The position numbers and the translations under genes are program-made. A DNA stretch of 64,000 bases, taken from the NCBI GenBank assembly GCA_051648405.1, contig JBOFFC010000134.1, positions 4,317-68,316 on the forward strand, in the 5' to 3' direction. The notes beneath the pieces are model-generated. The model saw only the letters and a program-made list of their open reading frames with translations. It was not told the DNA's origin and searched no databases. This document shows, one piece after another, positions 1 through 64,000 of this stretch. Position 1 is the first letter of the stretch, and the number at the start of each line of letters is the position of its first letter. This DNA comes from Lacipirellulaceae bacterium (GTDB lineage Bacteria > Planctomycetota > Planctomycetia > Pirellulales > Lacipirellulaceae).

Positions 1-72
1 GTCGAGCTGCGGACCGACGCGGGTCCAACGGGCGAAGTATTCCTCAGGCGTTTCGTAGGCGTCTAGCGGCAT
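1..72 (-). CDS. N-terminal fragment of an unidentified CDS continuing past the left window edge
   Basis: ATG at 72..70 lies 9 nt after the thiG stop on the same strand. It reads MPLDAYETPEEYFARWTRVGPQLD and then leaves the window; too short to name. Confidence 0.25.
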   Translation of the reverse strand, partial: MPLDAYETPEEYFARWTRVGPQLD

Positions 73-80
73 GGTGGCTC

Positions 81-905
81 TTATCCCGGTGGTTGCCAGG
101 TGATGACTCCCTCGTCGGGGCTGCTGGCCGAGGCGTAGAGCCGTTTGGGGATCCGCCCCGCGAGCCAGCCCAAGCGCCCCGCGACACACGCGTGGCGCAT
201 GGCGACCGCCATCCGGACCGGGTCCTTAGCGTGCGCGATTGCCGTGTTGAGCAGAACGCCATCGACCCCCAGCTCCATCGCCGCGGTCACGTCGGCGGCG
301 CCGCCGACCCCCGCATCGACGATCACCGGGTAGTGCGGGTCGTCTTCCTTCAGGTACTCCAGGCAGATCCGCAGGTTGTTCGGGTTCAGCACCCCCTGCC
401 CCGAGCCGATCGGGCTGCCGGCCGGCATGACGCTCGTGGCGCCGGCCCCCTTCAGACGCTTGGCGAGCACCGGGTCGTCGCTCGAGTAGACGAGCACCTG
501 GAAGCCGTCCTTCACGAGCTGCTCGGTCGCCCGGAGCGTCTCGATCGGGTCGGGGAGGAGCGTCCGCTTGTCCGCCAGGCACTCGAGCTTCACCCAATCG
601 GCCCCCGAGTTCTCGAGCCCCAGCAGTAGCTCGCGCCCCAGTCGCGCCACGCGCACGGCGTCGTCGGCGCTGAAGCACCCCGCAGTATTCGGAAGGATCG
701 TGTACCGCGTAGGGTCGACGAAATCGACCAAACTCCGCCCCTGGGCGTCGAGCAGCCGCTCGCGGCGCACGGCGACCGTCACGCAGTCGGCGCCCGAGTG
801 CTCGAGCGCCTCGCGCATCAGCTCGAACGTCGCGTACTTGCCCGTGCCGACGATCAGCCGACTGTGCAGGTCGTGCGAGCCGATGCGGAGCGGGGTGGGT
901 TCCAT
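81..905 (-). CDS. thiG: thiazole synthase ThiG
   Basis: 274-aa ORF with full-length ThiG-like pattern ([39 protein letters not shown]). Lies directly downstream of thiS. Confidence 0.9.
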
Positions 906-978
906 CGGGCGGGGTTCGGAATGCGGGAGTCGGAATTCGGGGTGCGGAATCGGCCTGATCCGCGCGGGCTCGCCGGCG

Positions 979-1179
979 CTATCCGCCCCCGACGAGCGTC
1001 ACCACCTCGAGTCGGTCCCCTTCGGCGAGCGTCGTCTGCGCGTGGTCTGCGCGGGGGACGACCTCCAAGTTCCGCTCGACCGCCACGTGCTTCACGCGGA
1101 CGTCCAGCAACTCGAGCAGCCCCGCGACGGTCGTCCCGTCGGGGGCCTCACGCGGTTCGCCGTTGACGTGGAGGAGCAT
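979..1179 (-). CDS. thiS: sulfur carrier protein ThiS
   Basis: 66-aa ORF ending in ...VTLVGGG (C-terminal GG of ubiquitin-like sulfur carriers), immediately upstream of thiG. Confidence 0.85.
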
Positions 1180-1184
1180 CGTGG

Positions 1185-1340
1185 GGGAGAGGATTGAGGC
1201 GAGAGGATAGAGGCGAGAGGGATCAGCGATAGGGGAGATGAGAGATGGCAGATGATCGAGGTTTCAGGCGAACAATCGCGAAGCGGTTCACCGTCTCTAG
1301 CATCTAACCTCTTACCTCTACCCTCTCTCCTCTGTCGCCA
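1185..1340. repeat. imperfect palindrome built of purine-rich GAGAGG/GATAGAGG words (word family W5)
   Basis: Left arm 1185-1222 (gggagaggattgaggcgagaggatagaggcgagaggga). Right arm 1307-1340 is its pyrimidine-rich mirror (aacctcttacctctaccctctctcctctgtcgcc). Fills the thiS leader. Confidence 0.5.
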
Positions 1341-1346
1341 GCCCCC

Positions 1347-1895
1347 TCACTGATCGCGAACGAACTCGTTCCGCAGCGGGGTCCTTGCTAGCGGGATGAA
1401 GGTGCCGACTTGGGGCTTCCCCGAGGCGTGCATCGACGGGTTCCACGGCAGGCCGTAGACGGCGAGTTGACCGGTGGTCGCCTCGACGACGTAGACGACG
1501 CTCTGACCCAGTTGCTGACCCCCGCCGCCGACGTTCCGCAGGTTGCGAGCCATCCCCGGGACCATCAGGTACTTGGGGTTCTTGACGCCGGCGCCGGCGA
1601 AATCGGCGGCGACGTTGTACTGGTACATGGCGCTGAAGCCGGGGCGCCGCTCGTTGACGACGGTCGCCTTGAGGTCCCCCGTGAGGAAGTCGAGGAAGAA
1701 GAACGCTTCGATCCCCTCGTCAAGAATCCCCGTGGCGACAACAAAGTTGTCGTGCGCCTGCGTCGCCGAGGCGGAGACCTCGATCGGCGGCAGCAAGCCG
1801 TCACTCGTCGGCCGGAGTGGCGTGCCGAGGAGCACTCCCACAGCGACCCCTGCGATGCCGCACGCGGCCAGCGGCGCGAGCCTTCGAGCCCCCAT
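1347..1895 (-). CDS. hypothetical exported or membrane-anchored protein
   Basis: ORF 1347..1949. Start chosen at ATG 1895 (MGARRLAPLAACGIAGVAVGVLLG, a signal-anchor-like N-terminus). No recognisable family. Confidence 0.55.
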   Translation of the reverse strand: MGARRLAPLAACGIAGVAVGVLLGTPLRPTSDGLLPPIEVSASATQAHDNFVVATGILDEGIEAFFFLDFLTGDLKATVVNERRPGFSAMYQYNVAADFAGAGVKNPKYLMVPGMARNLRNVGGGGQQLGQSVVYVVEATTGQLAVYGLPWNPSMHASGKPQVGTFIPLARTPLRNEFVRDQ

Positions 1896-2024
1896 CGTGT
1901 CCTCCTCGACCCGACCGTGGCGAGAACGGTCGGCAGCGCCGCCGACCACAAGCCTTCATCTTAACGGCCGACCAACGAAATGGGATAGACGACGCGGCCC
2001 CGGCAGCGTCGGACCGAGCCGCGA

Positions 2025-2753
2025 TTACTCGCGGCTGCTGCTCCCCGCGAGTTGCGACACGTAGTACAGCACCATCATAACCGACTGCGCCGTGCCGGCG
2101 ACGTAGGTCCAAGCGGCCGCGTCGAGCACGCCGTTGACGTGCTGCATCCCGTTCGCGGGGACGATGCCGAACTCGACAAGCTGCCGCTTGGCGCGGTTGC
2201 TGGCGTCGAACTCGACGGGGAGGTTAACCAACTGGAACACGGCGACCATGCTGAACGCGACGACTCCAGCGACCAGCAGGAGAACGCCGAGCGGCGAGAC
2301 GCTCATGAGCAAACCACCGGCCATGATCATCATGATCCCGGCGCTGCCACCGAAGTTCGCCAGCGGGACCGCCATGTTGCGGATCACCAGCGGGGCGTAG
2401 TTCGTCGCGTCTTGCAGGGCGTGGCCCGCCTCGTGGGCGGCGATCCCGACCGCCGCCATCGTCCGGTGGCCGTAGACCCCTTCGCTAAGGCGCAGGACCT
2501 TCGCCCGCGGGTCGTAGTGGTCGGTCAAGGTTCCGGCGATCGACTCGACGCGGACTTCGGTCAGCCCCGCCGAGTCGAGCAGCAGCCGGGCAGCGGCGGC
2601 GCCGGTCAGGTTCGCGCCGACCTGCGACGCGCGGGCGTACTGCGATTGGACCCGCCGCTGCGCCCACAGGGCGAGCAGCACGGCGGGGGCCATGAACAGC
2701 AAATAAGCGAGCATCGGGGCAACCGGGGCCGCGGGTGGGGGGAACCTCTTCAC
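2025..2753 (-). CDS. putative neutral zinc metallopeptidase (PF04298 / YpfJ-like membrane peptidase)
   Basis: 242-aa ORF with HEAGH zinc motif, N-terminal TM and C-terminal hydrophobic segments typical of the family. Start may be the internal MLAYLLF at 2714. Confidence 0.8.
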   Translation of the reverse strand: MKRFPPPAAPVAPMLAYLLFMAPAVLLALWAQRRVQSQYARASQVGANLTGAAAARLLLDSAGLTEVRVESIAGTLTDHYDPRAKVLRLSEGVYGHRTMAAVGIAAHEAGHALQDATNYAPLVIRNMAVPLANFGGSAGIMMIMAGGLLMSVSPLGVLLLVAGVVAFSMVAVFQLVNLPVEFDASNRAKRQLVEFGIVPANGMQHVNGVLDAAAWTYVAGTAQSVMMVLYYVSQLAGSSSRE

Positions 2754-2860
2754 GGCAGTCTACGCAATTCGGCGTCGCCGGGTTCACGAGGCGGCTCCGC
2801 TCCCGAGCCTAGCGACCAGGTCCGCCTTGATTGCGTCAGCGCGAGCCGCGCGGGCTCGGG

Positions 2861-3295
2861 CTACGTCGCGTTGGGGAGCGCCGGCTTGGTAGGCGCGGGC
2901 GCCGGGGGGGCTTTGGGGTCTGCGTTCAGCGCGGGGTCTTGCCCGCCGGCGGCCCCGGGGACAACCCGCATCAACCCCATCCGCTGCATGAGCCCCAGCA
3001 ATTGGTTCCACGAGACACTCTGCTGCGCGGCGGCGTCGATCCGCTGGCCGAGCTGCACGAGGGTCTGCGCGTCGATCGTGTTCGCCTGCACGTACCCGTG
3101 GCTGGGGCCCGCGACCCCCAGCAGGAGCTTGTCACCGGCGAGCTGCGTCATGACGCGCCCCTTCGAATCGACCACCAGCAGTTGCTCGCAGACGAGCTGC
3201 TGCGCGCGGGTCTGCTTCGCCATCTTGTCGCGCAGCGCCGCCCCGAGCGCCAGGAAGAGCAGCGGGTAGACGATCCAGCGTTCGCGTTCGGTCAT
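2861..3295 (-). CDS. hypothetical membrane-anchored protein
   Basis: 144-aa ORF with N-terminal TM (WIVYPLLFLALGAAL) and Pro/Ala-rich tail. Tightly packed on the same strand between the lipoprotein and peptidase genes. Confidence 0.5.
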   Translation of the reverse strand: MTERERWIVYPLLFLALGAALRDKMAKQTRAQQLVCEQLLVVDSKGRVMTQLAGDKLLLGVAGPSHGYVQANTIDAQTLVQLGQRIDAAAQQSVSWNQLLGLMQRMGLMRVVPGAAGGQDPALNADPKAPPAPAPTKPALPNAT

Positions 3296-3313
3296 GTCGG
3301 CTTCCCGTCCCGG

Positions 3314-3907
3314 CTAGTTTGCGCGTTCGAAGATCAAGCGGCCGAACCGCGGGTCGGCGCCCTGCTCGATCAGCGTGAATCGCTCTTCGCCGGGGATCAA
3401 GCGCAACTCATAACGGCGCACCTCGCGGCGCGGCGACGCGGCGACGCGCTGCGCCGACGGGGCTTCTCCCGAGTCGCTGGCCCGGCGATCAACCGCGATC
3501 TCGAGCAGCGCAGCCCCCCCCTCGCCGGCGGTCGCCCGCCACGAGCCCTCGAGCGGCTCGGCCTCCTCGACGCCCCGCAGCACGAGCTTCGCCTTCCCTC
3601 GACCGGCGAGCGTCAGGTCGATGCGCACGTCGGCGAACGACTCGAGCTCGGTCGGCGCAACCCGATCGACCTTGTCGAGGGCTTCGGTCGGTAGGCCGTC
3701 GAGCGACGGGTCGTCGCGACCCTGGAGGGCCGCGTCGGCCGACCCGCCGGGGCGCGGCCACTCACGCCGCGAGCGTTCGACGGCCGTCTCGGGGCGGCCG
3801 GTCCATTCCCCTTCGAGTTGCTGCGACAGCCCGAACCGCGCGCTGCATCCCGCCACCGCCATTAGGAGGAACGACAGCGCCGCAAGTCGTCGGAGGGTCG
3901 GCGGCAC
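3314..3907 (-). CDS. putative lipoprotein
   Basis: C-terminal part of ORF 3314..4345. GTG at 3907 gives VPPTLRRLAALSFLLMAVAGCS with lipobox AVAGC. The upstream part of the ORF is Arg/Pro-rich junk overlapping the neighbouring gene. Confidence 0.5.
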   Translation of the reverse strand: MPPTLRRLAALSFLLMAVAGCSARFGLSQQLEGEWTGRPETAVERSRREWPRPGGSADAALQGRDDPSLDGLPTEALDKVDRVAPTELESFADVRIDLTLAGRGKAKLVLRGVEEAEPLEGSWRATAGEGGAALLEIAVDRRASDSGEAPSAQRVAASPRREVRRYELRLIPGEERFTLIEQGADPRFGRLIFERAN

Positions 3908-4001
3908 TTGCGGTCGCTCGGGCGGGGGGACGCTACGGGAAGCCCCTAGCTTAAGTTGCGCCGCGGGTCGCGGGCAGTGGGGCGGGACGTAGCGGCTGTG
4001 C

Positions 4002-6023
4002 CTACCGGCTCCCTCGGGCCGCCGTCGGAGTCGCGGGGAGCAAGGCGCCAACGAGCTGCTGCCCAAACCAGACCACGAGGGCCAGCAAAGCGATCGCCAC
4101 GAGCGTGTAGAAGCCGAGGACGAGCCACGCCCCCAGCGGGGCGATCGGCGTGCGGGTCGGGGCGCCGGGGTCGCCCGCCTGCTGCGCGGCGTCGCGCATC
4201 GCCGCGTGCGCTTCGCGCCACGCGCTCCAGGACCCGGCGACCTTGCCGGCCGAGTCGCCGGCACGCTCGGTGGCCGCCCAGGCGGAGCTCGTCTTGCGCT
4301 GCGTCGGCCGCTTGCTCGCGGCCGCCATCCCCAACTGAGCAACACGGAACAGCACCCCGACGAGCGAGAACGGTAGCGCCACGAGTCCCCCGACCAGCTC
4401 CGATCTGCGCTTGGCGAGCGCTTCGCGGGCCTCGGCGAGCTTCTTCGCGAGCGCTGTCGCCTCGCGGGCGGGCACGGCGCTCGGCGGCCTCACCGAGGCC
4501 TCCTCGGCGGGTTCGCTCTGCGCTCGCGACTTATCGCCCGGTTCCTTCTGCGGCTCGTCCCTCGACGTAGCAGGCGCCGGTTCCTCCGCCGGTCGCAGCG
4601 GGTCCATCAGCTTCTGGATCTGTCCGCGCGACAGGGGCCCGCACAGGTAGCTCATCGCCCAGCGCGTCTGGAACACCCGCGGCGCGTCCTCGTGGACGTT
4701 GTTCATCAGGAAGACGCGGTTCCCGAGTCCGGCGAGGTTCCGCTCCATCTGCTGCTTGTCGAAGGTGCTGCCGGCCTGGGCCGAGGCCCCCTCGAGCCCC
4801 TCCATAACACGCATCTTGTCACGCTCGGTCTGCAAACGGCCGAGGAACCACGTGCCGCAGTTCGAGAGTCCCTTGTAGTCGAGGTCCACCGGGTTCTGCG
4901 TCGCCAGGACGACCCCCAAGCCGAACGCGCGGGCCTGCTTCAGCAGGGTGAGCATCGGCTGTTTTGACGGTGGGTTGGCCGTCGGCGGGAAGTAGCCGAA
5001 GACCTCGTCCATGTAGAGGATCGCCCGCAGGCCGCTCGTGCCCGACTGGGTGCGCATCCAGGCGAGCACCTCGCTAAGCAGGATCGTCACAAAGAACATC
5101 CGCTGCGCGTCGTCGAGGTGCGCGATCGAGACGACGGCGAGCCGTGGCTTGCCGGCGGGGTGCTCCGCAGTCGCCGGACCGTAGAGAAGCTCGGGGACGC
5201 TCAGCGCCTGCCCCTGCACCCAGCCGGCGAACGACGGCGAGGCGAGCAGGTTATTAAGGTCCATCGCCAGCTTCGAGCGCTGCTTCTCGGGGAAGAACTC
5301 GTCGAGCGGCAGCACGCCCACTTCGGTGAACGGAGGCGCCTTGATCTGCTTGATCAGGTCGGCGACGCCAACGTCCTTGCCCGCTTCCCAGGCGTGGGTC
5401 AGTACGGTCGATAGGAGGATGTGCTCGCGGCTGCGCACGGGGTCGGCGTCGATCCCCAGCAGACCCAACAGCCCCGAGACGGCCGAGCTGACACGCTGGC
5501 GGAAGGAGTCGTCGTCGTCGCGCACCTCCTTGGGGGGGGCGTCGAAGCTCCGCAACACGGTCATCGGCAGCCCGTGGCTCGCGCCGGGGGTGTAGACCCG
5601 CCGCTCGACCGAGTCGGCGTACCGCTTAACCCGCGCCGCGTCCTGGCCCCACTTGGCGAGCCCGTCGCGCCACAGCACGGCCGCCTCGGCCGCGGCGGCC
5701 TCGGGGGTTTGCCCCTTCCGCTGGGCGGCCGCCTCGTCGATCCACGGGCGGTAGTCCTCGGGGCGGGACTCGGGGAAGGCCAGCAACAGGTTCCCGAGGT
5801 CCCCCTTGGGGTCGATGGCGATCACCGGCACGCCGTCGAGGGCCGCCTCCTCGAGCAGCGACAGGCAGAGCCCCGTCTTGCCGCTGCCGGTCATGCCGAC
5901 GCACACGGCGTGGGTCGTCAGGTTCGAGCTCTTGTAGAGCAGTGGCTCGTCGGCCGTTTTGCCCGACGCCAGGTCGTGCCCGCGGCCCAGGTAGAACAGG
6001 TGCGGGGAGTCGATTTCGGGCAT
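4002..6023 (-). CDS. membrane-anchored HerA/FtsK-superfamily P-loop NTPase (DUF87/DUF853 YjgR-like)
   Basis: 673-aa ORF. Walker [19 protein letters not shown], Walker B-like AILYMDEVF and [11 protein letters not shown]. The C-terminal third is low-complexity plus two predicted TM helices ([17 protein letters not shown]; [23 protein letters not shown]). Confidence 0.75.
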
Positions 6024-6133
6024 GGGGGGCTAGGCGGTGGACTAAAGTCGGCTTTACTGGACACCGAGCAGAATAAAGTAATCGGCGATTTTCTTTATCC
6101 TGGCCACGTCAGTGTAAAATCCGGCGTAAGCCC

Positions 6134-7291
6134 ATGCAATACAACGACTTTGGTCCCCATTCACCGGGCCAACTGAGCGCCATCACCGCATTCTGGGGGG
6201 GCGACCGGTGCTTCGACCCCTCCCCGCTGCCACCGGAATGGCGGTTCCCAGAGCCCCTTTGGCCGCTCCTGAACGAGGCGAACCGGCAGCTGATGCTGCT
6301 CGAAGGAGTGGCTCGAAGCCTGCCAAACCCGGCAATCCTGCTCGGGCCGATGCGCGACCGCGAGGCGATCCTTTCCTCTCGTATGGAAGGAACGTTCGCG
6401 ACCCCTCGGCAGTTGCTCCTGTACGAGGTTGATCCCCAGCTAGCAGACTCGGAGCACGACCCGCGAAACCAGCATCGAGAAGTTGCCAACTACGCCAAGG
6501 CCTTCGAGCACGCTGTCGCCTCGCCTTTGCCGGTCGGACTCACCCTTATTCGCCAGTTGCACCAGTTGTTGATGGACGGCGTGCGCGGCGTCGACCGCGA
6601 GCCCGGCAAGATCCGTACACGGCAGGTCGCGATCGGGTCGGGAGCCAGGTTCATCCCCCCGCCCCCTGAGCGGCTAGCTGACTTCCTCGGCGACCTGAAC
6701 GCCTATCTTCATACGGAATCGTCTCGCTTCGATCCGCTGGTTGATTGCTTCCTAGTGCACTACCAGTTTGAGGCGATCCACCCCTTCGCAGACGGCAACG
6801 GGCGCGTCGGCCGACTCCTCCTGACGCTCATGGTCCAGCAGCGCTGCGGACTTTCGCTCCCTTGGTTGCATTTGAGCGAGTACTTCGACCGCGACCACGA
6901 CGAGTACTGCGGTCACCTCTACCGGGTCAGCAGCCGTGGGGGATGGTCGAGTTGGATCGAATACTGTCTCAAGGGGGTCGTCGAGCTCGCGGCCCAGACC
7001 GTGCAGCGGTGCGACCGCCTCCGCTCGTTGCGCGAGGACTACTATCGACGCCTTTCGCTCACCAAGGGAGCGGTCCGACTCAACGAAATCGTCGAAGGCC
7101 TGTTCCGCACGCCGATCGTGACCGCGTCCGATTTGCCTTCGCGCATGGGGGTCACCTTGCCCACGGCGTACAAAGACGCCGAGAAGCTGGAGTCGCTCGG
7201 GATCGTGAGGCTTATGGAAGGTCACTACCCGAAGACCTACTACGCGCCGGAGATCTTCGCCATTGCGTATGAAGGCCTCGAGCAGGAGTAA
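6134..7291 (+). CDS. Fic family protein (AMPylase-type, with Fic_N and C-terminal wHTH-like region)
   Basis: 385-aa ORF with canonical Fic motif HPFADGNGRVGR and an N-terminal SSRMEG matching the inhibitory [ST]xxxE[GN] helix motif. AT-richer leader at 6024-6133. Confidence 0.9.
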   Translation: MQYNDFGPHSPGQLSAITAFWGGDRCFDPSPLPPEWRFPEPLWPLLNEANRQLMLLEGVARSLPNPAILLGPMRDREAILSSRMEGTFATPRQLLLYEVDPQLADSEHDPRNQHREVANYAKAFEHAVASPLPVGLTLIRQLHQLLMDGVRGVDREPGKIRTRQVAIGSGARFIPPPPERLADFLGDLNAYLHTESSRFDPLVDCFLVHYQFEAIHPFADGNGRVGRLLLTLMVQQRCGLSLPWLHLSEYFDRDHDEYCGHLYRVSSRGGWSSWIEYCLKGVVELAAQTVQRCDRLRSLREDYYRRLSLTKGAVRLNEIVEGLFRTPIVTASDLPSRMGVTLPTAYKDAEKLESLGIVRLMEGHYPKTYYAPEIFAIAYEGLEQE

Positions 7292-7309
7292 CTCGATCGG
7301 CCGGAACGA

Positions 7310-7705
7310 TCACTCGTCGCGCGACTCGCGCCCCAGCCCCGGCGTGGGGTCGGTCACCAGGCCGTAGACCTCACGCCCCTCGTGCCCCTCGGGGAGGTAC
7401 TCGGTGATCGGCAGGCCGTCGGGGCGGACGAATAGCAGGCAGTGGCAGTACTTCCACCGCTTCATCTCGTCGCAGGCGCAGACCCAGCGGCGACCGTGCT
7501 CGGCGAGCTCGCGCTCTTTGCTGGGGTAGAAATTGCACGGGCAGAGCGGGCGGCCGACCTGCTCGAGGTTCGCCGCCAGCCCCAAGACAACCCCCTCGGT
7601 CACTTCGGCGTTGGGGTGCGCCGCGGTCCCGGATTTCTCCCTGTACTTGGCGACGAACTTCTCCATCCGCTGGATGGTCGCGGCAGACGGATCGGGGCGC
7701 GGCAT
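7310..7705 (-). CDS. ferredoxin-thioredoxin reductase catalytic subunit-like protein
   Basis: CPC...CAC...CHC cysteine pattern (RPLCPCNFY, WVCACDEMK, YCHCLLF). Start taken at ATG 7705 (MPRPDPSAATIQRMEKF). Confidence 0.8.
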   Translation of the reverse strand: MPRPDPSAATIQRMEKFVAKYREKSGTAAHPNAEVTEGVVLGLAANLEQVGRPLCPCNFYPSKERELAEHGRRWVCACDEMKRWKYCHCLLFVRPDGLPITEYLPEGHEGREVYGLVTDPTPGLGRESRDE

Positions 7706-7846
7706 AGTGCCTGGCGGGGAGAGAGAACAACAAGCGACAAGGGGCGCTGCGTGCGTCGTGCAGGGCCGCGGCGCCACAGGCAAGCCCGCAACCCGCGCAG
7801 GCCAGCCCGTGGCTCCACGGGGTTCAGCAAGGGGTGTCAGCTAAGG

Positions 7847-7921
7847 GGTGGCTGAGGGGTCTCGAACCCCCGACCTTCGGAATCACAATCCGACGCTCTA
7901 ACCAACTGAGCTACAGCCACC
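7847..7921 (-). tRNA. tRNA-His (anticodon GTG)
   Basis: Reverse complement reads GGTGGCTGTAGCTCAGTTGGTTAGAGCGTCGGATTGTGATTCCGAAGGTCGGGGGTTCGAGACCCCTCAGCCACC. Cloverleaf with GTG anticodon, encoded G-1 pairing with C73, and no encoded CCA. Confidence 0.9.
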
Positions 7922-7997
7922 AGAAGAGCCCCAACGCGGGGGCTGCCGCAGCGTAGACCGTCGGGGCCCGGACGGTCAACGAGTCGCCGTCCCCCCC

Positions 7998-8111
7998 CTA
8001 GCGCTTGTGCGCCCAGGCGTAAACGGCCCCGGCGCCGAAAAACCCGCCGACGACGAACGCCAGGACCACACTCGGAAGGTCGAACGAAGTCAGGTGGGCG
8101 AGGATCGTCAC
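7998..8111 (-). CDS. possible 37-aa small membrane protein
   Basis: GTG at 8111 preceded by GGAG. Reads (M)TILAHLTSFDLPSVVLAFVVGGFFGAGAVYAWAHKR. Below the ORF-track size cut-off as an independent gene, so tentative. Confidence 0.25.
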   Translation of the reverse strand: MTILAHLTSFDLPSVVLAFVVGGFFGAGAVYAWAHKR

Positions 8112-8181
8112 GGGGGGGCTCCAGAGGCTGGCGACTAGGGGATTGGGTCCGAACAACTCGCCCCACACTACTGACGCGCGG

Positions 8182-9519
8182 CTAGCGCGACAAGTTCGCG
8201 CCCGGCGCCGCCGGCTCACTGGCGGTCCCCGCGGCGAGGAACTCTCGGAACTGCCGGTCGAGCTCCGCCAGCGGCGTCCCCAGCGAGCGGGCGAGTTGGT
8301 CGGCGTCGGGTCGCTCGCCGTAGACGGCGGCCAGGTACTCGACGAACGCGTCGCGGCGCGGAGGGCCGTTCGCCGGGGACGCGTCGAGCAGCATCGCGGC
8401 CAGGGCCGTTGATTGAGCGTACCAGCCGGCGAGGTCCGCCTGACGCTGAAAGTCGCTCCAACCGAGGCCGACGAGCTCGGCCAGAGGCATTGGCGGCTTC
8501 CCCTCGGCAACGCGCCGTCGGGCGCTGGTGGTGCGGCCGATTTCGAGGTCGAGCGTGTAACCCACGGTCCGTCCTGCGGCGACACGGGGGGCGAGCCCCT
8601 CGAAGGCGCAGGCGACCCCCTCAACGGCCCAGAAGTTCGCGTCCCGCCCGACCCCCCGCGCCGTCGGCCGCGACTCCTGGAACAGTTGATGGACCCCTTC
8701 GTGGTAGAGCGTCGCCCGGCTCGGCCCGCCGAGGGCCGTGTCGTGGAAGAAGTGCGACTGGCGGATCACGTCGAAGTAGATGCCGCTGGTGTCGGCGATC
8801 CGCGCTTGGCGCCGGCGCAGGTGGGCGACGTAGCCTTCCTTCGAGCGGTGGTAGTAAACGGCCATCGCGCGCCCCGAGCGCGGGGCCTCACGCTTTCCAG
8901 CGAACAGGTCGCGCGTTTGCCGCGGCGTGAGGACGTAGGCCGAAAAGACCTGGCGCCATGCCTGGCGGAGCCCTTCGAGCTCGGCGGCGAGCGCGGCGCC
9001 GGCTTCGAGCGAGTGGTTCGTCGTGACGACAAACGAGTCGGTGCGGACTTGGTAGCCGTCTTCGATCCGTGCGTGCTGCTCGATCGCGACGTCGGCCGGC
9101 AGCCACTTGCCGCCAGCGAGACGCTCGCCGCGCTCGTAGCGCGGGACGTCATCTGTGCGGACCCAGCCAAAGCGCGGGTCCCACTCCTCACCGCGTTCGA
9201 CTTGGCGCCGCTGCCAAGGGGTTAGCCAGCGGTCACCGACCCGTTCGTAGCCTAATACGCGGCGGGCCTCGGCGTGGTCGGGATCGGCGGCGAGCCCACG
9301 GGTGGCGAGCGTGAGCGCCCGCGAAACGTCCCCCCGAGCGGCCGATTCGTTCGCCGCAGCGAACAGCCGGGCCCCCGCGGCGACGTCGGGCTTGGCGACG
9401 GCCACGCCGTTGTAGACGTCGGGGGCAAGCGCTAGCGATTCCGTCTTCGCCGGTTCGGCCGCGAACGCACGGCCCGCCGAGAGCGCAAACAGAACGACGA
9501 TCGCACGCAGCGGGGGCAT
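8182..9519 (-). CDS. secreted DUF1570-like / peptidase-MA-like protein
   Basis: 445-aa ORF with signal peptide (MPPLRAIVVLFALSAGRAFA) and HEGVH (HExxH) motif in a context resembling planctomycete DUF1570 proteins. Confidence 0.6.
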   Translation of the reverse strand: MPPLRAIVVLFALSAGRAFAAEPAKTESLALAPDVYNGVAVAKPDVAAGARLFAAANESAARGDVSRALTLATRGLAADPDHAEARRVLGYERVGDRWLTPWQRRQVERGEEWDPRFGWVRTDDVPRYERGERLAGGKWLPADVAIEQHARIEDGYQVRTDSFVVTTNHSLEAGAALAAELEGLRQAWRQVFSAYVLTPRQTRDLFAGKREAPRSGRAMAVYYHRSKEGYVAHLRRRQARIADTSGIYFDVIRQSHFFHDTALGGPSRATLYHEGVHQLFQESRPTARGVGRDANFWAVEGVACAFEGLAPRVAAGRTVGYTLDLEIGRTTSARRRVAEGKPPMPLAELVGLGWSDFQRQADLAGWYAQSTALAAMLLDASPANGPPRRDAFVEYLAAVYGERPDADQLARSLGTPLAELDRQFREFLAAGTASEPAAPGANLSR

Positions 9520-9675
9520 TCGCTTAGTCTAGCCCAAGGGTCGTCGATGGGAGCCCGATCGAACGACGTCGCTTCCACGTTGAGCGAGCCGGAAGCGTCA
9601 GCGCCCGGAGTTGCCCTGGCGCCGGCTACGACTCCGGGCGCTAACGCTTCCGGCTCACCAGTCAACCACAGCGGT

Positions 9676-10680
9676 TCACTCCCCTTGCTCGGCCATCGCG
9701 GCGTCGAAGGCGATGTTGCTCGGCGTGAAGTCGAGCCGCTTGACGAACTCGCACGCCTCACGGGCGCCCTGTTCGCGCTCCATGCCGCTGTCCTCCCACT
9801 CGACCGACAGCGGACCCGTGTAACCGCACACGTTGAGCGCGCGGATGATCTCCTCGAAGTTCACCCCGCCGCGCCCCGGCGAGCGGAAGTCCCAGCCGCG
9901 GCGCGGGTCGCCGAAGTTCAGGTGGCTGGCGAGGACCCCCGTGCGGCCGTCGAGCGTGACGATCGCGTCCTTCACATGGCAGTGATAGACGCGGTCGGGG
10001 AACGCGCGGAGGAACTCCACCGGATCGACCCCCTGCCACAGCAGGTGGCTGGGGTCGAAGTTGAAGCCGAACGCTTCGCGCCGGCCGATCGCGTCGAGCG
10101 CCTTGTGGGCCGTGTAGAGGTCGTAGGCGATCTCCGACGGGTGGACCTCGAGCGCGAACCGCACGCCGCACTCGTCGAAGACGTCGAGGATCGGGTTCCA
10201 GCGCTCGGCGAACAGGGCGTAGCCCGCCTCGATCATCGCCGGCGGGTTCGGGGGGAACGAATAGAGCAGGTGCCAGATCGACGAGCCCGTGAAGCCGTTG
10301 ACGACCGACACGCCGAACCGCTGCGCGGCGCGGGCCGTCTGCTTCATCTCTTCGATCGCCCGGGCGTTGACGCCGGCCGCTTCGCCGTCCCCCCAGACGC
10401 GCGGCGGCAGGATCTGCTTGTGGCGCGGGTCGATCAGGTCGCACACCGCCTGGCCCGCCAGGTGGTTGCTGATGGCGTGGCACTCCAGGCCGTAGCGGCC
10501 GAGCAGCTCGCGCTTCGCGGCGCAGTAGCCCGGATCGGCGAGGGCCCGATCGACCTCGAAGTGGTCCCCCCAGCAGGCGAGCTCGAGCCCCTGGTAGCCG
10601 AAGTCGGCGGCCTTCTTGGCGAGCGTTTCGAGCGGCAGGTCGGCCCACTGGCCGGTGAACAGCGTGACGGGTCGGGACAT
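9676..10680 (-). CDS. sugar phosphate isomerase/epimerase (xylose isomerase-like TIM barrel)
   Basis: Family-typical [18 protein letters not shown]..., [21 protein letters not shown]. Start taken at ATG 10680; the longer ORF to 10836 adds an implausible Arg/Ser-rich extension. Confidence 0.8.
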
Positions 10681-10778
10681 GGTGGAGTGGGCAGTGGGCA
10701 GACGGCAGTGGGCAGGACGTTGACGACGGAAGGCCGAGAGCCGGCGCCCCCAGCCGTGGACCGAGCTATGATTGGTGC

Positions 10779-11810
10779 ATGAAGCTGTGGACGAGAGCCT
10801 TGGTGTGTTTCGCGCTGCTGACAGGAGCCGGGCCAACGCGCGCCGCGACTGTGTCGGTCGAGGTCGCTAGCCAGGGCGGGGCGCAGGCTACCGCGCCCCA
10901 AAAGTGGCTGCAACTGTTCGCCGACGCAGGGGTCACGAACGTCCGGGTGCGCGGCGCGAACCCCGGCGACAAGCCCGCGGTGATCGAACTCGGCTCCCCC
11001 CAGCGGCCGATGCCGAAGCTCGTCGCGGTCCTCACGCCGCGCGGCGAGCTGGTCGTCCCCGGCGCGCGGTTCACGACGCGCGACAGCGCGCGGCTGCGGG
11101 ACTACCTCGCACGCCTGCAGGCCGACGGCGCGGCGGCCCTCACCGCCGAGCGCGGCCGGTTCGGCCTCACCGAGCGTGAGTTCACCGACGTCTTCGACGA
11201 GCTGTCGAAGCCGCTCGGCGAAGTCGATGAGGGCGACACGCTTGCGACCCTCGTCGCCGCGCAGCGCGGCGCGATCCGCTGGTCGATCGAGGGCGCGGCC
11301 CGCGGGCCGATGACGGCGGGCAAAGTCGGCGCCGACGGCGTCGCGGTGCAAGGCCTCGCGCGCGGCTCGGCGCTCGCCGCGCTGCTGCGCGCCGAAGGGC
11401 TGGCGATCGTCCCCGAGAAGCCCCCCGGCAAGGCGCTCCGCCTGCGCGTCGCGCCGGCGATCGGGCTCGCCGATTTGTGGCCCGTCGGGCACGATCCGGA
11501 GGGGAGCCCCGGCGAGACGGCGCCGATCCTGTTCGAGTCGCTCGAAGTCGAGGTCGAAGGGTACACGCTCGCCGAGGCGCTCGACGCCGTCGCGCCCCGG
11601 CTAACCCACAACGGCGCGCCCCTGCCGATCGTGTGGGACCGCTACGCACTGCGTCGCGACGGAATCGACCCCGCTACGAAGAGCGTGCGGGTCGCCGCGG
11701 GACGGATGTACTACAAGCGACTGGTCGATCGGCTCGTCGCACAGGCCCGACTGGCCGCGAAACTGCGCGTCGATGAGGCGGGCCAGCCGTTCTTGTGGCT
11801 GACGCGCTGA
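10779..11810 (+). CDS. hypothetical secreted protein
   Basis: 343-aa ORF with signal peptide [22 protein letters not shown]. No recognisable domain. Confidence 0.55.
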
Positions 11811-11925
11811 GCGCGCGGGACACCTCGGCAAGGTTCGTTTTGCGGCCGGTTGGGGCTGCGTCTATGATCGAGCGGCTCGGGCCCGCTCGCTGGCGCCGAT
11901 TCCGCAGCGCCTCCCCCCGTAAGCT

Positions 11926-13386
11926 ATGGTCTTCAACAGCTACCTCTTCTGGGTCTTCTTCGCCCTGGTGCTGGTCTTGTACCGCGCGCTGGGCGCCCGC
12001 GGCGCGGCGGGGCACACGGCCCAGAACTGGCTGCTGCTCGTCGCCAGCTACACCTTCTACGGCGCCTGGGACTGGCGGTTCCTGGGGCTGATCTGGTTCT
12101 CGACGCTGCTCGACTACACGGTCGGCCTGCGGATCCACGGCGCGAAGTCGGCCGCGGCGCGGCGGGCGTGGCTGGGTGTGTCGATGACCGGCAACCTGGG
12201 CCTCTTGGGGTTCTTCAAGTACTACGACTTCTTCGCCCGCGAGCTCGGTCAGTTGCTTGGGCTGTTCGGCATCGACGCGCCGCTGCCGCTGCTGGGGATC
12301 GTGCTGCCGGTCGGGATCTCGTTCTACACGTTTCAGTCGCTGAGCTACGCGATCGACGTCTACCGCCGCGACACCGAGCCGTGCCGCGACCCGCTCGCGT
12401 TCTCGGTCTACGTCTGCTTCTTCCCGCAGCTCGTAGCCGGGCCGATCGAGCGCTTCACGGCGCTGATCCCACAGATTAAGGCGACACGCAACACGACGCG
12501 CGCCGACTTCCAGGAAGGGCTGTACCACGTCCTGATCGGCCTCTTCAAGAAAGTGGTCATCGCCGACAACCTGGCCCCGGTCGCCAACCAGGCGTTCGGC
12601 ACGCCGGCGTCGGAGCTGACGGGGCCGCTGGCGCTGGTCGGCGTCTACGCGTTTGCGCTGCAGGTGTACGGCGACTTCTCCGGGTACTCGTCGATCGCGC
12701 AAGGGGTCGCCAAGTGGCTCGGGTTCGACCTGATGTTCAACTTTCGCATGCCTTACTTCGCCACGTCCCCCTCGGACTTCTGGCGGCGCTGGCACATCAG
12801 CCTGTCGCAGTGGTTGCGGGACTACCTGTACTTCCCGCTGGGGGGGAACCGCGGGGGCGCCGCACTGACCTACCGCAACCTGCTGCTGACGATGACGATC
12901 GGGGGCGTGTGGCACGGCGCCGCGATGACGTACGTGGTCTGGGGGGTGCTGCACGGGCTGATCCTCTGCCTGTACCGCCCGCTGGAGCGATGGATCCCGG
13001 GGGCGGTCAGCGGACGCCCCCTGACGCGACTCGTCGCGACGCTGGTGATGTTCCACCTGGTGTGCCTCAGTTGGCTGTTCTTCCGCGCCGAGACGCTCAC
13101 GCATGCCGTCACGATGGCCCACGGCATCGCCACCGACGCGGCCGGTTGGTCGTCGCTCGCCGGGGACTCGACGGCCGCCCAGTTGGTGCGCAGCGGCCTG
13201 GGGCTGATGGCGTTTTTCGCGCTGCCTTTGCTGCTGTACGAGGCTTGGGTCGAGCGTCGCGGCGAGATGCTCGCCGTGCTGCGCGTCGCCTGGCCGTGGC
13301 GTGCGGCGCTGTACGCGTACTTCGTGCTGATGATGCTGTACTTCGCCCCGCCGCTCCCCAGCGTGTTCATCTACTTCCAGTTCTAG
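11926..13386 (+). CDS. MBOAT family O-acyltransferase (AlgI/DltB/PatA-like)
   Basis: 486-aa polytopic ORF with a typical N-terminus (MVFNSYLFWVFF) and a conserved His region (WRRWHISLSQWLRDYLYFPLGGNR, GGVWHGA). Confidence 0.85.
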   Translation: MVFNSYLFWVFFALVLVLYRALGARGAAGHTAQNWLLLVASYTFYGAWDWRFLGLIWFSTLLDYTVGLRIHGAKSAAARRAWLGVSMTGNLGLLGFFKYYDFFARELGQLLGLFGIDAPLPLLGIVLPVGISFYTFQSLSYAIDVYRRDTEPCRDPLAFSVYVCFFPQLVAGPIERFTALIPQIKATRNTTRADFQEGLYHVLIGLFKKVVIADNLAPVANQAFGTPASELTGPLALVGVYAFALQVYGDFSGYSSIAQGVAKWLGFDLMFNFRMPYFATSPSDFWRRWHISLSQWLRDYLYFPLGGNRGGAALTYRNLLLTMTIGGVWHGAAMTYVVWGVLHGLILCLYRPLERWIPGAVSGRPLTRLVATLVMFHLVCLSWLFFRAETLTHAVTMAHGIATDAAGWSSLAGDSTAAQLVRSGLGLMAFFALPLLLYEAWVERRGEMLAVLRVAWPWRAALYAYFVLMMLYFAPPLPSVFIYFQF

Positions 13387-13392
13387 CCCGTC

Positions 13393-14361
13393 ATGCCCGC
13401 CGAACCCGATCGCCTTGAACCCCCCCTCGCTCCGCGCCGGCCGCGCGACGAGTGGCGCGTCGTCGCCGCGGTTCTCGTGGCGCTCGCCGTGTGCGAGGGG
13501 GGCATGCGGGCGGTCGGCGCCCGCCTGTCGGCCGACGTCGCCAACTACCACGCTATGCCGGCGGTGGCCGCCAAGCTCGCGGCGTCCGACGACTTCCGAG
13601 TGCTGGTGATCGGCAACTCGCTCGTCCGCGACGGCGTCGATCAGGGCCTGCTCGCCGAGCGTCTCGGCGCCGCAGCGGGCAGGCGTGTAGCCGTCGCCAA
13701 GCTCCAGCCCGACGACACGAGCGTCGTCGAGTGGCGGCGGCTCGTCGAGCGCTACGTCGAGGGGGCCGCGCGCGGCGACCGCAGGCCCGCCGACTTGGTC
13801 GTGCTCGGCTACGCCCAGAACCAACTGACCGACGCGGGCGTCGTCCGCCCGCGGCGCCTCGGCGCCCGCTACGCGACGACGACCAACGCGCTCAGCTTGC
13901 TGACGGACGACGTGACGCGCTTCGACGACCAGTTCGAGCTGCTGCTCGCCAGCGTCTCGACGGCGTTCTCGGAAGCCGAGCGTGTCCGCGTTCGTGTGCT
14001 CGACACGCTGGTCCCCGACTACCGCGTCACGGCGCAACTCTACAACCGCGCCCGCCGCGCCTCGAAGGAAACTGTGGCCCCCGCTTCGACCTACGTCCGG
14101 CTTGAACGGCTGGTCGATGGGGCGAAGGCCTCGGGTGCGCGGCTGGTTGTCGTGGCGATCCCCGTCGGCGCGCCGTTCGAGGTCGATCCGGCGCTGCTGG
14201 CGCTTTTATCCGGTCGGGGCGTGACGCACGTCGACGCCCGCACCGTGCCCGGGATTACGGTCGCGAGCTTCCCCGACGGCTACCACATGGACGAAGCGGC
14301 TTCGCGGGTGTTCACCACGCGACTGGCCGAGGGGCTGACCCCGATGATTGACGGGCGCTAG
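13393..14361 (+). CDS. hypothetical membrane-anchored partner of the MBOAT protein, possibly SGNH/AlgX/DltD-like
   Basis: Starts 7 nt after the MBOAT stop. Has an N-terminal TM and a VLVIGNSLVRDG block resembling SGNH block I. Assignment rests mainly on gene context. Confidence 0.5.
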   Translation: MPAEPDRLEPPLAPRRPRDEWRVVAAVLVALAVCEGGMRAVGARLSADVANYHAMPAVAAKLAASDDFRVLVIGNSLVRDGVDQGLLAERLGAAAGRRVAVAKLQPDDTSVVEWRRLVERYVEGAARGDRRPADLVVLGYAQNQLTDAGVVRPRRLGARYATTTNALSLLTDDVTRFDDQFELLLASVSTAFSEAERVRVRVLDTLVPDYRVTAQLYNRARRASKETVAPASTYVRLERLVDGAKASGARLVVVAIPVGAPFEVDPALLALLSGRGVTHVDARTVPGITVASFPDGYHMDEAASRVFTTRLAEGLTPMIDGR

Positions 14362-14485
14362 CGCGACGAAAAAACGCAGCGGTCTGCCGTCCGTTCGCCC
14401 CCCGGGCTGCTGGTACGATGAGGGCCTCGTCGGCGGTTCCTCGTCCAACGCTGCTCGTCTCCCCCTCGCCGTCAGAGCCCATCTC

Positions 14486-15805
14486 ATGAGCGCCGCTCCG
14501 CGACTCTCCCGTCGTTCGTTTCTGGGGGCCGCCGGCGTCGTCGCCGCGCCGCTCGTACTTCCGGGGCGTGTGCTGGGGCTCGACCGGTCGGTCGCCGCGC
14601 CGAGCGAACGCGTCCGCGTCGCGATCGTTGGCGCCGGGGTGCGCGGCAAGCAGCTTGCGCACGACCTTCCATCGACCGCCGAGCTCGTTGCCGTCGCCGA
14701 CGCGAACCTGCCGCGGGCCGAGGCGCTCGCCGGCCTGCGCTCGACGGGCGCGACGCGCGTCGCGGCGGTCGCCGACTACCGCACGCTGCTTGATCGCGCC
14801 GACCTCGACGCCCTGATCGTCACGGCGACCGACCAGCACCACGCCCACGCCGGCGTCCTGGCGTGCGTCGCGGGGCTCGACGCCTACGTCGAGAAGCCGC
14901 TCACGACGTACTTCGCCGAGGGGCGGGCCTTGGTGAACGCAGCGCGCAAGCACGACCGCGTCGTGCAGACCGGCACGCAGCAGCGGACGATGGAACGGAA
15001 CCGCTACGCCTGCGAGCTCGTGCGCGACGGGGGCATCGGCGAGGTGAAGGTCGTCGAGTGCGTCAACTACTCGACCGCCCGTCCCTACCCGCCCGAGGGG
15101 CTGCCGGAAGAGGCCGTCCCCGCGGGACTCGACTGGGACCTGTGGCTCGGCCCCGCGCCGCTGCGCGCGTACAACGAGCGCCTCGCGGCTCACTGGACCG
15201 ACAACCGCGGCGGCTGGTGGGGAGACTGGCGCGAGTACTCGGCCGGGGGGATCGCCGGCATGGGCGCCCATGCGCTCGACATGGTCCAGTACGCGCTGGG
15301 GGCCGACGACTCGGGGCCGGTCGAGTTCGTCCCCCTCGCCGCCGACGAGGTAGGCACGCCGCGCGTCGATTTCAAGTACGCCAATGGCGTCGAGGTCCGT
15401 CTACGATTCCTCGACGCCCGCCCCTACCGCGGGCCGCGCCTCGGTGCGGTATTCGCCGGGACCGATGGCAAGATCGAGATCAACCGCAACCGCTTCCGGT
15501 CGAACCCCCCCGAGCTGACTCGGGACGGGCCCGACCCGGCGCTCGCCGCCAAGTGGGACGGGGACGGGTGGGTCGCCCGCGGCCACGTCGAGGACTGGAT
15601 CGACGCGATCAAGACCCGCCGCCGGCCGAACGCCGACGTCGAGATCGGCCACCGCACGGCGACCGTCTACCACCTGGTGTCGATCACCCGCGCCGTGAAC
15701 CGCCCGGTGCGCTGGGACCCGGCGACGGAGACGATCCTCGGCGACCCCCAGGCGAGCGCGATGCTCGACCAACCACGCCGCGCGGGGTGGGAACTGCCGG
15801 GGTGA
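14486..15805 (+). CDS. Gfo/Idh/MocA family oxidoreductase with Tat signal
   Basis: Start at ATG 14486 gives MSAAPRLSRRSFLGAAGVVAAPL (twin-arginine motif). Rossmann VAIVGAGVRG follows, with a family-typical EKP motif (YVEKPL). Confidence 0.8.
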   Translation: MSAAPRLSRRSFLGAAGVVAAPLVLPGRVLGLDRSVAAPSERVRVAIVGAGVRGKQLAHDLPSTAELVAVADANLPRAEALAGLRSTGATRVAAVADYRTLLDRADLDALIVTATDQHHAHAGVLACVAGLDAYVEKPLTTYFAEGRALVNAARKHDRVVQTGTQQRTMERNRYACELVRDGGIGEVKVVECVNYSTARPYPPEGLPEEAVPAGLDWDLWLGPAPLRAYNERLAAHWTDNRGGWWGDWREYSAGGIAGMGAHALDMVQYALGADDSGPVEFVPLAADEVGTPRVDFKYANGVEVRLRFLDARPYRGPRLGAVFAGTDGKIEINRNRFRSNPPELTRDGPDPALAAKWDGDGWVARGHVEDWIDAIKTRRRPNADVEIGHRTATVYHLVSITRAVNRPVRWDPATETILGDPQASAMLDQPRRAGWELPG

Positions 15806-16019
15806 GCGGCTTGGGAACGGGAACCGCCAGCGTGAAGCCGGCGGAGTGGCGTCGCGTCGCGGTTGGTTCGGCAGCTAGCATGGCGGCGTTCAGGGGCTGA
15901 AGCCCGCGGGATCGCGAAAGGCGCCGTGGATTCGGAACGGGTTTTCGGCGACCCTTCCGCTCCCGGGACCTGCGCCCCGGTTCACCCCGTCCAGCCCCCC
16001 GCGCCCACCGCCTCGCCCG

Positions 16020-16835
16020 ATGGCCAGTTTCTCGCACCGCAAGCACGGGAAAGGGGTCGATCCCCCGAAGGTCCGGACCTCGTACCTCCCCCCCGACTGG
16101 CGCCTGCCCGACGGGATCAAGAAGCGGCTCACGCTCAAGCCGGGTCGGCAGCGGGCGATCGCGGACGGCGGCCAACTGCTGGTCCTGCTGCACTCGCCAC
16201 CGGCGGACGAGAGCGACGAGCGGATCGCACGGCTCTTTTGGCTCGAGTCACCGGGTCACTGGATCGCCAGCGACCGCTGCTCACTGCCGAGCCCCGCCGC
16301 GCCCAACGGCCCCTCGAACGGCGACGACCCGTTCGTCTGCCTGCTCGACGAGTACGAGCGGGTGATCGAGAAGCTCGACGACGACGAGGAGGAGGCGGTC
16401 CGTTCGGACGACTACTTCGACGTGCTGACGCGGCTCTCGCCGATCGTCCGCGCCACGCACAACTTGCACACGGCGATCCTGGACGCGACGAAGATCGTTG
16501 CCGACGACCCCCCGCTGGCGCGCGCCAACGAGCGCTCGTACGAGCTCCACCGCCGCGTCGAGCTGATCCAGCACGACGCCAAATTGGCCTTCGACTTCCT
16601 CTCGGCCCGCCACACCGAGGAGCTCGCCGTGAGCTCGAAGAAGATGGCCGAGGCGACTTACCGGCTCAACGTCCTCGTGTCGCTGTTCCTGCCGGTTGCG
16701 ACCCTGGGCGCAATCTTCGGGATGAACCTCGAAACGGGGATCGAAACGTACGCCGCGCCGTGGCCGATCGTGGCGATCGTCGCCTCGGGGCTGACGATCG
16801 GCGCGGTGATCGCCTGGTCGATCACCCGCCGCTGA
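16020..16835 (+). CDS. CorA-like divalent cation transporter family protein (divergent N-terminal domain)
   Basis: The C-terminus has two TM helices with the GMN signature (LGAIFGMNLETG). The N-terminal 200 aa are not recognisable. Confidence 0.6.
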   Translation: MASFSHRKHGKGVDPPKVRTSYLPPDWRLPDGIKKRLTLKPGRQRAIADGGQLLVLLHSPPADESDERIARLFWLESPGHWIASDRCSLPSPAAPNGPSNGDDPFVCLLDEYERVIEKLDDDEEEAVRSDDYFDVLTRLSPIVRATHNLHTAILDATKIVADDPPLARANERSYELHRRVELIQHDAKLAFDFLSARHTEELAVSSKKMAEATYRLNVLVSLFLPVATLGAIFGMNLETGIETYAAPWPIVAIVASGLTIGAVIAWSITRR

Positions 16836-16851
16836 GGGATCGACGACGCGA

Positions 16852-17180
16852 GCCGGCAGTGGGCAGACGCCAGCGGGCAGACGCCAGCGGGCAGGAAGCA
16901 CGCCGCGCGGGTTCGCGCCAGCAGGACTGAACACGGAGGTTGTTGCGGAGCGTAAAGCGCGGTGCTACGACCGCACTTCGGCCGCTTCGCGTTAGCGGGT
17001 AAACTACCGACAAGGGGCTTCGGTGAAAACTAGTACCCGCTTCACCCCCCTCCCCCCGGGCGCCTGGAAAACGGCCTCCCCCTGAAGGGGGCGGGGGATT
17101 CCGAGCGCACCGCTGCCCCGGACAGCTAGGCGTCGCAACACCCCGCTTCCTGCCGGCTGCCCACCGCCCACTGCCCACTC
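16852..17180. repeat. inverted-repeat-bounded, ORF-less intergenic element (GGGCAG word family W1)
   Basis: Left arm 16852-16899 includes the 14-mer gggcagacgccagc in about 2.3 copies. Right arm 17145-17180 mirrors it; the inner ends ggcaggaagc / gcttcctgcc are exactly complementary. Spans nearly all of the 351-bp spacer between a stop (16835) and an ATG (17187). Confidence 0.55.
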
Positions 17181-17186
17181 CCCCCC

Positions 17187-18296
17187 ATGCCCGCCAAGCC
17201 GCTCGAAGTCCCCCGCAAACCGGCTCACGTTTGGGGCGACGTCGAAGTCCCCCCCGGCAAGAGCGCCGAGGCGTCGCTATCGGTCGCCGAAAGCTACAGC
17301 GGTCTGACGATCCCGATCCCGGTGTTTGTCCGCCGCGGCCTGGAGGACGGCCCCGCGGTGTTCGTTACCGCCGCCCTGCACGGCGACGAGATCAACGGCG
17401 CCGGCGCGATCCGCCACCTGATCGCCGACAAGCGGATGAAGCTGCTGCGCGGAACGCTCGTGCTGCTGCCGGTTGTGAACCTGTTCGGCTTCGACCGCCA
17501 CGAGCGCTACCTCCCCGACCGACGCGACCTGAACCGCTGCTTTCCGGGCTCCTCGACCGGCAGCCTCGCCAGCCGCATGGCGCGGATGCTGTTCGACGAG
17601 GTCATCGGCCGCTGCGACTACGGCATCGACCTGCACACGGCGGCGGTGCGGCGTACGAACTTCCCGAACGTGCGGGCGGACATGGCCGACAAGCGCGTCG
17701 CCGAGCTGGCCGAGGCGTTCGGCGCCGAGATCATCGTCAAAGGGCGCGGCCCCGAGGGGTCGTTCCGGCGCGAGGCGTGCCGCGCGGGTCGGCCGACGAT
17801 CGTGCTCGAGGCGGGCGAGGTCTGGAAGGTCGAGCCGACGGTCGTTGAGTACGCCCTGCGCGGCATCCGCAACGTGCTCAGCCACTTGCAGATGACCGAC
17901 GAGCCGCGGGCGACGCCGACGTTCCAGATCAAGATCGCCAGCACGAAGTGGATCCGCACCGACCGCGGGGGCTTCCTCAAGTTCCACACGTCCCCCGGCG
18001 ACGTGGTCCGCGAAGGGGACGAGCTGGCGACCAACACGAGCCTCGTCGGCACGGTCCTCAACGTGCTGCACGCCCCCTACGACGGGGTCGTGCTCGGCCT
18101 GACGACGCTGCCGGCCGTCGGCCCCGGGGACCCGGTGATCCACCTCGGCCGCCTCGACCGCAAGCAGCGGGCGATGGCCGAACGCCGCACCCGCCGCTCG
18201 GCCGACGACCTGCACGACCGGGTCCACGACGACTTAGCGACGAGCGTGCTTATCGATACGACGCCGGGAGAGGGGCCGGGGGTGGTGGAGGGTTGA
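17187..18296 (+). CDS. succinylglutamate desuccinylase/aspartoacylase family protein (M14-like)
   Basis: 369-aa ORF. GPAVFVTAALHGDEINGAGAI and DLHTA motifs are typical of the AstE/AspA family. Confidence 0.8.
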   Translation: MPAKPLEVPRKPAHVWGDVEVPPGKSAEASLSVAESYSGLTIPIPVFVRRGLEDGPAVFVTAALHGDEINGAGAIRHLIADKRMKLLRGTLVLLPVVNLFGFDRHERYLPDRRDLNRCFPGSSTGSLASRMARMLFDEVIGRCDYGIDLHTAAVRRTNFPNVRADMADKRVAELAEAFGAEIIVKGRGPEGSFRREACRAGRPTIVLEAGEVWKVEPTVVEYALRGIRNVLSHLQMTDEPRATPTFQIKIASTKWIRTDRGGFLKFHTSPGDVVREGDELATNTSLVGTVLNVLHAPYDGVVLGLTTLPAVGPGDPVIHLGRLDRKQRAMAERRTRRSADDLHDRVHDDLATSVLIDTTPGEGPGVVEG

Positions 18297-18470
18297 GGGG
18301 GTTGGCTCCCGGCAGCGGACTCGGTGGGTTCTGCGGGGAGTGCTGGCCAGAAGACTCCCGTAAGCAACGCGCCCGGTCGCTGATTTATGCTAAACTGTGA
18401 ATAGCAAACGCCCTGCTTATGCTATTCGAATGTTAAGCAAAATCGCGGCCCCCGAGCTTTCGTTAACGCC

Positions 18471-19934
18471 ATGTCAGTTTGGCAGCCTTCCTCGGCCGAT
18501 TGGCGCCCCGTCTTCGAGGGGAACAACCCGTGGTGGACAACATCGCGGGTCCCCGCTGCCTTGGCTCCCGCTACGGAACGGGTGCTGGTCGAGGTCCTGA
18601 CCGACCGGCTCCTGAGAGACGGGCCGAGCCGGTTTCAGGTCGTCCTCGGCGCCCGGCGCGTCGGGAAGACCGTCGCCATGCACCAGACGGTTCGGCGCCT
18701 GCTCGCGGCGGGGGTCGATGCGAAACGCCTCTGGTGGCTTCGCGTCGATCATCCCTTGCTGCTGAACCACGAACTTGGGGTCGTCACCAAGCTCGCGCTC
18801 AGCAACGCGACGGAAGCCGAACCCGCCTACCTGTTTCTGGACGAGATCACCTACGGCAAGAACTGGGACCTCTGGCTCAAGACGATGTACGACGAGCGCT
18901 GGCCTGTCCGCGTCGTCGCCACGTCAAGCGCCACGGCAGTGCTGAAGAACCGCCACCTGGAGAGTGGCATCGGTCGGTGGGAGGAACAGTACCTCGCGCC
19001 GTGTTCGTTTGGCGAGTACCTGCAACTGATCCAGACCCCTGCGCCCACACTGCGCGCGGAGGAGTCCTTGCGCCAGACGCTCGAAGCGGCCGCCTCCTAC
19101 GACTGGGACCACGACGCTTTCGAGAGCGCTCGACGCCACTACTTGTTGGTCGGGGGCTTTCCGGAGTTGCTGTTGACGGGTCGCATCGACGACGAGGAGA
19201 CGAAGGCGCTTCGCTCGCAGCGCACGCTGCGAAGCGAAGCCGTTGAGAGGACGATCTACAAGGACATTCCGCAAGCGTTCGGGGTCAACAGCCCGATGCT
19301 GTTGGAACGCCTGCTGTACCTCGTAGCTGGCCAGTGGACGGGGATGTTCTCGCCGAGCGACGTGCGGCAGTCGCTCGACGGCATGTCGCAACCCACGCTG
19401 GACAGGTACCTGAAGTACCTCGAGAGCGCTTTCTTGGTGTTCACGTTGCCGAACTACGCCGGAAACGAGAGCTCGGTCCAGAAACGAGGTCGCAAGCTTT
19501 ACTTCGTCGATGGCGCGGTCCGCAACGCCGCTTTGCAGCGCGGGATCCGACCGCTCGCCGACCCACGCGAACTCGGGCAACTGCTCGAGAACGTCGTCGC
19601 CAGTCACCTCCATGCGCTGGCCCAGCAGACAGGGGTTCGCCTGTTTCACTGGCGGCACAATCGGCAAGAGCTCGACCTCGTCTACGACCACCCGACTGCG
19701 CCGATGGCGATCGAGGTCTCGTCCTCTGCAAGTCACAGTCGAGCGGGGATGCGCGCGTTCGTCGAGAGATTCCCCAAGTTCCACGGGGCGACGTACCTCG
19801 TGGCCCCCAACGCGCCGTACTCGGACGCTCGCCACTCCTCCGACGGGATAGGCACGCTGCCGCTCGACCTCCTGCTGCTCGCCGTTTCGTCCCAGTCCGA
19901 GCGCGCCCTTCGCTCGCGACTCGCCGCTCTCTAA
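18471..19934 (+). CDS. AAA_14 / DUF4143 family ATPase
   Basis: 487-aa ORF with P-loop GARRVGKT, Walker B LFLDEI and a C-terminal DUF4143-like region. Preceded by an AT-richer leader. Confidence 0.8.
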   Translation: MSVWQPSSADWRPVFEGNNPWWTTSRVPAALAPATERVLVEVLTDRLLRDGPSRFQVVLGARRVGKTVAMHQTVRRLLAAGVDAKRLWWLRVDHPLLLNHELGVVTKLALSNATEAEPAYLFLDEITYGKNWDLWLKTMYDERWPVRVVATSSATAVLKNRHLESGIGRWEEQYLAPCSFGEYLQLIQTPAPTLRAEESLRQTLEAAASYDWDHDAFESARRHYLLVGGFPELLLTGRIDDEETKALRSQRTLRSEAVERTIYKDIPQAFGVNSPMLLERLLYLVAGQWTGMFSPSDVRQSLDGMSQPTLDRYLKYLESAFLVFTLPNYAGNESSVQKRGRKLYFVDGAVRNAALQRGIRPLADPRELGQLLENVVASHLHALAQQTGVRLFHWRHNRQELDLVYDHPTAPMAIEVSSSASHSRAGMRAFVERFPKFHGATYLVAPNAPYSDARHSSDGIGTLPLDLLLLAVSSQSERALRSRLAAL

Positions 19935-19995
19935 CGGCACGTCGCACCCAGCTCCACACCAAGTCAGACGGGGCGCCCTGGGGCCGAAGCCGCCC

Positions 19996-22900
19996 CTACC
20001 CGCGCTCCAGCCCGTCGAACAGCCGCTCGAACCGCGCCCGCGTCTCGCGCTGCGCATCGATAACCTCGGCCTCCACGCGGTCCGGGTCGTCGTAGCGCAT
20101 CAGGTAGGCGAGCTTCCTCTTATCGACTTCGTCGGTCGGCAGTTCGTGGCGGCCGGCGGAGTTCATCAGGCGGATCCGCGCCTCGACGTTGCGCAGCAGT
20201 CGGTACGCGCCGCGGAAGAAGTCGGCGTCGTCGGCCGCGAGCGCCCCGGCGGTCTTCAGCGCAGCGAGCGCGTCGAGCGTCCCCGGGGCGCGGACCCGCG
20301 GCTCTTCGCCGCCGTGCTTCAGTTGCAGCGTCTGCACCAAGAACTCGATATCGACCGTCCCTCCCGCGCCGCGCTTGAGGTTCCGCGGGCTCGCAGACTC
20401 TTCCAGCCGCCGCCGCATGACGCGGACCTCGGTCGCGTGCTCGGGGCGCCAGGGGGGGCCGTACGCCGCTTCGATCACCGCCCCCATCGCCCGGGCGCAA
20501 GCCATAGGGTCGCCGTAAACCGCCCGCGCCTTGCACAGCGCGAGGCGTTCCCAAAGCTGCCCCGCCCCCGAGCAGTAGTACGCCGCGAAGGCGTCGATCG
20601 GCACCGACAGCGACCCCCCGGCGCCCGTCGGGCGGAGCCGCGCATCGACTTCGTACAAGCGGCCGTGCGGACCAAGCCTATTGACCCCCTTGATGATCCG
20701 CTGGCCGTACTCGCCGAAGAAGTGGCCGTTGGTCGTGGCGTCGGCGGCGCGCGAACGGCGGCGCGGAACGGTCGGGCCGTCGGCTTCGTAGAGGAACACG
20801 AGGTCGAGGTCGCTGTGGTAGTTCGGCTCGCGCCCGCCGAGCTTCCCCATGGCGAGGACGACCGGGCCAACCGGCCCGCCGACGCGGTCGCGCAGCGCAT
20901 CGGCTTCGGGGCCCGTGGCGTCGTCCGCCGGGGCCCCGACGGTCGGCTGGCCGTACTTGTCGATCAGCTCGTGGAGCTCACGGTCGCACACCAGACCGAG
21001 CAGGCACTCGGCCACGTCGGCTAGCGCGGCGTGTGTCGCGCGGATGTCGTCTCGGCCGACGATGTCACGAACGCCGACGCGCAGGTGCTGGGCGTGCTTG
21101 AAGCTGTGCAGGATCGGTTCGAGGTCCTCGGCGCCGCGCGCCAGGTCGGCGAGCGACGCGTCGAGCATCTCGAGCGTCGGAAGCCGCTCGACGAGCAGGC
21201 TGTCCATCAGCTCGTCGATCATCCCCGGGTTGCTGGTGAGGGTCTCGGCCAGGTACGGGCAGGCCGCGCAGAGCGTCACGTACAGGTCGAGCGACGGCCG
21301 GTTTTGGCTGAACAGTTCCCACAGCGCGGCCTTGCCCCCGATCGAGTCGCTGACGCGGCTCAGGTTGACGAGGGTCTGGTCCGGCTCGGGGGTGCGGGCG
21401 ATCGCGGCCAGCAAGCGCGAGGCGATCGACGCCAAGAAATGCCGGCAGCGGCGCGGCGACAGGAGGCGGATCCTCTCGGTCGCCAGCGTCATCAAGTTGG
21501 CGTAAGCCGCTTGGACGTTCTGGAAAGGGTACTTGCCGAGCACCTCGGCGACGCGCTCGGGGGACGGGTCGGGGTCGTTCACCAGGTCGACCTCGGGCTC
21601 CGCCCCCTCGTCGCCGCCGAACGAGTCGTGCAGCAAGTGGTCGAGGATCCGCCGGTTGACGGTCGTCCGCTCGCGGTAGTTAGCGCGGAACGCTTCGAGG
21701 GCAGTCGCGGCGGGGGTGTCGGCGAACCCGATCCGGACGGCGAGCTTGCGGGCCTCGATCTCGCTCGTCGGCAGCGTGTGGGTCTGCAAGTCGAACAGGA
21801 TCTGTAGGCGGTGCTCGACCTTACGCAGGAACACGTAGTTGTCCTCGAGCAGCAGGCGCTCTTGCGGCGTCAAGCAGCCGCCGCGCTCGAGCCGCTCGAT
21901 CGCCTCGAGCGTGTTCCCGGTGCGGACCTCGGGGAGGGACGCGCCGTTGAGGAGCTGCAAGAACTGCAAGACGAATTCAACGTCGCGGATGCCGCCGTGG
22001 CCCGTCTTCACGTTGCTGACGCCCCCCGACTCGCCGAGGCGCTCGATGCGGCGCTTGAGCGACTTGATCCCCGCGATGTCGGCCATCGTCAGGTAGCGGC
22101 GGTAGACCCACGGCTGGAGCCGCGCGAGCAGCGCGTCGCCGAGCGGCACGTCGCCGGCCACGGGGCGGGCCTTGATGTACGCCTGGCGTTCCCAGGTGCG
22201 GCCCTTCGTGTCGTAGTAGGCGGTCATCGCGTCGAGCGACTCGCAGATCGGCCCGTGTTCCCCCTCGGGGCGGAGCCGCAGGTCGACCCGGTAGCACGAG
22301 CCGCGGTCGGTCGATTCGCCGACGAGCTTCACGAGCTCGCGCGACAGGCGGTCGAAGTACTCGCGGTTGGTGGCGCCGCGCTGGTGATCAGTTTCTCCCT
22401 CTTCGTCGAACAGCAGGATGAGGTCGATGTCGCTGGAATAGTTGAGCTCGACGCCGCCGAGCTTGCCGAGGGCGAGCACGCAGAACCGCGCCGCCTGGCC
22501 GTCGCGACGGCGCGGGACGCCGAGCTTCGCGTCGAGCCACTTGCGGAGGAACGCGACGGCCGCTTCGAGGATCGCGTCGGCGAGGAACGAAATCTGTCGC
22601 GAGACGGTCGCCACGGTCTGGTTCCGTACGATGTCGCCGTACGCGATGCGGATCGTCTCGCGCTGCTTCACGCGGCGGAGCATCGCCGAGACCGCTAGCG
22701 GGTCGTCGAGCACGAGGGCCTCGCCGACCAGCTCCTGCACCAGTGTGTCGCGTGCGACGGGGCGGCCCTCCGTCATGCGCAGCAGGTCGTAGCACTCCTG
22801 GTCGCGGACCAACAGGTCGCTCAGGTACTGGCTCGTCGAGAGGAGCTGCAGCAGGTTGGGGAGCGCCTCGCGGTCGCGCTCGAACAGCGCCGACATCGAC

Positions 22901-23148
22901 AGCGGGTTGCGCGCCGCCGAGAGGAAGCGCTCGAAGTTCCGCAGCGCCATGTCGGCGTCGGCCAGGCGCGGCGCGACGGCTTGGAACTGCTCGCACAGCA
23001 CGCCCACCAGGTCGAGCGGCACGCCGGCGAGCGCGATCCGCCGCCACGCCGCGGCGCCGGCGAGCGGGTCGGTCAGTCGCTGCGGTCCGAGGACGGCCGT
23101 CGATTCTTGCGGGGCGTCGAGCAGGCGACGCAGCTGTTGCAGTTCCAT
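19996..23148 (-). CDS. glnE: bifunctional glutamine synthetase adenylyltransferase/adenylyl-removing enzyme GlnE
   Basis: 1050-aa ORF with two nucleotidyltransferase modules (LGKLGGVELNYSSDIDLILLF and MGKLGGREPNYHSDLDLVFLY). Confidence 0.9.
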   Translation of the reverse strand: MELQQLRRLLDAPQESTAVLGPQRLTDPLAGAAAWRRIALAGVPLDLVGVLCEQFQAVAPRLADADMALRNFERFLSAARNPLSMSALFERDREALPNLLQLLSTSQYLSDLLVRDQECYDLLRMTEGRPVARDTLVQELVGEALVLDDPLAVSAMLRRVKQRETIRIAYGDIVRNQTVATVSRQISFLADAILEAAVAFLRKWLDAKLGVPRRRDGQAARFCVLALGKLGGVELNYSSDIDLILLFDEEGETDHQRGATNREYFDRLSRELVKLVGESTDRGSCYRVDLRLRPEGEHGPICESLDAMTAYYDTKGRTWERQAYIKARPVAGDVPLGDALLARLQPWVYRRYLTMADIAGIKSLKRRIERLGESGGVSNVKTGHGGIRDVEFVLQFLQLLNGASLPEVRTGNTLEAIERLERGGCLTPQERLLLEDNYVFLRKVEHRLQILFDLQTHTLPTSEIEARKLAVRIGFADTPAATALEAFRANYRERTTVNRRILDHLLHDSFGGDEGAEPEVDLVNDPDPSPERVAEVLGKYPFQNVQAAYANLMTLATERIRLLSPRRCRHFLASIASRLLAAIARTPEPDQTLVNLSRVSDSIGGKAALWELFSQNRPSLDLYVTLCAACPYLAETLTSNPGMIDELMDSLLVERLPTLEMLDASLADLARGAEDLEPILHSFKHAQHLRVGVRDIVGRDDIRATHAALADVAECLLGLVCDRELHELIDKYGQPTVGAPADDATGPEADALRDRVGGPVGPVVLAMGKLGGREPNYHSDLDLVFLYEADGPTVPRRRSRAADATTNGHFFGEYGQRIIKGVNRLGPHGRLYEVDARLRPTGAGGSLSVPIDAFAAYYCSGAGQLWERLALCKARAVYGDPMACARAMGAVIEAAYGPPWRPEHATEVRVMRRRLEESASPRNLKRGAGGTVDIEFLVQTLQLKHGGEEPRVRAPGTLDALAALKTAGALAADDADFFRGAYRLLRNVEARIRLMNSAGRHELPTDEVDKRKLAYLMRYDDPDRVEAEVIDAQRETRARFERLFDGLERG

Positions 23149-23320
23149 AGTCGGTGGCGGACGCGGCGATTCGTGCGACGAGAGCGGGGCGAGGCGTGTG
23201 TCCCGGGCGCGCGTCCGCCTGGACCGCGACCATCCACCCCTAGCTTAACGCGCCGGCCTGTTCCGGGCGACAAGAAACAGCCAACTACGTCCTGCTGGCG
23301 AGTTCCGTTGGCAGGATGCA

Positions 23321-23472
23321 CCGCGGAGATCGCTGAGGACACAGAGACGGAGAACGGAACCGCCGATGGACGCAGATGAACACCGATGAGAAAGCGTCGA
23401 GGGCCTGCTTCATCCGCGTCGATCGGCGTCCATCGGCGGTTCCCCTCTTTCGTTTCTCCGCGATCTCCGCGG
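23321..23472. repeat. 152-bp imperfect palindrome between miaB and glnE (includes CGCAGATGAA words, family W3)
   Basis: Both ends are ccgcggagatcgc / gcgatctccgcgg. Internal blocks ggaaccgccgatggacgc / gcgtccatcggcggttcc are exactly complementary. Centre near 23397. Confidence 0.65.
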
Positions 23473-23516
23473 TGAATCTCATTCTGGCCTTCGGGTCGCG
23501 TGCGCGCGCCGAGGGT

Positions 23517-24965
23517 TCAGCCGGCGGCGAGGCCGAGCGCGTAGACCTCGGGCCCGACGTGGTCGGTGACCACCGCGCCGAACAGCGTGTGCGCGTTCGC
23601 GTCGTAGAGGGCGACCGCCAGGGTTTGGCCGATCTGGCGCGGGTTGCCGTCGAAGACGACGATCCGGTCGCACATCGTCCGCCCCGTGAGCTGCACGGGC
23701 CCGACGAGCGGCTCGTCGGCGCCGGCGCGCTCTAGGTCGCGAACGGCCGTCTTGCTCGGGCCCTCAACGAGCACCTCGACACGGCGGCCGAGGAACCGCT
23801 GGTTGTCGGCTTCGCTGATCTCGTTCTGCAGCGCGAGCAGCTCGTTGTTGCGGCGCCGCTTGACCTCGTCGGGGACGTCGTCCGGCAGCCGGTCGGCGGC
23901 CTTCGTGCCGGGACGTTCGCTGTACTTGAAGATGAAGCTGTTCTTGAACCGGCAGTCGCGCACCAGGTCCATCGTCTGCTGAAAGTCCTCTTCGGTCTCG
24001 CCCGAGAAGCCGACGATGAAGTCGCTGGTGATCGCCACGTCGGGCATCCATTCCTTGGCTCGAGCGTGCATCTCGCGGTACTCGGCCACCGTGTAGCCGC
24101 GTTTCATCCGCAGCAACTGAGCGTCCGACCCGTGCTGCGCGGGGACGTGCAGGTACTTGACGCACTTCGGCAGGTCGCGGACGGCGGCCAGGACGTCGTC
24201 CGTCATGTCGCGCGGGTAGCTCGTGACGAACTTGATCCGCTCGATCCCCTCGACGTCGTGCAGGGCGTGGAGCAGGTCGCTGAACCGCCAGGCGCGGCCC
24301 TCCTCGGTGTGGCGCCAACTGTTGACGGTCTGTCCGAGCAAGCAGATCTCTTTGCACCCTTCGTCGGCCAGTCGGCGGGCCTCGGCCAGCAGGTGGCTCG
24401 GGGGGCGGCTCTGCTCGGGGCCGCGGACCGACGGCACGATGCAGTAGGTGCAGAACTTGTCGCACCCGATCTGGATCCGCACGTAGGCCTGGAACGGCGT
24501 CGGGCGCATCGACGGGTCGCGCAGCGGGTCGAACGACTCGTGGCTCCGCTTGATCGAATCGACCGCCCCGTCCTTGCGGCCCAGGCTCACCTCGAGCAGT
24601 TGCTGATTGGGCTTCGACCGCGCCTCGCGCACCAGCGCCGGCACTTGGTGCAACTGCCCGGGGCCGACGACGATGTCGACGTACGGCGCCCGCTGGAAGA
24701 TCAGCCGTTGGTCCTTTTGCGCCATGCAGCCGATGACCCCGATCACCTTGCCGGGGTGGCTACGCTTGGCGTCTTTGAGGCGTCCCAGGGCCGAGTAGAT
24801 CTTGTCCTCGGCGTGCTGCCGGACGCTGCACGTGTTGAACAGGATCGTGTCGGCGTCGGCGGTGCTGGCGGTGAGCTCGTACCCCTCCTTGCGCAGGCTG
24901 GCCACCACCAGCTCGGAGTCGAGCAGGTTCATCTGGCAGCCGACGGTTTCGATGTAGAGCTTCAG
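23517..24965 (-). CDS. miaB: tRNA-2-methylthio-N6-dimethylallyladenosine synthase MiaB
   Basis: Radical-SAM CDKFCTYC, MTTase N-domain and TRAM-like C-terminus. The track ORF starts at ATG 24932, but the conserved KLYIETVGCQMN is encoded upstream, so the end is extended to CTG 24965 (see finding). Confidence 0.85.
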   Translation of the reverse strand: MKLYIETVGCQMNLLDSELVVASLRKEGYELTASTADADTILFNTCSVRQHAEDKIYSALGRLKDAKRSHPGKVIGVIGCMAQKDQRLIFQRAPYVDIVVGPGQLHQVPALVREARSKPNQQLLEVSLGRKDGAVDSIKRSHESFDPLRDPSMRPTPFQAYVRIQIGCDKFCTYCIVPSVRGPEQSRPPSHLLAEARRLADEGCKEICLLGQTVNSWRHTEEGRAWRFSDLLHALHDVEGIERIKFVTSYPRDMTDDVLAAVRDLPKCVKYLHVPAQHGSDAQLLRMKRGYTVAEYREMHARAKEWMPDVAITSDFIVGFSGETEEDFQQTMDLVRDCRFKNSFIFKYSERPGTKAADRLPDDVPDEVKRRRNNELLALQNEISEADNQRFLGRRVEVLVEGPSKTAVRDLERAGADEPLVGPVQLTGRTMCDRIVVFDGNPRQIGQTLAVALYDANAHTLFGAVVTDHVGPEVYALGLAAG

Positions 24966-25029
24966 GAGAGGCTTTCAGCTTTCGGCGGTCAGCTTTCGGC
25001 TTTCAGCGGCCGACGACGTACGAACGCTG

Positions 25030-25191
25030 TCAGGCGGCGGTTTTCTTCGACTTCGCTTGTGCTTTGTGGTCGCGGATCTGTTCGCGGACTTCCGCCACGA
25101 CGCGGTCGCGGCGGCTGCGCATCAGGGAAACGAGCGTCCGCACCGCGACCAGCGTAGCGAGCGCAAGCAGCACCGTGTCGATCGTCGTCAT
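25030..25191 (-). CDS. possible 53-aa small membrane protein
   Basis: ATG 25191 to TGA 25030 reads MTTIDTVLLALATLVAVRTLVSLMRSRRDRVVAEVREQIRDHKAQAKSKKTAA: one TM followed by a basic tail. Lies between fmt and miaB on the same strand; below the track cut-off. Confidence 0.35.
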   Translation of the reverse strand: MTTIDTVLLALATLVAVRTLVSLMRSRRDRVVAEVREQIRDHKAQAKSKKTAA

Positions 25192-25297
25192 GGGGTCGGG
25201 CTCCGTCCCGGGGAAGACCGTAGTCTAGCCCACCAGCGAGCCGCGGTGCGAGGCCGACCCCAAGCTCGCACGGCGCTCCGGCCCCAAGGGCGTGCCG

Positions 25298-26224
25298 CTA
25301 GCAGAGCCGCGCTCCCGACGCCAAACGGGTCCCGCGTAGGAACTCCTCGGCGGCCATCCGGCGTTTGCCGGCGGGCTGGACCTCTAGCAGCTCGACGGCC
25401 CCCTCGCCGCAAGCGACCACCAGGCGTTTGCCCGCGTCGAGCACTTCGCCCGGCGCGCCCGCCCCTTCGACGACACGCACGCGATCGATCACCAGCCGCA
25501 GCGGCGGGCCTTTCTCGACCGGCGCCGCGGTGAACGCCCGGGGCCAGGGGTTGGTCCCGCGGACCTGGTCTTTCACGCGCGCCGCCGGGCGCGACCAATC
25601 GACCAGTCCGTGCTCCTTGGCGAGGCGTGGCGCCTTGGTCATCAGGCTCGTTTCCTGCGGCGTGCCGACCGCCGTGCCCGCTTCGAGCTCGCGGACGACG
25701 CGCGAAACGAGCTCGGCGCCGATCGCCGACAGCCGCACTTCGAGCTCCCCGGCCGTCTCGTCGGGATCGATCGGCGTTGCGCTCTGGCCGAGCGACGGCC
25801 CGGCGTCGAGTCCCGGCGTCATCTCGATGACCGTAACTCCGGTCTGCGTGTCGCCGTTCAGCACGGCCCACTGCACCGGCGCGGCGCCGCGGTATTTGGG
25901 GAGCAACGACCCGTGAAGGTTCACCCCCCCCAGCCGCGTCGCCGCGAGGGCCGCGGGCTTCAGGATCTCGCCGTAGTCGCAGACGACCAGCAGGTCGGCC
26001 TCGAAGGACGCTAGTCGCGCGGCGCCTACCTCGTCGTTCACGGTCAGGGGCTGCCACAAGGAGAGGCCGAGCCGCGCAGCGGCCGCGGCCATCGGCGCCG
26101 GGGGGTCGCTCGCCCTCCCGCGCGGCGGGCGCGTGACGACGCATGCCACGTCGTGCCCGTCCGCCACCAGCCGCCCTAGCGACGGCACAGCAAACGGCCC
26201 CGTTCCCAGCGCGACGAGCTTCAT
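25298..26224 (-). CDS. fmt: methionyl-tRNA formyltransferase
   Basis: 308-aa ORF with HGSLLPKYRGAAPVQWAV and overall Fmt layout. Downstream of def. Confidence 0.9.
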   Translation of the reverse strand: MKLVALGTGPFAVPSLGRLVADGHDVACVVTRPPRGRASDPPAPMAAAAARLGLSLWQPLTVNDEVGAARLASFEADLLVVCDYGEILKPAALAATRLGGVNLHGSLLPKYRGAAPVQWAVLNGDTQTGVTVIEMTPGLDAGPSLGQSATPIDPDETAGELEVRLSAIGAELVSRVVRELEAGTAVGTPQETSLMTKAPRLAKEHGLVDWSRPAARVKDQVRGTNPWPRAFTAAPVEKGPPLRLVIDRVRVVEGAGAPGEVLDAGKRLVVACGEGAVELLEVQPAGKRRMAAEEFLRGTRLASGARLC

Positions 26225-26234
26225 AAGGAATTAG

Positions 26235-26383
26235 CCGCAGATAAGCGCAGATGGACGCGGATGAAGCAGTCAGCTTTTAGCTTTCAGCAGTCAGCTGTCG
26301 GTGTTCAGAACGTTCGGCTGCTGAACGCTGATCGCTGACGGCTGATCGCTCCCCCATCTGCGTTTATCTGCGTTCATCTGTGG
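26235..26383. repeat. 149-bp nested imperfect palindrome splitting def and fmt (outer CGCAGAT words W3, inner GTCAGC/GCTTT words W2)
   Basis: Outer arms 26235-26266 and 26352-26383; inner mirrored cagcagtcagctg / gctgacggctg and gttcag..ctgaac. 26362-26385 is the exact reverse complement of 56546-56569 (24 of 24). Confidence 0.7.
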
Positions 26384-26402
26384 TTTCCTTCCTTCATTCG
26401 TT

Positions 26403-26990
26403 TCAAGCACGGAGCGACTCGAGTTCCGCGATCCGCGCGGCGATCTGTTCGTCGGTCGGCACGTCGCCCGTGCGCTGGCGGCTGTCGAAGTCGTCTTCGA
26501 GGTCGAGCACGTCGTCACGGACCTCGGCGAGGGTCGTCGCCGAGAACTTGTCGATCAGCAGGATCCCGTCGAGGTGATCGGTCTCGTGCAGCACGACGCG
26601 GGCGTCCATGCCGGCGAGCGTCTCGTCGATCGCGTTCCCTGCGAGGTCGTAAGCCTGCACGCGGATCGTCTGGTTGCGTGACACGGGCCCGCGGATGTCG
26701 GGGAGGCTCAGGCACCCCTCGCGCATCTCCTCGAGCCCCTTCCCCTGCGATAGGACGGGGTTCAGATAGACCCGCTCCAGCTCCGGCCGGTCGGGGTCCC
26801 CCTCGACGTTGACGACGAACATCCGGTAGGGGAGCCCCACTTGGTTGGCGGCCAGGCCGATCCCCTCGTGCTCGTACATCAGGTCGAACATCTCGGCGAC
26901 CCACTCGCGGACCTGCTTATCGACGCGCTTCAGCGGCTTCGAGACGTGCCGCAGCACGGGGTGCGGGTAGAGCACAACTTCGAGCGACAC
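26403..26990 (-). CDS. def: peptide deformylase
   Basis: 195-aa ORF with the three Def motifs GIGLAANQ, EGCLS and HETDHL. Confidence 0.9.
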   Translation of the reverse strand: MSLEVVLYPHPVLRHVSKPLKRVDKQVREWVAEMFDLMYEHEGIGLAANQVGLPYRMFVVNVEGDPDRPELERVYLNPVLSQGKGLEEMREGCLSLPDIRGPVSRNQTIRVQAYDLAGNAIDETLAGMDARVVLHETDHLDGILLIDKFSATTLAEVRDDVLDLEDDFDSRQRTGDVPTDEQIAARIAELESLRA

Positions 26991-27145
26991 GGCGCGGCAA
27001 CCCTGGTCGAGAGAGCGGGCGTTTAGGACGCGGGGCGAGAACCGCGAGTATAGCGCGGCGGGCCGCCGTTGTCCCGACCTCGCCCGCCGGTCTACGATCG
27101 GATCGACCCCACGCCGCAGAACGCCCCACGCCCCGAGGAAAACGC

Positions 27146-28120
27146 GTGCCGACCGACCGCGACAACCGACTGGCCGGCGCCGCTTGGGGGGGCTCGCTTG
27201 CGCTCCACGCGCTGCTGACGGCTTCGGCGGCGCTGCTTGTCGGGACGGCGCCGCGGGGGGCCACCGACCAGCCCTCCCGTGAGGTCGGGGTGGTGCTGCG
27301 CCGCGAGCGTGTCGAGTCGTTCGCCGAGGAGGACACGGGGCCGACTTCCACGCCGGCCGCCAAGCCGGCCGAAACCGACTCCGCGGCCGGGCCGCCGCTC
27401 GACCTGGCCGTGGCGATGAGTCCCACGCCGACCGAGAGCCCGTTCGCCGAGCTGATCGATCGGCTCACCGCGCCGGACGCCGCGGGGGAGTCGGCGATCG
27501 GGATCGGCGGCGCCCGCGAGGGCCCGCGCAAGGCGGGCGGCTCGGGGGGGGTGGGCCTCGGCGAGATCGTCAAGCGGGGCCAGGCGCGAGTCACCGTGTT
27601 CGGCGTCAGCGGCGAGGGGAGCCGCTTCGTCTACGCATTCGACCGGTCGATCAGCATGGCGGGCCCGCCGCTGGCGGCGGCCAAGCGGCAACTCGTCACC
27701 AGCCTCGACGCGCTCGGCGACACGCACCAGTTCCAGGTCCTGTTCTTCAACACGGGGGTCACGGCGTTCGACCTGACCGGGGGGCAAGCCCGCGTCGCCT
27801 ACGCGACCGACCAAAACAAGCGCCTCGCCGCCGAGTACGTCGAAGCGGTCAGCGCCGACGGGGGGACCGATCGCTTCACCGCCCTCAAACGGGCCCTCGC
27901 CTACCGGCCCGACGTCATCTTTTTCCTCACCGACGCCGACATCGAGATGACCCCCTCCGAGGTCCACGAGATCGCCGACCGGAACGCGGGGGTCGCCACG
28001 ATCAGCACCATCGAATTCGGCCGCGGACCGAAACCGCGCGGCCGCAACTTCCTCGAAGACCTCGCCGCCGTAACGGGGGGAGCGTACGGCTACATCGACC
28101 TGACACGCCTCGTGCGGTGA
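27146..28120 (+). CDS. membrane-anchored von Willebrand factor A domain protein with TonB-like N-terminal anchor and spacer
   Basis: GTG start. TM GGSLALHALLTASAALLVG (S-x3-H), a Pro/Ala/Thr/Glu-rich spacer, then VWA with MIDAS residues DRSIS, GGTD and TDAD. Confidence 0.7.
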   Translation: MPTDRDNRLAGAAWGGSLALHALLTASAALLVGTAPRGATDQPSREVGVVLRRERVESFAEEDTGPTSTPAAKPAETDSAAGPPLDLAVAMSPTPTESPFAELIDRLTAPDAAGESAIGIGGAREGPRKAGGSGGVGLGEIVKRGQARVTVFGVSGEGSRFVYAFDRSISMAGPPLAAAKRQLVTSLDALGDTHQFQVLFFNTGVTAFDLTGGQARVAYATDQNKRLAAEYVEAVSADGGTDRFTALKRALAYRPDVIFFLTDADIEMTPSEVHEIADRNAGVATISTIEFGRGPKPRGRNFLEDLAAVTGGAYGYIDLTRLVR

Positions 28121-28213
28121 AGGGGGAGAGCCGAACAACGCCCGATCAGCGATGATCGCTGAGTCCCCACAACGCAAGGCTCCACCCCAGTCCACGCCCG
28201 CCCGCCGTTCTCT

Positions 28214-28954
28214 ATGCGCACCTCCCACGTACTCGAGTCGCTACTCGCGCCGCTTGCCGAGGTCGGGAGCGGGGCGTGGCTTTGGGAGCTGGTGACCGCC
28301 GGCGGGCCCGTGGGGCAAGCGATCACCGGGACGCTCGTCGTGGTGTCGGTCGCCGCGGTGGCGCTGGTGATCGAGCAACTGCTGACGCTCACGCGCGAGC
28401 GGCTCGCCCCCGACGGGCTCGCCGAGCGCGTCGCCCGGGCGCTCGAGGCGGGGGACCTGGCGACGGCGACCGAGGCGTGCAACCGGCAGCCGAGCCTGCT
28501 CGCGGACGCGCTCCGCGCCGGGCTGGTCGAGGCCGCGACGACCGGCCCCGCGACGACCTGGCCCGCCGTTGAGAAGGGGATCGAAGACGCGGCCGGCGAC
28601 TCGGCCGTCCGCCTCCTGCGCAGGCTCGACTACCTGTCGGTGATCGGCAACCTCGGGCCGATGCTCGGCCTCTTGGGGACGGTGGTCGGGATGCTGATGG
28701 CGTTCGCCGAAGTCGCCTCGACCGAAGGGGGCGCGAGCGCCGCGCAGCTCGCCTCGGGGATCTACCAGGCGCTCGTCACGACGGTCCTCGGGCTGGTGAT
28801 CGCGATCCCGTCGCTCGCCGCCCACGCCGTGCTCCGCAACCGGCTCGACAACCTGGTGGCCGACGCGATCGGCGAGGCGGAGCGGGCGACGCGCCCGCTG
28901 AAGCGCGCGATCATCGGCGGCAAGCCAGCACGTCACGCGCAGGGGACGCCGTGA
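28214..28954 (+). CDS. exbB: MotA/TolQ/ExbB proton-channel family protein
   Basis: 246-aa ORF with family signature LGPMLGLLGTVVGMLMAF and three TM segments. Confidence 0.85.
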   Translation: MRTSHVLESLLAPLAEVGSGAWLWELVTAGGPVGQAITGTLVVVSVAAVALVIEQLLTLTRERLAPDGLAERVARALEAGDLATATEACNRQPSLLADALRAGLVEAATTGPATTWPAVEKGIEDAAGDSAVRLLRRLDYLSVIGNLGPMLGLLGTVVGMLMAFAEVASTEGGASAAQLASGIYQALVTTVLGLVIAIPSLAAHAVLRNRLDNLVADAIGEAERATRPLKRAIIGGKPARHAQGTP

Positions 28955-29376
28955 TGCGCCGCGCACCCGCACACCACGTCACGGGCCGCCCGGTGGTCGA
29001 GCTCAACATGACGCCGATGATCGACGTCGTGTTCCTGCTGATCATCTTCTTCCTCGTGAGCAGCAACCTGTCGAAGAACGAGTCGCGTGTCGAGGTTGAT
29101 CTCCCCGAGGCCTCGACGGGGGAAGCGTCGGGCCAAGAAGACGTTGCGCTGGTGGTCAACGTCACGGCCGGGGGCGAGACGACGCTCGGGGCCTTACGCG
29201 TCACGCCGGCGGAGCTGCTCGAGCGGCTGCGCGACGCGACTGCCGAGCGTGGCGCCCCGCCGCGGGTCCGCCTCCGCGGCGACCGCGCCGCGCCGTACGC
29301 CGCCGTGGAGCCGGCGCTCGCGGCCTGCGCCGAAGCGGGGATCACCGCGATCGACCTTGGTGTGCGCGGCCGCTGA
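28951..29376 (+). CDS. exbD: ExbD/TolR family protein
   Basis: GTGA start/stop overlap with exbB. LNMTPMIDVVFLLIIFFLV signature. Confidence 0.85.
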   Translation: MMRRAPAHHVTGRPVVELNMTPMIDVVFLLIIFFLVSSNLSKNESRVEVDLPEASTGEASGQEDVALVVNVTAGGETTLGALRVTPAELLERLRDATAERGAPPRVRLRGDRAAPYAAVEPALAACAEAGITAIDLGVRGR

Positions 29377-29417
29377 CAAACGCAAGCGCCGCGAGCAACC
29401 GACCTACGAAAGACGCC

Positions 29418-29912
29418 GTGCGAAGATCACTCCCACTGCCGTCGCGGCGCGCCGCCTTGAACGTGGCGATGACGCCGATGATCGACGTCGTCTTCTTGCT
29501 CAACGTGTTCTTCCTGGTCGCCGCGTCGTTTCAGCAACGCGAAGCGGACCTCGCCGCAAGCGTGGTCGTTGAAGCAGAACCCGGGGCTGGCGCTTCGGTC
29601 CTCGCCCCCCCGGCGATCGATATCGACGAAGTCCTCGTGGCCGGCGTCCGGAACGGCGAACGAGTCGTCTGGACCGTGGGGGAACGCCAAGCCGCGAGCC
29701 GCCAAGAGCTCACCGCGATTTTGCGCGAGGTGGCGACGATCGCCCGCGACCTGCCGGTGACGATCGAGGCCGGCCCCGACGTTCCGCTCGGCGCCGTGGT
29801 CGCGGCGTACGACGCGGCCCGCGCGGCCGGGTTCGACAACGTCCGCCTCGCGGCGTCGCGCGCGTCGATCGAAGGCGCGGCTGCGAAGCCTCCCGCCGGG
29901 GGATCGCCGTGA
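29418..29912 (+). CDS. exbD: ExbD/TolR family protein (second copy)
   Basis: LNVAMTPMIDVVFLLNVFFLV signature. Its stop overlaps the next start (GTGA at 29909-29912). Confidence 0.8.
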   Translation: MRRSLPLPSRRAALNVAMTPMIDVVFLLNVFFLVAASFQQREADLAASVVVEAEPGAGASVLAPPAIDIDEVLVAGVRNGERVVWTVGERQAASRQELTAILREVATIARDLPVTIEAGPDVPLGAVVAAYDAARAAGFDNVRLAASRASIEGAAAKPPAGGSP

Positions 29913-31357
29913 GACACGCTCGAATCGCGATCGCCGTTGGGCTGCTGGCGTGCGCAGCGAACGCGGTCAACGCCGCGACCTCGAACGAGGAAGCTGCAAG
30001 GGCGGCGGAGCTCTACCGCGCTGGGGACCTCGCCCGCGCCGTCGAGGCGTTCGACAGCGCGGCGGGGATCGCGTTTCGGGAAGGCGCCAAGGGGCGGGCG
30101 CTCGACCTTGCGCTCGCCGCGGCCGAGACGCAGCGCACGCGCGGCGAGCTGCTGGACGCCTCGGAGCGGTTCCGCCGCGCGGCGCTCGTCTCGCCGAACG
30201 ACCCCCGCGCCGCCGAAGCCCACCACACGGCGTGCGCGCTCGCCGCCGAGGCGCTCCGAAAGGGGCCGGCCGCCGACGCGCAGCTCGCGGCGTACGACGT
30301 GCTGCTCACCGAGCACGCGGCGGGCTGGCCCGACGCGCCGACCGCCGCCGACGCCGCGTGGCGCCGGGTCGAGCTGCTGGCGCCGCGCGGCAGGTGGGAC
30401 GAGCTCCTGGCGCGAGTGCGACCGATTGCGCAACGCGACCCGCGACGCCCCCGAGCCGACGCGCTGCGAGTGCAAGCGTGCGACGCCATCGCCCGCGCGG
30501 CGCGAGAGCAAGGGGACGCCGCGATCGAGCGCGTTGCGCGCGACGTCTCCGACGCGCTGCTGCCGATGATCGTCGGAAAGAGCAACACGTGGCCTCGCTC
30601 GTGGAGCGACACGCAGCGTGCGGCGGCGGCGGCCCTGGCCGACGCGCACCTCGCGCGCGGCGCGGCGGGCGCCGAGTACGCCGCGCCGCTGCTGCGCGTC
30701 GCGCTGCAGGGGGCGCCCCCTCCCGAAGCGGCGTGGCGCGACCGCGCCGCCGCGCAGCTGGCCGTCGCCCTTGCGGCGACACGGAAACACGACGAAGCGG
30801 CCGAGTGCTTCGCGACCCTCGGCGTGACCGACACGCAGGCACGCGAGAAGCTCGCTGCGGCGCTGGGCAAGCGGCTTTCCGCCGCGCCGCCGAGGCTCTG
30901 GCCCGACGAGGCGCCGCGCCTCGCTAGGGCGCTGCGTGCGGCAGCGTCCGGAGCGCGCCCGGGGACCCCGGTCTCCGCGGCGGAAACCCGCGACCAAGCC
31001 GCCGCGCTCACAAGCCTGGGACGAGCCGACGAGGCCCTCGCGTTGCTCCGCGCGCGGGTCGAGCGCGACCCGCGCGACGCGCAAGCCGCGATCGACTACG
31101 CGCGGCTGCTGTCCGACTCCCCCGAAGCGAAGGACGTCCAAGCGGCGCTCGCCGTCTGGACGAACATCGAAGCCCGCTCTGCGCGCGGGGACGAGCCGTG
31201 GCGCGAAGCGCGGCTCGCCCGGCTTCGCTTGCTGCGGCGACTCGACCGCGACGAGCAGTTCCGGCGCCTGCTGGCGGTCACGCGGCTCCTCGCCCAACCC
31301 GAAGGGGACTTCGCCGAGCAACTCGACCGGGTCGCGAGCGAAGACGTTCCTCGGTAG
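29909..31357 (+). CDS. secreted all-alpha, TPR-like repeat protein
   Basis: 482-aa Ala/Arg/Leu-rich ORF with a signal-like N-terminus (IAIAVGLLACAANAVNA) and helical-repeat texture. Translationally coupled to exbD2. Confidence 0.5.
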   Translation: MRHARIAIAVGLLACAANAVNAATSNEEAARAAELYRAGDLARAVEAFDSAAGIAFREGAKGRALDLALAAAETQRTRGELLDASERFRRAALVSPNDPRAAEAHHTACALAAEALRKGPAADAQLAAYDVLLTEHAAGWPDAPTAADAAWRRVELLAPRGRWDELLARVRPIAQRDPRRPRADALRVQACDAIARAAREQGDAAIERVARDVSDALLPMIVGKSNTWPRSWSDTQRAAAAALADAHLARGAAGAEYAAPLLRVALQGAPPPEAAWRDRAAAQLAVALAATRKHDEAAECFATLGVTDTQAREKLAAALGKRLSAAPPRLWPDEAPRLARALRAAASGARPGTPVSAAETRDQAAALTSLGRADEALALLRARVERDPRDAQAAIDYARLLSDSPEAKDVQAALAVWTNIEARSARGDEPWREARLARLRLLRRLDRDEQFRRLLAVTRLLAQPEGDFAEQLDRVASEDVPR

Positions 31358-31511
31358 TCGCAGCATGGCGCGGTGCGCCCGACGGCGTCATGAAAAAAGC
31401 AAACGCCGCCGGCTTTCGCCGACGGCGTTCGTGGGCGCCCAGCGGGGGGGGACCGCGGGCGCCGGGGGGGTTTGGTGCGTGGACCGATCGGGGCCCACTA
31501 CGCGACGGGTC

Positions 31512-31871
31512 TCACCACGGGGCGCGGACGTTGTAGACGCCGAACTGCGTCGTGTCCTGCGGCCAGACCGGGGTGTTCTGGAACGGGCCGCCGAACGGAC
31601 CTTGGCCCGGGTAGTTCCGCCCGAACTGGTGGTCCAGCCGCGAGACGCGGCTCGAGGCGACGCCCCACCGCCAGTTCGTCTGCATGGTCGCAGTCGGCGG
31701 CACGACCATCGCCACCGGCTGGCCGTACTGCCCGTGGGCGTAGCCCGCGTTCCAGTTGTAGTTCTGCGCCCGATTGAGGGGCCACATGTAAGGGTGCGCG
31801 TCGGCGACACCCGCGGCGAGGGCCGTCACGGCGATCGCCAGCGCGATCCACGGCCGAGGAACAGCACGCAT
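31512..31871 (-). CDS. small secreted aromatic/Asn/Gly/Pro-rich hypothetical protein
   Basis: Start at ATG 31871 gives signal peptide MRAVPRPWIALAIAVTALAAGVADA. The upstream part of ORF 31512..32261 is Arg-rich junk. Confidence 0.55.
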   Translation of the reverse strand: MRAVPRPWIALAIAVTALAAGVADAHPYMWPLNRAQNYNWNAGYAHGQYGQPVAMVVPPTATMQTNWRWGVASSRVSRLDHQFGRNYPGQGPFGGPFQNTPVWPQDTTQFGVYNVRAPW

Positions 31872-31953
31872 CGACGTGACTCCGGTTCGGGGAAACTCTG
31901 TTCGACTATACCGACGTTCAACCCACCCGCTGCGCGGCGACTCGGCCGGCGGC

Positions 31954-32397
31954 TCAGCGATAGAACGGGTAGCTCGGGGCGTACTCGGTGTTCGCGAACG
32001 GCAGGTGCGGCCAGTGGCCCCTGCCGTGGTCGTAGAGGCCGAACGAAGCGGCCTGCAACAGCGTCCCCGAGGTGCCGTAGCGGACCTTGGCCCGCGTCCA
32101 CCCGGCGCCCGGGTTGTGCGTGTAGTACGAGCGATGGTGCTTGTACATGTACTCGTGCGGCATGAACGGCTGGTACGTCGTGTAGGTGTGCCCGACGTTC
32201 GCCGGCGTCGGCAGGGGCGAGACGTACATCTGCGCCGCCGTGCCGCTCGGTTGGGGCCCAACGTACGAGTTGTAGAACAGGTCGTTCGGCCGCTGGTAGC
32301 TGATGACCCGCTTCCCCTCCCAGCCGTGACCGGCGAAGGCGAGCGACGACGACAGGGCGGCGCTTGCCGCCACCAATCCCCACAGACGCGACTTCAT
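31954..32397 (-). CDS. small secreted Tyr/His/Pro-rich hypothetical protein
   Basis: 147-aa ORF with signal peptide MKSRLWGLVAASAALSSSLAFA. The mature part is rich in Y/H/P/G (HTYTTYQPFMPHEYMYKHHRSYYTH). Confidence 0.6.
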   Translation of the reverse strand: MKSRLWGLVAASAALSSSLAFAGHGWEGKRVISYQRPNDLFYNSYVGPQPSGTAAQMYVSPLPTPANVGHTYTTYQPFMPHEYMYKHHRSYYTHNPGAGWTRAKVRYGTSGTLLQAASFGLYDHGRGHWPHLPFANTEYAPSYPFYR

Positions 32398-32684
32398 CGG
32401 AAGCCTCCTTGCTCCGCAGACGGAACCCCTTCCGCGAGTCGGGCCGACGCATTGCGTCCCCCCCCGACGGGTCGGCTGCCGAGCCGATCCCGACCGTTCG
32501 CTGGCATCCGTGCCCTGCCGGTCTGACGGAAGGATCGACCCGGCACGACCGCTGCGCCGATTGTTTTCGTGCTAGCCCTCACAGCCCGCACGACCGGCCC
32601 CCATGGAACGCCCGGCAGGGTCGGCGCCCCCCACGGGCGGGTATACTGATTGCTAGCCCCCTACCGCCCCTTCGCGAGGCACGC

Positions 32685-33341
32685 ATGGCGACCGCAAGCG
32701 TCCCGGCCACCACCGAGTGGACCGCCCAGAGCCTGTTCGAGCGCTTCGGCCCGATCCCGCTGGCGCGGGTCGTCACCCGCCCGCGCCCGGGGACGGCGAC
32801 CATCGACGACGTGATCCGGCTCGAAGCCCAAGAGAACCGTTTGTGCGAACTGGTCGATGGCGTCCTGTTGGAGAAGGTCATGGGATTTATTGAATCGCTC
32901 CTCGCCTTGCGGCTCGGCGCCCTGCTGACCGCGTTCGTCACCGAGCGGAAGCTCGGCATCACCGCCGGCGAGGCGGGGATGCTCCGGATCCTGCCCGACC
33001 AAGTGCGGATCCCGGACGTGTCGTTCATCTCGTGGGACCGGCTGGAGGGCTCCGGCTTCCCCGAACAGGCGGCGCCCGACCTGGCCCCTGACCTGGCGGT
33101 CGAGGTCCTCAGCGCCGGGAACACGGAGCGCGAGATGCGTCGCAAGCTCGACGAGTACTTCGAGGCCGGGGTGCGGCTGGTGTGGTACATCGACCCGGCG
33201 ACGAAGACCGTGACCACCTATACGACTCCCGAACAGTCGGTCGTGCTGACTGTGGACGACAAGCTCACCGGCGGCGAGGTGCTGCCGGGCTTCGAGGCGA
33301 GCCTCCGCGAGCTGTTTGCGACGCCGACGAGGCCGGTGTGA
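32685..33341 (+). CDS. Uma2 family (DUF820) endonuclease
   Basis: Start at ATG 32685. PD-(D/E)xK-like pattern PDVSFISWDR ... PDLAVEVLSAGNT ... KLDEYFEAGVRLVWYIDP is typical of Uma2 proteins. Confidence 0.8.
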   Translation: MATASVPATTEWTAQSLFERFGPIPLARVVTRPRPGTATIDDVIRLEAQENRLCELVDGVLLEKVMGFIESLLALRLGALLTAFVTERKLGITAGEAGMLRILPDQVRIPDVSFISWDRLEGSGFPEQAAPDLAPDLAVEVLSAGNTEREMRRKLDEYFEAGVRLVWYIDPATKTVTTYTTPEQSVVLTVDDKLTGGEVLPGFEASLRELFATPTRPV

Positions 33342-33413
33342 TTGGAGCTGTCGCTGTACCTCAAGTCCGAAGTAGCAAGACATCGACTCCTTATCCTCGT
33401 AGGAATCCTCCAC

Positions 33414-33752
33414 ATGAATGCCCTCAAGTTCAACCGCGACCATCAGGCCGCCTTCTTCGCCCGTGCGCACATCGAAGCCGACCCTGCTATCTGCGAAGTC
33501 TGGCATGCTCTTGGAGGCGCCGGCGATCGCGAGGTTCGGCTCATTGAAGTGAACACGATGCTGGGGGCCCTGCGCGATGATTGCTTGGAGCCCATCGAGT
33601 TTACGATTGACCGTGGTCTAGAGACCATGCATCGCCTGTGTGTTCTCGACGTTACAGTAGACCAGTGGAATCGCATGCAGTCGAACGCACTTTCTCCCCC
33701 GCTAGGCTGGTCGCTCGATGGCGCGGTTCGCGTACAGCCGCGTAGGCCATGA
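33414..33752 (+). CDS. hypothetical protein (first gene of a lower-GC two-gene cassette)
   Basis: 112-aa ORF from ATG 33414. Its stop overlaps the next start (ATGA at 33749-33752). No recognisable family. Confidence 0.4.
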   Translation: MNALKFNRDHQAAFFARAHIEADPAICEVWHALGGAGDREVRLIEVNTMLGALRDDCLEPIEFTIDRGLETMHRLCVLDVTVDQWNRMQSNALSPPLGWSLDGAVRVQPRRP

Positions 33753-34258
33753 ACGAGCAGCAACGACTCTGGATCGCGCAGGCGCGATCGGACTACGCCG
33801 TTTTCATAACCCTTCGCGAGAGCGGCTCGCACCCATGCCATCTCCTGCACTACCTTCAGATGTCCACCGAGAAGCTGAGTAAGGCGTACGTCTGGCGTTC
33901 AGGGAAAGTTCCGAAGAAGAGTCACATCGGGTTCAGCGTCTTTCTGCGTAGTCTGCGCCACCTTCCAAGCGATCAAGATAGAGAGGTTGTCGCCTCGTCG
34001 CTCGGATTCAAGAGCTTCCGCGAGTTCAGCGAATGGGCCAAAGATGCAGCCCCCATCGCCAATGGGGTCGAACGGTTGGCACCGGCGCTTGCGGGCGACG
34101 GACCAAATCCTGAGTACCCGTGGCCACCCGGGGACCCGAGGTGGACTCCCGTCGAACACGAGTTCGACGTTTGGAGCGAGCTTACGAACAAGCCCCGCGG
34201 ACGGCAATTCCTGCAGGTACTCGGGCGTGCGATCGAGCGCTTCTCATCGTTCGCGTGA
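33749..34258 (+). CDS. hypothetical protein, weakly HEPN-like
   Basis: 169-aa [15 protein letters not shown]...[17 protein letters not shown]...KKSH resembles the HEPN helix pattern, but I see no clean Rx4-6H motif. Confidence 0.4.
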
Positions 34259-34388
34259 CGGGAAACGTCGTGCCCGCCCCGACCCGCCCAACCTCGGGGC
34301 CCCCTTTCTGCCCGGGCGAGTTTCCCGTTTGATCGTGGCTCAGAAGCCCCGAACGCCCGCCCTGAGACCGACTCCCCGACGCCGCTCG

Positions 34389-36380
34389 ATGCCTGAAGCC
34401 GCCACCCCCCGCCGCAGCGACGCCACCAAGATGGCGGCCGCCCAGAAGGAGATCTCGGTCTCCGAGTTCTTCGCCAAGAACCGCCACCTGCTGGGGTTCG
34501 ACAACCCTCGCAAGGCGCTGCTGACCACCGTCAAGGAAGCGGTCGACAACTCGCTCGACGCCTGCGAAGAAGCCGGCATCCTCCCGGAGATCTGGGTCCA
34601 CATCGAGTCGGCCGGCCCCGGCAAGTACAAGGTCGGAGTCCAGGACAACGGCCCCGGGATCCTCAAGAAGCAGATCCCGCTGATCTTCGGAAAGCTGCTC
34701 TACGGCTCGAAGTTCCACCGCCTGCGCCAGAGCCGCGGACAGCAGGGGATCGGCATCTCGGCCGCCGGAATGTACGGCGTGCAGACCACCGGCAAGCCGG
34801 TGAAGATCATCTCGAAGGTCTCCAAGGGCAAACCGGCCCACTACTACGAGATCCAGATCGACACCAAGCGCAACGAGCCGCGGATCCTCAACGGCAAGGG
34901 GGAAGGGATCGACATCCCGACCGGCGACAAGGGGTCGTCGTACATCAAGGAGCACGGCATCGAGTGGGTCGAGCAAGAGCACGGCACGCGCGTGACGATC
35001 GAGCTCGAGGCGAAGTTTGTCCGCGGCCGCGGGTCGGTCGATGAGTACCTCGAGCAGACGGCGATCGCCAACCCGCACGTCACGCTGCACTACATCGACC
35101 CCGAGGACTACCAGTACGACTACCAGCGCAGCGCCGATCAACTCCCGCCGGAGCCGAAGGAGATCAAGCCGCACCCCTACGGCACCGAGCGCGGGCGGCT
35201 GGCGGCGATGCTCGAGGACTCGGAGTCGATGAGCGTCAGCGAGTTCTTCACGACGAAGTTCTCGCGCGTCACGCCTGCCGTGGCGAAGAAGCTCTGCGAG
35301 ACGGCCCAGGTCAGCACCCGGACCAACGTCCACAAGGTCGCGCGGCCGCAGGCCGACAAGCTGTACGACGCGATCCAGGCGACGAAGATCTCCCCCCCGG
35401 CGACCGACTGCATCAGCCCGATCGGCGAGGACCTGATCCTCCGCGGCCTGCACCACGTCGTGCCGGGCGAGTTCTATTCCGCCGCGACACGCCCCCCGGC
35501 CGTCTACCGCGGCAACCCGTTCGTCGTCGAGGTGGGGCTCGCCTACGGCGGGTCGGCGCCGACGCAGAACGTCACCAAGGACCTGCTCGGTGAGCTACTC
35601 GACGAGACCGACGCCCGCACCGTGCGCCAGTTCCTGATCCACACCTTCAACGGCCTGGGGGCCGAGTCGGCCGACAAGATCGTCAAGGCCTCGGGCCTGA
35701 AGACGCGGCAGACCCCGTCGGGACTCAAGCCGAAGGAGCGCGACAAGCTGCTCGAGGCCATGAAGGGGGTCAACGTCGCCGAGGGGCAGTCGATGGAGGT
35801 GCTGCGGTACGCCAACCGCGTGCCGCTGCAGTTCCAGCAGGCGGCGTGCGCCGTCACGCAGACGGTGCTGACGACCAACTGGCGGAGCTACGGGCTCAGC
35901 CAGTCGCGCGGGGCGCTCCCCAAGGGGCCGGTCTCGCTGATGGTCCACATCGCCAGCGTGTGGGTCCCCTTCACCAGCGAGTCGAAGGAGGCGATCGCCC
36001 ACTACCCGGAGATCCAGAAGGAGATCCGCCTCGGCCTGCAGTCGGTGGGGCGCAAGCTCGGCATGTACCTGCGCCGGCGGCTCAAGGTCAAGCAACAGTC
36101 GGACCGCCGCGAGGTCTTCTTGCGGTACCTGAAGGAGGTCTCCGGGGCGGTGAGTGTCATCAACGGCGCCGAGGTCAAGCCGCTGTACGAGCAACTGGTG
36201 CGCGTCGCGCAGAAGCACACTGCCGACGCCGACGTGAAGCTCGACGACCGCGGCCGCAAGGTCGAAGAGGACCCGACGAAGCTCGACCTCGGCGGGGCGG
36301 TGCTGATCGTGAACCCGGCGCACCACGAGGCGGCGATCAACCGCGTGGTGACGGCGCCGGCCGTGGCCGAAGGGGCGTAG
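34389..36380 (+). CDS. top6B: DNA topoisomerase VI subunit B
   Basis: GHKL/Bergerat motifs EAVDNSLDA (N box), VQDNGPGI (G1) and [11 protein letters not shown] (G2), followed by transducer-like and C-terminal regions. Start taken at ATG 34389 (alternative 34431); the track ORF extension to 33987 overlaps the previous gene. Confidence 0.9.
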
Positions 36381-36774
36381 TTGACGGCGCGGAGGGTGAT
36401 CCGATCCGGGTTGCCGGCGAGAAGCCCTCCGAGGCCGTCGAAACGGGCGCCCCGCCGCCTTGTGACGCGTTTCCGGGGGGGGCGTGACGCGAATCGGTAG
36501 GGCCTCGCGCCGCGCCATGCCCACCGCGGCGTGCGGAGTGGCGCGAAAACGCTCAAGAGAACTGGACTGCGGGGGGGCGCCGCTGGTAATCTACGGGGTG
36601 TTTGGGGCACGCTTTGGGGATCAATCGCGACCGCGATCCCGTGTTGCCGAAACCTCTTCTCGTACGATTCCGTTTCTCTTCCCGTCCGCTCGGTCGGTCG
36701 TCTCCCTTATCAAGGGAGCCTCCGGCGCGGGCGCCATAAGAATGCTCACTTGCTCTCCGTCTTCGAGAGAGGGA

Positions 36775-37233
36775 ATGACTCGCTTTGCGCGTTGTGTTTC
36801 GTGCTCTGCCCTCGTCGGGATGGTGGCTGTCCTTGTGAGCGGTTGCGGCGGGCCCGCCGGAGGGGGGGGTAAGGACCTCCAAACACGGCGTCAGCTTTCG
36901 CTTGTCGCGAGGGCCTACAGCGACTACCTCGCTCTCCACGGCAACGCCCCTCCGGCGAGCGAGGGGGCCTTTGTCGCGACGTTCGCCGACTACCAGCCCC
37001 AGCTCCAGGCGCTCGGCCTCGACGAACCGAGCGGCTTGCTCGTCTCGCCCCGGGACGGTCAGCCGTTTCTGGTCGCCTACGACGCGAAGACTTCCCGGCA
37101 GCGTGCCCCGTGGATCGCCGTCGAACGCGAGGGGGTCGAAGGCAAGCTCTTGGGAGTCCAGGCGCGTGGCGTTCTAGAGGAGGTGACTCCCGACCAACTC
37201 CCCGAAGCGATCCGGTCGGCGCTCGCCAAGTAG
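36775..37233 (+). CDS. putative lipoprotein
   Basis: Start at ATG 36775 gives MTRFARCVSCSALVGMVAVLVSGCGG (lipobox VSGC). Directly precedes the DUF1559 gene. Confidence 0.6.
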   Translation: MTRFARCVSCSALVGMVAVLVSGCGGPAGGGGKDLQTRRQLSLVARAYSDYLALHGNAPPASEGAFVATFADYQPQLQALGLDEPSGLLVSPRDGQPFLVAYDAKTSRQRAPWIAVEREGVEGKLLGVQARGVLEEVTPDQLPEAIRSALAK

Positions 37234-37290
37234 TTCGCTCTTCGTTCTCTTTTCTTCACCGGCGTCGTCCAACATCTCGGAAGCCTCCCC

Positions 37291-38460
37291 ATGGCAAGCA
37301 GCTCACGCATGTCTCGTCGCGCTTTCACGCTGGTGGAACTGCTGGTGGTGATCGCCATCATCGGGATCCTGGTGGCGATGCTCCTGCCGGCCGTCCAGTC
37401 GGCACGCGAGGCTGCGCGACGCGTGCAGTGCACTAACCAGTTGCGCCAAATCGGGCTCGCGCTGCAGAACCACGTCTCCGCGCTGAAGGTCTACCCCACC
37501 GCCGGCAACACCTTCAACACGTTCATCGAGCAGTACACCTCCGGGGGCACGACCAACCCCGGCACGCCGAACGGCCCCAACAAGCAGGGGCTCGGCTGGG
37601 CCTATCAGATCCTCACCTACCTCGAGGAAGGGGCCATCCGCAGCATCAACCGACAGGTTGAGCTCCGGCAGCAGACGATCCCCGGCTTCCACTGCCCCTC
37701 GCGCCGCAGCCCCGCCAAGCTCCGAGGCGCCAGCGGGGTGACCACCGTCCTGATGGACTACGCCGCCGCCATCCCGTTGGGGAACCGGTGTGGCACCGCG
37801 TTCCAGCCGGCTAACCCCAACGCGACGTTCGACATCACGAAGACCGTTCCGTGGAACGGACTCGCCTCCTACACCGAAGCCTACGCCTCGTTGTGGTGCG
37901 GCAACGGCAACAACGGTCATCCGGCCAACCGCAGCTCGACCTACGGTGTGATCACCCGCACCCCCTGGCGTTACCTCAATTGCGGCGGCGCCGCCTGCAC
38001 GCCGCCGTCGGCGACGGCGGCCGCCGTCGGGCAGGTCGTCCCGAACATGGCTCGTGCCGTGTCGGATAGCAAGATCACGGACGGCAACAGCCGGACGATG
38101 GTCGTCAGCGAGAAGCTCGTCCGTTCCGACCTCTACGGGGGGAACATGAACGGCGCGGGAGGGGAGTCGTGGTCGGACGACCTCGGGTGGTCGGACGGGT
38201 ACGACCCCGACACCGTACGCTTCACGGGGCTCCAGCCACGTTCCGACGGTGACGGGATCTGCTTCGAGCCGGCGACGGCGCGGTTCTGCACTGGGGCCAG
38301 CACGGAGGTCTTCTTCTTCGGCTCCGCCCACCCGGCGGGAGTGAACGCCGTCTACGCCGACGGGTCGGTCCACCAGATCAGCTTCTCGGTCGACGGCCTC
38401 CTGTTCAACGCCCTCGGCACCCGCAACGGCGGCGAAGAGATCGCCGGCGACACGAACTAG
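37291..38460 (+). CDS. DUF1559 domain protein with prepilin-type N-terminal cleavage/methylation motif
   Basis: [36 protein letters not shown] at the N-terminus and an H-x9-DG motif ([12 protein letters not shown]) at the C-terminus. Hallmark planctomycete family. Confidence 0.9.
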
Positions 38461-38543
38461 GACGCCGGGCGGTGTGTCGGCGGCGGGGCACGGCTCGGTA
38501 CAATGGGGACTCCCGTTCCCCAAGCCGAGAAAGGCCCGCTGAC

Positions 38544-38792
38544 ATGGTCAAGGTCGTCATCGACGAAGCCACCCGCGCCAAGCTGTTCGTGGCGCACACA
38601 GAGATTGAACTGGTCAACGAGGCGGGAAAGCCCCTCGGGCGGCTGGCGCCGACCCTCGAGGGCATGCTCGAAGGCTGGGAGCCCGTCACGCCGGCGCTGT
38701 CGGACGAGGAACTCGACCGTCGCGCAGCGGACACCAGCGGACCGACGATGACCACCGAGGAGCTGCTCGCCTACCTGAAGCGACCCCGATGA
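38544..38792 (+). CDS. putative antitoxin of a ParE/RelE-like pair
   Basis: 82-aa ORF from ATG 38544 (MVKVVIDEATRAKL...TTEELLAYLKRPR). ATGA overlap with the downstream toxin-like gene. Recognised by family pattern only. Confidence 0.45.
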   Translation: MVKVVIDEATRAKLFVAHTEIELVNEAGKPLGRLAPTLEGMLEGWEPVTPALSDEELDRRAADTSGPTMTTEELLAYLKRPR

Positions 38793-39061
38793 GCTTCGTC
38801 GTCACCTGGGGCCCGCGGCCGCCCGAGGCGCTCGACATCGCAGGGGCGGTCGCCGACAAACCTGGACGCTCGGCGATCGAGTCGGGTTTGGACGAGGTGC
38901 AGCGGCTCCTCAGAACCGACCCACTGCATCACGGCGAGTCGCGGACCGACGACTTCGACCGGGTTGTGGCAGTCCTACCATTGACCGCCTTCCACCGGGT
39001 TGACGTGCGACTGCGTGCCGTACGTGTCTACTACGCTCGTGTCCATCGGTCGGGCGTATGA
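38789..39061 (+). CDS. putative RelE/ParE-superfamily toxin
   Basis: 90-aa ORF. The pattern VVTW.P...AL......D........L.EV.RLLRTDPLHHGESR....R....PL.AFH.V.....V.V resembles ParE-like toxins. Confidence 0.45.
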   Translation: MSFVVTWGPRPPEALDIAGAVADKPGRSAIESGLDEVQRLLRTDPLHHGESRTDDFDRVVAVLPLTAFHRVDVRLRAVRVYYARVHRSGV

Positions 39062-39180
39062 CGCCGACTCGTTACGCCGCCGCACCTCTGCCGCCACAGC
39101 CTCGCTGTTGCTGGTGGCAGACACGACGGGGCTCGACGCCGTCCGGCGCCTCCGCGAGCATGGGCGGCTCGAACGACCAC

Positions 39181-39274
39181 TCTCGCAAAGCCGCAAAGGC
39201 GCAAAGCTGTAGCCTGAGATTCGTCCGCCGGGCGAGCCCTCGCCTTCCTTGGCGTCTTCGCGCCTTTGCGTGAA
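39181..39274. repeat. about 95-bp hairpin element of the CGCAAAG word family (W6)
   Basis: Arms tctcgcaaagccgcaaaggcgcaaag and cttcgcgcctttgcgtgaa flank a loop containing gggcgagccctcgcc. Lies immediately upstream of top6A. Confidence 0.6.
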
Positions 39275-39297
39275 CCCTTTTGATCGACTCCGAAAGA

Positions 39298-40452
39298 ATG
39301 GCCAAGAAGAAACCCACCACCGGCGCCGCCCCCAAGAAGCCCGTCGTCCTCTCGCCGCGCGACAAGCGGACGATGGCCGCGCTGGTGGACCTCGCCGACG
39401 GCGTCGTCAAGGCGGCCGCGGGGAAGCGCGACCCGTATATGGACATCCCCAGCCGCACGCTGTCGAACGTCCGCTACTCGGCGCGGAAGCGGATCCTCGA
39501 GATGGGCTCGGGCAAGAACCGCCGCCAACTGTTCGACCTGTCGCAGGCCAAGAGCTACATGCGGACGATGCTCGTCGCCAGCGGCTGCAAGCGACTGCTG
39601 GACGAGGGGAAGACGACGAGTCTCCGGGGTCTGTTCTACATGCTGAAGCACACGATCGAGGGCTCGAAGGAGAACACCTTCGACGACCAGAACGAGTGCG
39701 ACACGATCATCGAGGACACCGAAGTCCTCTTGAGCAGCATCCGCGAGGAGCTGCACCTGTACGCCGAGAACCGGGGGGCGATGGTCGGCGCCATCTCGTT
39801 CACTGACAAGGGGGACGAGATCAACTGCGCGAGGATGGGATCGGGGGGCTACGCGATCCCGTCGATCGTCGAGCCCGACATCATCGAGCTCGACAAGAAG
39901 AAGTGCAGCGCCGACTTCATCCTGCACGTCGAGAAGGGGACCGTCTGGCAGCGCTTCAACGAAGACCGCTTCTGGGAGAAGCACAACTGCATCCTTACGC
40001 ACGGCTCGGGCCAACCTCCGCGCGGCGTGCGGCGGATGCTCTATCGGCTGCACAACGAGCTGAGCCTGCCGATCTACTGCGTGCTCGACAACGACCCGTG
40101 GGGGTACTACATCTACAGCGTCATCAAGCAGGGCTCGATCAACCTTGCGTACGAGTCGCAGCGGATGGCGATCCCCGAGGCCAAGTACCTCGGCCTGCGG
40201 AGCATCGACTACGACCGCTGCCAGTTGAGTGAAGGGGTCAAGATTGCCCTCTCCGACACCGACCGCAAGCGCGCCAAGCAGGTCGCCAAGTACCCCTGGT
40301 TCGAGAAGAAGCCGAAGTGGCAGGCCGAGATCCAGCGGATGATCAAGAACGACTTCAAGCTCGAGGTCGAATCGCTGATCTCCAAGGACATCAGCTACGT
40401 GACCGAGGTCTACGTGCCGGAACGGCTCGAGGCGCAGGACTGGCTGGACTGA
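39298..40452 (+). CDS. top6A: DNA topoisomerase VI subunit A (Spo11-like)
   Basis: 5Y-CAP region with SLRGLFYMLKH, Toprim Glu in LHVEKGT and a DxD block (VLDNDPWGYYIY). Start at ATG 39298 (the track ORF begins at TTG 39280). Confidence 0.9.
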   Translation: MAKKKPTTGAAPKKPVVLSPRDKRTMAALVDLADGVVKAAAGKRDPYMDIPSRTLSNVRYSARKRILEMGSGKNRRQLFDLSQAKSYMRTMLVASGCKRLLDEGKTTSLRGLFYMLKHTIEGSKENTFDDQNECDTIIEDTEVLLSSIREELHLYAENRGAMVGAISFTDKGDEINCARMGSGGYAIPSIVEPDIIELDKKKCSADFILHVEKGTVWQRFNEDRFWEKHNCILTHGSGQPPRGVRRMLYRLHNELSLPIYCVLDNDPWGYYIYSVIKQGSINLAYESQRMAIPEAKYLGLRSIDYDRCQLSEGVKIALSDTDRKRAKQVAKYPWFEKKPKWQAEIQRMIKNDFKLEVESLISKDISYVTEVYVPERLEAQDWLD

Positions 40453-40475
40453 GCTGGCTGAGTCCAATCGGCAAC

Positions 40476-40586
40476 TCTCGCAAAGGCGCGAAGGCGCAAA
40501 GAACGCGCGGGGGAGATGCAGGCCACGCGTGCTGGGCTCGCCCCGCCGCTTTGCGCGTCCTCTGCGTCTTTGCGGCTTTGCGTGCC
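40476..40586. repeat. about 110-bp hairpin element of the CGCAAAG word family (W6)
   Basis: Left arm tctcgcaaaggcgcgaaggcgcaaagaacgcgcg and right arm ...ctttgcgcgtcctctgcgtctttgcggctttgcgtg (about 25 of 32 complementary). Loop contains gggctcgccccgcc. Lies immediately downstream of top6A. Confidence 0.6.
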
Positions 40587-40663
40587 GCTTCGTTCGGCTG
40601 GAGACCGCCGCGCAAGCCATCGTGATGCCTTGACATCACTCTAGGTGATGCTATGATGCACGC

Positions 40664-40954
40664 ATGAGGACCACCGTGCGCATCGACGACGACCTGCTCG
40701 CCGAGCTCAAGAAGCGTGCCGGGGGTGACTCGCTCACCCGCGTGCTGAACGAGACGATCCGCCGCGGCATCGCCTCCGACGACGGCGAACGCGAGCGGAA
40801 GATCCGGGAGTACCGCGAGACGACCTACGACATGGGAGAGCCGCTCATCGACCTGACGAAGGCTTTGGCGCTGTCGTTCGCGCTTGACGACGAGAAGGTG
40901 ATCCGGCTGATGGGAGGCGCTCCGGCCGACGCCCAGCGCAACGAGGCGGGCTAA
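40664..40954 (+). CDS. vapB: type II antitoxin, VapB-like (DUF2191-type)
   Basis: 96-aa ORF starting MRTTVRIDDDLLAELKKRAG. TAATG overlap with the PIN toxin gene. Confidence 0.7.
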   Translation: MRTTVRIDDDLLAELKKRAGGDSLTRVLNETIRRGIASDDGERERKIREYRETTYDMGEPLIDLTKALALSFALDDEKVIRLMGGAPADAQRNEAG

Positions 40955-41388
40955 TGGTTGTCGTCGATGTCAACGTGTTGGTCAACTTGGTCAACGAGGC
41001 GGCGCCGAACCACCGCGGGACGTTCGAGTGGTGGACACGGACGCTCAAGGCGGGGCCAACGATCGGGCTCCCTTGGATCTCTCTTGTCGGGTTCCTGCGG
41101 ATCGCCACGCACCTGCGAATTCTACCCCAACCGCTCTCTCCGAAGCGGGCGGTCGCCAAGGTCGATGGCTGGCTCCGACACCCCAATACGCGGCTCGTCG
41201 GCGAGACCGCAGAGCACTTCCGCATCCTCGGCGACTTGCTGCTCGAAAGCGGCAAGGCCGGCGAAATCTTGCCCGACGCGCACCTCGCCGCGATCGCGAT
41301 CGGCAACGGCGCCCAACTCGCTTCGTGCGACACCGACTTCGCGCGGTTCAGGAAGCTCCGCTGGCTGAACCCGCTCGACGCGGTCTGA
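40954..41388 (+). CDS. vapC: PIN-domain toxin VapC
   Basis: 144-aa ORF with N-terminal MVVVDVNVLV (catalytic Asp) and C-terminal DAHLAAIAIGNGAQLASCDTDFARF. Confidence 0.8.
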   Translation: MVVVDVNVLVNLVNEAAPNHRGTFEWWTRTLKAGPTIGLPWISLVGFLRIATHLRILPQPLSPKRAVAKVDGWLRHPNTRLVGETAEHFRILGDLLLESGKAGEILPDAHLAAIAIGNGAQLASCDTDFARFRKLRWLNPLDAV

Positions 41389-41395
41389 AGAAGAC

Positions 41396-41818
41396 TCAAC
41401 GCGGGTCGAGCACCAGGTCGAACGCTCGGTTCTTCCCCCAGCGATAGAAGCCGAAATCGCTGTCCAGCGTCGCTATGCGACCCGTCCGCAGCTCGGACGC
41501 GAGATCGACCAGGCAAGCGTCGGCGAGGCTCATCGGGCGGTCGTCGTACTTCCGCATCAAGGTCGAGACCGCGTTGGCACGGTCGGCCAAGCGGAGCGGC
41601 GCCCGGTAGAAGCCCTGCGCCACCCCTTCGAGCAGGTCGTACACCGCAGCGCCGAGCCCCGCACGTTGCAGCAGAAAGCTCGCCTCGGTCAGCACCGGCT
41701 CGCAGGTAACGAGGTCGTTCGACAACGACGTGAGCGCGTCGGCAGCGACGGCGTGGCGCGGGGACGAGCGATCCATCGCCGCGACGATCGCGCCCGTATC
41801 GACGAGCAGCAGCGTCAC
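41396..41818 (-). CDS. vapC: PIN-domain toxin VapC (second pair)
   Basis: 140-aa ORF with MTLLLVDTGAIVA and SLADACLVDLASEL...IATLDSDFGFY. Confidence 0.8.
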   Translation of the reverse strand: MTLLLVDTGAIVAAMDRSSPRHAVAADALTSLSNDLVTCEPVLTEASFLLQRAGLGAAVYDLLEGVAQGFYRAPLRLADRANAVSTLMRKYDDRPMSLADACLVDLASELRTGRIATLDSDFGFYRWGKNRAFDLVLDPR

Positions 41819-42042
41819 GAACCGAACCCTTCGAGGTGCGCTGGGTTGGTCGCCAGGTCGTCGATCCCCGACGCGTGCGCTCCGACCCCCGGCAGTCGCC
41901 TCTTACCGGCGTCGCTCTCGCTGGTCAGGGCCTGAATCCCACGACGGACAACGTCGGACGCGCTCCAGCCGTGCCGCCTGCGCAGTTCGGCAAGCAGCGC
42001 CGCCGTTTCGTCGTCGAGCCTCGCTTGAACGGTGTGGATCAT
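41815..42042 (-). CDS. ribbon-helix-helix (CopG-like) antitoxin
   Basis: 75-aa ORF (MIHTVQARLDDETAALLAELRRRHGWSASDVVRRGIQAL). 4-nt overlap with the PIN gene. Confidence 0.7.
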   Translation of the reverse strand: MIHTVQARLDDETAALLAELRRRHGWSASDVVRRGIQALTSESDAGKRRLPGVGAHASGIDDLATNPAHLEGFGS

Positions 42043-42129
42043 CGGTTTCGGTCTGCTCTGCGACGTGTATTACTGACCACACAATCGTAGTACACGCCCG
42101 AGTGCTGTCAACCAAGCGCCGCCGACTCC

Positions 42130-42492
42130 CTACCCGAACAGCACGATCACCCCCACCGCGGCCGCTCCCAGCGACACGACGAGCACCGCGCCGCTCGCCA
42201 TGTCGAGCGCGTCGCGGACCGCCGGGTGGACCTCGGTCGTGACGGCCGACGAGAGGCGTTCGATCGCCGAGTTCAAGAGCTCGGCCCCCAGCACCATCGC
42301 GACGCACAGCACGAGCATCGCGAAGCTCAGCTTGCCGACCCCCCAGGCCAGCCCCAGGCAGAGGACGGCGATCGCGGCTGGGACATGGACGGCGAAGCTG
42401 TCTTCTTCGGTCACCGCGACCGCGACCCCGCGGAGGGCGCACGCGAACTTGCGCAACCAGCGGGAGAGCAGCGATCGGGAGTCCGACGGCAT
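42130..42492 (-). CDS. dgkA: diacylglycerol kinase
   Basis: Start at ATG 42492. 120 aa with three TM helices and the GAELLNSAIERL signature. Confidence 0.8.
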   Translation of the reverse strand: MPSDSRSLLSRWLRKFACALRGVAVAVTEEDSFAVHVPAAIAVLCLGLAWGVGKLSFAMLVLCVAMVLGAELLNSAIERLSSAVTTEVHPAVRDALDMASGAVLVVSLGAAAVGVIVLFG

Positions 42493-42614
42493 TTCATCTC
42501 TCGGGGAATGATCAGCTACAGACCACTGTCTCTCGCAACGACGCATAGGAACGCCCGTCAATCGGTCGCCGCACCCCGTCTCTACCATCTACCATCTGTC
42601 CTCTCGCCTCTCCA

Positions 42615-45600
42615 TCATTCTATCCCAAAGGCCCCCGCGGGGGGGACGTCGATGCCGGTGCGTCGCGTTAGGTTCGTCTTCGGAAGGAACCGCGGCTCGA
42701 GCAGGAAGCTCAACCCGACGTTGTCTTTCGACTCGTCGACGTTCGCCCCTAAGGTGAAGAGCAGCGACTCGCCGATGTGGCTCAGCGAGAACGCCTGGCC
42801 GATGTTGCCGCCGTCGCCGAAGTCGACCACGGCGCTCGCCGAGGCGATCCACTTCGGTCCGAGCCGGTAATTGAACCGCCCGGTGACGAGGTCCGACTCG
42901 AACGGGCCGGCGATCGAGCGGTAGCCGACGTAAAAGTTGCCGCGCGCCGGGCGGTTCACGCTCACGCCGGCCGAGAACGTCCGCAGTCCGTCGTCGAAGA
43001 GATCGACGAACCCGTCGGAGAGGAACGTGAGGCGGTCCCCCAGGTGCCAGGCGAGGTCGTAGTCGGCGAGGCCGACGTTCTCCCCCAGGTTGTCGTCGGG
43101 GCTCGGGAAGAGGCTCACGTTGGTGTCGAGCGTCAGCCAGTCGATGACGCGTTCTTGGCCCGGCGCGCCGCGCTTGGTCTGCAGGCGGTTGCGCATCCCC
43201 AGCCGGGCGACGCGCTGGTCATCGACGAGCTCGGTCACCGGCGAGGCGACCCACCCCTGCTGGCCGCTGCGGATCAGGTAGAACCGCGGGTCCTGCTGGG
43301 CCGGGATCCCGGTGAAGAACAGCCGGCGGCGGATCTCCTCCAGGGCGTTGTCCTCGATCGGGTCGTACAGCGGCAGGTCTTCGTAGTTTTGCGACGAGTC
43401 GGTGTAGGACACTTCGGCGTCGTACACCACCTTGTGGGCGAGGCCGTTGAGGTTGAACAGCGGGTCGCGGACGTTGGGGTTTACGGCCCACATCGGCAGG
43501 CTCGCGCGGACCCCCGTGTGGACGTACGCCCGTTGCACGTCGTCGCCCGTCAGGTCGGCGCCCCAGTGCGCGACCTCCCCGAGCACGTACGGCACGACCT
43601 TCACCGGCACGGCCTGCCCGGCGAAGTCGAGCGGCAGGTCGAACTCGTGGCGGGTGGAGAATCGCTCCCCTTCGACGGCCGCCTCCCACGGGAAGGGGGC
43701 GAACTGACCGGCGAGCGTGGCGTTGGTCGGGGTCGAGGCCGGATTCAGGTCGGAGTAAGCCCCCTTCGAGTGGGCGAACCACGTCATCGACTCGTCGAAG
43801 ACGTCCTGCCCCATCAGCCAGTGATCGACTCGCGGCAACTCCTGCGTCTCGGTGAAGAAGTCGTTGAGCTTGGCGTTGGCTTCGATCGTGATCGACTGGT
43901 TGTCGAACCGCCGCCGGAACCGCGCGCCGGTCGGCTGGTCGCCGCGCTCGTCCCACTCCTGCTCGTAGTACTGTTCGAGGAACGTCCGGTCCGAGACCCA
44001 CCCGACCTCGCCCTGCGCCTCCCAGCCGTCGAGCAGACCCCCCGTCACCTGTTGTCGGTGGTTCCAATAGGCGCGGCCGCGGAAGCTTTGCTCGGGGACG
44101 ATATTGCGACGCCCGAACCCGAGGTTGTCGTTGCCGTTCTCGTCGATGAACCAGAGGTCGGTGCTGCCGAACGCCGGCCCCTCGAACCCGGCGAACTCGT
44201 TGACGTTGTACTCGTAGACCGTGCCGTACCCGAGGCCGCGTTCGCTCAGGTAGTCGATCCCGACGGTCCAGTCGGTCCCCGGCGGCGAGGGGCGCCCGAG
44301 CAACTGGTAGACGTCGAAGTCGGCCAGCACCTGCGTGCCGAAGATCGAGTCGTTGCGGATGCGGAAGTCGCGGATGTAGAACGCCGGCTCGGTGAGGTCG
44401 GTGGCGATCGTCGGCCAGTACAGCACCGGCAGACGGTCGAGGAACACGCGGTTCCCCTCGCTGGTCGCGAGCTGCTTGCGGTCGATCTGCGGCGCCCCCG
44501 TGAACGGGTCGGTCGCCGGCTGTCCCGTCGCCGGGTCGATCAGTTGCGCTTGGTAGTCCTCGAACGTGATCGTGTCGCTGCGCAGGCTGTAGCCCGGCTC
44601 CTCGATGCGGCTGGTTGTGAACAGCGCCTTGTCGGCGACGAAGCGCGACTCGTCGAGCTGGCGGATCGATTCGGCCTTCAGCCGCACCAAGCCCCGGTAC
44701 TGGTAGTTGCCGGTCTGCGGCAGCGGCGTGAGCAGCTCGGCGTCGAGGATCACGCCGGTCTGCCGCCGCGCGTCGTAGTACATCCGCTCGGCGTAGATCG
44801 TCCGTTCCCCTTGGCGAAGAACGATGTTCCCTTCGAGGTAGAACTCGAGCGGCTTGTCTCCTGATTGCGAGAACTGGGTCCCCGACACGCCGCCGCGGGT
44901 CCAGATGACCGCCCGGTCGGTCTCGATCTCGACGCGATCGACCGCCCCTCCGGGCCCGGCGATGCCGGTCGGGAGCGCCGCCCCCTGGACCCCCGTGATC
45001 ACGACCCGCACCCCGCCCGACAAGACGGCGACGTCCTCCCCGGTGGGGCTCGTCAGCACCTCGGCCTGGAGGCCGGCGCCCATCCGCGGCGCGACCTCGA
45101 CGGTCCGGAACGTCACGCGGTTGGGGGGCTCGGCCGCGCCGGGCGTCGGCGCCAGGGTGGACCCAAACGACGGCGCGGTGATCGGCGCACCGGTAAACGG
45201 CGAGACGTACTGCGCGGCGGTGAGAGCCTGTTCGGTCGTCGATCGCGGCGATTCGCCGAGGGGCTTCAGCTCTCGATCGTCGAGGCCGAAGTCGTCGAAG
45301 CCGGCGGTTAGGACCGAAGCGGTCGGCGGCGTCGGACCGCTCACGGGGTCCGTGGCGATCTCGGCGCCGCGCCGTGCGAGGCCCCGCGCATACGCCCCGG
45401 GCTTCGTCGCGGGCTCTGCCGAGGGTGTCGGCGTGCGCCACTCGACACCGCCGATAGTCCGCAGCTTCCCGTACCAATGGGGCGCTTGCTGCCGCGCTTG
45501 AGGGATCGACTGAGGGTTGCGCGCCGCCGAGGGCTCGTCGTAGAGCTCGATCCGAACCGGCTTGTCGCGCGCCCCTTCGACGTAAACCGTCAGGACGGTC

Positions 45601-45848
45601 GGCTCGCGCAGCGAAGCGGGTTGATCGACCCAGACGATCGCTTCGGCGCCACGCCACACGCCCCCCTCCTGCTCGATCGCCACGTCACCGGCGAGCCACC
45701 AGACGGTCTGCCCGAACGAGTCCTCCCAGCGCCACGCCTCGCGCGCAGCGAGCGCAACGACGGCGTCGACCGGCGCCGACGGAAGCTGCACGTCGGCCAT
45801 CGCGGCGCGGGGCGCGAGCGCGGCCATCGGCGGCAGCGCGAGCAACAA
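42615..45848 (-). CDS. large outer-membrane protein, possibly LptD/OstA family
   Basis: 1077-aa ORF with a signal-like N-terminus, an OstA-like N-terminal beta region and a long Y/F/W/G/D/N-rich beta-barrel-like C-terminal region. Family assignment is tentative. Confidence 0.5.
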   Translation of the reverse strand: MLLALPPMAALAPRAAMADVQLPSAPVDAVVALAAREAWRWEDSFGQTVWWLAGDVAIEQEGGVWRGAEAIVWVDQPASLREPTVLTVYVEGARDKPVRIELYDEPSAARNPQSIPQARQQAPHWYGKLRTIGGVEWRTPTPSAEPATKPGAYARGLARRGAEIATDPVSGPTPPTASVLTAGFDDFGLDDRELKPLGESPRSTTEQALTAAQYVSPFTGAPITAPSFGSTLAPTPGAAEPPNRVTFRTVEVAPRMGAGLQAEVLTSPTGEDVAVLSGGVRVVITGVQGAALPTGIAGPGGAVDRVEIETDRAVIWTRGGVSGTQFSQSGDKPLEFYLEGNIVLRQGERTIYAERMYYDARRQTGVILDAELLTPLPQTGNYQYRGLVRLKAESIRQLDESRFVADKALFTTSRIEEPGYSLRSDTITFEDYQAQLIDPATGQPATDPFTGAPQIDRKQLATSEGNRVFLDRLPVLYWPTIATDLTEPAFYIRDFRIRNDSIFGTQVLADFDVYQLLGRPSPPGTDWTVGIDYLSERGLGYGTVYEYNVNEFAGFEGPAFGSTDLWFIDENGNDNLGFGRRNIVPEQSFRGRAYWNHRQQVTGGLLDGWEAQGEVGWVSDRTFLEQYYEQEWDERGDQPTGARFRRRFDNQSITIEANAKLNDFFTETQELPRVDHWLMGQDVFDESMTWFAHSKGAYSDLNPASTPTNATLAGQFAPFPWEAAVEGERFSTRHEFDLPLDFAGQAVPVKVVPYVLGEVAHWGADLTGDDVQRAYVHTGVRASLPMWAVNPNVRDPLFNLNGLAHKVVYDAEVSYTDSSQNYEDLPLYDPIEDNALEEIRRRLFFTGIPAQQDPRFYLIRSGQQGWVASPVTELVDDQRVARLGMRNRLQTKRGAPGQERVIDWLTLDTNVSLFPSPDDNLGENVGLADYDLAWHLGDRLTFLSDGFVDLFDDGLRTFSAGVSVNRPARGNFYVGYRSIAGPFESDLVTGRFNYRLGPKWIASASAVVDFGDGGNIGQAFSLSHIGESLLFTLGANVDESKDNVGLSFLLEPRFLPKTNLTRRTGIDVPPAGAFGIE

Positions 45849-46243
45849 GCAAGCGGCGACGACGCGCCACGCGGCGCGTGCGCGGCGGCCTCCCAGACGC
45901 GCGACCCGTGGGTCGGCGACGGCTTGCGAGATGGCGCGGAGGGGTCGGATGGCGGCGTCCTTGCATGCGATCCCGCCCCCACGGAGGCGCGCAATGCGCG
46001 CACCGCCGTCGGGCGAAAAATGCGGCGGAGTCTAGGAGAACCGTCGAAACGCGGTCAAGACGCGTAACGGGCCGCGTTGGACGTCGCAAACCGCGGACAG
46101 GCAACGACTTACCGCGACGACCCCACGCCGTGGCCAGGCGCCAGCGTGCAAGCAGCGACGGCGTCGCCGGATCGCCATCCCCTTGTCCCCGCTTTGTCCC
46201 CTTCTCCCCCGTACCGTCCGTCGGTCCCAGAGTGGACCTCGGC

Positions 46244-48634
46244 TCACTGATTGATCGAGTACAGCAGCACGTTCAGCCCGATCCGGGCGGCGTCTTCCTT
46301 GCGGTACCCCCGGCACTCGATCGCCTCGTGGCGCTCCAGGGCGCAGCTCAGGTCGTAGGGGGAGAGGATCACGGCCCAACGACCGGCGACCTTGATCCCC
46401 TCGAGCAGCGGCGCCGTGCGCCGTACGCGGGCGGCGAGCGGCTCGTCGGTCGCGGTCGGCTGCGGGTCGCGGAGCTCGACCGTGCGGACGTCGAAGCCGC
46501 CGTAGTCGGCGGTCAGCAGCGGGTCGTCCGTCGGCACGCGCTCGAACTGCTTGGCCCCGAGCGCCTCGGCGACCTCGCGCCGCGCCGCGGCCGCGAACTC
46601 CTCGCTGGCGCAGATCGAGTCGATCAGCAACGTGCCGCCGTTCTTCAGATACTCGCCGAGCGCTCGTCGCTCTTCGGGGGTGAAGCGAAAATCTCGCCGC
46701 CCGTGCATGAAGGCAAAGTGCCGGCGGCGTAGCCCCGGGTCGGCGGGGCTCAGCTCGCGCGGCTCGAGCGAGACGGCGAGCTTTGTCTCTCCCTCGGCCG
46801 CGGCGCGCAGCAGGTTCCCGAGCGCGCCGGGGGCGTCGTCGCACCCCCCGCCGTGACGGAGCTTCGCGACCTCGATCACTCCGCGCGCCCCCGCCCCCGC
46901 GAACGCCACGTCGTCGATCCGCTGAACGAACTGCTGCTCCTTGCCGCGCGGTTCGCGGTTGGTGGCGTAGGCGAGCACGTTCAGGCCAATGCTCGCGGCG
47001 TCCTCGACGCGATCGCGGACCCCCGCGGGGTACGAATCGAGTCGCTCCGGAGCGCCGAGCTCCCAGTAGCACGACAGGTCTTCCTCGCAGTAGACGAACG
47101 ACGTGCGGCAACCGTACTCGACCCCCACCAGCGACCCGACGTAATCCGACTCGGGGCGGACGACCCGCTCGGTCCGCCACAGCGGGTGCGACGGCTCGAT
47201 CGTCCGCAGGCGGTGCTCGGGCTCGGGGAACATCGCTTCGACGAGCCGGTCGATCGCCGCGCGCGTCCCCTGCGGGTCGCAGCACGAGGGCTCGGCGAAG
47301 ACAAACCCACCGCGATCGACGTAGTCGCGGAGCTTGTCGGCGACGTCGAGCAGCCCCCCCGCCTCGAGTCCGCTAACGTAAAGCACGGGGGCTTGCAGTA
47401 GGTCCTCGACCGTCGCCGCGCGGGGGTCGAGCGTTTGCCACGTCATCGGCAGTTCCCACGCCTTCTCCGCGGCCTCGGTCAGTCGCCACGCGTCGCGGCG
47501 GTGGGCGTTCCACTTGGGGGAGTCCCCTTTCGCGCCGGCAACGGCGCGCGGCGCGACTTCGGGCCCGTGCCGCAGCTTGCCCAGCAAGATGGGCCGCCTC
47601 CCCTTCGACAGGAACAGCAGGGCGAACGAGGAGGCGATTTGCGCGTCGGCCTCGATCCCGTCTCCCTGCCAGGTGTGGCTCAGCCGGTCTTGAGTTACGA
47701 CCAGGCGCTCGGTCCCTTCGCGGTACCAGTCGTGCGCGCCGAGGAACCGCCGGGCCGATAATCGACCGGCGCGCTCGAGGCCGTACAGGTAGTAGTAGTG
47801 CCACGAGTTGTCGATGCCGCGCGGCGCGGGGTTGCCGCGGACGCTGAAGTGCTCGCCGAGCCACGCTAGGCCCCGCTCGATCGCCTCGTCGTCGTCGTGC
47901 GGGAGGCAGCACTCGACGCGCCCCCCCGCGACGCGGGCGTCCCCTTCGGCCTCCGCCAGCCCGGCGACGACTAGCGCGCCGACGCCGGCGCAGGTCATGC
48001 TCCCCGTGCCGGGGATCGACGTGTTGTACGACCACGACCCGTCGTTGTTCTGCAGCTTCCGCCAGTAGGCGGCCGCGCGGCGCCACGTCTCGGGATCGAC
48101 CTTCGCGCCGACGCGCTGCGCGTCGTACAGGGCGAGCAGCGCGAACTGCGAGTTGCTGGGGTCGGTCGATGCCCGCTCGGCGCCGTACCCCCAGGCGCCC
48201 TGGTCTTCGTCGGCGCGCTGCGCCCCCTCGAGCCAGCGGACGTTGCGCTGGATGAGCGCGAAGTCACGGCGCGGCGCCCCTTCGCAGAAGGCCATCGTCT
48301 GCAGCGCGACGCAGTACGTCCGCGACGGCTCGACGCCGCGCAGGTACTTCAGCCCCTTGGCGACGGTCGGGTCCTCCACGCCGAGCCCCGCGTTCAGCAG
48401 CGCGAGCGTGCAGAGCGCGGTGGTCCCGCCGGGAAACGCGGCCGGGTCGTTCCAGGCGCCGCGACCGTTCTGCGTGCGCTTGAGGTACCCCACTGCACGG
48501 TCGATCGTCGCCAGCACTCGGGCGGGGTCGATCGGCTCGGCGAGGACTCGTTGCCCGACAGCGCCGCGCCCCGCGGCGAGCGTCGTCGCCGCGAGGAGCA
48601 CCACGACGATCACGCGCGGCCACGAGCGCTGCAT
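46244..48634 (-). CDS. prenyltransferase/terpene-cyclase-like repeat protein fused to two DUF4159 domains
   Basis: Start at ATG 48634 (MQRSWPRVIVVVLLAATTLAAG signal). Repeats of the type YLKRTQNGRGAW and YWRKLQNNDGSWSY, then two DUF4159-like modules (LRDYVDRGGFVFAE...SHPLW; LGEYLKNGGTLLID). The rest of the 1290-aa track ORF is antisense artefact. Confidence 0.7.
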   Translation of the reverse strand: MQRSWPRVIVVVLLAATTLAAGRGAVGQRVLAEPIDPARVLATIDRAVGYLKRTQNGRGAWNDPAAFPGGTTALCTLALLNAGLGVEDPTVAKGLKYLRGVEPSRTYCVALQTMAFCEGAPRRDFALIQRNVRWLEGAQRADEDQGAWGYGAERASTDPSNSQFALLALYDAQRVGAKVDPETWRRAAAYWRKLQNNDGSWSYNTSIPGTGSMTCAGVGALVVAGLAEAEGDARVAGGRVECCLPHDDDEAIERGLAWLGEHFSVRGNPAPRGIDNSWHYYYLYGLERAGRLSARRFLGAHDWYREGTERLVVTQDRLSHTWQGDGIEADAQIASSFALLFLSKGRRPILLGKLRHGPEVAPRAVAGAKGDSPKWNAHRRDAWRLTEAAEKAWELPMTWQTLDPRAATVEDLLQAPVLYVSGLEAGGLLDVADKLRDYVDRGGFVFAEPSCCDPQGTRAAIDRLVEAMFPEPEHRLRTIEPSHPLWRTERVVRPESDYVGSLVGVEYGCRTSFVYCEEDLSCYWELGAPERLDSYPAGVRDRVEDAASIGLNVLAYATNREPRGKEQQFVQRIDDVAFAGAGARGVIEVAKLRHGGGCDDAPGALGNLLRAAAEGETKLAVSLEPRELSPADPGLRRRHFAFMHGRRDFRFTPEERRALGEYLKNGGTLLIDSICASEEFAAAARREVAEALGAKQFERVPTDDPLLTADYGGFDVRTVELRDPQPTATDEPLAARVRRTAPLLEGIKVAGRWAVILSPYDLSCALERHEAIECRGYRKEDAARIGLNVLLYSINQ

Positions 48635-48799
48635 GTCGGACGCCACGACGGGTTGAGAGGGGCAACAGCTCCCAAGTATAGCCCGCGTCGGTCCGTTGGT
48701 CCGCACGCACCCTCCCCGTAGAATCGGCCCGCACAGTCGGCGGCGCGATCCGTCGATCAACGACCGTCCATCGGCCCCCTTCGACCTGCGAGTCCCCCC

Positions 48800-49843
48800 T
48801 TGAGCGGCGCCCCCACACCGACTCCGGCCCCCGGTAAGACGCGCAATCTGGGCGAAGTGCTCCAGGAGTTCCGGCAGCACCGGCACGTAATGCAGCAAGA
48901 GCTGCAGAAGGTGATCGTCGGCCAAGACGCAGTGATCGAGCAAGTCTTCGCGGCGATCTTCACCCGCGGTCACTGCCTGCTCGAGGGGGTCCCGGGCCTC
49001 GCCAAGACGCTGATGGTCTCGACCCTGGCGCGGATCCTCGACCTGGGTTTCCAGCGGATCCAGTTCACCCCCGACCTGATGCCCTCGGACATCACGGGGA
49101 CGAACGTCCTCGACGAGGACGACGCCGGGAAGCGCAGCTTCCGCTTCGTGCCGGGGCCGATCTTCGCCAACATCCTGCTCGCGGACGAGATCAATCGCAC
49201 CCCCCCAAAGACCCAGGCCGCCCTGCTCCAAGCGATGCAAGAGCGCGAGGTCACCGTCGGCCAGACGACCTACGAGCTCCCCAACCCGTTCTTCACGATC
49301 GCCACTCAGAACCCGATCGAGCAGGAAGGGACCTACCCCCTCCCCGAGGCGCAGCTCGACCGCTTCATGTTCAACATCAGGGTCGATTACCCGACCCGCG
49401 ACGAAGAGGAACGGATCCTCGCCAGCACCACCCGCGGCGAGAAGCCCGAGGTGAACAAGGTCCTGTCGGGCAAGGCGATCCTGAACGTGCAGAAGCTGGT
49501 CGGCTCGGTGGCGGTGAGCGAGTACGTGATCAAATACGTCGCGGCGCTCGTGAGGGCGACCCGGCCGCGCGACGAGTCGGCGCCGAAGTTCGTCCGCGAG
49601 CTGGTCGATTGGGGCGCCGGCCCCCGCGCGGGGCAGTTCCTGATCCAGGGTGGCAAGGCGCTCGCCGCGATGGACGGCCGCTTCAGCGTCTCGATCGAGG
49701 ACGTGCAGAAGATCGCCCTCCCCGTCCTGCGGCACCGCGTGGCGGCGAACTTCCAAGCACAAGCCGAGGGGATGACGACCGAGGACATCGTCCTGCGGCT
49801 CGTGAAAGAGACGCCGACGCCGGAGGTGCCGAAGTTCGCGTAG
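48800..49843 (+). CDS. moxR: MoxR-type AAA+ ATPase
   Basis: 347-aa ORF with Walker A GVPGLAKT, Walker B LLADEINR and the typical IVGQD...FQRIQFTPDLMPSDITG. Confidence 0.9.
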   Translation: MSGAPTPTPAPGKTRNLGEVLQEFRQHRHVMQQELQKVIVGQDAVIEQVFAAIFTRGHCLLEGVPGLAKTLMVSTLARILDLGFQRIQFTPDLMPSDITGTNVLDEDDAGKRSFRFVPGPIFANILLADEINRTPPKTQAALLQAMQEREVTVGQTTYELPNPFFTIATQNPIEQEGTYPLPEAQLDRFMFNIRVDYPTRDEEERILASTTRGEKPEVNKVLSGKAILNVQKLVGSVAVSEYVIKYVAALVRATRPRDESAPKFVRELVDWGAGPRAGQFLIQGGKALAAMDGRFSVSIEDVQKIALPVLRHRVAANFQAQAEGMTTEDIVLRLVKETPTPEVPKFA

Positions 49844-50306
49844 CGGGCAGCGGGCAGCAGGCAGAGGGCAGCAGGCAGTATCAACTACGGAGAACGTTTC
49901 TTGGCGGTCAAGAACTATCGGGACCTGATCGCTTGGCAGAAAGCGATGGACTTGGCGGAGCAGGTCTACGCGCTGACGCAGAGCTTTCCTCCGGACGAGC
50001 GCTTCGGCATGACGTCGCAACTCCGACGGTCGTCGGTCTCGGTTCCGTCGAACATCGCCGAGGGCCAAGGACGGTTCTCCGACCGCGACTTCCACCGATT
50101 CCTCTCCATTGCTCACGGCTCGTTGCGCGAGGCTGAAACACAGCTCGAGCTTGCAACGAGGCTGCGGTTCGTCAATGCCGAGAAGGTCGCACCGCTCTCA
50201 GACCTCGCCGCCGAGGTGGGCCGCCTCATCGTCGGCCTCGCCCGCTCCCTCAAACCCTGACCCCGCCACACTGCCTGCTGCCCTCTGCCTGCTGCCCTCT
50301 GCCCAC
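49843..50306. mobile_element. putative IVS-like cassette 1: 36-nt inverted repeats enclosing a four-helix-bundle gene
   Basis: IR-L 49843-49878 and IR-R 50271-50306 are reverse complements at 34 of 36 positions. IR-L begins on the last base of the moxR stop; IR-R ends 6 nt before the DUF58 ATG. Confidence 0.5.
49901..50260 (+). CDS. four-helix-bundle protein (23S rRNA intervening-sequence protein family, TIGR02436/PF05635)
   Basis: 119-aa ORF with YRDLIAWQKAMDLAEQVY...ERFGMTSQLRRSSVSVPSNIAEGQGR...FLSIAHGSLREAETQLELA, the family signature. Confidence 0.85.
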   Translation: MAVKNYRDLIAWQKAMDLAEQVYALTQSFPPDERFGMTSQLRRSSVSVPSNIAEGQGRFSDRDFHRFLSIAHGSLREAETQLELATRLRFVNAEKVAPLSDLAAEVGRLIVGLARSLKP

Positions 50307-50312
50307 TCTCTT

Positions 50313-51209
50313 ATGCCCTCCGTCGAGAGCTACCTGAAGCCCGAGGTCATCCGCCAGATCGCGCGGCTGGACCTTCGTGCGCAGTTCATCGTCAAGGGCT
50401 TCTTGCAGGGGCTGCACGCCAGCCCGTTCCACGGGTTCTCGGTCGAGTTCAGCGAGCACCGCAAGTACACCACCGGCGACGACCCCAAGGACATCGACTG
50501 GCTCGCCTACGCCAAGACCGACCGCTACTACGTCAAGAAGTTCGAGGCCGAGACCAACATCACCGGCTACCTGGCGATGGACCTCAGCAAGTCGATGGCC
50601 TACAGCTACCGGCAAGAGCTGACGAAGTTCGACTACTCGATCTGCCTCGCCGCGGCGCTCACCTACTTGATGGTCCACCAGCAGGACCCCGTGGGCCTCG
50701 TGGCGTTCACCAACCGCATCACGCACTCGCTCCCCCCCAAGAGCAAGCGCTCGCAGATCGGCACGCTCCTCGCGCTGCTCGCGCGGCTGAAGCCCGAGGG
50801 GGAGACCGACGTCGGCGCCAGCCTCACGCAGCTCGCCGCCATGCTGCGGCACGCGAGTTTGGTGATGGTCTTCAGCGACCTGCTGACCGACGAGGCGGGG
50901 GTCATCGCCGGCCTGCGTCGCCTGCGGCACGGCGGCCACGACGTGATCCTGTTCCACGTCCTCGACGAAGCCGAGGTGACGTTCCCCTTCCGCGGCCTGG
51001 TGGATTTCGAAGAGCCCGAGTCGGGCCAGCGCATGGAGGTCGATGCCGACGGCTTCCGCGCGGACTACCTCGAACAGGTCGCAAAGCTCCGCGAGACGTA
51101 CCGCCAAGAGTGCTTCCAGAGCGGAGTTGACTACGTGCCGCTCGACACCAGCATGCCGTTCGACCGCGCGTTGACGGAGTACCTGGCGACGCGGAGGCAG
51201 AGGGCATAG
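50313..51209 (+). CDS. DUF58 domain protein
   Basis: Start at ATG 50313. HRKYTTGDDPKDIDWLAYAKTDRYYVKKFEAE signature. Canonical partner of MoxR. Confidence 0.85.
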   Translation: MPSVESYLKPEVIRQIARLDLRAQFIVKGFLQGLHASPFHGFSVEFSEHRKYTTGDDPKDIDWLAYAKTDRYYVKKFEAETNITGYLAMDLSKSMAYSYRQELTKFDYSICLAAALTYLMVHQQDPVGLVAFTNRITHSLPPKSKRSQIGTLLALLARLKPEGETDVGASLTQLAAMLRHASLVMVFSDLLTDEAGVIAGLRRLRHGGHDVILFHVLDEAEVTFPFRGLVDFEEPESGQRMEVDADGFRADYLEQVAKLRETYRQECFQSGVDYVPLDTSMPFDRALTEYLATRRQRA

Positions 51210-51739
51210 GGGCTGTCGGCTGTTGGCTTTCGGCTGTCAGCACGAAGGGAGGCTGTTGGGTTGGCTTTGCGGTCGGCTTCGGTTCGTAGGGGAGGCTGCG
51301 ATGCAGGATTTTCGAAACTTGGACGCTTGGAAGCTCGCGCACGCGATGACGCTCGACGTGTACCGACAGACGGCGTCATTCCCGACCGACGAGCGGTATG
51401 GGATCACCTCGCAGCTTCGCCGTGCGGCTGGTTCAATCGGCGCCAACCTCGCCGAAGGATGCGGGCGTGGCAGCGACGCGGACTTCGCCCGATTCGTCCA
51501 GATCGCCTTGGGCTCCGCCAGCGAGGTGGAGTACCACTTGCTCCTCGCACGCGACCTGGGGCACCTCGCCGCCGGCCGCCACGACGACCTGGAGCAGACC
51601 ATTCAGCGCATCAAGCGAATGCTGACGTCGCTGCTGAAGCGCCTCCGCGGCGCCGGCCCAGTTCCAACTCCTGGAGAAAACTGAAAATTTGAACCCCGCG
51701 TCCGTCCCCGACAGCCAATAGCCGACAGCCGAAAGCCCC
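51209..51739. mobile_element. putative IVS-like cassette 2: 30-nt inverted repeats enclosing a second four-helix-bundle gene
   Basis: IR-L 51209-51238 (ggggctgtcggctgttggctttcggctgtc) and IR-R 51710-51739 are complementary at 26 of 30 positions. IR-L begins on the last base of the DUF58 stop; IR-R ends 2 nt before the TTG start at 51742. Confidence 0.5.
51301..51684 (+). CDS. four-helix-bundle protein (23S rRNA IVS protein family), second copy
   Basis: 127 aa from ATG 51301: FRNLDAWKLAHAMTLDVY...ERYGITSQLRRAAGSIGANLAEGCGR...ALGSASEVEYHLLLA. Confidence 0.85.
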   Translation: MQDFRNLDAWKLAHAMTLDVYRQTASFPTDERYGITSQLRRAAGSIGANLAEGCGRGSDADFARFVQIALGSASEVEYHLLLARDLGHLAAGRHDDLEQTIQRIKRMLTSLLKRLRGAGPVPTPGEN

Positions 51740-51741
51740 CT

Positions 51742-53970
51742 TTGGCCTTCCTCACCCCCGCACTGCTCGCCGGCGTGCTGCTGATCGCGGCGCCGATCTT
51801 GCTGCACCTCGCCACGCGACGGCAGCCGCGGCGCGAGGTGTTCCCGGCGCTGCGCCTGCTGCGGAAGGAGATGCGGCGCACGGAGACGCGGCTGCAACTG
51901 CGGCGCTGGTTGCTGCTCGCCCTGCGCTGCGCTGCGATCGCGCTGCTCGCGCTGGCGCTCGCGCGCCCCGTGATGCGACCTCAACCGGTGGGCGGGGAGG
52001 CCGGACTGGGCGCCGCAACGGGGCCGGCCGGCGAGGGGCTTGCGCTCGGCGTTGTGATCGACAACGCGCAGGGCGCCGCCTATCGGAGCGACAACCGCAC
52101 GCGGCTCGACGCGGCCCGTGAGAACGCCGGGTGGTTGCTCGAACAAGCGCCGAGCGACGCCCGCGTGACGCTCGCCGACCGCTCGCGCGGGGGGCGGGCG
52201 ATCGACGGCGACCGCGACGCGGCCCTCGTGCGGCTCGGGCGGATGACGATCGACCCCGCGTCGCGCTCGCTCGGCGCCGCGGTCCGCGACGCCCTGGAGC
52301 GACTCGCCGAGGCGCCCGCCGCGCGGCGCGAAGCGTACGTGTTCACCGACTTCTCCGCCGGCGCTTGGGACGACGCGGCGGAGAAGGACGTCCGCGACGC
52401 GCTCGACGAGCGACCGGGAGTCGCCGTGCGGCTAGTCGATGTCGGCGTCCCCGAGCCTCGCAACGTGGGGGTCGTCGCCGCGACGCCGGCGAGCGAGTCG
52501 CTCGTGGTCGGCGAGCCTCTCGGCGTGCGCGTCACGCTCGCGGCTGCCGGCGCGTGGCCCGAGGGGATCGTCGCCCAACTGCTCCTCGACACGGGGGACG
52601 GCCCCGTGAAACGGGACGAGCGGAAGGTCGATCTGGAGGCCCCCACCGGCGACGGCGTGCAGCGCGAGACGTCGATCGAGTTCCTCGTCACCGGCCTCGA
52701 GCGAGGCTTCCACTCCGGCGAGGTGCGAGTGCTCGCCGCCGACGCCCTCGCCGAGGACGACCAGCGCCCGTTCTGCGTCGAGGTGACCGAGCCGCGGGCC
52801 GTCTGGTGCGTGGGCGCCAGCGAAGACGACGCGGTGTTCGTCCGCCAGGCGCTCGCCCCCGCGGGGGTCGCCGCGCGATTCCGGGTCGTGGCGACGTCGC
52901 TCGCCGAGTTCGAGTCACCCGCTCGCGCGCGCGAGCTTGCCTCCTCAAGTCCCCCGGCCTGCGTGTGGCTCCTCGACCCGCCGCCGTTCGACGATCCAGC
53001 CGCATGGCGTCGCCTCGCCGACTACACCGGCGCGGGAGGTTCGGTCGCGATCGCCTTGGGACGCAGCGCTTCGACCGAGGGAATGGGCTCTACCGAGGGA
53101 CTGGGCTCTACCAAGGGAGTGGGCTCGACCGACGCGCAGGCCCTCGTCCCCGCGCGGCTGCGCTGGCGGTCGCGCGAAGAGACGTACCTGCGGCCGACGA
53201 CTTACGCGCACCCGGCGATCGCCGCGCTCTCCGACTACGCCGAGGCGATCCCCTGGAGCGCTTTCCCCGTGTTCCAGCGCTGGGAGCTCGAGTCGGTCGA
53301 CCCGGCGGCGGCGATCGTCGCGACGTACGCCGACGGCTCGCCGGCGATCGTCGAGCGCCGCAGCGGCGCGGGGCGCGTGCTGCTGGTGACGACGTCGTTC
53401 TCCGACGGACTCAACGAGCCCGACCCGTGGAACCTGCTCCCCACGGGAGAGGACCCGTGGCCGTTTGTGCTGCTCGTCAATTCTCTGACCGACTACCTGA
53501 GCGGCGCCGGCTCGGCGCGGCTCAACTACACGGCGGGAGAGTCGGTCACGGTCCCCCTGCCCCCCGCGTTCGACGGCCCGGGGTTCATCCTGCGCACGCC
53601 GCGCGGCGAGGCGCTGCGGCAGGCGATCCCCCCCGGCCGACGCGACGTGGTGCTGGGCGTCGCCCAAGAGCCGGGCGCCTACCGCGCCGAGGCGGGGGGT
53701 GCCTCGGCGACGCTCGACCGGCGGTTCGCCGTGGCGCTCGACCCCGCGACGTCGCGCGTCGAACGAATCGACGCGGCGGCCCTGGTCGAGCGGCTCGGGC
53801 CCGACCGCGTGCGCCTGGTCGATGACCGCGCCGAGCTCGCAGCGTCGATCACGGTCGGCCAAGTCGGCCACGAGCTGTACGGCTGGGCGCTGGGCCTGGT
53901 GGCGCTCGTGTTCGCCGCCGAGCACCTCGTCTCGAATCGCTTCTACCGTGACGTAAAGGAAGGTCGATAG
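51742..53970 (+). CDS. BatA-N-terminal-domain (TIGR02226-like) membrane protein
   Basis: TTG start. The N-terminus (M)AFLTPALLAGVLLIAAPILLHLATRRQPRREVFPALRLL is the aerotolerance-regulator N-terminal signature. Large extracytoplasmic region and a C-terminal TM. Confidence 0.7.
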   Translation: MAFLTPALLAGVLLIAAPILLHLATRRQPRREVFPALRLLRKEMRRTETRLQLRRWLLLALRCAAIALLALALARPVMRPQPVGGEAGLGAATGPAGEGLALGVVIDNAQGAAYRSDNRTRLDAARENAGWLLEQAPSDARVTLADRSRGGRAIDGDRDAALVRLGRMTIDPASRSLGAAVRDALERLAEAPAARREAYVFTDFSAGAWDDAAEKDVRDALDERPGVAVRLVDVGVPEPRNVGVVAATPASESLVVGEPLGVRVTLAAAGAWPEGIVAQLLLDTGDGPVKRDERKVDLEAPTGDGVQRETSIEFLVTGLERGFHSGEVRVLAADALAEDDQRPFCVEVTEPRAVWCVGASEDDAVFVRQALAPAGVAARFRVVATSLAEFESPARARELASSSPPACVWLLDPPPFDDPAAWRRLADYTGAGGSVAIALGRSASTEGMGSTEGLGSTKGVGSTDAQALVPARLRWRSREETYLRPTTYAHPAIAALSDYAEAIPWSAFPVFQRWELESVDPAAAIVATYADGSPAIVERRSGAGRVLLVTTSFSDGLNEPDPWNLLPTGEDPWPFVLLVNSLTDYLSGAGSARLNYTAGESVTVPLPPAFDGPGFILRTPRGEALRQAIPPGRRDVVLGVAQEPGAYRAEAGGASATLDRRFAVALDPATSRVERIDAAALVERLGPDRVRLVDDRAELAASITVGQVGHELYGWALGLVALVFAAEHLVSNRFYRDVKEGR

Positions 53971-53977
53971 GTGGATC

Positions 53978-54099
53978 AAGGGGAGATGATGGGGATGGAC
54001 TACGCCGGCGCACGCCAACCGCAGTCGGAGGAATCAAGTCGCCGCAAGCGCTCGAACACACCGAACGGCCATCCCTACTATCTCCCCAGTCATCCCCCC
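53978..54099. repeat. hairpin element of purine-word family W5
   Basis: Left arm 53978-53998 (aaggggagatgatggggatgg) and right arm 54069-54099 (ccatccctactatctccccagtcatcccccc). The 19-nt cores match at 16 of 19 positions. Confidence 0.55.
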
Positions 54100-54232
54100 A
54101 TTTCCTTTCCGTAAGCCTCGCTGCGGAGTGGATCCCGTCGAGGCGGTGGGGCCGAAGGGGCGAGCGTGGTAAGCTCGGCCCCCCGTGGCGAGGCCACACC
54201 CGACGGATCGCTCGGAGCGACCAAGCAAGCCG

Positions 54233-56521
54233 ATGCAATGGAACTGGGACCCCGTCGGCGGCCTGTGGGTGACGGGGGGGCTCGCGCTGCTGCTAGCGCT
54301 GTTGCCGCTGGTTGCCCAACCGCGCGACGCCGCGCTGACCCCCGGCCGGCGCCGCTTGCTCGTCGCGCTGCGGCTCGGGGCGACGCTGCTGCTGCTATTC
54401 GCGTGGCTGCGGCCGACCCTGGTGTGGGTCCGCAGCGAGACGCAGAAGGCGACCCTCGTGCTGCTGGCCGACGACTCGCGCAGCATGAGTGTCGCCGACT
54501 CAATCGACGGCCAATCGCGCTACGCTGTGCTGCGGCGCGCTGTCGAGTCGAGCGCCGACCCCCTGGCGCTGCTCGCGCGGAAGCAAGACGTCCGCGCCTA
54601 CCGATTCAGCGGGGGCTTCGACTCGATGGCGATCGACCGGGGGCGCGTCGCGCTTCCGGACGAGCCGACCGGCGAGGCGACTGCGCTCGGGGCGGCGCTT
54701 GAGCGCGCGCTCGACGACGCCGGCGACGGCCGGCTGCTGGGGATCGTCCTGCTGAGCGACGGCGCGCAGCGCGCCTTGCCGCCGCTCGACGCTTCGCCGC
54801 TGGCCGTCGCGCGGCGACTGGCCGCCGAGGGGACCCCCGTGTTCGCCTTCCCGATGGGGCAGCGCACGACGGGCGCACGCGAGGACCTGGCGATCGAGGA
54901 CCTCGTGGCCAGCGACTCGGCCTTCGCCGGCGCGCCGTTCGAGGCCACGGTCCGCCTCCGCGCGACCGGCTTCCCCAACCAAACCGCCAGCGTGCGGCTG
55001 CTGTGGGAGAACCCCCAGGGGGCCGTCGATCCGGTCGATGCTGCCCGCATCGAGCTCGTCCCCGGGATCGACTCGTACCCCGTCACGCTGCGCCACACGC
55101 CGACCGTCGCGGGGGAGTGGCGCCTGACCGTTATCGCCGACCCGATGGAAGGGGAGACGCTCACCGGCAACAACGAGACCAGCGCGTTCGTCAACGTCCG
55201 CGAAGGGGGCCTGCGGGTCCTGTACCTCGTCGGGGCGACCCGCGTCGGCGGAGCGCCCGGCGTCGAGCAACGGTTCGTACGCGCGTCGCTCGCAGCGTCG
55301 CCCGACCTGGTCGTCGATCGCGTCGTGTTCGACTACCGCCAACCGCAGCAGGGCTTGCCGCCGGCGCTGCGGCCGGGGGCCATCGACGTCGTCGTGCTCG
55401 ACAACCTCGACTCCGACGCGCTGTCGCGCCCCGCGTGGCAGGCGCTCACCGAGCTCGTGCAGGACGGCGCCGGCCTCGCGGTCCTCGGCGGCACGCACAG
55501 CTTCGGCGCCGGCGGGTACCGATCGATCCCGCTCGAGAGCGTGCTCCCCGTCGAAGTGGGCCGCGCCGAGCGGCAGCTCTTCGGCGAGCCGATCCGCGAC
55601 GACGTGCACGTGAAGGGGCCGCTGCGGATGGTCCCCTCGGCTCCGCTGGGGACCAACCACCCGGTGATGCGGCTCGGCTCGCGCGACGAATGGTCGAAGC
55701 TCCCGCCGCTCGACGGCGCCAACCGGCTCGACCGCGACCGCTTGAAGCCCAACGCCGCGCTGCTGGCCGAGGCCGAGGGGAGCGGCGCCCCGCTGGTGGT
55801 CGCCGGCCAGCCGGGCCTGGGGCGCGTGTTGGCGATCGCCGGGGACTCCACCTGGAGGTGGGTGCTCGAAGGGCACGACGACGCCCACCGGCGCTTCTGG
55901 CGGCAAGCCGTGCTGTGGCTCGCAAAGAAGGAAGACACGAACGACCGCCCCGTGTACGTCGAACTGAGCGGCCGCCGCGTGCAACCCGGCGCGCGGCTCG
56001 ACGCGACGCTGGGCGTCAACCTCCCGCAGCGCGTTGGGGCGAACAACGACGACCCGCAACGAGCCGCGACCATCCGCTACGAAGCGCGCGTGGTCGGCCC
56101 CGACGGCGCCGCGCGGCCGCTCGCCGTCGATGGGGGCCGCGTGCGCTCGACCGCCTCGGTGCGCGAGACGCAGGCCCCCGGCGAGTACGCCGTCGAGGTC
56201 CGCGCGCTCAAGGGAGACACGCCGCTAGGCGAAGCGCGGGCCCGGTTCGTCGTGCCGCGCGTGGACCTCGAGCTCGACCGCCCCGGCGCCGAACCCGAGA
56301 CGCTGGCGCAACTCGCCGACGCGACCTCCGCCGCCGGCGGCCGGGTCCTCGCCCCCGAGGAGCTGCCGACCCTCCTCGAAGAGCTCGCCCGCCGCGACCC
56401 CGACCAAAAGCAAGAAGTCGTCAGCCGCTACACGCCGTGGGACACCTGGCCGTTCTTCCTTACGCTGGTGGCGACGCTGGTGGCCGAGTGGTGGCTGCGC
56501 CGCAAGTGGGGCATGCCGTAG
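54233..56521 (+). CDS. membrane protein with VWA-like and DUF1355/GATase-like regions (Bat-operon distal gene)
   Basis: Start at ATG 54233. Two N-terminal TM helices, LLADDSRSMS (DxSxS) and a C-terminal TM (WPFFLTLVATLVAEWWL). Confidence 0.65.
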   Translation: MQWNWDPVGGLWVTGGLALLLALLPLVAQPRDAALTPGRRRLLVALRLGATLLLLFAWLRPTLVWVRSETQKATLVLLADDSRSMSVADSIDGQSRYAVLRRAVESSADPLALLARKQDVRAYRFSGGFDSMAIDRGRVALPDEPTGEATALGAALERALDDAGDGRLLGIVLLSDGAQRALPPLDASPLAVARRLAAEGTPVFAFPMGQRTTGAREDLAIEDLVASDSAFAGAPFEATVRLRATGFPNQTASVRLLWENPQGAVDPVDAARIELVPGIDSYPVTLRHTPTVAGEWRLTVIADPMEGETLTGNNETSAFVNVREGGLRVLYLVGATRVGGAPGVEQRFVRASLAASPDLVVDRVVFDYRQPQQGLPPALRPGAIDVVVLDNLDSDALSRPAWQALTELVQDGAGLAVLGGTHSFGAGGYRSIPLESVLPVEVGRAERQLFGEPIRDDVHVKGPLRMVPSAPLGTNHPVMRLGSRDEWSKLPPLDGANRLDRDRLKPNAALLAEAEGSGAPLVVAGQPGLGRVLAIAGDSTWRWVLEGHDDAHRRFWRQAVLWLAKKEDTNDRPVYVELSGRRVQPGARLDATLGVNLPQRVGANNDDPQRAATIRYEARVVGPDGAARPLAVDGGRVRSTASVRETQAPGEYAVEVRALKGDTPLGEARARFVVPRVDLELDRPGAEPETLAQLADATSAAGGRVLAPEELPTLLEELARRDPDQKQEVVSRYTPWDTWPFFLTLVATLVAEWWLRRKWGMP

Positions 56522-56545
56522 TGAAACGGCACGAAGAAAGGAGGG

Positions 56546-56657
56546 AACCACAGATGAACGCAGATAAACCGGACCGCGAAGCGGCGTCCGTATCCCCCTC
56601 CTTCCTAAGGGGGAGGCCGTTCTTCTAGGGAACGGGGGAGGGGGCGCCCTGGGTACC
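56546..56657. repeat. composite dispersed repeat (W3 word block plus a 65-nt G/C-hairpin module)
   Basis: 56546-56569 is the exact reverse complement of 26362-26385. 56591-56657 is an inverted, diverged copy of 17033-17100 (shared gtaccc, ccccctccccc, gaaRaacggcctccccct, gggggat). Confidence 0.55.
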
Positions 56658-56754
56658 AACGTCCTACCCCGCCATCGACGCGACGGGTGCTACTCCGCCC
56701 TTCGGCTATACTGGTGCAGCAACCCTGCAACCGGACGTGACGAGGAGAACCACG

Positions 56755-56976
56755 ATGAACCGCTCGCTCACGGCTGTCGTCCGCGCCGAAGACGACGTGT
56801 TCGTCGCGCTCTGCCCCGAGCTCGACGTCGCAAGCCAAGGCGAAACGCGCGACGCGGCGATCGCGAACCTCCGCGAGGCGGTCGAACTGTTCTTCGAGTG
56901 CGCGAGCGACGACGAGGTGAAGCGCCGCTTGGGTGGCGACGTCTACGTCACCCAGCTGGAGGTGGCGGTTGGGTAG
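56755..56976 (+). CDS. hicB: HicB-family antitoxin
   Basis: ATG 56755 preceded by GAGGAG. MNRSLTAVVRAEDDVFVALCPELDVASQGETRDAAIANLREAVELF is UPF0150/HicB-like. Confidence 0.7.
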   Translation: MNRSLTAVVRAEDDVFVALCPELDVASQGETRDAAIANLREAVELFFECASDDEVKRRLGGDVYVTQLEVAVG

Positions 56977-57190
56977 GCTTCGAGTGCTCTCGGGGCGTGA
57001 GGTCTGCGCGATCCTCGCCGGGCATGGGTTCGTCGAGGTCAGGCGCCGCGGCAGCCACGTCGTCGTGCAGCGCATCGACGATGACACGACGACGACCGTC
57101 CCGGTCCCCGATCACCGCGAACTTAAGGTCGGCACGCTGAGCTCGATCATCCGCCAGTCCGGCGTGCCGCGGAGTGAGTTCGAGGTTTGA
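56969..57190 (+). CDS. hicA: HicA-family toxin
   Basis: Overlaps the hicB end. (L)GRLRVLSGREVCAILAGHGFVEVRRRGSHVVVQR is a YcfA/HicA pattern. Start codon uncertain (TTG 56969 or GTG 56984). Confidence 0.65.
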   Translation: MGRLRVLSGREVCAILAGHGFVEVRRRGSHVVVQRIDDDTTTTVPVPDHRELKVGTLSSIIRQSGVPRSEFEV

Positions 57191-57356
57191 CCGTTCGCTA
57201 CTCCACTCACTCCGTGCGCGGCTCGCGGAGTACAGCGTAAGCTGCAAAGAGCCTCGCACGTAGTAAGCGGAACGCGCCACGAAGCGGGTTAAACCGCAAG
57301 GTTCTTCGCGCGTCCTTCGCGCCTCCGCGCCTTTGCGTGAGGCTTCTCAAAGCCTC

Positions 57357-58352
57357 TCAGCCGATCTCCACCACGATCTTCCCCACCAGCTCCGCCGAGC
57401 GGTGGATCGTCGCCGCTTCTTGCAGGGCGTGCGCGGCGGCGGCTTCGGCGAGCGGGAAGCGGTGCGCGACCCGCGGCCGGTAGGCGCCCGACGCCAGCCA
57501 GCGTGACAGGTCGTCCGCGCAGACTTGCTGCTCGGCGGGGGTCGCCTTGAACATCACGAACCCGTGCAGGCGGCAGCCTTTGACGTAGAACGGACCGACG
57601 GGGAGCGCGGGCTTCGCGTCGCGGCCGGCCATCACCACCAGTCGCCCGCGCTCGGCGAGCGCCGCGACCGCTTGCTCGAGGTCCGGCTCGCGGCGCGTCT
57701 CCCACCACACATCGACGCCGTTCGGCGCGAGGCGGCGGACCCCGTCGGCGATCGGCTCGGCAAGGTAATCGATCACCGCGTCGGCGCCGGCCGCGAGGGC
57801 CGCGGCGGCCTTTGTCGCCCCTCCGGCGGTCGCGATCACCCGCGCGCCGAGCGCCTTGGCGACCTGCACGACGGCCGAGCCGACCCCCCCTGCCCCGCCG
57901 ACCACCAGCAGCGTCTCCCCCTGGCGCAGGGCGACCTCGCGCACCAGGCCCAAGTGGGCCGTGATCCCCACCAGCGCCCCGGCCGCCGCCGACGCGTCGT
58001 CGATCCCGTCGGGAGTCGCGTAAGCGAACTGGGCGTCGATCGCCGCGTACTCGGCCATCGTCCCCTGGCGCCCGAGCAGCCCCTGGTTCGAGCCCCACAC
58101 CCGCTGGCCGACCGCCAGGCCGCTGACCCCGGGCCCGAGCGCCTCGACCCGCCCCGCGAAGTCACACCCGGGGACGTAAGGTAGAGGGACCGCCATGGCG
58201 ACCATCCCCGACCGCACGTAGGCATCGATCGGGTTCACCCCCGACACGGCCACACGCACCAGGACCTGCCCCGGCCCGACTTCGGGTTGCGGCAGGTCGC
58301 CCAGGCGGATCGAATCGGCGGGCCCCGGCTCGGTCACGTACGCGGCGCGCAT
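57357..58352 (-). CDS. NADPH:quinone oxidoreductase / zinc-type MDR family protein
   Basis: 331-aa ORF with GETLLVVGGAGGVGSAVVQVAK Rossmann motif and an MDR N-terminal GroES-like region. Confidence 0.85.
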   Translation of the reverse strand: MRAAYVTEPGPADSIRLGDLPQPEVGPGQVLVRVAVSGVNPIDAYVRSGMVAMAVPLPYVPGCDFAGRVEALGPGVSGLAVGQRVWGSNQGLLGRQGTMAEYAAIDAQFAYATPDGIDDASAAAGALVGITAHLGLVREVALRQGETLLVVGGAGGVGSAVVQVAKALGARVIATAGGATKAAAALAAGADAVIDYLAEPIADGVRRLAPNGVDVWWETRREPDLEQAVAALAERGRLVVMAGRDAKPALPVGPFYVKGCRLHGFVMFKATPAEQQVCADDLSRWLASGAYRPRVAHRFPLAEAAAAHALQEAATIHRSAELVGKIVVEIG

Positions 58353-58520
58353 CGTCCCCCCCTACGCAAGATCCAACTCAGAACGTCGAACTACGCTACG
58401 GGAGAGGGGTTGCGTGATGAAGGGGGGACGTCCGAGACGAGCTCGTTCTTCGTTTGGGGCCCGTCCCGATTCATAACTTCCTGACGTGATCCCCCTCTCT
58501 CCCTTCCTTAACCGACAACA

Positions 58521-60086
58521 GTGATCTTCCCCCGCAAGACGAGCCGTGGCTTGCTGATCGTCGCCTCGCTGGCGGCGATCGGGTGGGGGCTCGTCACGGT
58601 CCCGCCGCGCGTGATGAGCGGGTACGAGTCCGCCACCAAGGCGGGTTCGTTCGCGGCGACGGCTTACCTGGCGCTAGTGACCCTCGGCGGCGCGGTGCTG
58701 CTGGGGCTCGCCCTCTGGGGGGGGTGGCGGCTGTGGGGGGCGACGCTGCTCACGCAGCGTCGCCAGTCGCGGCGCGCGAAAAACCCCAGCGAGCTGTCAC
58801 GCCGCGACCGCTCGTCGGAGCTCACCGACAACCTGGCCGCGAGCCGCGACCACGCCCTCGCCGCCAGCCCGAGGTTGCGGACCGAAATCGAGCGAGCGAT
58901 CGCCGAGCTCGAAGCGAAGCACGCGACGAAGCGCCTCGAGATCGTCGCCTTCGGCACGATCTCCAGCGGCAAGTCGTCGCTACTCAACGCGCTCGCCGGC
59001 CGCGACGCCTTCACCAGCGACGTCGTCGGTGGCACCACGACCGAGCGGCAGAGCGTCCCCTGGCCCGACAGCGACTCGGTCGTGCTGGTCGATACGCCGG
59101 GGCTCGCCGAGGTGCAGGGGGAGTCGCGCGCCGCGCTTGCGGCCGAGTCGGCGAGCGAAGCGGACCTCGTGCTGTTCGTGGTCGACGGGCCCTTCAAGGC
59201 GTACGAGCACGAGCTGCTGGAGCGACTCGCCGCGATGGAGAAGCGCCTCGTCGTCTGCCTGAACAAAGAAGACTGGTACGACCGCACGCAGCGCGAAGAG
59301 CTGCTCGGGCAGCTCCGCGAGCAGGTCCCGCGCCGCATCGACCCGCGCGACGTGGTCGCCGTCCGCTCGCGGGGGACTGTTCGGCCGGTGGTCCGCGTGT
59401 CGGCCGACGGGGTCGAGAGCCCCGGCACGGCGACGGTCGATCCCGACATCTCGCCGCTTGCCGAGCGGCTGATGGAGATCGTCCGGTCGGACGGCGGGGA
59501 CTTGTTACTTGCCAACCTGCTGATGCAATCGCGCGGCCTGGTGGACGAGGCCAAGGAGCGCGTGCTGGAGACGCTCGACGCCGAGGCCGACGCGCTCATC
59601 GACCGCTACACGTGGGCCTCGGCCGGCGTGGCGGCGGTGAACCCGATCCCCGTGCTCGACCTGCTCGGGGGGAGCGCCGTGACGATCAAGATGGTCGTGG
59701 ACCTGGCGCGGGTCTACAAGCAGCCGATCGACGCCGACACGGTGGTCGAGCTCATGGCGCAGCTCGGCAAGAACCTGATCGGCATGATCGGCGTCTCGGC
59801 GGCGGCGCCGGCCGTGGGCGCCGCGGTCGCCTCGCTGCTGAAGACCGTGCCGGGCGCCGGTTGGATGGCCGGGGGGCTGCTCCAAGGGGTCGTCCAGGCG
59901 CTGCTCACACGCTGGATCGGGCGCGTGTTCCGCGCGTACTACCGGGCCGAGACGCGCCCCACCGCCGCGGGCCTCGCCGAGCTCGCCCGCACCGAGTGGG
60001 TCGCCGCCACCAGCGCCGCCGAGCTCCGCAAGCTCGTTCGCGCCGGGCGCGAACGGCTCGCCGCAGAAGCGGAGCACGCCAAGTGA
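58521..60086 (+). CDS. membrane GTPase with DUF697-like C-terminal domain (paralogue 1)
   Basis: GTG start. Two N-terminal TM helices; G1 GTISSGKSSLLNAL, G3 DTPGL and G4 NKED. The C-terminal hydrophobic region (NPIPVLDLLGGSAVTIKMVVDLARVY) is typical of DUF697/YcjF. Confidence 0.75.
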   Translation: MIFPRKTSRGLLIVASLAAIGWGLVTVPPRVMSGYESATKAGSFAATAYLALVTLGGAVLLGLALWGGWRLWGATLLTQRRQSRRAKNPSELSRRDRSSELTDNLAASRDHALAASPRLRTEIERAIAELEAKHATKRLEIVAFGTISSGKSSLLNALAGRDAFTSDVVGGTTTERQSVPWPDSDSVVLVDTPGLAEVQGESRAALAAESASEADLVLFVVDGPFKAYEHELLERLAAMEKRLVVCLNKEDWYDRTQREELLGQLREQVPRRIDPRDVVAVRSRGTVRPVVRVSADGVESPGTATVDPDISPLAERLMEIVRSDGGDLLLANLLMQSRGLVDEAKERVLETLDAEADALIDRYTWASAGVAAVNPIPVLDLLGGSAVTIKMVVDLARVYKQPIDADTVVELMAQLGKNLIGMIGVSAAAPAVGAAVASLLKTVPGAGWMAGGLLQGVVQALLTRWIGRVFRAYYRAETRPTAAGLAELARTEWVAATSAAELRKLVRAGRERLAAEAEHAK

Positions 60087-61441
60087 CCAGTAGCGCCGCC
60101 AACTCGCCAGCCAATGGCGCCGAGGGGGACCTCCGCGACGCGCTCGCCGCGGTCGAGCGCGCGATCGCCCAGCTCGAGCAGGGGGACTCGGGCGAGCGGC
60201 ACGCGCTCGCCGCCGAGCTCCGCGAGCTGCAAGACCTCGCCGAGAAGCTGCGGCACGGGCGCGTCGAAGTGGCCGTCTTTGGCGAGGTATCGACCGGAAA
60301 GAGCGCGCTCGTCAACGCGCTGGCCGGGTCGAACGTGGCGGGGGTGAACGCCCGGGCGGGGTGGACCCGCGACGTCATCCGCACGGCGTGGGGGGGGACC
60401 GAGCTCCACCTCGGCGGCTTGGGGGACTCGGAGCTGGTGCTCGTCGACACGCCCGGGCTCAACGAGGTCCAAGGGGAAGCCCGCGCCGACCTGGCGCGGT
60501 ACGCCGCCGAGCGGGCCGACGTCGTGGTGTTCGTCACCGACTCGGACCTCAACGAGACCGAGCACACGGCCCTCGCCGAGGCGGCCGCGCTGCACAAGCC
60601 GCTGCTGCTGGTGCTGAACAAGGCCGACCTCTACCTCCCCGCCGACCGCGACAAGCTCGCCGCGGCGCTCCGCGCGCCGCGCGTGACGCGGCTCGTGGGG
60701 GGCCCCGAGAACGTGGTGTTCGCGTCGGCCGACCCGCGCGAGGTCGAGCACCTGATCGAAGGCCCCGACGGCCGCACACGCAGCGAGTGGCGCAAGCCCA
60801 GGCCCGACGTCGATGCCGTGAAGGGGCGGATCCTCGAGCTGCTTGCGGACGAAGGGAAGGCGCTCGTGGCGCTCAGCGCGTCGATGTACGCCGCCGACCG
60901 CACCGACCGCGTCGCGGCGCTGCGGGTGAGGATGCGCGCCGGCCGCGCCGAGCGCGTCGTCTGGACGTACGCCGTCGCGAAGGCGCTCGCCGTGGCGTGG
61001 AACCCCGCGCCGGTGTTCGACGTGGCCGGGGGCCTAGCGTTCGACGCGACGATGGTCGTCACGCTGGCCGGTGTGTACGGAATCCCGATCACCACCGCCG
61101 GGGCGCGCGAGCTAGTGCTGTCGATCCTCAAAGCGGCCGGCTGGATGATCGCCACCGAACTGGCGGTCAGCGTCGGGGCCTCGCTCGCCAAGGCGCTCAC
61201 GCTCGGCGGCAGCACGTGGCTGACGGCGATCCCCCAGGGCGCAGCGGCCGGCTACGGCAGCTACCTCGTGGGCCAAGCCGCGCGCTGCTACTTCGAGCAA
61301 GGGGCAAGCTGGGGCCCCCACGGCCCGAAGAGCGTCGTCGCACGGATCCTCAAGAACACCGACAAGGGACAGGTCGTCGGCCGCCTGAAGGACGAGATTA
61401 GGGCGAAGCTGGGGAAGAACCGGCACGGGGCGGGGCAATGA
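60083..61441 (+). CDS. GTPase with DUF697-like C-terminal domain (paralogue 2)
   Basis: GTGA overlap with paralogue 1. G1 GEVSTGKSALVNAL, G3 DTPGL and G4 NKAD. C-terminal NPAPVFDVAGGLAFDATMVVTLAGVY. No N-terminal TM. Confidence 0.75.
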   Translation: MTSSAANSPANGAEGDLRDALAAVERAIAQLEQGDSGERHALAAELRELQDLAEKLRHGRVEVAVFGEVSTGKSALVNALAGSNVAGVNARAGWTRDVIRTAWGGTELHLGGLGDSELVLVDTPGLNEVQGEARADLARYAAERADVVVFVTDSDLNETEHTALAEAAALHKPLLLVLNKADLYLPADRDKLAAALRAPRVTRLVGGPENVVFASADPREVEHLIEGPDGRTRSEWRKPRPDVDAVKGRILELLADEGKALVALSASMYAADRTDRVAALRVRMRAGRAERVVWTYAVAKALAVAWNPAPVFDVAGGLAFDATMVVTLAGVYGIPITTAGARELVLSILKAAGWMIATELAVSVGASLAKALTLGGSTWLTAIPQGAAAGYGSYLVGQAARCYFEQGASWGPHGPKSVVARILKNTDKGQVVGRLKDEIRAKLGKNRHGAGQ

Positions 61442-62066
61442 GCAATGAGCAATGACCAAACGGGGCTGTCAGCTTTCGGCGGTCGGCTTTCAGCGAGAAC
61501 AACTTCCGTGAGCACAAACCGATGGGTGTTCGACGATCCTCCGAACTGCGCTGTGTTTACTGAGCGAGTCGTGATCAGTGGCGACGCGCACATCGGGAGA
61601 GTGTCCCGTGAATCGGACGATGGAGCATGGCAGTTCCTTGCCTACGGCAGCGAGGCTCGCGCGGAAGATGCAAGACTAGTTGGCCTGGGGACTATCGTTC
61701 GCATCGACCCCACCGTCGAGTTGCTCGCCGACCTTCCGCTCGGTTGGTACGCCTTCAGGGCACGTCCCGACGATCCGTGGCAACGAGTGCCCGAGGCGGG
61801 CGCCACACCCAACCCGTGACGGTTGGGCGCGCTGCCGATCAATCCCGCCGCACAGCGTCCCACGCTGACGCGCGTGGGCATGGCGCCCCACCAACGCGGG
61901 CGAACCTTGTACCCACTTCACACTGCTGGACAAGCCAGCAGTGGCACCGTCCTCTGCGTCTTTGCGTCTCTGCGTGAGTTTTCCTTCGAGGCTCGCCAGC
62001 CAAGCGACGCCCCTGACCACCCACCACCGACCACGGACCCTTTGGTCATTGGTGCTTGGTCATTTG
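61435..62066. mobile_element. putative cassette 3: TGACCAA/GGTCATT-word inverted repeats enclosing a small ORF
   Basis: Left arm 61435-61460 (gcaatgagcaatgagcaatgaccaaa) and right arm 62041-62066 (tttggtcattggtgcttggtcatttg); the inner 11 nt are exactly complementary, about 20 of 26 overall. The arms overlap the stop codons of both flanking convergent genes. Confidence 0.45.
61508..61819 (+). CDS. small hypothetical protein, DUF2185-like by pattern
   Basis: GTG 61508 chosen because the track ATG at 61445 lies inside repeat words. WVFDDPPNCAVFT...ESDDGAWQFLAYG...IVRIDPTV resembles DUF2185. Low certainty. Confidence 0.4.
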   Translation: MSTNRWVFDDPPNCAVFTERVVISGDAHIGRVSRESDDGAWQFLAYGSEARAEDARLVGLGTIVRIDPTVELLADLPLGWYAFRARPDDPWQRVPEAGATPNP

Positions 62067-62533
62067 GCCTCGGCCATCTGCTGCTTCGCCCACGCCGCAA
62101 CTTTTGCCGGCGTCGGGTACTTCATCAGGTTCGCGATCACCAGCATGGCGGCCATCGCGAACGTCATCTGGTCGCGTGTGATCCAGTAGGCGAGCAGGCA
62201 GATCATCGCCGCCGCCTCGGCCACGCCCGACGACATCAGGACCGCGCTGAGGTACGCCCCCGCGAACCGCGTGGGGTCGTCGCGGCCGGCCTTCGCCGCA
62301 GCCTTGGAGGCCATCGACGCGACCACGCGATGGACCACGTCCTGGGCGACGAGCCCCACGAGCCCCACCACGAGCGCGACCTTGATCAGCAGCCCGCGAG
62401 GCTCGGGGTCGAGCGCCGATTGCGGCAGCAGGTGGGCGATCACCGCGAACACGATCGGCGACGACGCCAGCCCCACAACGATGACCTGCATCGTGCGGAC
62501 CTGCGGGGCGATCTGCTCTTCGAGCGTTTCCAT
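62060..62533 (-). CDS. hypothetical integral membrane protein
   Basis: 157-aa ORF with four predicted hydrophobic helices. No family recognised. Confidence 0.55.
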   Translation of the reverse strand: METLEEQIAPQVRTMQVIVVGLASSPIVFAVIAHLLPQSALDPEPRGLLIKVALVVGLVGLVAQDVVHRVVASMASKAAAKAGRDDPTRFAGAYLSAVLMSSGVAEAAAMICLLAYWITRDQMTFAMAAMLVIANLMKYPTPAKVAAWAKQQMAEAK

Positions 62534-62654
62534 GAGGAGATGGGGGGATGACGGAAGGGATGGGGGATGGAGCTGCCGAGCCGCCGATTAGACCCGCCAC
62601 GCCCCGAGGGCCGCGAGTGGGCCGCAGAGTCCCGCTTCACCTCGAACCTCACAA

Positions 62655-62760
62655 AGGGAGAGGTGGGGATGAGGGGAGATCGGGGGATGCAGCGCGAAGC
62701 TTGAAGCTTCGCGAGTTGGGCGCTGCCGAGAGTCCATCCCCTTCATCCCCCTCTCTCCCT
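62655..62760. repeat. 106-bp hairpin element of purine-word family W5 with a central AAGCTT-containing palindrome
   Basis: Left arm 62655-62689 (agggagaggtggggatgaggggagatcgggggatg) and right arm 62734-62760 (ccatccccttcatccccctctctccct). Centre cgcgaagcttgaagcttcgcg. A solo arm of the same words lies at 62534-62570. Confidence 0.6.
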
Positions 62761-62813
62761 TTCTCGACGTCGCCCCAGGGGAGACTAGCGCGGGGGCGAG
62801 CGCTGCGGCTAAA

Positions 62814-63623
62814 GTGGGCCGCATGCTCGAAACGGTCCCCGGCAACTTGTACGACTACCCGAAGTACTACGACCTGGTGTTCGGGTCCGACTGGAAGGCG
62901 GAGTTCGACTTCCTCCTGGGGTGCTTCGATCGGCACGCCGCGCTCGGCCCCCGGAAGCGGGTCCGGCGGCTGTTCGAGCCGGCCTGCGGCACAGGCAGGC
63001 TGATCGCGCGGCTGGGCAAGGCGGGTTACGCGGTCGCGGGGAACGACCTGAACGCCAAGGCGGTCGCGTTCTGCAACGCGCGGCTCCGGCGCCACGGCGT
63101 CGCCGCGACGGCCGTCGTGGGGGACATGGCCGACTTCCGGCTCAAGAAGCCGGTCGATGCGGCGTTCAACACGATCAACAGCTTCCGCCACCTGCCGAGC
63201 GAGGAGGCCGCCGAGGGGCACCTGCGCTGCGTCGCCGAGTCGCTCGTGCCGGGGGGGCTGTACGTGCTCGGGCTGCACCTGACCCCCGAGCGCGGCAAGC
63301 CCCTTTCCGACGAGGAGAGCTGGGCCGCGCGTCGCGGGCACCTGACCGTCCTCTCGCGGATGTGGAGCCAGGGGGTCAACCGCAAGAGTCGGGTCGAGAC
63401 GGTCGGGATGAGTTTTGACGTTTACACGCCGACCCGTTCCTTCCGCTTGGTCGATACGACCGGTTTCCGCACCTACACGGCGCGACAAATGGCCGACCTG
63501 TTGGGCCGCGTCCCCGACCTGTCCGTGGCCGCCGTGTACGATTTCGCGTACGACCTCGACACGCCGGTCGAGATCGACTCCCAGACCGAGGACGTGATCT
63601 ACGTGCTGCGCAAGGAGCCGTAG
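62814..63623 (+). CDS. class I SAM-dependent methyltransferase
   Basis: 269-aa ORF with motif I LFEPACGTGRL and post-I/II blocks (VAGNDLN, VVGDMADF). Start at GTG 62814 or ATG 62823. Confidence 0.8.
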   Translation: MGRMLETVPGNLYDYPKYYDLVFGSDWKAEFDFLLGCFDRHAALGPRKRVRRLFEPACGTGRLIARLGKAGYAVAGNDLNAKAVAFCNARLRRHGVAATAVVGDMADFRLKKPVDAAFNTINSFRHLPSEEAAEGHLRCVAESLVPGGLYVLGLHLTPERGKPLSDEESWAARRGHLTVLSRMWSQGVNRKSRVETVGMSFDVYTPTRSFRLVDTTGFRTYTARQMADLLGRVPDLSVAAVYDFAYDLDTPVEIDSQTEDVIYVLRKEP

Positions 63624-63743
63624 CAAGCACCAAGCACCAATGACCAAGAGGCGTTACCACGCCATCGTCACTTTGGTCATTGGTCATTGGGATTTGGTCA
63701 TTCGGCGCTTGCTCCCGCTCACTGCCCCCTGCCCACTGCCCCT
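63623..63743. repeat. stop-to-start spacer made of a W4 (GGTCATT) hairpin plus a W1 (GCCCACTGCCC) arm
   Basis: Left arm 63623-63649 (gcaagcaccaagcaccaatgaccaag) and right arm 63671-63712 (ctttggtcattggtcattgggatttggtcattcggcgcttgc), then ctcactgccccctgcccactgcccct up to the ATG at 63744. Confidence 0.55.
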
Positions 63744-64000
63744 ATGCCCGCGACTCCCAGCTCTCTGCGCGTCTACGTCAACGGCCTGTCGATCGGCACC
63801 GGGGGTGGCTACACCGTGGCGCGCGAGCTGCTGCGTCACCTGGCGCTGGTGCGGCCCGGCTGGGAGGTCACCATGGGGGTGATCGACGGGCACAAGCTGC
63901 AGAGCGAGCTCCGCGACGAGCAGCTCCCGGCGAACGCCGTGCTCGAGTGGACCCCCCGCGGCAACGCGAGCGCCCGCACGCGGATGGCGTACGAGCGGCA
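63744..64000 (+). CDS. 5' part of a probable glycosyltransferase (GT4/GT1-like N-terminus), truncated by the window edge
   Basis: ATG 63744, open to the window end: MPATPSSLRVYVNGLSIGTGGGYTVARELLRHLALVRPGWEV... Only 85 codons are visible. Confidence 0.4.
   Translation, partial: MPATPSSLRVYVNGLSIGTGGGYTVARELLRHLALVRPGWEVTMGVIDGHKLQSELRDEQLPANAVLEWTPRGNASARTRMAYER

Follow-up and report, generated by a model that had tools for sequence, protein, structure and literature searches.

The window, which is the whole 64,000-nucleotide stretch of DNA analysed here, contains a moxR-DUF58-batA operon in which a small gene for a four-helix-bundle (4HB) protein, enclosed by inverted arms, lies between moxR and DUF58 and another between DUF58 and batA (Table 1). 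The moxR stop codon is TAG at 49841 to 49843, DUF58 starts with an ATG and batA with a TTG, and the Pfam BatA match runs from residue 1 of the batA product. No sigma-70-like promoter or intrinsic terminator was found in the region from 48.5 to 52.2 kb.

Table 1. Host cistrons and components of the two cassettes, in window coordinates.
Feature	Position	Strand	Evidence
moxR-type AAA+ ATPase gene, upstream host cistron	48800..49843	+	PF07726 AAA_3, E 1.1e-64
Cassette 1 left arm	49842..49879	+	Inverted repeat I1, 38 nt, 95% complementary; TRF period 7, 5.3 copies
Cassette 1 cargo, 4HB gene, 119 aa	49901..50260	+	PF05635, TIGR02436
Cassette 1 right arm, CTGCCYN heptamers	50270..50307	+	Inverted repeat I1; TRF period 7/14
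DUF58/VWA gene, middle host cistron	50313..51209	+	PF01882, E 3.3e-51
Cassette 2 left arm	51209..51238	+	Inverted repeat I3, 30 nt, 87% complementary; TRF period 7
Cassette 2 cargo, 4HB gene, 127 aa	51301..51684	+	PF05635, TIGR02436
Cassette 2 right arm, GACAGCC-type heptamers	51710..51739	+	Inverted repeat I3; TRF period 7; folding
BatA-N-domain gene, downstream host cistron	51742..53970	+	PF07584, E 3.6e-21, residues 1-76

TRF assigns a period of 7 to all four arms, each built of tandem words from a single heptamer family. The left arm of cassette 1 consists of about five heptamers (AGCGGGC, AGCGGGC, AGCAGGC, AGAGGGC, AGCAGGC and a final AGT) and begins within the moxR stop codon, at its second base, while its partner stops 5 nt short of the DUF58 ATG. 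In cassette 2, the left arm reads GGCTGTC, GGCTGTT, GGCTTTC and GGCTGTC, beginning within the DUF58 stop codon at its third base, and the right arm stops 2 nt short of the batA TTG. In both cassettes, the arms open inside the upstream stop codon and finish 2 to 6 nt before the downstream start. An earlier first-pass annotation, which had placed arms here with 34 of 36 and 26 of 30 positions complementary, agrees with the pairs recovered by our repeat search. An Rfam search of the window returned a single tRNA only, with no rRNA and no known RNA family over the arms.

The cassette 1 gene has a TTG start with GGAGA 6 nt upstream, and the cassette 2 gene an ATG start preceded by GGGGAGG. The assignment of one PF05635/TIGR02436 reading frame to each unit was borne out, as both proteins scored above the model cutoffs: the cassette 1 protein matched PF05635 (E 1.9e-39, 134.5 bits, cutoff 33.8), TIGR02436 (129.9 bits, cutoff 24) and NF008911 (140 bits, cutoff 137), and the cassette 2 protein matched PF05635 (E 8.9e-37, 126 bits, cutoff 33.8) and TIGR02436 (124.6 bits, cutoff 24). 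The “four helix bundle protein” family has at least 7988 matches and two PDB structures, 2GSC and 2RLD, to which the cassette 1 protein aligned with E values of 1.1e-26 and 2.9e-8, respectively, and which contain 5 chains per entry. A four-helix-bundle fold and pentameric assembly of the window protein are thus predicted by homology only, without a predicted structure. For the cassette 1 gene, dN/dS was 0.11 against a Botrimarina orthologue (L081), and values for intact 4HB genes ranged from 0.11 to 0.21. Judged by these ratios, purifying selection acts on the intact proteins, and no role, be it in mobility, maintenance or host benefit, is assigned to them. PADLOC gave no defence-system match for either window protein.

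We then folded both units. The terminal stem of each was present in the minimum free energy and centroid folds and was far more stable than expected from shuffles (z = −7.1 for cassette 1 and −3.95 for cassette 2, with 0/100 shuffles as stable in either case). The first-pass annotation had staked its reading on arm complementarity better than that of shuffled words, and this held only in part: folding beats the shuffles, but 8 of the 120 word-order permutations of one arm in cassette 1, and 4 of 24 in cassette 2, still reached the observed score. Because the arms are tandem arrays of one heptamer family, their complementarity resides mostly at the level of word type, and pairing of word-variant order beyond this is only marginal. 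Arms of cassette 1 scored 0 against those of cassette 2. Mismatches between arms, read on the sense strand, comprised 62 G:U-compatible against 36 A:C pairs (p=0.011), a modest bias that, as a sequence signal, points to a possible constraint at the transcript level. Aeoliella straminimaris (L021) carries an orthologue of cassette 2 at its own DUF58-batA junction, with 75% amino acid identity and the same heptamer words. The arms of the two copies differ by word variants and show no clean compensatory changes, and so DNA-level processes could maintain the pairing. Three further ideas about the arms were rejected: with only three GGG tracts, the cassette 1 arm is unlikely to form a G-quadruplex; TAG heptamers as a three-frame stop rule suit TAGGCAG-type arms and not GGGCAGC or GGCTGTC; and a match between the 4HB pentamer and five repeats fits weakly, as the median arm of about 31 nt holds about 4.4 units.

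The same junctions were compared in 80 related Pirellulales loci, centred on DUF58 and totalling 932 kb, in which moxR orthologues are 77 to 90% identical. The moxR-DUF58 junction (J1) ranged from 1 to 1497 nt and the DUF58-batA junction (J2) from −4 to 646 nt. It had been claimed that removing the units would leave nearly abutting cistrons, and such spacers do exist: J1 is just 1 to 16 nt long in 7/69 loci and J2 just −4 to +8 nt in 17/61. We distinguished three junction states, namely empty, hairpin only (heptamers without cargo) and hairpin with cargo, and a search for empty junctions in relatives returned empty, filled and decaying copies at both sites. At J2, a decay series leads from an intact copy (L006) through a 5′ deletion (L010) and a copy retaining the 3′ third only (L020) to a frameshift (L033); 4HB genes decaying in place leave reading-frame fragments and arm remnants. 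The same 4HB subfamily occurs at J1 and at J2 (L071/L026), in both cases with arms that begin in the upstream stop codon, and all 14 4HB copies located at junctions of moxR operons point the same way as the operon.

Could the 4HB genes be genuine functional members of this lineage's MoxR-DUF58-BatA system? The 932 kb contains 10 PF05635 reading frames, and every one sits within J1 or J2 of a moxR-DUF58-batA operon; moreover, 5/80 unrelated loci from the census described below adjoin distant moxR/DUF58 genes. Against this, only about 10/81 such operons carry a 4HB gene, at either junction and sometimes truncated or frameshifted, and the same junctions hold unrelated cargo (DarT-Macro, GxxExxY, retropepsin-like and Y1 transposase genes). 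The subfamily also recurs in PDH, lpx, que, acc and ara operons. Functional membership is therefore largely refuted already by distribution, and we consider it highly improbable.

A census of relatives, collected with a single 4HB protein (hb1) as query, extended the pattern beyond this operon. Arms were present at 68/80 hb1-like loci (0/100 shuffles reached the score), the best arm period was 7 in 68/68 of these, and an AGT core (YAGT, every 7 nt) was found in 59/68. Enclosure by inverted repeats that abut stop and start codons, which the first-pass annotation had proposed to check genome-wide, is thus the rule. Between non-homologous contexts, arm word similarity against protein identity gave a rho of −0.40 (permutation p<0.002); at unrelated insertion sites, arms of like word type go with similar 4HB proteins. 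Neighbouring genes were housekeeping operon partners, e.g., lpxA-lpxI, queD-radical SAM and moxR-DUF58. The same subfamily lies at the PDH E1beta-E2 junction in Tautonia and 3′ of lptD in a Tepidisphaeraceae genome, with arms that again begin in the upstream stop codon. Cassettes of this design were found in several bacterial phyla, including accB-[4HB]-accC with GGGAATC heptamer arms in Xanthomonas and Stenotrophomonas and araD-[4HB]-araA with ATTGACA heptamer arms in Bacteroides. Both family members with solved structures are cargo of such cassettes, at X. campestris accB-XCC0516-accC and B. thetaiotaomicron araD-BT0352-araA. Protein clusters at 90% identity were mostly confined to single contigs, with no sign of recent bursts. 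Viral contigs yielded five hb1 relatives, only two of them with arms, and no hb2 relatives, and hence no case for phage carriage of cassettes.

Heptamer arrays are not private to the cassettes. Other intergenic sites commonly hold period-7 arrays, 134 in the 932 kb compared with 37 of period 6 and 57 of period 8, and similar arrays occur at other intergenic sites of the window; the arms are arrays of a genome-wide class. A family HMM search in six frames detected no 4HB remnants in the other heptamer-bounded units of the window, and one of these, the 16.9-kb unit, folded no better than shuffles (z −0.6) and matched no Rfam family. It is possible, though doubtful, that the heptamer hairpins are themselves the primary, autonomous element, a REP/STRR-like class of intercistronic hairpins that would stabilise mRNA, mark sites of processing or serve as landing pads, with 4HB and other small genes as passengers in the loop and arms that are not 4HB specific. 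Cargo-less hairpins span J1 exactly from stop to start in six loci (L016, L047, L029, L049, L015 and L011), hairpins of different word families are nested at window positions 26236-26372 and in L001, the identical nested arms of L001 and L002 enclose non-homologous interiors, and a GxxExxY gene is flanked by period-9 word arms. The arms might therefore be something separate from the 4HB gene. On the other side, arm word type follows protein similarity at unrelated loci, 4HB genes are armed in the proportion given above, and the L020 remnant retains a 4HB fragment, so some of the short units, at least, derive from cassettes by decay. Autonomous hairpins are, moreover, compatible with the explanation we prefer rather than exclusive of it.

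A different reading takes the arms as DNA-level terminal inverted repeats on which a trans-acting recombinase or transposase would work, much as for MITEs or REPINs, with the RNA stem incidental. Insertion polymorphism, the same cassette subfamily at different loci and the conserved YAGT core would all fit, as would the Y1 (IS200/RAYT-like) gene with flanking GTAG-plus-palindrome repeats at J1 in L053. However, the cassettes have no linked transposase and show no target-site duplication, nor was a direct duplication seen outside the arms; orientation is always that of the host operon, mismatches favour G:U on the sense strand, and the widely differing arm word families are hard to reconcile with one DNA-binding enzyme. 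We therefore regard this reading as unlikely.

Instead, we consider it likely that the units belong with the ORF-bearing intervening sequences (IVSs) of 23S rRNA as one kind of promoterless hitch-hiker cassette, with a stem that is probably an RNase III site. That they are insertion units is well supported: they lie co-oriented in spacers of a few nucleotides between cistrons, are present or absent among relatives, occupy different junctions and operons, and have arms that co-vary with the 4HB gene. The proposal that IVS-like insertion units reside in an mRNA operon is thereby upheld by relatives, folding and census, whereas RNA processing, the mechanism of mobility and protein function are inferred. 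In the proposed scheme, a PF05635/TIGR02436 4HB gene with its own ribosome-binding site, inside two inverted arrays of about four to five heptamers, would be transcribed by read-through within the operon mRNA. Its arms would pair into a 30- to 38-bp stem, at the foot of which the stop codon of the preceding cistron meets the start codon of the next. As long as the stem is uncut, a ribosome that terminates at this stop codon would open the lowest base pairs of the stem and free the start codon, so that insertion would leave the coupling of the host cistrons intact. The stem would most likely be cut by RNase III, as in Coxiella and Leptospira IVSs, freeing the cassette RNA; in the absence of transcript or end-mapping data, cleavage and “looping out” of mRNA stems rest on analogy alone. 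Similarly, since no recombinase or target-site duplication was identified, the term “mobile” rests on distribution alone.

A bolder extension, to which we give little credence at present, would make the PF05635/TIGR02436 family pan-bacterial transposase-less cassettes whose heptamers are iterons bound by their own (pentameric) 4HB protein, which would mediate cassette maintenance, RNA processing or movement. The STRR, GGGAATC and GGGGATT repeats would then be arms or relics, and IVSs copies that landed in rRNA.

The element type tolerates gaps of a few bases between coupled cistrons (moxR-DUF58-batA, accB-accC, araD-araA, lpxA-lpxI and PDH E1beta-E2), which could offer synthetic biology a natural design for adding a gene to an operon without polar effects. 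It matters for annotation because cassettes split operons and arms mask start codons. Old questions, such as the purpose of heptamers, the origin of IVSs and the role of S23p/Avd-like proteins, become directly testable in X. campestris and B. thetaiotaomicron, model organisms for which genetics and RNA-seq are established. We found no literature that connects PF05635 genes with heptamer arms or with junctions in operons; subscription journals were mostly not covered, and a prior description is not excluded.

Several known systems share features with the cassettes. The units do not qualify as MITEs, as they encode an intact protein under purifying selection; hairpin-only relatives would satisfy the non-coding criterion. 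Like integron cassettes, they are small units, mostly of a single ORF, that lack a promoter and would be expressed by read-through, and they have imperfect inverted repeats and varied cargo at one site. Integron cassettes, however, have one 3′ attC hairpin as recombination site and form an array beside an integrase, whereas here two arms pair across the ORF of single units inside a housekeeping operon, and no integrase was seen in the window. With DGR Avd they share a homologous fold family, and the PDB relatives have five chains as the Avd pentamer does, but the window cassettes neighbour moxR, DUF58 and batA without a nearby reverse transcriptase or template/variable repeat, and scores fell below the Avd cutoffs (NF033474, 28.2 bits, cutoff 80; PF22296, 30.4 bits, cutoff 40). 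REP/REPIN-RAYT systems are likewise dispersed short extragenic hairpin repeats between or after operon genes, with inverted pairs around a gene. Their repeats are single palindromes after GT(A/G)G mobilised by Y1, whereas cassette arms are heptamer arrays that pair across the 4HB gene, are not self-palindromes and enclose no Y1_Tnp gene; a true REP/RAYT-like unit does occur at J1 in L053.

Intergenic heptamer repeats have been known since about 1990, and the cyanobacterial STRR are heptamer repeats. Described examples include GGGAATC in Xanthomonas and GGGGATT in Nostoc (Rehm 2015) and TAACTGA in Beggiatoa (MacGregor 2015). The arms meet the definition of this class, being intergenic, with about four tandem 7-nt units, often in convergent inverted pairs near start codons. 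Unlike here, those papers interpreted the repeats as motifs for G-quadruplex formation or regulation and drew no link to PF05635 or cassettes. The tables of Rehm 2015 nevertheless list repeat #15 in the gap that separates bccP from XCC0516, whose product is the 4HB protein of PDB 2GSC; they also list a 129-nt array 1 nt downstream of alr0548 and 55 nt upstream of alr0549, a gene annotated as encoding a four helix bundle protein.

A close likeness is to the IVSs of Coxiella and Leptospira, with which the units share a PF05635 protein, a length of about 430 to 530 nt, a stem of about 28 to 38 bp formed by terminal inverted repeats, an ORF prone to decay and, as inferred here, reliance on transcription of the host (PMC4990558). 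The Coxiella burnetii IVS has a 28-bp terminal stem with tandem GACAGAT heptamers in the arm, and the first of these repeats is where RNase III cuts it in vitro (PMC4990558). The heptamers make the likeness closer than the first-pass annotation knew. The window units meet the IVS criteria of a long enclosing stem, arm heptamers and a PF05635 protein, but not that of location: IVSs sit in a 23S rRNA helix such as helix 45, and these units in mRNA spacers between the moxR, DUF58 and batA coding sequences. RNase III cleavage is known for the Coxiella IVS and only inferred by analogy here, and intact ORFs of the window type are under purifying selection, whereas S23p is apparently not expressed. 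ORF-bearing 23S IVSs, the 4HB family and heptamer repeats have so far been separate subjects, each without known function; this comparison suggests that they are facets of one element type.

Both cassettes of the moxR-DUF58-batA operon were found as the first-pass annotation had described them, with the arms, the enclosed ORFs, the host genes and the abutment on stop and start codons all in place, and the finding is real. The stop codons upstream of both cassettes contain the first bases of the left arms, and the right arms end 5 nt (cassette 1, at the moxR-DUF58 junction, J1) and 2 nt (cassette 2, at the DUF58-batA junction, J2) before the downstream start. Each unit has a Shine-Dalgarno-like sequence and a start codon of its own. 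A database entry identical to the cassette 1 protein (hb1) is a four helix bundle protein from a Lacipirellulaceae MAG, and the 64-kb window contains no further PF05635-type ORF. When folded as RNA, each unit was closed by its long terminal stem in both the MFE and the centroid structure, and none of 100 dinucleotide-shuffled sequences was as stable (z −7.1 for cassette 1, −3.95 for cassette 2). A simple scan of 48.5-52.2 kb detected no sigma-70-like promoter or intrinsic terminator.

All four arms have a period of 7 (or 14) according to Tandem Repeats Finder, with the words GGGCAGC/AGGCAGN in cassette 1 and GGCTGTC/GGCTTTC in cassette 2. Because each arm is an array of one word family, the complementarity is mainly that of a word family with its own reverse complement; arms of cassette 1 scored zero against those of cassette 2. 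Complementarity beyond that of shuffled words, on which the initial description depended, was clear for the word family and only marginal for word order, the observed score being reached in 8 of 120 permutations for cassette 1 and 4 of 24 for cassette 2. Comparable arrays occur at other intergenic sites of the window, several of them as inverted pairs.

Features of the operon, of other repeat sites in the window, and of related loci (L-numbers, loci of relatives)
Feature	Position	Remarks
MoxR AAA_3 ATPase gene	48800-49843	host gene
Cassette 1 arms	49842-49879 / 50270-50307	38 nt, 95% complementary (inverted-repeat search)
Cassette 1 ORF	49901-50260	PF05635 E 1.9e-39; also TIGR02436; above NF008911 subfamily cutoff
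DUF58/VWA protein gene	50313-51209	host gene
Cassette 2 arms	51209-51238 / 51710-51739	30 nt, 87% complementary (inverted-repeat search)
Cassette 2 ORF	51301-51684	PF05635 E 8.9e-37; also TIGR02436
BatA-N protein gene	51742-53970	host gene; GATase1-like gene next
GAGAGGA / CCTCTCT hairpin	1184-1219 / 1295-1330	36 nt, 78%, 75-nt loop; between two minus-strand genes
Period-14 array (GGGGTGTCAGCAA)	7819-7860 and 7847-7920	overlaps end of minus-strand tRNA gene
Third inverted pair, GGGCAGA / CTGCCCA type	16861-16899 / 17145-17183	39 nt, 74%; fills gap from CorA-like gene stop (16835) to AstE/AspA-like gene ATG (17187)
Nested hairpins, two word families	26236-26372	between two minus-strand genes; outer arms CGCAGAT-type, period ~9-10, 55 nt, 75%; inner arms CAGCTNT heptamers, 30 nt, 77%
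Topoisomerase VI subunit A / Spo11-type gene	39274-40452	PF21180 E 2.9e-58
CGCAAAG(C/G) 8-mer arrays	39184-39207 and 40479-40501	like-oriented, either side of the topoisomerase gene
CAATGAG / TTGGTCA heptamer arms	61437-61463 / 62038-62064	27 nt, 81%
ORF inside these arms	61523-61819	98 aa; sole family match weak (Imm33 E 0.014)
CCAATGA/TTGGTCA hairpin without cargo	63630-63690	18 nt, 89%; directly past methyltransferase gene stop
Solo CTGCCCC array	63722-63742	after the preceding hairpin; ends 3 nt before ATG 63746
DarT-Macro fusion	L005 4763-6000	J1
GxxExxY/PDDEXK_3 gene	L018 5224-6000	J1; period-9 word arms, 41 nt, 80%
bPH_2 gene and Y1 (IS200/RAYT-like) gene	L053 3616-5121	J1; GTAG-plus-palindrome repeats flank Y1
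Retropepsin-like proteins	L077, L078, L051, L059	J1; ~125 aa
hb1-like copy 1	Botrimarina	J1
hb1-like copy 2	Tautonia rosea	2-oxoacid dehydrogenase operon, E1-beta to E2 gap
hb1-like copy 3	Tepidisphaeraceae genome	downstream of lptD

The third inverted pair folds no better than shuffles (z −0.6), its 245-nt interior holds no ORF and no four-helix-bundle (4HB) remnant, and the pair may be what is left of a completely decayed cassette. At 61437-62064 the arms are followed inward by unpaired GGCTTTC and GACCACC arrays, as if the site were chimeric or had been hit more than once. TTGGTCA is the STRR2 heptamer of cyanobacteria. Nesting like that at 26236-26372 also occurs at J1 of L001, and the CGCAAAG word beside the topoisomerase gene is the arm word around the GxxExxY gene of L018. 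The tRNA gene overlapped by the period-14 array was the sole Rfam match in the window.

We scanned one genome per GTDB species for the DUF58 protein and obtained 80 Pirellulales loci, among which the closest DUF58 relative is that of Botrimarina colliarenosi (81%). In these loci J1 measures between 1 and 1497 nt and J2 between −4 and 646 nt. The first-pass annotation had expected almost abutting cistrons in the absence of the units, and empty junctions were indeed present in relatives, with J1 at most 16 nt long in 7 of 69 loci and J2 at most 8 nt in 17 of 61. Many junctions of 67 to 96 nt consist of a hairpin alone, the heptamer arms of which span from stop codon to ATG and the word of which varies by genome (TGGAGAG, AATGATG, GGGATTA, GGGATTC, TGAATGA; the AATGATG arms are 27 nt long and 100% complementary). 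Cargo is present in the larger junctions. An iterative HMM search of all ORFs in the 80 loci and the window (932 kb) recovered 10 PF05635 ORFs, every one within J1 or J2. Aeoliella straminimaris carries an orthologue of cassette 2 at J2, with 75% amino acid identity and identical heptamer words, while the orthologue of cassette 1, at J1 of a Botrimarina sp., has 34-nt arms that are 100% complementary. A single 4HB subfamily forms a decay series at J2: the copy of L006 is intact, L010 has lost the 5′ half of the ORF, L020 retains just the 3′ third, and L033 carries a frameshift; a close relative of this subfamily lies at J1 of L071. Orientation follows the operon in all 14 copies from moxR operons. 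The cassette units are insertions, and they decay in place.

As the other cargo in the table illustrates, small genes of selfish or defence type gather generally at J1, which behaves as a hot spot for them. At J1 of L001 (5485-6005) and L002 (525-1040), identical nested arms, CGCGGAG outer and CGCGGAT inner, enclose non-homologous ORFs, with one additional nested hairpin layer in L001; this pattern suggests that cargo was swapped inside constant arms or that insertion occurred into hairpin loops. Common arms around different cargo, together with hairpin-only sites and nested hairpins, speak for hairpins as the primary entity and genes as their passengers. We regard this as possible, if rather doubtful, and it is compatible with the reading of the cassettes as intervening-sequence-like insertions in an mRNA operon.

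Genomic context was examined for three hb1-like proteins encoded on long contigs, and in all three copies the heptamer arms start in the upstream stop codon. A metagenome scan added 80 hb1-like loci with 50-64% identity; 80 of the 83 were evaluable, three at contig edges being left out. Flanking inverted arms of 17-58 nt were present in 68 of the 80 loci (0 of 100 shuffles matched), and the best period was 7 in every armed locus. The consensus heptamer contained AGT in 59 of 68, typically as NGN(C/T)AGT, against a chance expectation of ~11%. In 40 loci, as judged by a crude ORF heuristic, a co-directional stop codon lies at most 8 nt from the left arm; in 42, a co-directional start lies at most 36 nt beyond the right arm; 23 loci satisfy both. 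The neighbours are housekeeping partners, including lpxA-lpxI (three loci), queD-type PTPS-radical SAM and moxR-DUF58; distant moxR/DUF58 genes adjoin five hb1-like loci. It is highly improbable that the 4HB protein is dedicated to the MoxR system, since its distribution is patchy, decaying and spread across several operons. In 2233 cassette pairs with non-homologous flanks, heptamer similarity increased with protein identity (Spearman rho −0.40, permutation p<0.002), the mean word distance being 1.0 at 70% identity or more versus 3.1 below 50%. Given that word similarity tracks protein identity across non-homologous flanks, arms and gene travel or co-evolve together. Intact ORFs showed dN/dS values of 0.11-0.21 in comparisons with unsaturated dS, indicating purifying selection.

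The closest solved structure to the cassette 1 protein is PDB 2GSC (E 1.1e-26, five chains), which is XCC0516 of Xanthomonas campestris; the gene lies between accB and accC. The left arm (GGGAATC GGGAGTG GAGAATC GGGAATC) starts 6 nt past the accB stop and the right arm abuts the accC ATG, with 30 nt of 87% complementarity; Stenotrophomonas has the same armed arrangement. The family of a second structure (2RLD, Bacteroides) has its gene between araD and araA and a paralogue between aminotransferase and DAHP synthase genes, both with four ATTGACA heptamers per side (31 nt, 97% and 94%). Arm mismatches recur at the 7th base of every heptamer in a Xanthomonas locus (L169, 2930-2959 / 3343-3372), and a G·A mismatch recurs at the 5th base in L016 (5934-5963 / 5972-6001), which fits slippage spreading a change through one array while the partner arm is unchanged. 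GGGAATC repeats in Xanthomonas (70-75 inverted pairs) and GGGGATT repeats in Nostoc are catalogued by Rehm et al., whose supplementary tables list one repeat between bccP and XCC0516; in the same tables a 129-nt array lies 1 nt downstream of alr0548 and 55 nt upstream of alr0549, which another paper lists as a four helix bundle protein. Rehm et al. never connected the repeats with the PF05635 gene family, and neither MacGregor, who described TAACTGA repeats, nor a Nostoc preprint, which postulated an unidentified heptamer-binding partner, makes this tie. The connection was absent from the literature searched, which did not cover most subscription journals. In the 23S rRNA intervening sequence (IVS) of Coxiella, the terminal stem is 28 bp and three or four GACAGAT heptamers, differing in number among strains, precede the S23p ORF; in vitro, RNase III cleaves where the first repeat begins (PMC4990558).

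On the sense strand, G:U-compatible arm mismatches numbered 62 versus 36 A:C mismatches (p=0.011), a modest excess that favours a constraint at the transcript level without proving it. Arms acting purely in DNA, as transposon ends, cannot be dismissed and seem unlikely to us. Neither a recombinase nor a target duplication was seen for the cassettes, nor any recent burst of multiple copies. Near-perfect RNA duplexes of 30-38 bp are classic targets of RNase III. From such a duplex, and from the cutting of the sole tested element of like architecture, we infer that the most likely fate of the operon transcript would be processing by RNase III at the arms. The stem is predicted to pair the nucleotides just past the upstream stop with those just ahead of the downstream start, and a ribosome terminating at that stop would melt exactly the part masking the next start codon. 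An insertion of 460-530 nt could thus leave the host cistrons coupled.

The earlier proposal of IVS-like insertions in an mRNA operon is upheld. Heptamer-armed cassettes span Planctomycetota, Xanthomonadales and Bacteroidota, and Nostoc on the evidence of published tables, a pattern of interest to those who study bacterial repeats, mobile elements or the processing of RNA. Unlike an IVS, the window cassettes do not reside in rRNA, the defining feature, and their excision by RNase III is inferred by analogy alone; for both reasons we do not call them IVSs; the element is best filed as an IVS-type PF05635 cassette resident in mRNA operon junctions.
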